Source of the DNA: Podarcis gaigeae
Lineage: Eukaryota
Direction: 5' to 3' (one strand)
Length of the DNA: 64,000 nt
Assembly (NCBI GenBank): GCA_964106915.2
Contig: OZ066920.1
This document shows positions 1 through 64,000 of the stretch, one piece after another. Position 1 is the stretch's first letter, and every line of letters begins with the position of its first letter. The notes under the pieces were generated by a model. The model saw only the letters and a list, made by a program, of their open reading frames with translations. It was not told where the DNA came from and searched no databases. The position numbers and the translations under genes are program-made.

Positions 1-460
1 AAGCATATTTGAAAGGATCTTAGGTGACTGCTGTCACTGGCCTCCTGGTCAACGTTTCTTAGTTCTTCAGCTCTTTGGGCTTTTCATCTTGAGAAGGGTA
101 AAATATATATTCTTCTGGAGAAGAATGGTGAAAAAGCTTTTATTATAGCATCTGAGAGGATTTCCAGCAAGGGCCCCTTTTCGGGAGAAGAAAGGAAGTT
201 TTCTGAGACTATTCCTCACTAAGACTATTCCTCACTGTAGCTTATTTTTGCACACAATTCCAGCCTCCTCATTTCAGAAAATGGACAGAAAAGAGGCTGG
301 AGAGTCATTGGATAGAATTCCATAAAATTGGAGGTTTTCTTTTTAATGTTATGCTCATATGCAAGGTGAAAAAATATACAGTAGATTTAAAAGTGGTTTT
401 GCATAGGTTAGAGTGCGGTTAGAGTTGAGGGCATTACCACTGTTGTGATTTTCTGTGAGC

Positions 461-490
461 AGAGACAGAGAGAGAGAGAGGGAGAGAGAG
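461..490. repeat. (AG)n microsatellite, imperfect
   Basis: Direct reading of the AG run. Confidence 0.9.
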
Positions 491-928
491 CTAATTGTGG
501 TTCATCCCTACAAAAAATATGACAAAGGAAAAACAGGGCAATTCTTCAACATTGTAAATAAGACAGCCAGTTCTATGGGATCTGCTGGAATGACATACCA
601 AATAACCCAGAATACAAAAGCGAGATAAATTTTAACTAAAAATTATTATCTATTTACCCCCGAACCTAGAAAACATCTTTGAAATTTTAAGAGAAATAAA
701 GCTTCACTAACGTTCACACTTTGGCACTGCGGTCTGGAATCTCCCCAAGATCAGCAGCCTTCCCACTGTTATACTATGTTTAGCATGGTGTTCATGAAGG
801 GGTCTGGGGTGTTGTTGTTGTTTTTACTTAACCATCTTTCTGGAAAGATTCAGGTAGTTCCAGCTTGATTCAGTTGACTAAGACATCCAACCACCCTTCT
901 TAAAGCAATATTTAGGGTAGCCTCTGGG

Positions 929-1100
929 ACAGGGGTAGGAACCTTTTAAAGCCCAAAGGCTACTTTCCCTTCTGGGCCATCTTGTCTGATGCTGGTGGGG
1001 GTGGGGGGGGCAGGAGAAGATGCAGAGAGGCATGCCTTTCTCTTTGGCTCGAATCCAAAGCTATGCCTTTGGTGGGCTACCCAAGGAATCTAATGGGGAG
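929..1100. mobile_element. Degenerate hAT-type MITE fragment (CAGGGGTAGGAACC family)
   Basis: Starts CAGGGGTAGGAACCTTTT...TTCCCTTCTGGGC; similar to the copies at 11125, 60490 and 61606. Confidence 0.5.
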
Positions 1101-2865
1101 GCAAGATCTGTTGGAGTGTTCATGCTTTGAGACTTCCCATCCAATGCTCAAGTATAGATAAAACCATATATCCTAAAGACCCCACAGTCTCCATTGACCT
1201 TCCTTCAAGGAAACCAAACCCATGGGTAAGTACAGGCACCCCTGGAATCTCTCACCGCTTGGAGATTGGGGTGCACGAAACATTACTTATGGAAATTCTA
1301 GGGCCTATTTTCCAAATCACTTCCAGAGTGGTAGCAGATTTGCGCAGTCATTTCCCTAGGCAAGTGTCATCTTCTGGGGCTGCAAATGCTCCAACAGCTC
1401 CTAGCTTTCACACAACAGCCTCTGTCTGCAGCCTGCACAGCTGGGTGGACGCTTAGCAAATACCCTGCACTGCAATTCCCATTTGGTTCTATGCCAGCAT
1501 TTAACTCCAATATGCATTGTCTTTAGTAATAAGTTTCTACAACTGAAAAGTTAATTACATACATTATTATTTTTTTCACTGCTTTCCTGTTCCTCTCTAT
1601 GCAGCTATAGATGTATAATTATTTTATCACTGTAATAATTTTCCTTCTCATCAAGTGATAAAATATAATTCCCTTCTTTGCAAGTCTTATCCTTCTCCAC
1701 TTGCGTTAATCACTGTCGACATCATAGCCCCTATACACCAAAAGCTCTTGGATTACTCTGTTAATATTCACGTAGTCCTGTGTAACACCCACTCAAGTCA
1801 AAATGTTCATCGTAAATTAAAGTTAAGCACGTTCTTAAGTGTTTTGATGACTCACCACAGCTTAAGTGCCAGATGCTGTCGTGTCTGTTGTATCGCATTA
1901 GGACAGATGACATCATCCCCATGTTGTCTAACTTGTTTTTTTAATAGACAACATGGAGGGCTTTGGGGTTTCCCAATGCATATTTGTTGTGCTGATTTTT
2001 TTTATGTTCAGGGTTATAGATAGCCTGACCAATTTGTGTCTTGAGATTTGGTTTTGACTCACCCTTGAAAAAAAGTTCAAAGTCCCACATATATTGGTGA
2101 AATGGTGTTCTTGTAGCCACTTAGTAGAACCTATGCAAATAATAATAATATAATAATAATCAATCAACACCCCGCATATATATTAATAAAAATGTTCTTT
2201 CTATGGGAGCACCTGAAAGCTTCACAGATGAGAGATCTCTGCATAGATAAGAGCCCCTTCACAATTTGTAAGTCTACACCTGAACTTCTAAAGTGTAAAT
2301 GTGACATCTATGTTTGCAAGTATATCATGCAGATGTAGCATGAGAAGAAGAGATAGAGCAACCATTACCAATGGCTGTATTGTCTTCTCCCATTGGGCAC
2401 TTTTGCCCACGTGATCTGCTGAAAGCTTTCCACTGGGAGAGACCTCAAATCTCTTCCAAGGGAGAGCAGGTGAGAAGCAGAGCCTGCTGAAGGTAGGAAC
2501 GTCATATTGGTCAGCAATCTAGAGTCTTATTTCTCCCGCATCCTTATCTGGAAACCATTGTTGCTTGTACACTTGGTGGAAAATCTTGACTGGCCTTTGC
2601 CTAATGTGTGAAATTGCCCTTGGAGCATCCCTCGTTCAGAACGAGGGATTAATTACATTAAATTAAAATTAAAACGTTGTTGCTGTGCTCAGCTCAGCTT
2701 TTGAATGTGGTGGGCAAGGAAGGACTATGGCGGACATCTGATTATAGGATGTATATGTATGGAGGTGTAAAATAAGACCATGAATTAGTTGGAGGTGTTT
2801 GAACATAGATACAAATAGTGCATTTGCATGTATAACTAAAGGGAATGCTGGCGTAACCAGGAAAA

Positions 2866-2924
2866 TTCAGTGAGAAGAAAAGTATTCAAATATTCAGAAT
2901 TTGAATACTTTTCTTCTAACTGAA
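2866..2924. repeat. Near-perfect 26-bp inverted repeat with a 7-nt loop
   Basis: TTCAGTGAGAAGAAAAGTATTCAAAT-attcaga-ATTTGAATACTTTTCTTCTAACTGAA, 1 mismatch. Confidence 0.9.
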
Positions 2925-4059
2925 AATGTTTATGGACACTTCTTTTTCCTCCACCCTCAGGAAAGAGTAGTTTCATTTGTCATGTCTCTATCTGAAGACA
3001 TTTGACACACCTACTAAATGGAAGTCAGTCAGAGCAGCTGCAGAGATTCTTTTGTGAGCAAAGGCTTTTTAAACAGTTTACAATATAATCACAGCAAGAG
3101 AAGAAAATCTCTTGGTTTTTTTTAAAAAAATAGTCAGGAAATAAAAATGCTAAACACTGGAACAGAAAGTAAGCCTCCCTTATGAGCAAAGTAAATGATT
3201 TAGTGATGTTCTTTTTACGTTAAATGAGGCAGGAGATCACAAACTAAAAACCACTTAAATATGATTTTAAAATTAATTATGCTTCACCCCCATAATAGTG
3301 TTTAAATTGCATTTAAATTGGCTATCACGTATTGGCTTTGTTACATAGTAAATGTGGTTTTTGGTGGAATTCAAGATGAACCAGGGTCAGATTCTGAGAA
3401 CAGTCCGCAGTGTGATTGCTGCATACACTCACGAGAAGACTTGGCAACAGAAGATCAAGCATAGATCCTGATATCTATTATAACGGGAACATTAATTCTG
3501 CTGCTGGCACCAAACTTTACTTAATTATTGAGCTGCATCTTTGCTGCAAGGTACTTAACAGCTGCTACATTCCCATGTACGTTTTGCAAAATGTAAGTTT
3601 AAGAAGGGAAAGAACTCATTTTCGTGAATTAACTGGAGAATAGGTTCCCAATAAAAAGCATTGCTAACATGTAAATCAGTGATGGAAGTTTCCATGGTGG
3701 AAGATTCAAAGAAAGCTCAGTTTTTGAAAGTACTTGATTAAAATCTTCTTCTTACCCAGAAGTGGGAGACCCAGTGAAACAACAACAAGCTCTTCTCCCT
3801 GAAAAATAGTAACTTACAGTTCCTTCTACAAATGTAGCACAGAAGTTGCATGTCTTGCTGAGTGGTGCTTGTAGACCTACTCTACTATATCTACTATATT
3901 GTAGACCTACTCTACTATATTTTTCCAGCCTATGCCAATACATGATTGCTTAGTTGTGAGCTTTAGCTATTATCTTCTGCTCAGACTCTTCCTGTGCTTA
4001 TCTTCCTACGCATGGGGAACTGTGTGAGAAAATAGGTGCTACTGACATGATTTTACAGC

Positions 4060-4290
4060 CAATAAGAGCCCAGATGAATCTGACCACAGGACAATGTATT
4101 CTGCTTCCAGCAATAGTTGGCTAGATGCACACCAACAAGGCATGAAAGCAATAGGCTTCTCCAGCGGTTGTTTCCCTACAGCTGGTATTCAGAGTCATAT
4201 GCTGGCTCTGATCTTGACAGTAGCATTGAGCCACCATGGCTTGCAGCTGTTGGTGGCCAGTCCAACACCTATTGCTGCATATGCTTGGAA
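4060..4290 (-). mobile_element. Old CR1 LINE 3' UTR fragment
   Basis: Resembles the reverse complement of the CR1 3' end at 9370-9553 (e.g. CTGGTATTCAGA vs TCTGAATACCAG). Confidence 0.5.
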
Positions 4291-4924
4291 GGAACCCTAG
4301 AGTGAGGGAGAGCTGGATCCAACCAATAGATGAAAATTCAGTCCAAAGGGCCACATCCCTGTAGCCCAAACATCTCCGCATGTGCTATGTTAAGCCTATT
4401 TAGTTGATGAAAACTCTGAATGAAAATACTTTTTTTTTTTTTTGCACAAGACAAATACCTCTCATAGAAACCTTTTGTATTTCTCCCTTAAACTAACAAT
4501 GCCTTTTGAAAGCAAGTTCGGATGTCAAAAAGACGGGCCTGCATTTAATTTTTAATTTTCTTCTCTATTTGCACGTTGTCAGCTGGTTATTCTTTTCTTT
4601 TTTTCCTCCTCCTCCCTTTCTCTTCAGTAATCTTTTTCTCCAGAGGCTTTGTATGCAGGAAGTAACTCTTGAGTGTTAATTATGATTGATTTGCAATGCT
4701 CTGAGATGACTGTTTATATCTTTCTTTACCACCAATGTGCCCCCAATGACCTTTCTGAGAGCATTCAAGAAACAGACAAAGATGAAATAATTCTTTTTTT
4801 AAAAAATTGGAAAGTTATATAAAGCATTTTAGCAAAACTCTGAGGAGAGGGCGAGGATGATGTAGGAATTCATATTTTCATATAAGAGCTATTTCCCTAA
4901 TTAAATGGAATTCTAATGACTTAG

Positions 4925-5045
4925 AGGACATGATCCAGCCTCAGTTAAGCTCTTATAAGTCCCATTGATTTGAATAAATCTGCTTAACTCTTCCACTTAA
5001 ATCAATAGGGCTTAGGAGTACTTCACTTTGGCAGGATCATGCCCT
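4925..5045. mobile_element. Palindromic MITE-like element
   Basis: CATGATCCAGCC...GGCAGGATCATG ends with an imperfectly self-complementary interior. Confidence 0.55.
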
Positions 5046-7360
5046 TTATTTTCTAGATATGAGGTGAATATATAGCAAATCAAGAAGTTTTTGCCATGAG
5101 ATTGTCAGTACAATTGTATGTATGCATGTTCACTGGAGATATTTCAAACTGTGTCTAGTAGTATCCCACATAGCACTACATCTCTCATTCTGTCACTGCA
5201 TTCTCCACCAAGGAACTAAGCTGTTATTGGAGCCAATGGTGGCTCCTTCATCCCCAGTTGTTTTGCAGGAGTTGTTTTCAATGGGACTGTGGCACAGGGA
5301 TAAAGTCACAGTTCCCATCATGACTGCCTCTCCTTCTGTCACCAATAGCTGCTATTTTAAAAAAGAAACTGAGCTTCTTTAAATGCATTTGCACCTTTTA
5401 CACATCAACAACTTCTGTCCTGAGCCAAATATGTACAGGATTTCAATCTGTACTGGGTTAGAGGCCTAGGACCCTGGTCCTTTAATATTTTCACCCTGGT
5501 GTGGCTGCTAGTATTGCCTGCTGGAAGGCTGCTGAGACCTTCCACGTGACAGTGCTGAAACAGTATAACAATAAATGCACCTATAATTGGTATGTGCTGG
5601 TGCATTGAATGTTCCTTTTCAGAAATGTCATGCCTGTGTTCCATTTTCTTTTCTTTTTTCTTTTTAAAAAACCTATAACATGTAAAAACTGTTTTGAAGT
5701 TTGACAAGAATGAAAGCAATTGTTTGAACAGCGCTATTCTTGATCAGCACCACAAACATAGTATTAATATGACAGAAAACCTCGTGGCTCTTTTTAATAT
5801 ATAATACACATCCACCTTCTTTCTTAAAAGAGTCAGTTTTCCGGTAAAAGCTGAATTTACCTTCCAAAACACCACAAGCTGCTCTTTAAAAAAAAAAATC
5901 ATGTAACAATGATGTGGTGACTGATAATGTCTGAATATAAGCTCAAAAACATAGCTCTTGTTTTTGTGAAGGAGTCCTGTCAAAATAAAAGTTGATGTTT
6001 TCTTATAAACAATGATTAATACAATTCAGTAATTGCCAAAGCAGGATTCCTTTTGAATTGGAATGCAAGAAAACTGTTTGAAATCCTTGCATTTTATTTT
6101 TATTTCTCTAGTTTATATATGATTTATTTCTTAAGAAGTGTTGATTGATCAACAAGATGTCCTTCTGTCAACCCCCTCAGGTGGATTCTGTTTTTCCACC
6201 CGGAGGAAAACTCATAATTTGTCAACAAACTTACACACAAAATTAGTCAATTCATCTTGTGTTAAGCTTGCAAGGCTGGTCCAGCAAATTTCAAAAGTCA
6301 GGCCTGGTGTAGTTCTGCCAAATTTGTGCTAGTCAAAATCATCATGTAATAAACCTTATAATAATCTGAAGAAAGGAACCAAAAGGTTCCTGGAAAAGGC
6401 AGGGCCAGACCTCCATGAGGCAGAGCGACAGGCAGAAGATATTGAGGGGCAAGAGGGCAGCTCCACAGCATTGCTGCAGAGTTACCTAAGCTAGCTTGCC
6501 CCTTAAGTTAACTTGCTACCCCGAGTTGTGGTGAAGAAAGCTGCCCCATCTCCAGTGCTGAAGGAAGATCCATTGGCCAGTTCATTGGCCAACTATTCTA
6601 CACATGGAATAGTTCCATCTTGTTCTTACTTAAGGAAGCAAAATGTTTTGGAAAAAGTCAACTCACTGTGCGGGGGAAATGCTCAAGTGAAATAAAACCA
6701 GCCCATTTGGGAACCTCAGATACCTAGAAACAGGCCATGATCCTCCCACCCACCCAAAACCTTTTGCTCAGCACAGACTCCTTGTATTACTAATCGGATA
6801 CAATTCTAGTATTATTCTGAGGAGTGAGAAGAGAGTTGGAGTCCATTGAGAGAAAAATCTCTTCTCTTTCCCCTTCATCCTATTCTATTTCATGCATATG
6901 ACAGAAATGCAGTGGTGTCAAAGAAGAAGCATATAGACAGTTAAGTTACCCAATGGTTCCATTTGCCTCTGAACTCATTGCTGATTCTGCTACACCCTAC
7001 CAGTAGAGGGGGTGTCCATTGGAGCAAATGGGGCACTGCCCCCACCAACCTCCACCAGTTAAAGTGGTTCAAGAGTTCTTTGAATGTATGGTGCTGATAT
7101 GATCTAGGTGTATAGGTCACATGCACCTGTATTGCACATTAAACAGCTACACATACAAGTCTCTTCCCCACTGCAGAAGGCAAATCAAAATGTTCCTTGG
7201 GTAATAGAGCATACAGTACAGAACACCAAGAGGTAAGTGACTACTGCCTATGAATGAAGATGGAGATCCCTTCTCTGCTTTTACCTGAAGTCATGGCCAG
7301 TCATAAGCCTTGAAGATGTGATAGTGTTAACAGATAGGCAGGCAAACATTAAATAGTGTA

Positions 7361-7499
7361 TAGGGGGTAGTGGGGAACCTGCCCCCCTCCTGATTTTGTA
7401 GGACTACAAATCCCATGAGCCACTGCCAGCATAGTCAGTGGTCAGGCATGAAGGGAGCTGTATTTCAACACCTGGTGGGCCACACATTCCCCGTCCCTG
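7361..7499. mobile_element. ~130-bp palindromic hAT-type MITE (GGACTACAACTCCCAT family)
   Basis: GGGGAACCTG...GGACTACAAATCCCAT...CAACACCTGGTGGGCCAC...CCCTG; many copies in the window. Confidence 0.7.
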
Positions 7500-8109
7500 G
7501 TGCACAGAATAGGGGTGAAATTATCTGAACATTTCTTATACATTCATATTTATAGAGACATTTCATGTTTATAGATGGCTGCTTCAAGATTGTTTTCCTG
7601 TTTACTCGTTTTATACAAATAGGGAAATAAATTTTCTTGTGAAAATAATGGTGAATTGATTCCAGGTGGCTCTCTTGTATTGAACTGCTGATCCAGTGGT
7701 CTCCTGCAGGATATATTATTGCGAACAGGAGGGGAATTGCCTTCCGTTCTCTCTTGCTCCTGCCAGCCCTGTGATTTCTCCTCACAATCCCTTCAAAATA
7801 AAGTTATTAACATAGATCAAACTAATTAATGGTAGCTTATCCTCATTGATTGAACCAATCCGTATTTTGGAAGAGCTAAATGCCTTTTCATTGCTATTCT
7901 TTTTTTAAAAAAGAATGTGTTAGAGTAGATAAGATAAGTCGCTGGGAATTTGAGGCCTGCCCCACACTTGCGCAAATGTAAATATTTATGTATTTATTTA
8001 TTTAGGAATTATATAATCCCTGAGAGGGTGTCAAAGGAGCCATCAGATTTTTCATATATTCCCTCTGCCCACGGTGGAGGTAAAGGTCCACCCACAGGAG
8101 AAAACATGG

Positions 8110-8580
8110 TGTCAGGGACTGGGCAGAGGAGGAATGGTGGAGACTGCTTCCCTAGCCTGACCCTTCCAGAGAAGAGGACAACAATTCAGAATTACAACGG
8201 GGGAGATCACAGCTCAGAGGAAGATGAGGGGGAAAGCTGGGAAATAATGGGGGGGGAGGAAGAAGTACAGAGGGGGGACAGCTGATGTACACAGTGTCTT
8301 TAGAAAGCATTCAAGAACCACCACCCCTCCCAGAACCCGGCGGGCATTGAAAGTAGGAGAGCAGAGAGCTCAAAGGCAGAGGGCACATCTCTGCACCTGT
8401 AGTGATGATGCATGAAGGGAGGGGGTGGAGACTCACTCGGAGCAACGCGATTATTCCGAGAGGCCACATTCCCAAGCCTCTCTCTGTGAATATTGAATAA
8501 AATCAGATGGTAAGGACTTTCTCTTATCTTGTCCATTCCTGGCAACCTGCCATGGGGTTTGGTTCCTCTACTGCCTGACA
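8110..8580 (+). mobile_element. Solo LTR (probably Gypsy-type)
   Basis: TGTCAGG...CCTGACA termini; 5-bp TSD CATGG/CAAGG (8105-8109, 8581-8585); AATAAA at 8496-8501. Confidence 0.75.
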
Positions 8581-8641
8581 CAAGGACATCCAATGAAGAA
8601 ACTGCAAGATTCAGAACAGATTAAAGAAAGTACTTCACTAC

Positions 8642-9271
8642 TGTGCTGGGCCCAGGGGTAACCCATGAAACTCGGTCCAGGACCGGTTCAGAATCCAAAG
8701 GTTCTGCTGGGAGTCAGTCTGACAGGGCCAAGGCAGAACACGAGGCAGGAAACCAAGCAAGGACAAGTATGGGATTTCAGGCAGAATCTAGCATACAGCA
8801 ATGTTGCTCGCACAACCTGGGGTGGGTTCCAACAGCCTTTTATCTTTGTCAGGGTAGCGGCCGGTCCTATCCCCCAGCGACTCACCTCCCTGTTTCACCT
8901 GAAGGCGAGCACTCCTCCTGCAAGTACTCAGGTCTCTCCTTTTCTCAGACCTGAGTCTCTGCAGCTTGGGAAATGTCAGTGGGTTACTAGACCCAGCGGC
9001 CGCCTCAGACTCCCCTGACCAAACCAGTAGTGGAGCTGCTGTAAGTGATGTCCCAGCTGAAGGCAACAAGGTAATCCCCGCATCTGGAGCCAGGGCAGGC
9101 TCAGGCCCCTGACTCGGCCCAGCTAGTGTTTGTTGCAGGAGAACCTGTGCTGACTGGGACTCTTCAGGATCAGGCCCCAGACTTGGTTCAGAAGATGCCT
9201 GAGGCAAAGGATCCGGTACAGACTGCGTCTCCTCTGGTTCCGAGTCTGAGCCCAAGTCCCAGGCCATAACA
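8642..9271 (-). mobile_element. Solo LTR (probably Gypsy-type), 630 bp
   Basis: TGT...ACA termini; perfect 5-bp TSD ACTAC (8637-8641, 9272-9276); cleanly splits a CR1 fragment; TATA-like GATAAAAG on the minus strand near 8840. Confidence 0.8.
8788..9267 (-). other. Uninterrupted 159-codon ORF inside the solo LTR (acidic/Pro-rich N-terminus, basic RRSARL region)
   Basis: ATG 4 nt inside the LTR edge; MAWDLGSDSEPEET...RLRSEKRRDLSTCRRSARLQ; expression unknown. Confidence 0.45.
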
Positions 9272-10621
9272 ACTACACAGTGCATAATTAAACTATGGAG
9301 CATTGCTGGCCACCAACCTGGATATTTTTAAATAAGAGGGCTATCCCTCTTATTAAGGTGATATGGCTCCACAGTTGGAGGCAGCAATGCTTCTGAATAC
9401 CAGTTTCTGGAAACCACAGGAGGGGAAAGGGCTCTTGTGCTCGAATCCTGCTTGCAGGTTTCCCAAGGGGAATTAGTCGGCCACTGTGAGAACAGGATGC
9501 TAGATTAAATGAGCCATTGGCCTGATCCGGTAGGCTCTTCTTGTGTTCTTATGAGCCTCCCACTGTGGAAAGCCCAACAGTAGTGGTGCTTGTCTGCCGT
9601 CAGAATTCCAGTGCTGGGGAGGACAAAACGGAGACATTCTGGGAGAGGCTGTGGATGCACAGTGTCCCAGTCTCTCCCATTCCTCTGCCACATGCTGGAA
9701 CTGCTGTGATTTATTTCAGGGGGAAATCCTTTGCTTGTGAGGTGGAATCTTCCAAAAGGAAGTTCGATGTTCCCTCCCCGTCACCCTTTCCCTAGTGCTG
9801 GTGAAAGCCCAGCAGGTATTTGACTATTCAAACCACATATGAGTCTCTCTCCCCTGACGCAGTGGAATTGCTCTGCCCTCTGCTCTTTATCTGCAACCCT
9901 ATGTGCGCTTACTTGGAAGTAAGCCCCACCAAATACAATTCACACCAGCAAGTTAACAAACACAGGACTGTGTTGGTTCCCACTAAAGAACATGGCTCAG
10001 CAGCACCCAATCACAAGTAATATAATTTATTAAATGCATATACGGGAAAATATTAAATCATAACTGGGAGGCTGGGGGCACTCCTGGTTGCATCTCTGTC
10101 CCTTGACCTCAAATGCTAGGGGTCACTTTTGCCAGCTTCGGCTGGTAAAGACAGTTATGGCTCCTTCTGGACCGGGATAGCTGGTAACTTCCAGGTTGGA
10201 TTACCGCAGTGCCTGTTTATGGGACTGCACTTGAGGCTGCTCTGGAAGCTGTGGTTGGTGCAGAATGCAGCAACTCATCTGCTCACTGGGGCAGGATATC
10301 ACTGACATGTTACCCTGCTGTTGGAATTAACTGGCTAGGTTCAAGGTGGTGGTAAACCACCTGGGACCAGGATACCTGAAAGATCATCTCACCCCTTAGA
10401 TAACCAATCAGTCCCTGCACTCTGCAGATGAGGGCCCCCTGAAGATACCAACTTGTCAAGAGGTTCATTCTGTACAATATAGGAATATCAGGCACTGTCT
10501 CTGTTGTCTTTTTGGTGTCTGTTGATGACCTCCCACTACCAACAAGCCTTTTAAGTAGAAAAATTGTCCAGTCTGCATCTGTACTGGAATATATTTTAAG
10601 AGGTTTTTGAGATGTTTTATC

Positions 10622-10769
10622 CAATGCTTTTTCCCTTAAAAAAACATGTTTAGGGGTACTCTCATTTTCCTGCTCATATTGAAATACTGCTCCTCAATGA
10701 GGCCAAACTTAGATTCACAAAATGTTTAGGGGTATGCGTACCTCTGCGTACCCCCAGAAAAAAGCACTG
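10622..10769. mobile_element. hAT MITE
   Basis: TIRs CAATGCTTTTT/AAAAAGCACTG; 8-bp TSD GTTTTATC/GTTTTGTC. Confidence 0.85.
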
Positions 10770-10819
10770 GTTTTGTCACTTGTTGTTTACTGCACTGAGC
10801 TCCTTTGAGGGGAAGGTTG

Positions 10820-10880
<61 letters not shown>
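10820..10880. repeat. (GAAA)n microsatellite
   Basis: Direct reading. Confidence 0.95.
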
Positions 10881-10881
<1 letters not shown>

Positions 10882-10928
10882 GTTTATTTACTTCTCCTAT
10901 CTAGCCGCTTAGGAAACAGTAGGGTCAA

Positions 10929-11115
10929 GGGCCATAGCTTAATGATAAGAGAACATTGCATGTCAAAGGCTGCTGGTTCAATTCCTGAGTTGGAGGTAGA
11001 GTTGGTAAATACTCTTTCTCTTAAAACCTGGGTAGCCAATGCTGGTCAGGATCAACAATACTGAGTGATATGGATCAATAGTCTGAATTGGTATGTAGCA
11101 GCTTCCTATGTTCCT
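10929..11115 (+). mobile_element. tRNA-derived, CR1-tailed SINE (Squam2-like)
   Basis: GGGCCATAGCTTAATG head, GGTTCAATTCC B box, tail GCAGCTTCCTATGTTCCT. Confidence 0.7.
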
Positions 11116-11124
11116 TAATGCGGA

Positions 11125-11390
11125 GATAGGGAACCTCCTTCAGGCAGAGGGCCAAATTCCATTCTGGGCAACCTTCTGGGGGCCACTAGTGCATGGGACC
11201 AGAGACAAAATGGACAGAGAAATGTCCATTTACCTTTGTACAGTAGGCTAGTTTCCACACACACACTTCTCTATCTTCCATCCCAGACACATTCCAGCCT
11301 TACAAAGCACCTGTGATGGACAGCCAATAAGGGGTGCAATTGGGGAGGTGCATAGCCTGGGGAGAGCCCGAGGTTCTTCACTTTGCCTTA
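11125..11390. mobile_element. hAT-type MITE (GGGAACC family)
   Basis: Similar to 60490-60850 and 61606-61850. Confidence 0.6.
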
Positions 11391-11918
11391 ATGATTTGCC
11401 CAGTTAAGATGGATCTGCCTTTCAGAGATCTCTTGGCATGGGCTTTGGCCAGCCTCTGGCAGGAGTGCTGAGAATTCCTCTGTGTGTACTTTTTATGTGT
11501 GTACTTGAAAAGGAGAGGGCTCCAGTCCTGTAAAGTAAAGGGCTCGGACAACATGATGCCTTGTCCCTCTCTTTCTATCTATTTCAGCCCGTGTATTGTC
11601 CGCCTATAAAGAAGAATGCAAGGGAGTGGGGTTGAAGAATCCACAACTCCACCATCGTTGTTTGAATTGCCCTGTTTGTATCCTTCAACAATTCATCAAT
11701 ATAAAGGAATCCTCCCTCTCATATATTTGTAACAATCCCATTTTCACACTACCGTTCCTCACAAATATGGCAAAGCTAGTTAGACCTTTACTGGCAGGAA
11801 ATACTGGATGCTGCAAAATTTGCACGGCCTTAGGCTTCCTGTTGGAGGGTTTAAATGGGTGGAAAAGCACAGCAGACACCTTTCTGTGGATTCATAAATA
11901 GACTTCCACCTCATATTA

Positions 11919-12141
11919 AAGGCCTGATTTAATTTCTTTAATATTCCCACCACTAACGATGTCTATTTAAGACATCCTTTTAAAAGTTTGTAACATTAAT
12001 TTAATGGAAAGATGCCAGTACCACTCTAAGAACTCTATTAGATTTTTCCCCCTGTTAAATTAATGTTACTAACTTTTAATGGATGTTGTAATTAGATGTT
12101 ATTATTAACGGGAATATTACCCAAATTAAAATCAGACCCTT
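11919..12141. repeat. ~220-bp imperfect AT-rich inverted repeat
   Basis: The arms pair, e.g. ACATCCTTTTAAAAGTTTGTAACATTAATTTAA with TTAAATTAATGTTACTAACTTTTAATGGATGT, and TAATATTCCC with GGGAATATTA. Confidence 0.85.
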
Positions 12142-12880
12142 GGAGAGACACAACGTACATTTACAAGTGCATTAAGCATTAGTATCTGGACATTATACAT
12201 ACAAAATAATCCAGCCAGATGGCCTTTGCTTTGTTTTCCCCCCACCCCACCCCACCCGCTGTAACCTGCTTACAGGACCAGGCGTGCATAGTTTTGTTAG
12301 CACATAATGTCTATATAGGAACAGAACAACTATTAACCATGCCTCCTTACTAAAGGAGGAAGCAAATGTTTCTCTTGCACCTTCTAAAAGAAAGAAAAGG
12401 AGAGCTGCATCTCACAATTTCACACTCAATTTAAAAGGTTCACTCTCAGCCTACCCTGATTGGGTTCGGCAGTTTGAAATTGATTGTTTTGGTTGTAAAA
12501 CTTGCATGCCTTCCTAGCCAATTTGAAGGAGTTGGGGGGGTTGGGGAGGGAGAAGTTACTAGGTTATAATGAGCTGGAGAGTAGTAAGAAGAGGAATGCA
12601 GTGAATTCCAAGCTACTGAATCCAGCCTTTGAAAGCCAAAGTGAACCAAAAGTGGTTTTGTTCATTAAAAGTGGGTTAGCCAGTCTACATCAAACTGTCT
12701 CACGAAGTCAAGATCCTGCATATCCACTTTGCTTAGGAAGCTTGTGCCTGCTTTCTGGGAATCAGCAAGGTCAGGTGTATATTCTGACAAAAAGTAACTC
12801 CATAGGAAAACTGGCAGCATCAACATAATTAAGAACATATTTTCATTTTTTTAAAAAAATATTATCTTGGGAAATGTATT

Positions 12881-12882
<2 letters not shown>

Positions 12883-12922
<40 letters not shown>
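12883..12922. repeat. (AAT)n microsatellite
   Basis: Direct reading. Confidence 0.95.
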
Positions 12923-13459
12923 GCACAATAGGTACGGCACAATTTCTGATTGTTTGTACTCTGTCTTCAAGATTGCAGTCTTCAAGAATTCACCACAGAC
13001 AATACTCTTGCTACCCCTCTGTCTCTGCCACAACTAAGAAACCATTTTTTAATCATTTGGCCACTCTCACTGTCTCCTTTGCCAGAGCAGCAAGAAGATT
13101 TATGTACGTTTTTGAGTGAATTGAGATAATTCCTTGATACTGGATAACCTTTGCACCTGCAGTGGCTGATTCTGCCTTTCTAATGAAGTCTGAGCCAAAA
13201 CCTCCCATTGAGAAAGTTTGACTCTAGGTCAGTTAATATTATCTGACATAATTCACATTTAAGCAAAGTGCATGGAGCCCAAAGCAAAGGCGCTTTAGAG
13301 GGAGGAGAGAGGCGTTGACAGGAAGAAATCACTGAGAATGAGAGCATCTCCCACATTTCTGCTCAGTAAGAGGAAACAAATTTTCCAAGTGAAATTATCA
13401 AGTACTCTTGCTATATATTCTACATTCTCACCAACTATGCAGGCCAGATAAACTTTGAC

Positions 13460-13677
13460 TTTCTAAATGTTACTGGATTATGACTCCCATCTCCCCTGCC
13501 CATTTGACATTCTGCATGGAGCTGATGGGAAATGTAATACAACAACATCTGGAGGACCACAGATGTAAGTCAAGGATTAGTAACTGGATGTTGTTGGACC
13601 ACAACCATCATTCTCCTTGACCATTGGCCATTCTGAATTCCAACAACATCTGGAGGGCCACAGGTTCTCCACCCCTG
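13460..13677. mobile_element. Two adjacent partial copies of the ~130-bp palindromic MITE
   Basis: CAACAACATCTGGAGG occurs twice; ends GGTTCTCCACCCCTG. Confidence 0.65.
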
Positions 13678-14107
13678 ATCTATGAGAAATGTGTTTGTTT
13701 ATGAAAATCATTATTATTTTGCCCCAATGTGCATCACTTTACAGTTGCTTACACTGAACGGTGCTTGCCATTTTAGAGCCCACTCACATAGTATGGAAGG
13801 ATCCCTTTGGAGTGCCTCATAATCCTGTTTGTTTGTTTGTTAGTTAGTTAGTTTGTTTGTTTTTAGCATTCACAACAATTGGGTGTCTCGTCAGTAAAGT
13901 TGTTCAGCCTGTTGCTCACTCCTAACCCCAGATCATGTATGAAGAAGTTTTTAAGCACCTGTCTCAACATGGACATGATGGGAATGAGACCCATTTTTCC
14001 ATTTGTTTGTGTGTGAGTGAGTGTCTGTGAGGAGAGAGAGAGAGAGAGAGTATTTCTCCATTTGGATATATGGCTGTTTAGCTGAAGACAGGGCTATATG
14101 AAATATC

Positions 14108-14175
14108 ATCATCATATGCTGCCCATCTGACTGGGTTCCCCCAGCCACTCTGGACGGCTTCCAACCAATTAAAAC
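14108..14175 (-). mobile_element. Short L2 3' tail
   Basis: GCCCATCTGACTGGGTTCCCCCAGCCACTCTGG matches the copy at ~23907. Confidence 0.7.
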
Positions 14176-15741
14176 CGAGCTAGAAGGTGGCTTCCTATGT
14201 CCTTACCAAAAGGCATTGAGTCAGATGACTAAAGGATGATCTCTCAAATCTTAGGCTGGACCCTCAGCCAAATATAATCTCATTTGATGATTGCACTTGT
14301 TGTCTTGAAACTAATCTTCATGCATTTCCAATATGCATATGATGCAACTTCTCTCTTAGTAATTCCATGCTTGGATTTTAATATATCTCTCCCACTTCTA
14401 AATTTATGAAATCCACCTTTGCACTGAAGCACCTGAAGAACTCTAGGTGGCTTCTCAAAAAGGGCCAATAAGGCATGCAGGTGAATGTGTACTTGGGACT
14501 ATGAACTTTAAAGAAGGCCCATTAAATGGAAAGCATCTACTTCTCAACCAAGGAATGGGGCCAGAAGTCAGGAAAGATTGTTTTGAATTTCCAGTCATTA
14601 AGGTTGCAGAGCGTCTAGTTGCCTCTCCGGTTTGGAACAGTTTGAAATGAGGCAATTATTCTTTACACACTGCTTTGCTTTTGAATCAAACAAGTCGGCA
14701 AGACCTAGATATAAACAAAGATGGAGAAACTAGTTAAGATCTCAATGCTGTCCCACTTTATTAGCCATTCACTTCACTATAGGTGACAACCACTGAGTCT
14801 GAGAATGCAAAGAAGTGTCTTCCACTGCCAAGGACCAGCAAACACCCACAGAGCCACAGAATGAGGAAGGCTGTATGCCCCATGATAGAGAAGTGTATCA
14901 ATGACTTTATTTGTTTTCATTCATGCTGTGACCTAAAGAGTATCCTTGTTGAATGTTTAAACTCAAGGTCATTAAATTGCCATCACAATTTCTGATTTCA
15001 GGCCTTACAGCAAGAGAAGACCTAAGAAAGGTTTAGATTACCTAATTGATGTGATTTGTTTTTTTAAAATAACCAATGGTCAAATGTAAACCCTGTGCAT
15101 TCTTGGTCTATGCACATAAACCTAATGCAAGCTTTACTGGTTGTAAGGACCTACCGTCAATGCACAAAACGGTTCAACTACATCAATAACATTTTCTTTT
15201 ACTTTCTAGATTCAAACACTGCTGAAATTTGAAATATGAAACCTACCCTTATAATCAGGACCACTTGCCAATATGGAATAGGAATTAGAATCTGGAAAAT
15301 GTTGAACAGGGAACTATATGCTGTATACCAAGCCAGACTTTTTATTGCATTGTGTATGAGATAGTCCTGATACTAGTGACCTTAACCTTGAATGCTTCAA
15401 ATATATTATTTGAGTTCTTTAACATGGGGAAATGAAATGATATCCATATATATTATAAATGGATTCTGTGTGTGACTTTTTCACTGCACAGCATCTTATA
15501 ACACACAATTCATCCAGCCTTACGTAATGCTTAAATTCATAGTTTGTCTCATGAGCTGAACTAGAGTGCATGTATCTAAACATATGTTGTCATTTCTGCA
15601 CAGGCATCTTAATAATGCTATTATATCTTGGCAAGCATATTAGCAGCCCATCAGCAAAGATAAATTCCAGGAATTATATACCAATGCACCCATTAAACAT
15701 CTAATAATTTACAGTGCATGCTTCACTGTGTCTACTTAGAG

Positions 15742-15838
15742 CAGGGTTCCCATCATCCCTAGCTAACAGGACCAGTGGCCAAGGATGATGGACACTGTAG
15801 TACAAAAACAGCTGGAGACCCAAGTTTGGGAAACCCTA
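15742..15838. mobile_element. Internally deleted palindromic MITE
   Basis: CAGGGTTCCCA...TGGGAAACCCTA termini. Confidence 0.6.
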
Positions 15839-15861
15839 ACTTAGAGGCTTACTCCCAAGTA

Positions 15862-16091
15862 CAGTGGTACCTCGTGATACAGACCCTTCAGGTTACAGAC
15901 TCAGTACCTAACCTAGTACCTAACCCAGAAATAGTACCTCAGGTTAAGAACTTTGCTTCAGGATGAGAACAGAAATTGTGCAGTGGCGGCAGCGGGAGGC
16001 CCCATTAGCTAAAGTACCTCAGGTTAAGAACAGTTTCAGGTTAAGAACAGACCTCCAGAACAAATTAAGTTCTTAACCCGAGGTACCACTG
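15862..16091 (+). mobile_element. Tigger/pogo-type MITE
   Basis: TIR CAGTGGTACCTCG/CGAGGTACCACTG flanked by TA on both sides. Confidence 0.9.
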
Positions 16092-16178
16092 TAAGTTAAC
16101 CCTAAGTTTAGTTGTCAGAATGCAATTGCAATTTGCTAATAGCTCAGGTTGCGCATGATGTGCTTAACTACAGTATCC

Positions 16179-16538
16179 TAAGGATGGTGAGAATTTCATT
16201 TAAGTTTGGTTTTAAAGGCGAGCCCACAAAATTCACACATAGAGAAATAAAACCCTCATTTGAAATGTGCACTGCTCTGAATTTTGCAATGCAGTTCTGC
16301 AGCCAAGTAATGTGTGCAAAAATGCATGTAGTAGGTTAAGGTGTGCATGGAAATGCCTCTCCTGGTGACAACAACATATGAAATGCATTATATTGTGGGG
16401 AAATTGCTTTGCAAATTGTCAGAAAAATTCTGATGAATGTTCATGAGGATTCTCTCCTCCCCCCCCAAAAAAAATCACAAATTGCTGCGGAAATGTGGAG
16501 AAGTGGAGAAACCAAATTAACAGATTTGCCCATCCTTA
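16179..16538. mobile_element. Non-autonomous DNA transposon (TAGGGATGG-type ends)
   Basis: TAAGGATGG...CCATCCTTA ends; related copies at ~27967-28320 (inverted) and ~37170-37445. Confidence 0.65.
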
Positions 16539-17474
16539 GGGTCATCACATCATGTTTTCCTTATGCTAATCTCATTCCTCCTATTGTACCATGCCGTGTT
16601 TTCAAGGCTCCCCCACACACCCCGTGCCCCACTTATGGCAATGCACCAGCCAGACTTGCTCCCAGCCAACAGGCTTAATCAATTCCACACTAGTTAATAA
16701 CTGGAGACTGCAAAAAAGAAGCGAATATACAATGGATGTTATGAGCTATATCTTCACAATGGTCCAACTGCTGCCAAGTAGTCAACAGTAATGACCCCTC
16801 TCAGCTCACGGGGTCAGGGCGGTTCGAGGAAATGCCTGTACTCTAAATAAAGTGCTCATCTTTATTTCAGATTTTCTGTGGGACAGCAGCCAATGTTCTC
16901 ATATAATGGACAAGCTATGTGGCAACAATCTAAAAAGAGAGATAATAGCCTTCAATATGTCTAAGAGTTAGGTTTGATTGTTCATTATGTATATTAGCAA
17001 CCTAGGACACATTCTTTGGAAATCCTTCTTGCACATTAATGTCCTTTATGCTAATCATTCACAAATAGACATTGTATGTGAACCATTACAATCTGCTTCC
17101 TCTGGTCTTTAATTGGATTTTATTAACTTGAAGCTATTGTTAAACAGGAACAATAGTATGCAGCACTGACGAAGAAGCTGGGGAGGGGGGTGGGCAGGCA
17201 GGTTTGGGTTTGTTTTTTCCCCCATCTTGTCTGGTGAACCTTTGCACGCAAGTGGATTCATCTAAATACTGAGCAACATTGTTTGTGGTGTAGTTAGCAG
17301 TGTAGTGTGTACCATGGAAGGAAGACGTGACAATCTCAGTGAAAGAATATATATATTAAAAAATTGTACTCCATGATCAGAGTTAAATAAAAACAAGAAA
17401 CTATTGTTGGGACTCTGCAATCAGTTCCACAAGTTTTTGTCTTTTTATTTTCCTTTTTTAAAAATGTTCAGATA

Positions 17475-17663
17475 CATAGCTGTCAACTTTCAGATTTGAA
17501 AATAAGGGGTCAGCAGCCTCAAAAATAAGGGATCAGCAGCCTCACCCGTCCCGGGGACGGTCTACGGGATATCTAACAATCCGGGATAGCAGCAGAAAGC
17601 AGCAGGAAATGGCGCTGGAATAAGGGAATTTCCCTCAAAAAAACGGGAAGGTTGACAGCTATG
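17475..17663. mobile_element. hAT MITE
   Basis: TIR CATAGCTGTCAAC/GTTGACAGCTATG; 8-bp TSD TTCAGATA/TTCAGTTA; internal 23-bp tandem duplication. Confidence 0.9.
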
Positions 17664-17845
17664 TTCAGTTATGGTTAATCACCTTGAGAGAGGGCAGTTT
17701 TAATTCAAATGTTAATCTCTAGAAATATGGCTACTGAATCTGGACACATCTCTCTCGCTCCTATGAGCCTGTGGAAGTGGACATATCTCCTTCATTCCTA
17801 TGATCTGAAGTAGCAACCACCTCTATTCATGTTTGTGTGGTAGAT

Positions 17846-17972
17846 CAGGGATGGTCAACTGTTGGCCATCCAGATGTTGTTAGACTCTGACTCCCCTCAA
17901 CCCTAGCTCACATAGCCAATAGTCAGGGATTATGGGAATGGTGGTCCAACAATGTCCACAGGTACCCCACCT
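17846..17972. mobile_element. Palindromic ~130-bp MITE
   Basis: CAGGGATGGTCAAC...CCAGATGTTGTT...GTCCAACAATGTC. Confidence 0.65.
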
Positions 17973-18173
17973 TGTTATAGAAAATCATATTATCTGCAGC
18001 CTTCTACATGGCTTTCCTACACTGGAAAATGGTTAGCATGATATTTCTAGGATCATTACCAAAGGAATATGCTAAAAGTGGGACAGCATGAGGCCTTTGC
18101 ACAAAAACATCAGAAATTGAATAGCCTGTTTTGAGACTCTGTTGTGAAAGAAGTCTTTGAAGGTTCAGAGTGG

Positions 18174-18291
18174 CAGGGATGAGGAACATTCCCCCCTCCC
18201 AGATGTTGTTGGGTTACATCCACCCAAGGCAGCATGGCCAATGGTCGAGGACGTGTGGAGCTGCAATCCAACAACACATTTCCCATTCCTG
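18174..18291. mobile_element. Palindromic ~130-bp MITE
   Basis: CAGGGATGAGGAAC...CCAGATGTTGTTGG...TTCCCATTCCTG. Confidence 0.65.
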
Positions 18292-18453
18292 ATCTATGAG
18301 TAAGTTTCAGCTGAGTCCTCATGACATAATTTATATTAGTCACATTTTGAAGTTTTAAATAGATTAAATCAAGATGCTACATGATTGGGGAAATACCTCC
18401 AAGCTCCTGAAAACATGTCCAAACCTTTTTTCATAAAGGTAGAAATCCTACTA

Positions 18454-18800
18454 GGATGCGGGTGGCGCTGTGGGTTAAACCACAGAGCCTAGGACATGCC
18501 AATCAGAAGGTCAGTGGATCGAATCCCCACAATGGGGTGAGCTCCCGTTGCTCGGTCCCTGCTCCTGCCAACCTAGCAGTTCGAAAACACGTCAAAGTGC
18601 AAGTAGATAAATAGGTACCGCTCTGGGGGGGAGGTAAACAGCATTTCCGTGCGCTGCTTTGGTTCGCCAGAAGTGGCTTAGTCATGCTGGCCACATGACC
18701 CGGAAGCTGTACGCTGGCTTCCTTGGCCAATAAAGCGAGATGAGTACCGCAACCCCAGAGTCGGTCACGACTGGACCTAATGGTCAGGGGTCCCTTTACC
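18454..18800 (+). mobile_element. Full-length Sauria SINE
   Basis: GGGTGGCGCTGTGGGTTAAACC head, B box GGATCGAATCC, core GTGCAAGTAGATAAATAGGTACCGCT, tail CCTTTACC; 14-bp TSD TAGAAATCCTACTA (18440-18453, 18801-18814). Confidence 0.95.
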
Positions 18801-20127
18801 TAGAAATCCTACTAATATATTCATGACATTTCCAATAAAACCAAAAACAAAAACTGTTTTCACTGGCCACTGTGTGCATCTGGCGAAGCTTATGAAATCA
18901 GAAGAGAAGGAAAACGAGAAGAATTTATGTAGTGCATTTCTAATATTTAAACTGCATAAACACCTACACGGTCTTGGAAATAACAGCTGCATTAGTGTTT
19001 TAAGGCTTCATATGGTTCTTCCTTGATTCTGCTGCAGCAGACTAACACCCTACTCTGGTGGCATTTAGTTAAAAAACATTAAATACAGGTATTGCATCTG
19101 CAATGCTTACAACTTCAAAACGATAACTTTAATAGAGAAATATGTTAGTACAAAGGTAAGGCACAATACCTTTTTTTGTTGTTGTGTCCCTTATTGAGTA
19201 CAAACAGTTAGGGGGAATTCTGATTTCCATATAGCCAGGATTACAGCCTTTGAATTCTTATAAAACAATACGTCCCACAGAAACGTACACTGCCTTTTCC
19301 CCTACTTTGAGAAGGATTGATTTCCCTTCATGTAATTCTCACAGAATTATGAGGGCTTTGTCATGTGTGGTCCTAAATAAGTATGCTACACATTTGTAGC
19401 CTGATCTAATGCAGTGTTAACCATGCCTGAGTATAGAAATGGGCTTTTAAAACTATTTGTAAATGTCGAGAAATAACCTTCTGGCATTGAGTGGATTTCA
19501 AAGAAATCCACGATAAACATTTTTTTTTAAGTCAGTATCTATAACAGTCTTTTAATTCTTTCTACGATATACAACATTTGTAAACACTCTGCAACGGAAA
19601 AACTCAAGAGAAAGAAACAGAATATAGAAACCTCCACTATAAAACTTAAATTACAGGCAGCTGGATGCAATGTCAGATGCAGTAAATTAACTAACCAGCT
19701 ATAAATCAGTTTAATAGCTTACACTGTAAATGTAATTGGGTATTACTTTTTTCTTGTTAATGTTAAGGAAAGTTTTATAAAATGATATTTCAATATACAA
19801 ATGAAACCGCCTAAGAACAGTGTCTAAACATTGTTACTTTCTCCCTGGCTAATTGGGGGAAAATTGTTAACAGTAAAGTACTACAGAAATTGGCTGAATA
19901 AGGAACAGAAATAATTCTTCAGACTTTAAAGTGTTTTCTTTTTTAAAAGAGAGAAAGAGAGAGGGAGGAAGCCCATCCCCTTATTGTAGCTGGTTATCAT
20001 AAAAACCACTTAAAACTGTAAATGTAACTGTTAAAATTAGCAGCAATGCTGGCAGCAGTTAACATGTTGCTGGTAAAAAGCAGATAAAAGAGGAAATTGG
20101 GTTTGAATTTCCAGGATTGCTAATTTT

Positions 20128-20129
<2 letters not shown>

Positions 20130-20161
<32 letters not shown>
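20130..20161. repeat. (TG)n microsatellite
   Basis: Direct reading. Confidence 0.95.
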
Positions 20162-20163
<2 letters not shown>

Positions 20164-21184
20164 TCCAGTACCTGCAAATAAAAAAAAATTATTTCATGAG
20201 GACTGTATGCACAACACTGATTTATATCCCTCTGTGATATAATCTTAGTGTGTACATGAAGCATTGTATCAAAGAGCAGCCTTGCACTCCTCCCTCCTTC
20301 TGGCATTGGTGCAAAGTTGCCCTGAGGAAAATGCATGGCAGGCAGCACTGGAGCAGTTGTTTGAAGTGACAATTGCGATGTCACTGGGCAGCTTTGTCCT
20401 GCTGCTTTTGCCCAGGGATCTTTGTTTGCACTTCCACAGCTAATCGGAGGGCTGGATTGCACCACAAAAGTGGTTGCAATTCTATGGAAAGAAAAAGGCC
20501 TGGAAAGAAAACCTCAGTCTGGAGCTGGTCTTGTGCTGCGTGCTCTTCAGTAATTGCATAAGGAGCACAAGACAAAATGGCATGTGCCATTTCAAAGTGA
20601 CATTTTGACACAAGGCAAACAAAGGTCCAAATGGCAGTGATGGATGTGCGTGGACATTGCACCAGATTTTTGTGAAATGGCTTTCCGCATGTATTCGCCA
20701 TTGGATTGCTAGGAAGATAGTAACACCGCTGACTTATGCATCCTCTTTCGTTGGCTAGTCTAACACCCCACAGATAACACAGAAAACATCCTTTCACTTT
20801 TCCCTGTTCCCAATGGCAGATTTGGGACATGGTGTATATATCAATATTCAAATGCAAACGCATTTGATTTCTATTTCATCACTATCTTCAAGACATCCAT
20901 ATGTGTTTGGGTTAATGATTTAAATGTCGCATTTTAAACTTGCCCTTAACATGCATGATTGACTTGTTTTAGTCGGGAAACCATAAACTTAGGGAAAGTA
21001 TGGGTCCCAACTTGCTTATATCAAGCTTTTGAACAAGAATCTTCTCTGTTACTGCTTTTATACATGAATAATGTCAACAACGCCTTTAGCTATATGGGCT
21101 CCTTGGATGGCAATGCCAAATGGCTGTCATCTAGTTTTCTTCTTGACTGGCCTCAGTTGCAACATTACAAGTATAGGGTGCTAT

Positions 21185-21295
21185 TTAATGCTAATGCTAC
21201 TCAGAGTAGACCCACTGAAACTAATAGAGATGACGAACTTAGGTTTGTTCATTTCAGTGGGTCTACTCTGTCTAGAATTTAATTGGATAGAAGCC
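21185..21295. mobile_element. Palindromic MITE-like element
   Basis: CAGAGTAGACCCACTGAAA ... TTTCAGTGGGTCTACTCTG, perfect 19-bp inverted arms. Confidence 0.7.
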
Positions 21296-21309
21296 ATAAT
21301 CTCAAACTA

Positions 21310-21529
21310 CCATATTTCTTTGTGTATAAGACACCCCCATGTATAAGACGACTCCTATTTTTTAAAACCCACCAATCACCCACTCAATCGCTGCTGCCAA
21401 TCTCCTGCTTGCTGCTGCCATTAATCGCACATCCCCCCTCTGCATTCACTATCCATGTATAAGATGACACCCAATTTTTGCCTAAATCTTTTTAGCAAAA
21501 AGAATCATCTTATGCCTGGAAAAATACAG
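21310..21529 (+). mobile_element. Tc2-like (Tc1/mariner) MITE
   Basis: TA-CCATATTTC...AAAAATACAG-TA with internal GTATAAGAC repeats. Confidence 0.75.
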
Positions 21530-21734
21530 TAAGTTTCTTATATTGCCTCTTTAAGCTAAAGATGGACTAAAGTTAGAGTCCTGTGAAGTGTCTTCCATAG
21601 TTTTCCTCCTCTCACAGCTCACTGGACCTTTAGTTCTAGTCTTGCTGTGAGCAGTTTTGTTGACCATAGATTTGACCGCTGATGCTGCCCAGGAACGGAC
21701 CTGTGTGAATGTCTGATGCTACTGTGTACAGAGT

Positions 21735-21885
21735 ACCTGCCTACACTTTGAGATCAGCCTCAGAAGCCCTATTTGTGTGTCTGCCAGTGACAGCAGTGTT
21801 AGGCCCATCAGCACAAGGAATAGGGCCTTTTCAGCTGGGCCCCAACATTTGTAGAACACTTTTTAGGCTGAGATATATGGTCCCA
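21735..21885 (+). mobile_element. Degenerate L2 3' fragment
   Basis: TLRSASEAL...AGGGCCTTTTCAG pattern of the L2 C-terminus. Confidence 0.5.
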
Positions 21886-22105
21886 TCAGTAGGAATGACA
21901 TGAAAAACAGCAGCAGTGAGGGTGGGAGGATCACTGCATTGGTGCGCACCCAATGCCACCACCCGATGCTTCCTCCACCTTTACATCTGTCCCCGCGAAC
22001 CCCCTCCACAATTCCAATGTGTGGGAGCACTGCCATGGCCAGGAGGGGGTTGCAGCAATTGTGACCCACCTCATATCATGTGGAGCATCTGCCCTAATAG
22101 CTACA

Positions 22106-22302
22106 CAGGGCCAGCCCACCCTTGAGGCAAGATGAGGCAATCGCCTCAGGTGGTAGGATTCACAGGGGCAGCAGATCCCAATGTAGATCTTTATTTCCAT
22201 CCTATTCCTGATGTGCAACTTCACACACACCCCTTCCTCTATGGTGGGGAGCAAATGATTTTATGGTTGCCTCAAGGGCCAAAGTGTCTTGAGCCTGCCC
22301 TG
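22106..22302. mobile_element. hAT MITE
   Basis: CAGGGCCAGCCC...GAGCCTGCCCTG ends; subterminal TGAGGCAA repeats; TSD only partly preserved. Confidence 0.7.
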
Positions 22303-23020
22303 GTTTTACATTTTGAAACCCCATCAAAAAATCTACCCTCATAGAAGACGCATGTTCTTTCAGAAATGCCATTTTGGGGGAAATTTCTCAGGTCAGGAAA
22401 AATCCATCATATTCCATTCTCCCCAAATTAAGCTTCTACAGCCATTAAATACTTTTAATATAATTAGAGGTGTCTGTGCTTTCTGATTGGGAAATTGTAT
22501 CTGCCGTGTAACCTCAAGGTGCATTTTTGATAAAGTGGAAATTCTTTATTCCCCACCCACCAATTATTTTTAATTAGCTGGCAATCAACCCCATATTTTG
22601 TTTATTTAAATATCAATCTGGATAGGCAGAAAAATTAGTACCGCTAAGATCAGCGCAGGCTGCAACCCTTCGCACACTTACCTGGGAGGAAGTTCTATTG
22701 AACTCAGCAGGGCTTACTTCTGAGTATACAGATAGGAATACACTGTAAGTCAATTATTAGTCTTCCCTTGCATTTTCGACCCTAAGTGCTTTTTAATTGC
22801 CTTAATACAGTACAGTACACATAGGTGTTACAAAGATGGTGCGTAGCAATCAAACTAAAAAGAATACATTGAATAAATAAATATATAAATTTATAAATGA
22901 TGCAATCTCCTAGGTACTAATTTGCCATGGATTGTATTTAAGTCCTCATCCATTATGTGAATTAGAAGTGAAACAAACAAGTGGCATCAATACTCTATTG
23001 CAGCCAGCCTGGCCTGTGAT

Positions 23021-23025
<5 letters not shown>

Positions 23026-23064
<39 letters not shown>
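23026..23064. repeat. (TG)n microsatellite
   Basis: Direct reading. Confidence 0.95.
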
Positions 23065-23066
<2 letters not shown>

Positions 23067-23848
23067 TGGACAGTTTGTATTGATGCTGTCCTGAGTATCA
23101 CATTCATCAATAATGGAAATAATTGCATTTTAATAATTAAAACCTCCCCATCATTTTCACAAAGCTAAAAATGATGACTGTGTTTCCTCCCCGCAGTTTA
23201 TCTACCTTCTAAATGAAGGGACAGATTCACCAACAAACAGCTCATTTATGAACAGAAGGAACTAAGCTTTTGATTTTCCTTCTCCAATTCTCTCTTGGAA
23301 ACAACTTCCAATGATCCAGGGAGTCACAGGCTTGTCCGAGGCAAAATCAGAGCTCATGTGTACACTTAAAAGGACTTCTTTTTTCAACTGTCACCCTTCA
23401 TTTTGTTCTAAAAGTTGCAATGTCATGTTCCAGTTCTTCCTTCGCATGTGCATCCTGATCCTGCAGGGCAATATTACTTCATTATCACCAGTTTTGAACT
23501 ATTCTATAACTGGTACTAGGGCGTCATGAAGGAATGGAGCACTGTGACCCGGAAACAGTTTGCCTAGGTAGGGCAGAGACACTTCACTAGCTTCCTGGCT
23601 GGTAGGGTTGTATTGCTTACGAGGAGGGGCATGGCAGTGGGGAAGTCTGCACTGTGCAAATGCAATGGCATAGCCAATCCAGTGCTCCTGTTGATGCATT
23701 TGCAATGTGCTAACCTCCCTGCCACCTCTCCTCTCCCTCAACCACAAGTTAGCAACAGTAGCCCACTTGCTAGGATGCCAGCAACATAGCAGTTCTGCCC
23801 CACTGACTGAGCCACTCTGCTCTGACCCGCAATGTTCAGTGCTTTCCA

Positions 23849-23893
<45 letters not shown>

Positions 23894-24118
23894 TTATTTA
23901 TACCCCGCCCATCTGGCTGGGTTTCCCCAGCCACTCTGGGCAGCTTCCAACAAAATATTAAAGTACGGTAATGCATCAAACATTAAAAGCTTCCCTAAAC
24001 AGGGCTGCCTTCAGATGTCTTCTAAAAGTCTGGTAGTTGTTTTTCTCTTTGACATCTGGTGGGAAGGTGTTCCACAGGGCGGGTGCCATTACCGAGAAGG
24101 CCCTCTGCCTGGTCCCCT
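23849..24118 (-). mobile_element. Young L2 LINE 3' end with an (ATT)n tail
   Basis: Reverse complement of the 45505-45700 copy; (AAT)n at 23849-23893 is the tail. Confidence 0.85.
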
Positions 24119-24574
24119 GGTTCTCTTTTGCAAATAAACCAGTTCAGCTGGGGTAAAAAAATAAGAATAATTTCAAAATGCATCAGGTCAACCAAACAGT
24201 ACTTTGCACCTGACGTAGCTTCCTCCTCTCTTCTTCCTTAGATTGCTGAGACACCAAACAACCATCCAGCTCACCAGGCGATTTGGAACCCATTGCCATC
24301 TCTCCAGGTGGAATATCTCACAGGATTGCTATGCGGGGAAAATGTGATGGAGGAAGCCTATACATCACCTTAACTTCCTTGGGAAAAGTGTGGGAGAAAA
24401 AAGCATTTAATAATAGGGACTGAAATTTGGGTTTGGCTTGCTTTTTTTTCCCAGAAATGTGTCCTTCCAAGCAATTGTATTGATGGCCTCTTTTCATGCA
24501 GTCTTCTTATGAATGTGCCAGGAACCACCACTAGAATAGTGCAGTTAATTCAGTAACACACACACACAGCCCTA

Positions 24575-24611
24575 TACATACATACATACATACATACATA
24601 CATACATACAA
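24575..24611. repeat. (TACA)n microsatellite
   Basis: Direct reading. Confidence 0.95.
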
Positions 24612-25495
24612 TTGGCTGCTCCTTCCTAACTCAACTGCTCCCTCAGATTATAGTGAAAAAGAACAAATAGAAAGAGGGAAAAATTGAAAATACCTGAAAA
24701 GAAAAGAGAACAGGGTGATGGGGTAAGATGGATTACTTGAATTTTCCACCAATCACTGAATAACACATTGGCTAAAGCATTGATTGATGAAGTATTTAAG
24801 TCGTCAATCTCGCATCACAAGCCTTTTTACAAATGGCTGCAGAAAGGGTTGACAAGACGGTGGTATCAATGGAAGTTGGCTTTGCTACAAAATATAAGAA
24901 AGACCTCTAGTCCACAATTTGCTCTCTGGCAAGATGTTCAATAACCACTTTCGACGGCCACTTTGCCAGCAAATGTTTCACTTAAAACGTCGGTATTCTT
25001 TACTCAGGACTGCCGTCCACCTCCAAATTTATAGGCCTTTAGGATGAGGAGATTTACTTTCCTTTCGTTTGGGGTTGGATGATGCTTTCTCCACTCATGA
25101 AGTCTACTACTTTTCCATTTGAATGGGATTTGTTCTTTAAAACAAAAATGAGAACCAGCATTTGCACCTTTCAGATGGCTTAGGATATATTAAACCGGGT
25201 TCTGCCACCACAAAAACTTAGCAAAATGTAAGAAATAGGCATCTACTGGGAAAATCTTAGCTTATCACAAGCAGCCCAACATCATTTAAGATGCACCAAA
25301 ACCAACGATAAGTAACATACCTACACATAGAAGCTATGTGGAAGAAGCATTCTCAGACCCCCCCCAGCACAACCGTGTTGACAGATACCACTTTCTGGAG
25401 CAATTCCTGTGTGTATGGTAGGTCAAAAAAATATACTGCCAATACTCAAGTGAATCATGGCTGGAAAGTCCCAGCTGAAAGTATGATTATGGGGA

Positions 25496-25642
25496 AGGGT
25501 TGTAGCTTGTGCTTTGCATTCAAAAGGTCCAAGATTCAGTCTCCAGCATCTCCAGGAAAGGCTGGAAAGACTCCCATCTGAAACCCTGGAGAACTGCTGC
25601 TAGTGTAAACAATGCTGAGCTAATGTAAGTGGACTGTTCCTA
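25496..25642 (+). mobile_element. tRNA-derived SINE (Squam2-like)
   Basis: GCTTTGCATTCAAAAGGTCC...TCTGAAACCCTGGAGAACTGCTGC...CAATGCTGAGCT. Confidence 0.7.
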
Positions 25643-26471
25643 CCATATAATGGCACAGTTTCATCAAGAGCACTGTAGCTGGATGGCCGTGGAGTCACCT
25701 TCCTGACCTGGATGGGGTAGCAATTGAGGTTGGGCCTCTACAGATGTCCGGACAGAAGCATTGGCGTATCCACACAGCAGCAACCTCAATGCCAATCCTG
25801 CTCTCAGTCCAGCACTGTCCAGGTAAGCTGCAGTAAAACTGATGTCTACCCCAGAACACTGGCCACTACTGATCAACAGAGACATTCCACATGTGGGATT
25901 CTGAAGCATTTGAACTGAGCATAGAGTTTGCTGCCACTTCAGAAGCTGGTCTTTCTACTAATTTGCCATTTTATGTGTCATCTCATAGATTGTTTCCATG
26001 CTACTCTAAGGGTGAGTTCATGCCAAATGTAACAGCGCCAGCTTCCATGAAGAAAGTACATTTCTTGTCATGACAGATACATCTTTATTTCAAGCCTTAT
26101 TGAAAAACCTGTTGTTATTTTGTGGGACCACACAAAATGGGATTCTGGCAAGAGATCAGTTGTACCTCACAGTGGTTGGAAAGAATGTGTTTGCTAAGAG
26201 TCTCACGAGCCTGATCAGGAAGTTCTAAACTAGATCCTAAGGAGGAGGCAGACAAAATAAAACATTACAGGGGAACACCTGATACTAGGGATAATAACTT
26301 CACTGATGCACACGAAACTGAGGTGGTGCTCCACGAAACTGCTAAAGAGCAGTAAACTACAAGAAGGAAGCAACTGAAGGGAACGAACTCATGGTTTCAG
26401 TTGTCTCTATACTAATACATAGAGTATGGGAAACCTGAATCAACAGAAGTATAGAGTCCAGAGTAAGGAAT

Positions 26472-26548
26472 TCCTGCATTGCAGGGACTTAGACTAGATG
26501 GATCTTGGTGTCCCTTCCAAATATACAATTCCATGATTCTATGGTTCC
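26472..26548 (+). mobile_element. CR1 3' terminus
   Basis: GACTAGATG...GTCCCTTCCAA...ATTCCATGATTCTATG, the CR1 (ATTCTRTG)n tail. Confidence 0.75.
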
Positions 26549-26806
26549 ATGAAAATGTTTTTCACTTACATTCCCCACCCCCAAAGACTTGAACAGAACA
26601 TTAAAAAACAGTTGCACAGAACCATTCAAATCCTGGCTTGACAGTGGCGGAGCATGAGGGAATATCAGAACCACCAACATGTCCACAGCACCACTGCTCA
26701 CAGAGGCCAGGGGTCGGGCAAATTGCTATGCCAACCTGGACACAATATCTCCAGTGATAGCACTGTGACTAGCTCAGATTATTCTGGGGGATGCAGTGGG
26801 TCTATA

Positions 26807-27047
26807 CAGTGGTACTTTGGTGTACGAACTTAATCCGTTCCGGAAGTCTGTTCTTAAACCGAAACTGTTCTTAGACCAAGGCGTGCTTTCCCTAATGAGG
26901 CCTCCTGCCACCAGTGCCCTTCCACCGTTTGGGTTCCGTTCTTAGACTGAGGTAAAGTTTGCAAACCGGGACACTACTTCCGGATTTGCAGAGTTCGTAA
27001 ACCGAATAGTTCGTAAACAGGGCTGTTCTTAAAGCGAGGTACCACTG
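26807..27047 (-). mobile_element. Tigger/pogo-type MITE, different subfamily, opposite orientation
   Basis: TA-CAGTGGTAC...CGAGGTACCACTG-TA; its start is the reverse complement of the end of 15862-16091. Confidence 0.9.
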
Positions 27048-27966
27048 TATGTCTATAACTGACAAGTCATTCTTTTTCTGCATTTATGTAAAAGAGGTTA
27101 GAAGAAGATATATCCTTCCTCCACTCCATCTTTTGATGTTTGGCTAAATATTATTCTATCTTTTCCAACACCAAAGACAACTAAACCTTTCTCTACAATG
27201 GACTTTCATCCACACCAGCAAGACAACCCTGATACTCTTGCCTGGTTCATTTTATGCCAAGCAAATCTGGAACATAAAGTTTCTAAAGAAGGACAATTTC
27301 TTTTTGTGTATCTTTTTAAAACATCTTATAATGTCTTGGGGGGGAGTAGGGGGAAGTGAAACAGAATAAGCAAAGGTAATATTGATGTAATTGCTTCCAC
27401 TGTTTTGAGAAGGAAGTGAAAGGCAAAGTGCTGTCTTTAAATTACCAGGAATACCTCTCTCTCATTAACTCAGTCTCTCTACTATATCCTGTATACGCCT
27501 GAGTTTTCTGCTGAAACCAGAGAGGAGGTGCATGGTTTTGTAGAAAGGAAGATGTGAGAAATTTGCATGCATTTGTGCATAAAAATCACTGTCAGCATAA
27601 AAGAAACCCACTTAGTTCCTAAATGAAATGCATTTTGGCAGATGAGTGACCACAAGAAGCGAGAAGATCTGGTTACTAGGGGATGTCTGTCTAAAGTTTA
27701 GTTACAGGAAGGTCAGAAAGAGCTTGATTGACTAAATGATGGATCGTAAAGCCCTTTTCACACTTAATGGGCTATGGAAACCATTCAAACAAAAGGAGAC
27801 CCTCTGCTAGGATGCAACCCTTGTTTGATTCTCAGTGAGAATCTACTAAGATGCCCCAAACCATCTTCCTTTTCCAACAATTCCAAATACAGCCCAAAAA
27901 ATAAAATAATAATTTGATACTATTGTTTCATTGTTATTGCCTTAAAGAAAGTCTCTCTAGTTTTAT

Positions 27967-28320
27967 TCTCTACGGACACAGAAGTAGAAATTGAATAATC
28001 TGTCAATTTTGGTTTCTCTCAGTTTCTTATTTTTATTCCAATCTTAAGCTTAGCTTTCCACATGTGATTTATTTGACAGCATTATAGTGTGCATTTCTCC
28101 TCATATACACATTTTAGTATGCACTTTTCCATAATACACACATTTTTTTGCAATGGAATTCCCCTAATAAAATGCATGTTGTGCATTATTTTCATTGATA
28201 TGAGCATTTAGATGCATGCATTTCCCTAATATATGCATTTTTCTACACACTTTTAGTTAGATGGCCACACTACAAAATTCAGAGATGTGAGAATTTCAAA
28301 TAACAGCTGCATTTTAGTTC
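27967..28320. mobile_element. Copy of the 16179-type DNA element (inverted)
   Basis: Reverse-complement similarity to 16179-16538. Confidence 0.55.
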
Positions 28321-28364
28321 ACATATGTGACAAGGCCACTCATACCAAGGCATCATGCAGTACA

Positions 28365-28585
28365 AGAGCTAATGTGGTGTAATGCTTAAATTATTGGACT
28401 AAGTCTAGAGAGACACTGTTTCAAATCCTCATTTGGCCACAAAGCTCATGTGGTGACCTCTCAGTCTATCCTAACATAGTTTTTGTGAGGGTAAAATGGT
28501 GGGTGGAGGGGAACAGAACCATGTAGCCTGCCTTGAACTCGTTGAAAGAAAAGCAGGATAAAAATGGTGTAAATAAGTAAATAAG
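28365..28585 (+). mobile_element. MIR/CORE-like tRNA SINE
   Basis: GTGGTGTAATG A box, GTTTCAAATCC B box, TTGTGAGGGTAAAATGG core, (AAAT)n tail. Confidence 0.7.
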
Positions 28586-29661
28586 CTACAATGGTGGAAA
28601 TCTATACATACACAGAAAACCGCTGCCAGAATTCCTTGGATATCATTTATTATTACATTTCTAGATCACCATTTCCTCCAAGGAGCCCAAGGTGGTTTCA
28701 CATAGTTTTCCAACTCCCAATCATTACAGCCAATGTCCACATAATCCTCACTTTGTCTGTATGTGAGGCCTATCTTAAAATGCAGAACTCAATACCAAAC
28801 AGAGTAATATGGAGGAGATGGCAGAAATGTCTGTCAGCACAACCCCAATAGAGCCTCGGAGAACCAGTGTGGCAGTGAATATTCCCTCTCTTCCCCCAAA
28901 CACTCTCTGCTAAAATATCCCCAGCCATCACTTGCAGACTTCATTTCTGAGTTTGCGTAGCAATGATTGGCTGCTGGAATTCCATCAATGAGCCAAATGC
29001 TAGCTAGACTGCCATTTTTATAGCTGATGTTTATTCTGAGGCCAGTTCACAGAAGGAATTCCAGCTTTGTATTATTTGTCACTGACGTGCAATGAGACGG
29101 CTGCCATTTCTTGTTTGAAGTTGTATTATGGTTGTTTTCTTGGGCGTTCAAGGTCACAGGCCTGCTGATGATGTCTTGTGAAGCATAGCTGGTGCCATGT
29201 ATCCAAAGCTGTTTGGAAGAAGAAGATTTATGTCTCCAGCCATGCAATGTGAAATAACTTCAATGGTAAAAAAAAGAAGGCAAATGTTTGCTTGTTCAAG
29301 CTAGACTCTTATGAATCTCCCAGCTGACTAAATCCTTGAAGATAAACATAGCATGACTTCCCCAACCCAACAATGATTGCATATTGTCTTTGAATAAATG
29401 CTGTAATATTGTTCCTCCATGTTTTCTTCAGCATTGGCAAGTTATGTAAACAAGCTAAAGTCACATCCCAAGAAACAATGTAAGGCCATCCCAGTGATTG
29501 TTATTCCGTGGCAGAGAAGAATAAATGATTCAGAAATTTGGTTTGCCACCTTGCCACCTCTCCCAAACATGACTGGCATCTGAAGCTCTTGTCTCAGTCC
29601 TTAAAATGTATTAACCAGCTTTGATTTTCCAATGCAAAGTCCAATTGAGTTTCAAGGAAGA

Positions 29662-29818
29662 GAGTGTAGCTTAGTGGTAAAGTGCATGCTTTGCATTCAA
29701 AAGGTCATAGGTTCAATTCCCAGTAGAACTGAGAAACAGCCCTGTCTGAAACCCTGTTGTGGACAAAATAGGGACATGGGACAATTGTCTGACTCAACAT
29801 AAACAGCTTCCTGTTCCT
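29662..29818 (+). mobile_element. tRNA-derived SINE (Squam2-like)
   Basis: GTAGCTTAGTGGTAAAGTGCATGCTTTGCAT...GGTTCAATTCCC...CAGCTTCCTGTTCCT. Confidence 0.75.
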
Positions 29819-30783
29819 GGGCAAGACCTCTTGAACACCCAAAGGTTCATTTTGCCCATCAAAACAGTGAGTGTGAGGATGGGTAGAGGGTTTTCATGGG
29901 CAATATGGAAGATAACACAAAATCACTGAGTCTTTAAAGTAGCCAGGACATGATAATGCTTCTTGTAAAAGTAGTATGAAAAACAGAAATCAAAGTTAAT
30001 GGAGGAGTTTATTTTCCTGGAGAAGGGAACAGATCACAGGGGTGATTAATCTCACTCAGATCGATCAGGATCAAACTTTCTTCATAAATATGGAGCTAAG
30101 AAATGCCTGATATGGTGGACATGTCTTCTTGACATTAACTTATAAGCTATATCTGCAAGCAGGTGTTGCAACTGCAATCAAACCTCTGATGCAGAGATTC
30201 TAAGTTGATAATGTAGCCTAATTCAGGCATTCAAGCACGATCAGGGGGTAGGGAGTACCAGGGCATGTGCAATATCCCCCTTCAATGTCCTTGTCTGCTG
30301 TGCACCACCCAAATCATTCTACATTGAGCAATGGGCTTTTGAACTGCATTTAGATATCAGTTTCACCAGGTTGCTGAAATTTAACAGGGTTTGCAACCAC
30401 ACAAAGGCTTCTGGCTGTATTCAGCTGCACATAGTTATAATGACGCAGCTCAATGAATGGGCCAGTTCACACATGCACGTTAAAATCACTGGATAGCTGG
30501 CTGCAACATACAGTGTGGACTCAAATGTGTGAATGGACCGTCACAAATAGAACTTTCATGTGCTCTTAAATCCTCTCAAATGTAATGCTTTTTAGTAAAT
30601 TCAGTTCACAAATTCAGCTGTCAGTCATCAAAGCTTGGTATTCATGCAGCTGGTGGCATTCTCACAGGCATGGGGGATGGGCAGATGTAGGAACTGAATC
30701 CTAAATTCACAATAAGCCAATATAAAAAAATTATGAAGCATATCCAAAAGTGTAGAACATCCATTTCCATCCTGGGACCCACT

Positions 30784-30960
30784 CAATGCTGTTTTTCTGG
30801 GGGGACACAGGGGGATGCATAACCCTAAACATTTTGTGAATCTTTCTACTTTTGTCCATTTACTGTATTTCTTTTTCCCAATTTGAACTATAAAATGGTG
30901 ATTTTCCTAAGTCAAAATGAGAGTACCCCTAACTATTTTTAAGAGAGAGAAAAAGCACTG
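30784..30960. mobile_element. hAT MITE (same family as 10622, inverted)
   Basis: TIR CAATGCTGTTT/AAAAAGCACTG; TSD GACCCACT/GACTCACT. Confidence 0.85.
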
Positions 30961-31861
30961 GACTCACTTATCCACTGTCATACAGGCACCTCTGGCATGA
31001 TGCAGTTCATTTTGTTACTTATAATAAACCACTGTCTGAATTTATACTAGAAGAACATTGTTGCAGAGGATACAGCTTCATTCCAGAGGATTGTGTTGCT
31101 AGTAGTAGTGGTTGTAGGTGAGATAAAAACTGAAGCACATAAATCAGCTGACTCATGCAATGTAGCATAAATTGCTGAGTGTGTGTGGCACAGATATAAA
31201 GTTTCATTAGTCTCCTATATATAAAAACAAACAAACAAAAGCATCTTCTTGTACATACAAAAGCAGCATGTAAAGCAAATCTCGCAGGCAGAAATCCCAG
31301 TGGCTTGTGTCATTTATTCTCTACTCAGCAAATCTTTATCATACAAAAGCATGGTGTTTTTGCTCAAGATTAGTCTTTTCCAAGCATAGGTATTGCATTT
31401 AATCTATTTTAAAAGAAAATGTATTTTTCCCCACTGTGACTCTCCAGCGAAAGTGATATGTTTATCTCTAGAGCTTGCCAGTGCATTGCACGATAGAAGA
31501 ACATACAGTGAAGCGGGATCTTTTATCACTCACTCTAAGTTCTGAATGCCCCCTGTTTATCCTGCTTATGGGAATTCCTGTCAGAAAAGCAGCCGTCATA
31601 ACAGTAAGATGCACATCCAGTAGAATGGGATAGAAACTTCATCTCTCGCATGCTTTCCACTTCAGTTCCATCAATACGTTTGACACCAGGAAATGAATTT
31701 TATTGACCTTTTAGAGTCTTCCCCTGAAACGCCACTCCTAGTCTTAAAGGAAAGATTCAGAGGGGGAGAATTTCAAAAGATCCCTCTCTCCAGAATTGCA
31801 ATTGTTCTTGGAAAGGTGAAAAACTTTAATCTGCTTTTAACAGCATTCAGCGGATCATCTA

Positions 31862-32090
31862 CAGTGGTACTTCGGATTACAAACACCTCAGGTTACAAAA
31901 ACTTCGGGTTAGAGACTCTGCTAACCCAGAAGTAGTACCTCAGGTTAAAAACTTTACCTCAGGATGAGAACAGAAATTGTGTGCCAGCGGCAGCAGGAGA
32001 CCTCATTAGCTAAAGTGGTACCTCAGGCTAAGAATGGTTTCAGGTTAAGAACGGACCTCCAGAACTAATTAAGTTTGTAACCAGAGGTAC

Positions 32091-32094
<4 letters not shown>
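31862..32094 (+). mobile_element. Tigger/pogo-type MITE
   Basis: Collinear with 15862-16091; 5' TA present; 3' TIR runs into (TG)n. Confidence 0.9.

Positions 32095-32134
<40 letters not shown>
32093..32134. repeat. (TG)n microsatellite
   Basis: Direct reading. Confidence 0.95.
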
Positions 32135-32137
<3 letters not shown>

Positions 32138-33824
32138 ACATTGTTTCCAGATGTTTATTGTGGAATTGGTGTTCCTCATGCATACATTATTATTTTTGCG
32201 GTAACCATACTGTTGGCGGTTTGTTTGTTTTTGTGGGTATTTTTGCAATTTGGTTAAATAGAAAGGAGAATTCTCTGGATCCCTAGATCCAGGTTTGAGG
32301 CAAGTACTCTTTGGTGAGAGAGCCCCGACAAAGATTTAAAATCATTAAACATGCAGCAAAGTAAAGCGTGGAACTATAGGATGTTAGAACGGGGCATTTT
32401 CAAGGTCTAAGTCATTTCCAAAGTTTCCTATTTCCCTTAACATAAAAAGAGACTGCATGTTTGGTAAGATAAATTTGGTTTACTTACAAATTCCTCAAAG
32501 GTCAGACTCATGTGTTTTTCCATACAGCAGCAAGAAATGGCAGGCAGTTTAACTTAGTTTCAAAATTAGTAAGTGTTTCAAAATTATTTGTATAGAAGCA
32601 CAAAGATGGCTTGCTAAAGGCATGCAGTCTAAGCTTGCAGCATCCAGCTTAGACATCCTTACTGGTCAGGTTCACATGATGGAGAAAAATGGCAGTCCAT
32701 ATTGCTTTCCCATTTAATCCCAATTTACTCTTTCAGGGAGAAATCCAAGAAGTTCTGTTGCTAAGAAACTATACATAATATCTCAATGCCTTGTTTACAA
32801 ATTAAGCTCCCACCCAGAAGCACCCAAAAATAATAAAAGAATATTGTTGAACTTCCCACAGAGCAAGGAAGAGGAAAGGTTACTGAATGGCATTACAACT
32901 ATATACAGACGTTTTCATGTATATTCTTTTATCTAACCAGACTACTTTATTAGTGTGTTGCTACTTTCTCACCTGTAAGCCTCTCTTTGATTACAGTGGT
33001 TTCTTCCATCAATCTATCTTCAAAGGAGTAGTGATTGTATACTCTGTTGCTGGTGAGCTTGGAGACACTGGTTTTTTCACATGGCCCAACAAAGGCAGTT
33101 TTATGGCCACTGTAATTCCACTGTTTGCATAGCAATGGCAATGAACCCCCCCCAAAAAAAAAATTCCCCTGGAATCTCTTGCACCCATATAGGCATAAAT
33201 ACAACCAAATACAAGCCCCCTCTCCACCTGTTTTCTCCATGTCCCTGCTGCACTCTATAGAAAACAACAGGTGTATACAGCAGATGGTAAGAGTACAAGG
33301 AAACAGCAGCCACTACATTGAATTTGCATATCCATTGGCCAGTGTTTGATTTGTTTCCAAAATCAGTATTTTATGTGCTCTTGAAGTTTCTGACAAATTA
33401 CACTCCCAAAATATTCCAGAACCAAGAGGTTGGCACTAGTGACAAACAAGCTCGCTCTGGTCACATATAGAACTGGGCTCTAAGAAATACAACGACAACA
33501 AATGCTTTCCCCTCAAGCTAACACTTAGCTCAGTTCTTCTGAGCCCAGTTCCAGGCCTCTTTCAGGTTCTGTTGCATCCTCAATGCAGGGCCAGATTTAG
33601 ATGAAGAGAGGCCCTAGGCTACAATCCCCTTCTCAATTAAGTAATCAAATTTAATCTAGAATTTAAATTCTCAAAACTTTCTTATTTGTTAATTCGAGCA
33701 AGTAAACTACTGCTCTCACTTCTTTACAAACAGTATTTCTACCTACAACACACTTGAGCAAACCTGCTCCTCTTCCTTTCACGGATATTTTGTTGCCATT
33801 TGCAACTGTAGCTGCCTCTGATTA

Positions 33825-34084
33825 CCGTATTTTTTTGCTCTATAAGACTCACTTTTTCCCTCCTAAAAAGTAAGGGGAAATGTGTGTGCGTCTTAGGAAG
33901 CGAATGCAGGCTGCACAGCTATACCAGAAGCCAGAACAGCAAGAGGGATTGCTGCTTTCACTGTGCAGCGATCCCTCTTGCTGTTCTGGCTTCTGAGATT
34001 CAGAATATGTTTTTCCTTGTTTTCCTCCTCCAAAAACTAGATGCGTCTTGTGGTCTGGTGCGTCTTATAGAGCAAAAAATACGG
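33825..34084 (+). mobile_element. Tc2-like MITE
   Basis: TIR CCGTATTTTTTTGCTCTATAAGAC/GTCTTATAGAGCAAAAAATACGG; TA TSD. Confidence 0.9.
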
Positions 34085-35500
34085 TAGTTATTTAACTTTT
34101 GGGGGAAATAATTAGCATCACACGTCATGTGCATAGAAGTTGCCAAACCAATTAACCAACTAGAAGGATTACTGTTAATAGCACCAGTTTTCCTATAACT
34201 TGATATTGCTGGATAGTTTTATAAAAGCATTTTTAGTTTGCTTTCTGTTGCCACCCTGGAACTTTTCTTTATTAGTTCCACTTTGTTTTGTACGATTCCT
34301 TGCAAATGAAGGAAAACAACTTTTCTGCTTGTGTATGTTGATAATATAATTTTGGTTACTGAGAACAAACAAGATTGTACAAAAACAAGATTGGGTGCAG
34401 GCCCGGCCAGGACATAGGTGTCCTGACTGTGACAAAGGTGAGCTGTGTGCTTCCTTGCTTGATTAACAGCTGTTGGGAACTTCAAGGTCCCTGCTCTCCC
34501 TTCTTATGGTCTTTGTACTGGACCGGGAGACTCCAACAGAGAGCATTCCATGTCAAAAAGGAGGGCAAGTGGGCACTATCAAATGACAGGGCAGGCGTTA
34601 CACGGAGCAGGGCTCTTTCACTGGCGGTGCCCATTGTATGCCTCGCTCTTTCCAGACCTGCTCTCTTTTGGCCTGTATTTTGGAGCTTTATAATTTAGGA
34701 AGACTTTGGAAGAACTGGTTGACAAGTCTTATCAGTCACTGACGTATGAGCAGATTTTATTTGCTACTATTTTGGGCTTCTGGTGCACCAGGGTTTACAC
34801 CAGCGTAAAAGAGTTGGCCAGGATGCCAGAAGGGATACAATTTATGAGCTTTCTCTATTATTTGCACAGCAGGGGGTATTCAGTCAACAGTGCAAAGGCT
34901 GAGCTGAAGCGTTCCCTGCTGGTTACCTGCCTTCAGCAATAGGGGTCGCTGTTTGGTAGTACCCAATTTGTTAGCTGTCAGATTCTAGAGCTCCCTATTG
35001 GTGGCTCTTAGGTAATTCACAAAATACAGAGTCTATTCATAAAACAGTGTTCATTCATAAAGCAGTAACATAAATCTCCATTGCTACATATTGGTTGAAT
35101 ATTTCAGTGGTTGAACGTACAGGTTTATGGCCATGCTGTAGTGTAGTGCTTATGTGACTGTGAATAAAAGGTGGCTGGGCTCATTGTTTCAGGGTTTGAG
35201 TGGGGAAAGGTGACAAAACTGATTTCCAATAAGTGCCCCACTTTTTTTCCATAACAAGTCATTGAGTCTGTACTCTGAATAGTGACACCAGGGATCTAGG
35301 AGGTGCAGGGCTTGTCAGTCCAACCCCTGCACAGTCTCATCAGGGCTGACCTTAAGGCAATTGGAGCAATTTGGCCAAATTGGGCCCCGTGTGCCACTCT
35401 TAAAGGGGCCCTGCACCAGGGCAATCTAGATGGATTTTATTTATAGCTATAAGATTTTGCAGACTTTGGCTGTGAACTGGGGCCCTACAAAAAAAAATTA

Positions 35501-36399
35501 CCATATTTTTCACACCATAACACTCACTTTTTTCCTCCTAGAAAGTGAGGGGAAATGTCTGTGCGTGTTATGGAGTGAATGCCTATGGATGGCGGGGGGA
35601 TCTGCTGCAGTCATGAGCAGAGGATCCATGGTTCCCCTTCCTTCCCTCCTCCATGGCTCGCTTTGAAACAGCAAAGCGGGAGAAGAGCTGCTGAGTGAGG
35701 AGGAGAGAAAGACAGAGAGCCTGCTTGCTTTAAAGGAGCAAAGCGGGAGAGGAGAGTCCAGTTGGCTCCTTTAAAGCAAGCAGGCTCTCTGTCTCTCTCT
35801 CCTCCCCACTCGCTAAATAGCAGCAAAGATTTTTCAAGCAGGCTCTCTGTCTCTCTCTCCTCCCCACTCGCTAAATAGCAGCAAAGTTTTTTCAAACAGG
35901 CTCTCTGTCTCTCTCTCCTCCCCACTCCTCTTATAAGAGCCTTCTCCTCTTATACGCCTCTTCTGCATTATTAACAGCATCCTTCTCCACCCACCCCACG
36001 CGTGTTCCTTGTCCCTTGAGTGCTTTTCCTTCCCTCCCCACTTAAAATATGGTTACAAAGCTCAAATTCACACGGATGCTCAGGATTTTTGCACTGGGTC
36101 ACCCAAAATTCACCATCAGATCACATAGCATGTCCATGGCTACAGCTTGCACCAAAAAAATCACACCTGGGGCCACAGTGGTGGAAAAACGTGGTTACAA
36201 AGCACGGATCCACATGGATCTTCAGGATTTTTGCATTGGGCTACCCCAAACTCACCGTCAGATCACATGTCTGTGGCCACAGCATGAACCACAAAAATCA
36301 TACATCCACTGTTTCATTTAAAATATTTTTTTCTTGTTTTCCTCCTCTAAAAACTATGTGTGTTATGGTTGGGAGCGTGTTATAGAGCGAAAAATATGG
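35501..36399 (+). mobile_element. Longer Tc2-like non-autonomous element (same family as 33825)
   Basis: TA-CCATATTTTTCAC...GCGAAAAATATGG-TA; both ends collinear with 33825-34084. Confidence 0.85.
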
Positions 36400-37169
36400 T
36401 AAGTTGTGCCCCACTACTTCAAATTGGGCCCCACTTAATAAATTTAAGGCAGAGGGGAGACTGAGGCACTAGGGAGAGGGCAGGCTGGCGAGGCCTCCTG
36501 GATTTAGAGGCCCAAGTTTCCCTGCCCTTGCATGAAGTATTGGGTTTGCAATTTTGGGAGAGGGGAGACTGCGGCACTGGGGAGCGGGCAGGCTGGAGAG
36601 GCCTCCTAGATTTAGAAGCCCTAGGCTTCAGCCTACTTAGCCTATACATAAATACATAAACACTGCCTCAATGATATCAATGGGAGAACAACAGAGTATG
36701 ATCCAACTGCCAAACTCCCTATTAGCATCCAATGCACCATCTTTTGTTCATCCACTGATCTACCTGCAGCACAAGACCCCAATTCTCTGCACTTAGCTTT
36801 GGTGTAGCTCTGGTGGCAGTGGTGAGAAAAGAGGAAGGGAAGAAGCAGTGGTGGACTTCAACGGTACCCTATGTTGTGTTAATATTAGGCGCTTCCCGCC
36901 ACCTCTCACCCTCTGTTCTACAGCACTGTTGTGGTGCCCCGTGCAGCTGCACTGGTCATGCTACCCTAAAACCACCTCTGGAGGGAAGCCTTCTCTGAGG
37001 CCTGACACATTGTTATGATCCCTACACTGGGGGGTGTAGGGGTTGTTGTTTTTTAGAACTAATAACATTATTCAGAGCTCCTTGTCTCTGGTAGATAGCA
37101 TATCTTTCCTTTCCTTCCTTTCTTGGGGGGAAAAAGGTAAGAAAAAGGCATTTTAAATCAAATAACTTA

Positions 37170-37445
37170 GAGAGTTGTGATATTTGCATTTCTTTGAGGG
37201 TGTGAGCATTATACCTGGATTCATGAACGTGCAGTGAAATAACATGCAGAAATGCATTATATTTTGGGAAATTGCTTGCAGAAATTTGTTCACGTGTCCA
37301 AAGCACATACAAAAATATATTCATTTGGAGAAATTCACACTAAAATGGTGGTGGAGTGTTACGAGGATTTTAAAAAGAACTTGCAAAGCTGAACTTAAGG
37401 GTGGGGAAATGAGAGAACCAAAATTGACATATCCTTCCATCTCTA
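37170..37445. mobile_element. Copy of the 16179-type DNA element
   Basis: AAATGCATTATATTTTGGGAAATTGCTTGC matches the sequence at 16381-16412. Confidence 0.55.
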
Positions 37446-38380
37446 ACATCAATCACCTGTTACGTCACATAGCTGTTGTGTAATCAAAGACACTGTGTGG
37501 TAAGAAATATGAAGCAATGCGCCTACCGGTAGTTCTTTTGTCATACTCAGAGTAGTGTTTGAGTACCACCACTTTCATTTCTACCAGGTGAGAACATAAG
37601 CCATCCTAAATAAAAGCAGAATAAATTAATTTCTAAAGGTGCCTCATGTCTACCATAGCAATGATAACCGAGGAAGACAAATCTTTGAAAATGGACCCAT
37701 TTAGTTCCACTACCCTTTCCCTGCTCCCCTCCAACAGTCAGACTGTCAGTGTCTTGAGCAAGCACATGTAACATCTGCCATATGGCCAGCAATCCTGTAC
37801 CAGATGTGTGCACCACTGGAACATTACATTGGGTGGGGGGCAAGGAAAAAGTTTCAGATTTGATAGAAATTCCCTGTCTAGTGTTGGTTACAGCCATATA
37901 TTTAGTGTGACTTCAGTACAGTGGCTTTTGTGAGTTTAATGACTATTATGTACTCCTTATGATTGCTGGGTAATAATGAGTAATATTTCAGTCATTTATA
38001 TTCTAAGAGCTACATGTTCGTGTATCAAGCACACCCTTGACTGCACCTTTTTAGGCTTTCATTTGGCCAGAATCACAAAAGCTTAATGTCAGATTATTAT
38101 TTCTGGCATTCAGTCATCAGCAAATAACATTTTACCTTAAGATGTGATTCCCAGATACTAAACACCAGAAATAATTGATCATCATGACATTCCTTTGTGA
38201 ATTTCAACTTTCATTTTCTTCTCTGAACAACACATTTAGTCAGTTACATGTACCAATTACTATGGTACATAAAAACAGGGTTGCTCTCGCTATTGTGTTC
38301 TTCAATAGAAGATTTACTCTCAATGCCCTTTCCAGGACAAAGCCAGTGAATTAGAACTTCTAATGCTGCAGCGATGTGTT

Positions 38381-38413
<33 letters not shown>

Positions 38414-39127
38414 GTTTCTGATTTGGACTATAAGTTGAAATGTGCACTGTTGTAACACCCTCTTAGAATTTTACCATGATTTGAACAGGGGCTATGTTTC
38501 CATCATTTCATTTCTTGTCACATTTTACTGTTTCCCTGAACCACCCAACATAGAATTTCAGTGGTGGTGGGGGGGGGTTAAAATCAGGATTTAAGAAGCA
38601 AATTGAAATTATTATTTTTTTACACAAATCGGTCCAACATAAATTAATAATGAAGTTTTTTTTCTTTTATAGGGGGAGGATTAAAATTGCTGAGGAATGA
38701 AAAGAATACAGAACAAAGAGCTCAGATTCAAGAGCGAGTTTGAAGATTTAGAAAGCACAGAAGCATTCTTGCATAGAACTGAGAATAAAAGCACTTGAGC
38801 AGTTACTGGAACAGAAGGCTTGCTTTTGCCTACTGCTGTGGTCCGTATATCAGTGCTGAAATTGGACATTAATTAGCACTTTATTTGCTGTTGTGCTCCT
38901 TTTCTTCCAAATATTTCCTTTGGGGCCATGACAGCCATTTCCTGCCCTTTCATCTTTTTTCCCCCTAGTGATTGAACTATTAGCCTCCTGTACCTGTGAG
39001 AGAATGAATATTAGCTACTTATGGAAGAACCAAAGAGCTAAATAGCATGCACCACATGTAGGTATAAGGATGCAGTGAAATTAAGGTTACGTCTGTCAAG
39101 CCTTAGGGAGAAAAATATCACACCATT

Positions 39128-39128
39128 A

Positions 39129-39196
<68 letters not shown>

Positions 39197-39198
39197 AA
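39128..39198. repeat. (GAAA)n microsatellite
   Basis: Direct reading. Confidence 0.95.
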
Positions 39199-39529
39199 CT
39201 CAGAGGAAGAAGAAGAAAATGCCGTCAAAATCTCAAATCAGAAAGTGGCATGCGAAAGGATTTTTATTAAATCCTGTTGTACCTTAAAGATATGCTTAAG
39301 TTCTTGGTGACTTGGGATCAACTTCATCATTTATGTAATGGCTTTTTAAAACCTAGATCCAAAAGGAGTTAAAATTAAAAGCATTCATGACTCTCTTTTT
39401 TTGAACCGGGCTGCAAAGTGCAGAGCATTGTAGCATATTCCAACAAACCACTTAACCATGTAATTAAATCAGAGGCATTAGAGTAGCTCATTTGAAATTA
39501 ACTGGAGCTGCTTAAATGCTAGGCCTTAT

Positions 39530-39730
39530 CATTATTATTCATTTATATAGTGCAGTGAGCATTCAGAGTACTATACTCCCCTTATCAGGGTCATCCTTGT
39601 AAGGTGGGTCATTATTACCCCCATTTTGCACCTCAGGAATTGAGGACGAAGCACACTGGCGTCACTCAAGTCTACCCATGAATGCTCAGTCTCACCAGGG
39701 ATCAAGCCCACTCTACAATAACACTTTAAG
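39530..39730 (-). mobile_element. MIR-like CORE SINE
   Basis: CCTTGTAAGGTGGGTCATTATTACCCCCATTTTGCA...GAATTGAGG, a MIR core on the reverse strand. Confidence 0.6.
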
Positions 39731-40989
39731 TGCCTTGCTTATTAAATGACAGCATGCCCTCATATACACATTTCAAAACACAGAGACTAACTTTGGTTAG
39801 GACATGGTTTTACAGACTGTGGTGCCATTATAGATTATACGTAATGGTGAGCCCATACTGAATCTAATTGAATGAATCCATGTTTCATCTAAATCTTCTA
39901 CAATAACACATGATTCTCATATATATTTGAGACATAGATATAGATACACAGATTACTCTGCACAGAGACACATATATATGCAGATTAAAATATATTGTAT
40001 GAACCATATATGAGATACGAGAGAGAGAGAGAGAGAGAGAGACTCTCAAACCCATATATATACGGTTCATGTGAAATATTTTACTCTGCATACAGTCACC
40101 CTGGACACTGAATAATATCATTGAGGAGCACTTGTGTAGGCAGGTGAGCTCCAGTTTTGAAGGAGCTCTCTATGTGGACCTTTCAGAATCAGTGGACTTG
40201 CTTAGCATCAGTAGCACTCTGATCAGCACAAGGCAGTCCCCAGTAGGGAACTGAGAGCTGCTATGTTAACTTCCCACAATTACCCAGAGTGATGCTACAT
40301 CAAGGGCATTGTGGTTGGACCAGTGTCATTTTAAAAAAAACATTTTGGTTAGAGCAGGATAGGCAACAGCACTGGTAGCAGCCTAAGCAGGGCTGGCGCT
40401 GATGCCAAGCTTGAAAGTTCTTCCCAATGGAACATCCTGCAAACTTCTTCCATCTGTGGAAGCCTTGCACAAGGACTTCCATTTGCACGATGGGGCTTTG
40501 CCTCCTCTTCTTCACCCGTGTACTCTCCACGCACCCCAAAATTGCTTCATGGAGGTGAGGGGAAACCTCAGAGCAGCATGCAGGAGAAATTATTGAAAGA
40601 ACATGGAATTGAATTCCACTCGCTTTGGTGGGTTTTCCTGCTGGGCTTTGGGTGTTTTTAAACGAGTTGCAGTTTTCACCCTGAACGAATATTTCAGCAG
40701 CTGCTCTTGGATTATGTCATAGGATTATAATTTAATGTTCTTTTAAGTGGGTTGTTTTGTGCCTTTATTTCTATCCTACAGTGTCATTTGTATACCCATT
40801 AAAAACCCACATGGGCATGTAAATTGGAATTCTTAGAACTGTTCATCTGCAGAATCAATTGCAGCTCAAAAACCTAATACCTTGCAGAATGGCTTTCCCC
40901 ACTTGAGCCTGACAGGACCCTGACGTCAACATCAGTGACCCTTCCCTTTGTGCCCTCATGAGCAGAAATCTGGAGGGCAGCAACAAGAG

Positions 40990-41300
40990 AATTGACCGTT
41001 TCAAAATTGACTCCCCTTCATAGAATTATCTCTTGGCCTGGCACTGATGTGGACATCTTTTGGTGCCAGACCAAGACATTTCTCTTCTGCTTGGCATTTA
41101 AGTATCAATATTCTTTGCAGCAGCTGCAGAAATTGGGGGGGGGGGTATTCTGTGGTGGTTAGGGAGATAGTTGGATGAATTGTTTTAAGATTTGATTGCC
41201 TTGGGTTGTGTATTGATTTTACATATTTTAAAATAGTATATTTTACTATTGTTTTGTAAGTCGCTTTGAGTCATTTATTAATAAGCTCGTTAATAAACAA
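40990..41300 (+). mobile_element. Degenerate L2 3' end
   Basis: CAGACCAAGACATTTCTCTTC...TTGTAAGTCGCTTTGAG...AATAAA. Confidence 0.5.
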
Positions 41301-43339
41301 ACCGACAATATTCTGTAAAAGAACCCTAAGTCAACAGTTTCTTATTACTCTGAGTAAAATGATACCACTTTTGAAGTTCAGGGCTACCATCATTTTGCCT
41401 TGTGCCCAATTCTCATTCCATTTTCCCTGAATCTTATGCAACAGATTTTATTTTATTTTATTGAGTTATTCCTGCATGCAATTTGTGTCCTGTGTGGCCA
41501 CATTTGTGCTACTCAATTCCAAGATCCCCATCTGAGGGCAATTAACTTATTTAATCAAACTCAGAAAAATAGAACAAAATGATTGTTCCCAATTCTGCTG
41601 CTTCCTGGATGAAAACTTAAGTAGAACTACTAAAATAGAACAAAATGTGTATTTTGCCTTTGTTCCTGTGTGCTCATACGCTGTACGCAAAAGCCCTTGG
41701 AGGAATTTCAAGTAGGTGATTGTTGGTAATCATTTTGTTTAAATGTGCAAGGTTGCACAGAACCTTAGTCTACCAGGAAACAGAATGTTCTTGCTCAATT
41801 ATATTAGCAATCATTATTTCAATGGTGGAAAGTTCCACAGTAAATAATACAGACTCTTTATCATGCTTAAAAAGAAGTGCTTCTCTTTAAAAATCACAGG
41901 AGATTTCAAAACAGTCAGGAGGGAGGAAGAGACAGTCTGTTTGCTCTCAAACAAGTAAAATTAAGCTATTCTCTTGTCCCTGAGACTATTTTACCCTGTA
42001 GATAACCCGGGACAATGCTGTGCCTGTCAATAGGAGACAAGGAGAAAAAGCTCCAGGATGATCTTATAATCGTTATGTTCATATGCATCGCAATTTGCAA
42101 ATATGTTTCTGAATGACAATTTAAAAGGATATGTGGCATGATTCATCTTTCCCTCTTATTTTTTTTCTTAGCAGGAGGCTTCTGTTCATAGAATTACACA
42201 GTGTGACTCCCAGGAAAACAGCAAGATTTGATAAGTATTTGTTTCATAGGGCGAGTATTTAGCAGGGTCCTTGGGGATATGTCCCTTCTAATTTTTGACA
42301 TTCTGATTAGGGCTATTCCTGACTAGGGTTTATTGTTTTGATAAATCCTTCCTTTGTACCTTCTTTCTGTCCCCAGGGTAAAATGATATCCCTGGGACCA
42401 GATTCTGCTTTCCAGATTGATAGTGTAAATCCTGAGCAGGATTTGGATTTACAGAGTATACCTGGATACTACACTTTTTAGTTAAAACTGGGTTGGTTCT
42501 GGGAGTTGAAACTAACACCATTTCAAAAGCCCATTTGCTGTACCTTGGAGTTAATGAAAGTGCACTCACAGAATTGAAACCGTAGGACCAATATCTTAGG
42601 TTAGGGAGGAGAAAAGAGTGATGCTCCAATGTTATAAGATTATGACTCCCATTATCCCTGTCAATTAAATTGAAAGGATGAGTGTTGAAGTCCATCTTCA
42701 TATGGACCATCACAAGCTCGCCATTCCTGTATTTAGTAGAGCTGGCTTGGTGTAGAGATAATGAAGCAAACGATGGCCTTGGAAAGTGACCCCTTTCATC
42801 TTTTGTCCTGTCTCAAAGCCATAGGATATTTGTTTACCTGTTACACCATGGCAGGCCCAGAGGTAGCATGACCCAATTCTTGATCTACCAAGTGTGTTCT
42901 TCCAAGGCAGCACCCAAGCTTGGTGGGCTGGGGCAGCTGAAGCTCAGCAAGGAGACTAGTGTCCTGTTGACCAGGCAAGGCCAGAATATCAGGTTCATAG
43001 TACCGGTAGCAGGCTTGGTCAATCAAGAGACTTCCTGTCTGCCATTCTTGAAGACCAGTATTTCACCCTCCAGTTCTCATCTGTGATTAAAGAGGGCTCT
43101 GAGGACTGAGTGGGGCCTATAGAAGCAAGTAGCAATGAACCACAAGGGCCAATCTGACTAGATTTGCATTCCCTTGAAGTTTATACCCTCAACTGCTATG
43201 GGAGCAATTACTTGCAGCTATAGGGATTTGAACTCTTGTCAATAGTGATGATGGGGTGATAAAAAAAAGCTTATTTCTTTGTAATAAATAAAAAACCCCA
43301 CAATGAGCACAATTACATATTGCTAGATTAATAAAGCTA

Positions 43340-43730
43340 GTTTATTTTATTTAACAAAATTTATATACTTCTTAATTCTAATTAAAGCACTTTACTATAA
43401 ATATTAAAATTATCCATAGAAAGAGTTAAAATAATTAAAAACATTTAAAAAGAACCAAAATTAACAGTAACATAGATACGTCAATATCTACAGCAAAGAT
43501 GCCTGTCTGATGCCTATTGGCAGGAGGTTCCAAAGCTCTGTCACACTAAAATATTGATTTCTTAGAAGTGCATTATGTGGCACCTGTGACAGTTCCAAAG
43601 ATCTAAGTAGTCAAGTGGGCACATATGAGGTAAGGTGATCCTGCCAGTAAACTGGTCCTAAGTCATTAACAGCTATATACATTGAACTTGGCTTGGTAGC
43701 AAATCAGCAACCAGTGCACATCTCTGCAGA
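43340..43730 (-). mobile_element. Old L2 3' fragment
   Basis: TTTATT tail, GGCAGGAGGTTCCAAAG and TTGAACTTGGCTTGGTAGCAAATCAGCAACCAGTGCA. Confidence 0.55.
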
Positions 43731-44065
43731 GAGATCAAAAAGCAGGGGCAAGGTCACACTCCCACCGTCCCATGTTAATCCATAAGGGCAACCCAGGGCA
43801 ACTCAGTTGCTGAGAAGAATTAACATGATTATAAGTTGTGTTGGTGGAATCTTCCAGGGGTTCTTCTCCTCCTGAACTGGCAAAAGAAGAAAGATAAATG
43901 AGCCCAGAGACGTCCATGAACCATGAAGCACCAAGTAGTATTAAGACAAAAGCATGCAAGCCTGGCAGAAGGAAAGTCACCACCCCATGAACCTTCTCTG
44001 AGTTGTAACAACTGACCAGCCATACTAGGAAATAAAGGCTCGAAATTTTGGTAGCTTCTATGATG

Positions 44066-44440
44066 AGGATATTATGCACTATGGTCTAAACTACTGAGCC
44101 TCTTGGGCTTGCCGATCAATAGGTTGATGGTTCGAATCCCTGTGACAGGGTGAGCTCCTGTTGCTCTGTCCCAGCTAGTGCCCTCCTAGCAGTTTGAAAA
44201 CACACCAGTGCAAGTAGATAAATAGGTACAGCTGTGGCGGGAAGGTAAATGGCATTTCTGTGCACTCTGGCTTCTGTCACAGTGTTCTGTTGCGGCAGAA
44301 GCGGTTTAGACATGCTGGCCACATGGCTATCTGTGGACAAACGCCAGCTCCCTCAGCCTGAAAGCTAGATGAGTGCCGCATCCCCATAGTCGACTTCGAC
44401 TGGACTTAACCGTCCAGGGGTCCTTTACCTTTTATCTTTT
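44066..44440 (+). mobile_element. Sauria SINE (older or different subfamily)
   Basis: GGTTCGAATCC B box, GTGCAAGTAGATAAATAGGTAC core, CCTTTACCTTTT tail; probable TSD TATGATG. Confidence 0.9.
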
Positions 44441-45504
44441 TATGATGCAGTCCTACCTCTTCATGTTATATTTTTGGAAAATTATTACTGGAGGCACTTT
44501 GTGGAGACTTTGACCATTATCAAAGTGGTCTCTAGGTACAGCCTCTGACAACACTGCTCCATCTTTCTGAGAGAAAAAATAACAGAATCCTGCTTCATAA
44601 GATGATTCCTTTGCATCACAAGGATAATTTTAAAAAGATTTTAAAGTGTTATGGGCTTTCAGCAGGACACTGCAGGATATAAGCTGACTGGAAATGAAGT
44701 GGTGTGACTACTCCAAAACTTTTGTACATGCATAAAGTATTGAAACCAGGGTCACACGTGACCACCTCAAAAGCATCATGAGTACAAATCCATAATGAAA
44801 AGGATGTATGGGGCTCTTGAATCTTGGTTACCTCATCAACCAATCAAACAGCTGATGTCACAGCACAGACTTACTCCATGTCTTTTTTTTTATCAAGAGA
44901 AACCAACTTCACATCCTTGTCACATTGGATACTGTATCAAGAGCACCTATCTGGGGGAGGAGGCTGAATCTGTACTAAACTAACTTATAAAAGTAGTTCA
45001 GATTTTCATGGTCACTAACATTGTTCTTGCCCTGTTTACTCAGCTGCTTGATTGTTTTGTCATATTAAATACATAACATATGTCCGTGATGGAGTCAGAG
45101 AATAGTATGGAAAAGTAGCTCTATGCTGCTCGTTCGAGTGCTGTGCATTAGTTGCTTATTTGCAATAGGGTTAAAATACGGGGTCTAAAAGTGACTGGAA
45201 TATTTTTAAAAGAATGATTTCCATTTGGAAGCTTCACTATGGAACCCTTTTCCTGTTCATCTCAATAATCACATAAAGTTTTCCAAATACAAACTGAACA
45301 CACTTTGCTGAAACTAGCGGCCCGAGGAAAGAAACTGCTGGTGATAAGGGAGGCGAAGAGTCTGTCATCCTCCTCAGTCTGTGGGTGTTCAAGGCACTGC
45401 ACCCTGGTCTTTGGGTGAGTGCTGCGTTGCTTTTCTACTCGCTATGGACATACCAGCTATAAAGAAGCAAGTCAACCAGGGAACCAGAACAGGAAATGCT
45501 GTTT

Positions 45505-45700
45505 TAAAGCCCTGTGGAACGCCCTCCCATCAGATGTCAAGGAAATAAACAACTATCTGACTTCTAGAAGACATCTGAAGGCAGCCCTGTTTAGGGAAAT
45601 TTTTCATGTTTGATGGTTTATTGTGCTTTTAATTCTGTTGGGAGCCGCCCAGAGTGGCTGGAGAAACCCAGCCAGATGGGTGGGGTATAAATAATAAATT
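45505..45700 (+). mobile_element. Young L2 3' end
   Basis: Encodes ALWNALPSDVKEINNYLTSRRHLKAALFRE (L2 ORF2 end) followed by the 3' UTR. Confidence 0.85.
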
Positions 45701-46379
45701 GGTGGTAGTAGGAGGAGGAGGAGGAGGAGGAGTAGACGACTGCTGGGTATATGTGTGTTGTGTGTGTGTGTAGAAGGTGTTTAGTGTGAGTTCCCAAAAA
45801 TTTGTGTGATGTTCAGGGGGTACGATTTGAGCAACTTCCATTTTGCGCCTCCCCCTCCGCTTGCTGGCTTTTTTCCATAGGTTATCCGTAGCTTGGACCA
45901 AAACAGCAAATGCAAGAAGTTCCTGCCATCTAATCTCCTAATTCCTCTCCTGAACAGAATTTCAGAAGACCAGGTGTTAAATAAATAAACAAGAATGCAA
46001 AAGAATGCATTGTATGCATGCTCATAACTTGGAGCTCAAACCTTGTAGGCATGCTCATAACTCCAGCATTTACTGGTTGCATGAACATTTCTCAGTCCAA
46101 ACACATCCCATCATGGGTGTGGACAGGAAAAAGTGCAACCAACCTCCCGAAAACAGCAACTTGGGAGTAGTGGTGTGGAAGGCCCATTATAGTTCCACTG
46201 CAGAAACATCAGAACTAAACAGCAGCTATAGTGTTGGAAAGGCTCCTTCACAGCATCAATTATAGAGAGTGAAAACTTACAAGGAATTGGCAGACAGTTT
46301 TCAGCAGAGTTTTCAGTTTCAATGGTGACCAAATGCCATGTCAGGGCTATGGGATGCAAACTTGTCTGGGCTTCTGATA

Positions 46380-46572
46380 CAGCATAGATTCAGTGGTACA
46401 GTTTGTGAGTTGCATGCATGGGGCTAGACCTTTAGAATTTCCAGTTTCAGCATCTCAAGCAGCATGGCTGGGAAAGCCCTCTGCTCAAGTTCCTGGGAGA
46501 GCAATTGTCAGTCAGCCAAGATCGTATCAGCCTAGATTGATCATGGCTCTGATCCCAAATAAGGTAGTTTCT
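46380..46572 (+). mobile_element. Degenerate Squam2-like SINE
   Basis: GGCTGGGAAAG...CCTGGGAGAGC...CAGTCAG...TAAGGTAGTTTCTTAT. Confidence 0.55.
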
Positions 46573-47269
46573 TATCACACATGTAAGTAGCAAGGGATGT
46601 TGGTCTCTTTTCTGAGAGGGACTTTGAGGCCAATAACAGAAAAACCTGAGCCGACGAAAGTGTGATTTGAAAGCCAAAGAAGTATCCACAATATTTAAGT
46701 TCCTTTATTTACCCATCAATTTTGCAGCTACTCCTGAGGCTTTCAAACGACACACTGTGGGTAGAGACACCTTTCCCAAGGATCTTAACATCCAAATCAT
46801 ATTAGGATTTGTCATATTTATCCAAAGAGGTTATCATCCACTGGAAAATCCTCAGGTTAGTCTCACAACAAGGACCACTTTTGCGTTTCATAGTTGCAGA
46901 AACGTTTGATCAAAGTTGTCCTGATCTTAGCAGAACACTGTCTGTGGCTCTGGCCCTTCACCACCCTGGAAGTGGCCTCCTGTCCCTCTTAGAATTCAGC
47001 TGTGTGACCCAAGAGTGGCATCATCTGTGACATCAAAGTGCATGACAGTTGAATGGCCTTCATATTTTGCTTTTGCAATAAAGCAGATGATTCTGATACT
47101 ACAGGTGATGAACATTTCACAAGGGGGGGTAGTTCCACATAAGTGTGCCCCCACTGCATCACGTCATGCTCCCATTATGCCACACCTCCATTACACCCCT
47201 GTTCTGCCCCCATTCTTCCTTCTTCTGGGTCTGAAACGGGTCCGCGATTGCATGTCATTTGGACGTGCT

Positions 47270-47372
47270 GAGGCTTTTCAGATCCCCTGCTACCTGACAT
47301 TTCAATTGTCGATGCCATGGATTGAACATGGGTCCTTCTGCATGCAAAACAAGTGCTCTACTGAGCTACAGT
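47270..47372 (-). mobile_element. tRNA-SINE 5' head
   Basis: GGATTGAAC...CCTTCTGCATGCAAAAC...TGCTCTACTGAGCTAC. Confidence 0.65.
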
Positions 47373-47539
47373 CTCTCCTTGTCGATTGTCTGCCTGTTTT
47401 GTTTCTTTTTTTCCTCCAAACATGTTTAGGTTAACTAAAAACATTTTTGCTGAATAGGCATTATAGGAATAATCTAAGCATGGCCTGGGCTGGATTCTTC
47501 CACTGCTTATCTATTTGTACTTCATTGCAACTATGAAGC

Positions 47540-47677
47540 CAGGGTTGAGGAACTATTGGCCCTCCAATTGTTGTTGGACTACATATCCCATCAGCTGCAG
47601 CCATTGGCTCTGATTGTTGGGCCTGATGGGAGTTGGAGTCCCACACCAACTGCAGGGCCACAGGTTACCCACACCTA
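47540..47677. mobile_element. Palindromic ~130-bp MITE
   Basis: GTTGTTGGACTACATATCCCATCAG...CTGATGGGAGTTGGAGTCC. Confidence 0.75.
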
Positions 47678-48019
47678 AATTGAGCTGTAAGGCTAGCAGG
47701 GTACACCAGGGGTGAGGCACGGTAACTTGTAAATGGCACCTCTTTTTCTTTGATGACATGAATGGCAACAATTTCACCACAACACTTTGCTAAATATGGA
47801 GGTGGTTACAAGGGCAATTGTGTCGATCGGCACCCTGTTCTGCAGAGATTCCCCCCATTCACCTCCGAATCAGTGGGAAGTTGCATTTCACTGGGCACTC
47901 ATCCTAACTTCCCACTGCTGCGAACAAATGGCATCACCCTCTTTAAAAACTGTACTTCCTAGCAACATGTTTGAAACTACAGCTGCCTGATATGGCTAAT
48001 GAATTTTACAATCAAAAGC

Positions 48020-48700
48020 TAAAGTGAATTAGCTGTAGCAGATGTTTTTTCTCTGGGAACCACCAGACCTTTCTGGCCGCTAATTTATCCTTCAAGAGGA
48101 TAAAACTTTGCACTTCTATTATGTGTTGTCATTGGAGCATTGCACAACTTTATCAAACTTTTTTTTTTTAATCCTGGAAACTGAATTAATTTTCTGCAAA
48201 GGTTTTTTTTTTTTAATATGTGTCTCTCTCTCTCTCTCTTTAATCACATTTGCTGGGGAACATGTGTACTGTAAAGTTGAAGAGAGCAGATTATGGCTTT
48301 CAGAAAGGCCATTTTCAAAAGAAAACTGCCCTCTCGCTCCCGAGGCCTCCATCTGAAGGTCCTCCGGTTTTGTGAAGAGGAAAAAATTAATTACTATTTT
48401 AATAATGAAGCCAAGCCTGCTGAAAATCCTCTTAGAAAGTAGCTGGATGATGTAATGGCTAGCAGGGGGGATATTGAAAACAGTGACCACACAGTCTGCT
48501 GTTCGCTTTTTCTATTCAATCCCTGTAAGATGATACGGACTGCTGGATCGCACATTAGGGAATTAAAAGCATAACACTGGCTGGCTGGCGAAAGGGGTGA
48601 TACAGAGATAGCAGGTCACTCTAATATTAACATTTGCTTTAACCTTTCAAGTGACCTGCTGTCATCGGAAAGGGGCACAGCGGGGGGGTTGAGGGGGAGA
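48020..48700. promoter_or_regulatory. Candidate conserved non-coding element/enhancer
   Basis: Largely repeat-free complex sequence with retained CpGs, TAAT clusters and inverted AGGTCA half-sites; conservation not tested. Confidence 0.4.
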
Positions 48701-49362
48701 GAAGAGGACAATGATTTAGTCAGAGTGTTATGCATGTGGCAAAGGGACACCAGTTTCAGTTGCGGTTTTTGGTCGCTCTCAAATGATCCTGTTCCAAACT
48801 GGACACTGTGAAAAGTGAAAGCAGACCCTTCATTCATTCATTCATTCATTCATTTGAGAGCCAAATTGTTCTGATTACATAAAGACTGCAGGCAATGGTT
48901 AGGAATGGAGGAAAGCATCTAGTCAGAGCACTGAGCACCGTTGATTAATTGTGACTGCCTTTGTAGACAAGATATGTTGTGTGTGCGCGCATGCATTTGC
49001 TCCGAGATATACTGTGCTGACTCAAAATCTATGGGACATTGATAGTGTTTTGTTCTCAAGATGGTCAGAGGCAGTAAGAGGGAGAGGGAAAGAGAGAGGG
49101 AAGAGAATTTTTATCTCCAAATAGAAAGCTCCTTTCCGACAATGCCATTCCCACTCTTAGGTAGGGGCAAATTTGTTACACCCCTGTCACCCCAAAGGAT
49201 GACTAAACTCTCCCTAGGGAGGAGTTTTGAGGTGGTGTGAGTGGACAACTGTACAATCTGGATTTGGGGGAGCTGGGATATATAAGCCTGCTTCATAGCA
49301 GGCACACAGAACAAAATATAAGATCTGTAGGGGAAGAAGTTATCTTATAATTCTACTGTAAC

Positions 49363-49491
49363 CAGGGCTTTTTTTCCCAGCCGGAACTCACCAGAACTCA
49401 GTTCTGGCACCTCTCAGCTGTCATTGTAAGAGAACAAGGGAGATGTTCGTGATGAGTTCAGGCACCTCTTTTTCTAGGAAAAACAGCACTG
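49363..49491. mobile_element. hAT MITE
   Basis: CAGGGCTTTTTT...AAAACAGCACTG; perfect TSD ACTGTAAC. Confidence 0.9.
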
Positions 49492-49959
49492 ACTGTAACC
49501 ATAACCCTGCAATCACCAGTCTCTCTCTCTCTCTCAACTCTCCCTAGGGATCTTCATACCTTAGAGTGTGTGGCTTCTCTTCTGCAGCCTCTGAAACCTC
49601 AGTCTATTGTGTCTTTGGTTCTTTTATTTAAAAAACATGCACACATAAAAATCAATGGTATCAAGAACAGAACCAGCTGGAGAAGTAAGCCTTCAAATAT
49701 ATGTTAGCAAGAAATCAAATGTATATAAGTTGCAATCTGAAGCCATGATACATCGAGAGCGCTATTGCCCACTTTGAACAGCCATGGCTTCACACAAAGA
49801 ATCCTGGGAACTGTAGCTTGAGAAGCATGCTGAGAGTTGTTTCCCTCACAGAGCTACAATTCTTAGAGAGGTTTAACAATCAAACACTCTTCCCAGGGAA
49901 CTCTGGGAATTTTAGCTCCGTGAAGCGAATGGGAGCTTCAATTTCAACTTCTGGATGGG

Positions 49960-50405
49960 AGCATTTATCTCAGAATGCTGCTTGAAAGGGTATATCTTTA
50001 GTTGATGTCTAAAGGCTACCAGTGAAGGGGGGGAGTGCTTCTTCAAGGAGGAAATTCCATAATAAATATGCCACCACCGAAAAGACCTGGCCTCATGTAA
50101 TTGCTCCCCTGGGCCACCTCCAGAAACAGGGCTTTCCCTGCCAATTTCACAGCATGGACTATCACACACTGATTGGAGGAGATGATCCCTTTAATTCATA
50201 TATTGAATGTTTTTATATACTTGCTTTAACTGGTTGTTTTTTATTGAGAATGTTAATTTGCCAACGTATGATCTAATCACACTGCCTTAATCAATTGCTG
50301 GGCAGCCACCTTCTGCATCAGCTGCAGCTCCTGGACCATCTTCAAGGATAATTCCACACAGAGCACAGTGCAGTAATCCAGACATAAGATTATCAGAACA
50401 TGATG
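49960..50405 (-). mobile_element. Degenerate L2 fragments
   Basis: Minus strand reads CLDYCTVLCVELSLKMVQELQLMQKVAA and AFRHQLKIYPF. Confidence 0.65.

Positions 50406-64000: not shown

Follow-up and report, generated by a model that had tools for sequence, protein, structure and literature searches.

A Podarcis solo LTR of Tf1/sushi type, and an integrase tail read from U3 in its sister subfamilies that may bind the nucleosome acidic patch

The solo LTR and its features

The window analyzed here is the whole stretch of 64,000 nucleotides from the lizard Podarcis gaigeae. Positions 8642–9271 hold a 630-bp solo LTR with TG...CA termini and minus-strand element sense, and the perfect 5-bp target-site duplication (TSD) described in an earlier note on this DNA, which was made from its letters alone, is indeed present. 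The locus has the following parts.

8637..8641, no strand: left copy of the TSD, ACTAC, an exact repeat
9272..9276, no strand: right copy of the TSD, ACTAC, an exact repeat
8642..9271, minus strand: solo LTR belonging to the older W subfamily of a Tf1/sushi-type chromovirus, as judged by copy comparison and PPT-LTR junctions
8814..9271, minus strand: putative U3, which in the 3' LTR of full elements would also code for the C-terminal tail of Pol
8788..9267, minus strand: open frame, 159 aa here and 142 aa as the subfamily norm, homologous to the LTR-encoded Pol tail
8929..8970, minus strand: basic segment PKLQRLRSEKRRDL, with a helix predicted in the sister-subfamily protein (low-confidence model)
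8902..8919, minus strand: RRSARL, an HMGN-like motif, residues 117–122 of the frame
8880..8887, minus strand: splice-donor-like AG/GTGAGT shortly past the motif, present in 28 of 30 ranked copies and the point at which an NCBI Podarcis gene model exits the frame of the LTR
8837..8844, minus strand: TATA-like box GATAAAAG, containing the usual tail stop codon of the subfamily
8804..8813, minus strand: self-primer site, degenerate in the window copy, and probable start of R, 31 nt past the TATA-like box
8642..8803, minus strand: presumed remainder of R, and U5

The orientation is given by a genome pattern search: 195 sites show a purine tract ahead of the LTR on the strand of the frame (control, 0), against only 5 matches, unrelated-looking, for the opposite orientation, which was therefore discarded. 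No AATAAA or ATTAAA polyadenylation hexamer was found in the R/U5 part of the LTR. Elsewhere the window has a single run of N (55020–55405) and another dispersed repeat at 15920–16092 and 31921–32096 with an inverted arm near 26805–27049, the closest pairs of which are 84–89% alike.

The long minus-strand frame that had been read from the letters is borne out, running from an ATG at 9267 through RRSARL to a stop at 8788. A stop-free run of 142–159 codons from a fixed start has a probability of 0.005–0.002 at the base composition of the window, and RRSARL is present once across its six frames. Counting the window copy, 13 of the 30 copies that match best have a frame of exactly 142 aa, which makes the frame a feature of the family. 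The length of 159 aa is peculiar to the window copy. Relative to all 14 of the 631-nt copies compared, it lacks one base near LTR position 403, 3' of the motif, and this deficit carries the frame past the usual stop inside the TATA-like box. The ATG belongs to the terminal TG-N-ATG end sequence of the LTR and is therefore no evidence of a separate gene; TGATG ends are noted for plant chromoviruses (PMC3059260). Pfam returned no family at E ≤ 1 for the window frame, and the best score of an ESM Atlas search was an uninformative 0.78. The motif matches six of the eight residues of the HMGN core RRSARLSA, the trailing SA being absent, and has the arginines at motif positions 1, 2 and 5 that an HMGN-like motif of the Dsup/Dot5 type requires (PMC12871379, PMC12487698).

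Family, parent elements and classification

The 1.5-Gb genome holds 1,636 candidate copies, 40 of which were scored, and 469 exact matches to the first 20 bases of subfamily W, to which the window copy belongs. An exact 5-bp TSD of their own flanks 23 of the 30 best copies (window copy counted), and W copies are 89–91% alike. The nearest named homologues come from Podarcis, which suggests a lacertid lizard as the host. In Podarcis muralis, the ATG, motif and splice donor of a W-type LTR lie in a coding exon of the NCBI model LOC114604991 (two isoforms; P0002/P0274); the exon is linked to other sequence and is a candidate case of exonisation. Solo LTRs of subfamily W cluster at chromosome ends, 62 of 84 lying in the terminal 15% at either end compared with 11 of 31 PPT-linked young copies (contigs C1–C3), which may reflect a target preference or a faster formation of solos under high recombination.

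The parent elements found fall in six younger sister subfamilies, A to F, whose 5' and 3' LTRs are about 1% different in the tail (66 differences over 6,384 sites). Five patterns and one protein search of the genome returned no PPT- or PBS-linked parent of subfamily W; the sole candidate for such a parent proved to be a solo whose TSD resembles a PBS. The W tail aligns with the A–F tails at both ends, and the LTRs are 67–75% identical over parts. Upstream of the PPT-linked LTRs of the sister subfamilies lies an integrase with a chromodomain (Pfam Chromo, E 1e-15) situated 5' of the PPT, and the domains of a close UniRef relative are PR, RT, RNase H, IN, SH3 and Chromo (P0003 and P0004 examined). 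Uninterrupted two-LTR elements measure about 5.2–5.8 kb, with one shorter and one longer outlier. The PBS is not tRNA-like. Its pairing partner is a site some 31 nt past the TATA-like box, matched over 10 nt in 9 of 13 two-LTR elements and over 7–8 nt in 3; in 1 there is no pairing at that site. Self-priming of this kind is described for the Tf1/sushi group (PMC6317226).

The order PR-RT-RH-IN-chromodomain, the TG...CA LTRs, the 5-bp TSD and the self-priming PBS that does not use tRNA are all shared with the vertebrate Tf1/sushi chromoviruses (GyDB V-clade: Sushi-ichi, Amn; PMC6317226, PMC2774666). Subfamily W is provisionally filed with this V-clade through the homology of its LTR, the internal features named here being those of the sister subfamilies. 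In most of the Tf1/sushi relatives fetched, Pol ends at or just past the PPT, whereas in the lizard family it takes 116–142 more codons from U3 and ends in RRSARL. In the young LTRs L068 and L086, the R/U5 part (positions ~419–630) carries a variable number of 42-bp tandem units, so that an element may have a longer LTR at one end than at the other. A small contig (C32, 29.5 Mb) carries 32 of 97 LTR-PBS pattern matches; a non-recombining sex chromosome would be expected to show such an accumulation.

Read-through of pol into U3

In the sister subfamilies, pol passes in frame from the chromodomain through the PPT into the U3 of the 3' LTR, in the order chromodomain, acidic and proline-rich linker, basic segment, RRSARL and a stop at the TATA-like box. 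The same read-through is seen in UniRef proteins of Podarcis muralis (P0004, P0263–P0265). Among the first 100 of 157 junctions, the in-frame class is the modal one (52), followed by junctions one base short (22), one base long (20) and off by two in either direction (3 and 3). In-frame junctions are the modal class in subfamilies A, B, D and E and off-frame ones are scattered in A, B and D; the frame is kept at 36 of 71 distinct junctions, but at only 11 of 30 when the set is ranked by a Vipera protein. The variation comes from the length of a homopolymer run that lies before the PPT, and slippage and assembly error look alike in these data. In the one-base-short class Pol ends at the LTR edge, like that of many chromoviruses.

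RNA reads from a related organism cover the pol end, the PPT and U3 on one strand at a depth of 1–5 in one run (X23); a second bulk run (X24) leaves part of the pol end uncovered. The reads show no start-site peak, and junction depth was too low for indel calls. Many U3 reads continue into unrelated flanks on both strands, as expected because solos inside host transcripts would give such reads.

The pairing of the self-primer places the start of transcription downstream of the whole frame, which would therefore be U3 and out of reach of the LTR promoter. The earlier note had located the frame in U3 and had offered two possibilities, an ORF in its own right or a read-through tail of pol/integrase. 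The location agrees with the probable start site; the second possibility is demonstrated in the sister subfamilies, and the first is not supported, since a frame wholly upstream of the LTR start would serve as the tail of Pol and would not be a gene that the solo LTR has for itself. Full-length parents with pol in frame through the PPT, which the note had proposed to look for, are on record for sister subfamilies, and none was found for W by the five patterns and the protein search. Overall, the frame very probably has the architecture of a Pol tail, and by homology subfamily W would have had the same pol-U3 junction as its sisters. The window copy itself is likely a fossil, probably dead and unable to make the tail from its own promoter.

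The motif in other lineages

Some other LTR elements also have RRSxR-like stretches close to the C-terminal end of their integrase. Beyond Podarcis, the connection of RRSARL with the end of Pol is reinforced by its recurrence, as RRSAR[LI], at the Pol C-terminus in distant lineages. Anolis Pol terminates in RRSARIAAKNLAN (clusters of 366 and 94 members) after a linker unlike that of the Podarcis family, and a related Anolis variant ends in RRSLRI. Two chromovirus fragments from ENA, which were matched on stretches excluding the motif, end in RRSARIAARV (P0198) and RRSARLAAAH (P0215), and two frog Pols (P0018, P0019) have RRSPRL near the end. The linkers before RRSAR[LI] are unalignable between the lizard, Anolis and the two ENA elements. 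In a pooled count that took 222 of 338 proteins, with a filter that left out both frog proteins, RRS[AP]R[LI] was found in 5 of the 222 Pol tails, in four lineages and always no more than 16 aa from the C-terminus; shuffled tails had a mean of 0.03. The strict motif was found in 0 of 95 proteins of a second set, and the motif in an open tail in 0 of 68 metagenome or viral (IMG/VR) loci, a sample dominated by one family. The motif is a minority feature, rare among chromoviruses. Tails of Rhineura (P0105) and Vipera (P0227) have an acidic linker and a basic end with other final motifs, one of them with an RGRP stretch. Translated PPT-LTR junctions suggest that the tails are LTR-encoded in other species too. 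A tree from a quick, unfinished search, in which 4 of 51 chosen proteins were left out as having no chromodomain match, needs six changes of motif label, at least four of them forced by strong branches, and therefore points to repeated gain or to an old gain with losses.

Selection on the tail and decay of solo copies

Left out of the selection test were 5 of 25 two-LTR elements, together with 32 of 59 W copies, of which 25 did not stay in frame as far as the motif region and 7 had another length. Two neutral controls gave pN/pS values of 0.70 (5' versus 3' LTR) and 0.73 (solo versus solo). Between W and the six sister subfamilies, the corrected dN/dS of the frame is 0.26–0.38 and that of the motif block 0.13–0.20, with a dS of 0.8–1.1 against a dN of 0.14–0.16 in the block; the alternative two frames give 0.68–1.73 for the same comparison, and pairs among A–F give 0.33–0.96. 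The frame is kept over seven subfamilies out to a dS near 1, has no stop in the subfamily comparison after masking, and differs in net length between subfamilies by multiples of 3. In uncorrected Fisher tests, the whole frame is null on codons (p 0.6–1) with third positions at p 0.04–0.18, and the motif block is borderline (p 0.045–0.3), the six comparisons being non-independent. At the DNA level, the motif codons hardly vary among the seven lizard subfamilies. Together these comparisons are suggestive, and no more than suggestive, of purifying selection on the tail within the lizard.

Young 3' LTRs are open to the basic segment in 24 of 28 cases and have the exact motif in frame in 21 of 28. 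Among 30 unranked copies the corresponding numbers are 8 and 3, and of 27 in-frame W solos 9 have lost the arginine of the anchor, for the most part through CpG-type changes. Solo copies decay neutrally. The preservation of the ORF that the earlier note had put forward as a check is thus seen between W and A–F and disappears among solos, whose ratio equals the neutral one; the conservation of RRSARL likewise holds across the lizard subfamilies and fails in the unranked copies. Its proposal that solo LTRs scatter working copies of the peptide through the genome was not upheld, as the solos lose frame and motif at the neutral rate and just 3 of 30 keep both.

Proposed function and alternative explanations

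The acidic patch of the nucleosome is a target of such motifs in several proteins. In a cryo-EM structure of HMGN2 the RRSAR core lies on the acidic patch with the last arginine as the anchor (PMC12487698), yeast Dot5 uses RRSARIAT (PMC12871379), and foamy virus Gag contacts this patch, too, through an arginine anchor (PMC6042332). In the mechanism proposed here, translation of pol through the PPT into U3 would give the integrase a tail of acidic linker, basic helix and RRSARL, which would remain on the enzyme after proteolysis. The fifth motif residue would act as the arginine anchor, as in HMGN2, Dsup and Dot5, and the flexible linker would allow RRSARL to dock on the H2A-H2B acidic patch. 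The nucleosome could then be held at two points, the chromodomain reading a histone-tail mark and the tail gripping the acidic patch. In a low-confidence single-sequence fold of chromodomain and tail (mean pLDDT 48), the sole helix lies just ahead of the motif and the rest is coil; AlphaFold 3 is reported to model HMGN-nucleosome binding poorly (PMC12487698). By analogy with these proteins, an anchor function of the tail seems probable, though well short of certain. The combined reading, of a lizard Tf1/sushi solo LTR whose sister subfamilies read pol into U3 and so make an integrase tail whose RRSARL would bind the H2A-H2B acidic patch, is on balance the favored one.

The tail could instead be a real extension of integrase in which the basic segment and RRSARL serve as a nuclear-localization or DNA-binding patch and do not contact the acidic patch. 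The Rhineura and Vipera tails, with the same layout of acidic linker and basic end and no RRSAR, fit such a role, as do the short arginine-rich stretches in which many chromoviruses end; the exact RRSAR[LI] in four lineages after unalignable linkers, however, exceeds what a generic basic patch needs, and the quick tree forces its label to change repeatedly. We regard this explanation as unlikely. Still less probable is a role at the DNA level, in which the motif region is preserved as a promoter element of U3, some 57 nt upstream of the TATA-like box, and RRSARL is a by-product of an open GC-rich frame. The near identity of the motif codons in all seven lizard subfamilies and the weakness of the codon-level tests speak for it, but the flanking basic segment changes synonymously, at the dS and dN given above for the block, indels preserve the frame, and pol and the motif share a frame in Anolis, the frog and the P0198 and P0215 elements, at varied distances from the chromodomain.

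There is little room for the two remaining explanations. If host transcripts reading through solo LTRs gave rise to a separate chromatin-binding peptide that the host kept, one would understand the ATG in good context, the splice donor 3' of the motif, the NCBI Podarcis model XP_077791897/6 that starts at the corresponding ATG, and the U3 reads that run into flanks on both strands. The solos nevertheless evolve at the same ratio as the post-insertion control, few unranked copies are still open or retain the motif, and a third of the in-frame solos have lost the anchor arginine; for the family as a whole a host-kept peptide is refuted by this decay, and the explanation is very improbable. An equally slight chance attaches to the read-through being a tolerated accident with no function. 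The out-of-frame state of about half of the junctions, and a one-base-short class in which Pol stops at the LTR edge, are what such an accident would allow; against it, the frame is preserved to high dS over the seven subfamilies and also across Anolis families.

Relation to known systems and significance

Extension of pol into the 3' LTR is already known from plant CRM elements, where a CR motif replaces the chromodomain (PMC3059260, PMC3605345). The sister subfamilies share this extension with the plant centromeric CRM group A. They are set apart from it by the presence of a chromodomain (with its Y/W/Y residues) 5' of the PPT, to which the LTR adds a short motif; the hosts differ as well, a plant there and an animal here. 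With HMGN, Dsup and Dot5 the tail shares the RRSAR core, the three key arginines and a low-complexity context, and the Anolis RRSARIAA equals the Dot5 RRSARIAT in seven of eight residues. The lizard frame, which has no Pfam match, is not an HMGN gene; the tail lacks the trailing SA and is fused to an integrase. Foamy virus Gag is likewise a retroelement protein with an arginine anchor on the acidic patch; its motif lies in Gag and is not described as LTR-encoded in the account available (PMC6042332). In Arabidopsis Tal1 one arginine in integrase's C-terminal region sets target choice, but this is a plant element for which the consulted part of the report names no acidic-patch contact and describes no LTR-encoding (PMC11735389). 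Among the matches listed, the literature held no description of an RRSARL-type motif in integrase; the original Anolis and Gao 2008 accounts may mention the extension. What would be new is the combination of a chromodomain with an LTR-encoded HMGN-like motif, unannotated in the UniRef translations.

It is settled for few LTR retrotransposons how their integrases choose nucleosomes and hold on to them, and the review literature, as far as it was available, gives the partner of the LTR-encoded CR motif as unknown. A six-residue motif with a solved binding mode at the end of an integrase, present in lizards, frogs and the ENA lineages, makes docking on the acidic patch testable with peptides and nucleosomes. 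More tentatively, and with the odds somewhat against it, chromoviruses may repeatedly have made U3 code for an HMGN-type integrase anchor for two-point recognition, with slippage in the homopolymer toggling the tail between copies. If the anchor is real, HMGN-like motifs would extend to mobile DNA, and the promoter region of a vertebrate LTR would be under protein-coding constraint. In the lizard genome, the solo LTRs leave behind hundreds of ready-made exons, each with an ATG, the motif and a splice donor, that are open to co-option by the host.
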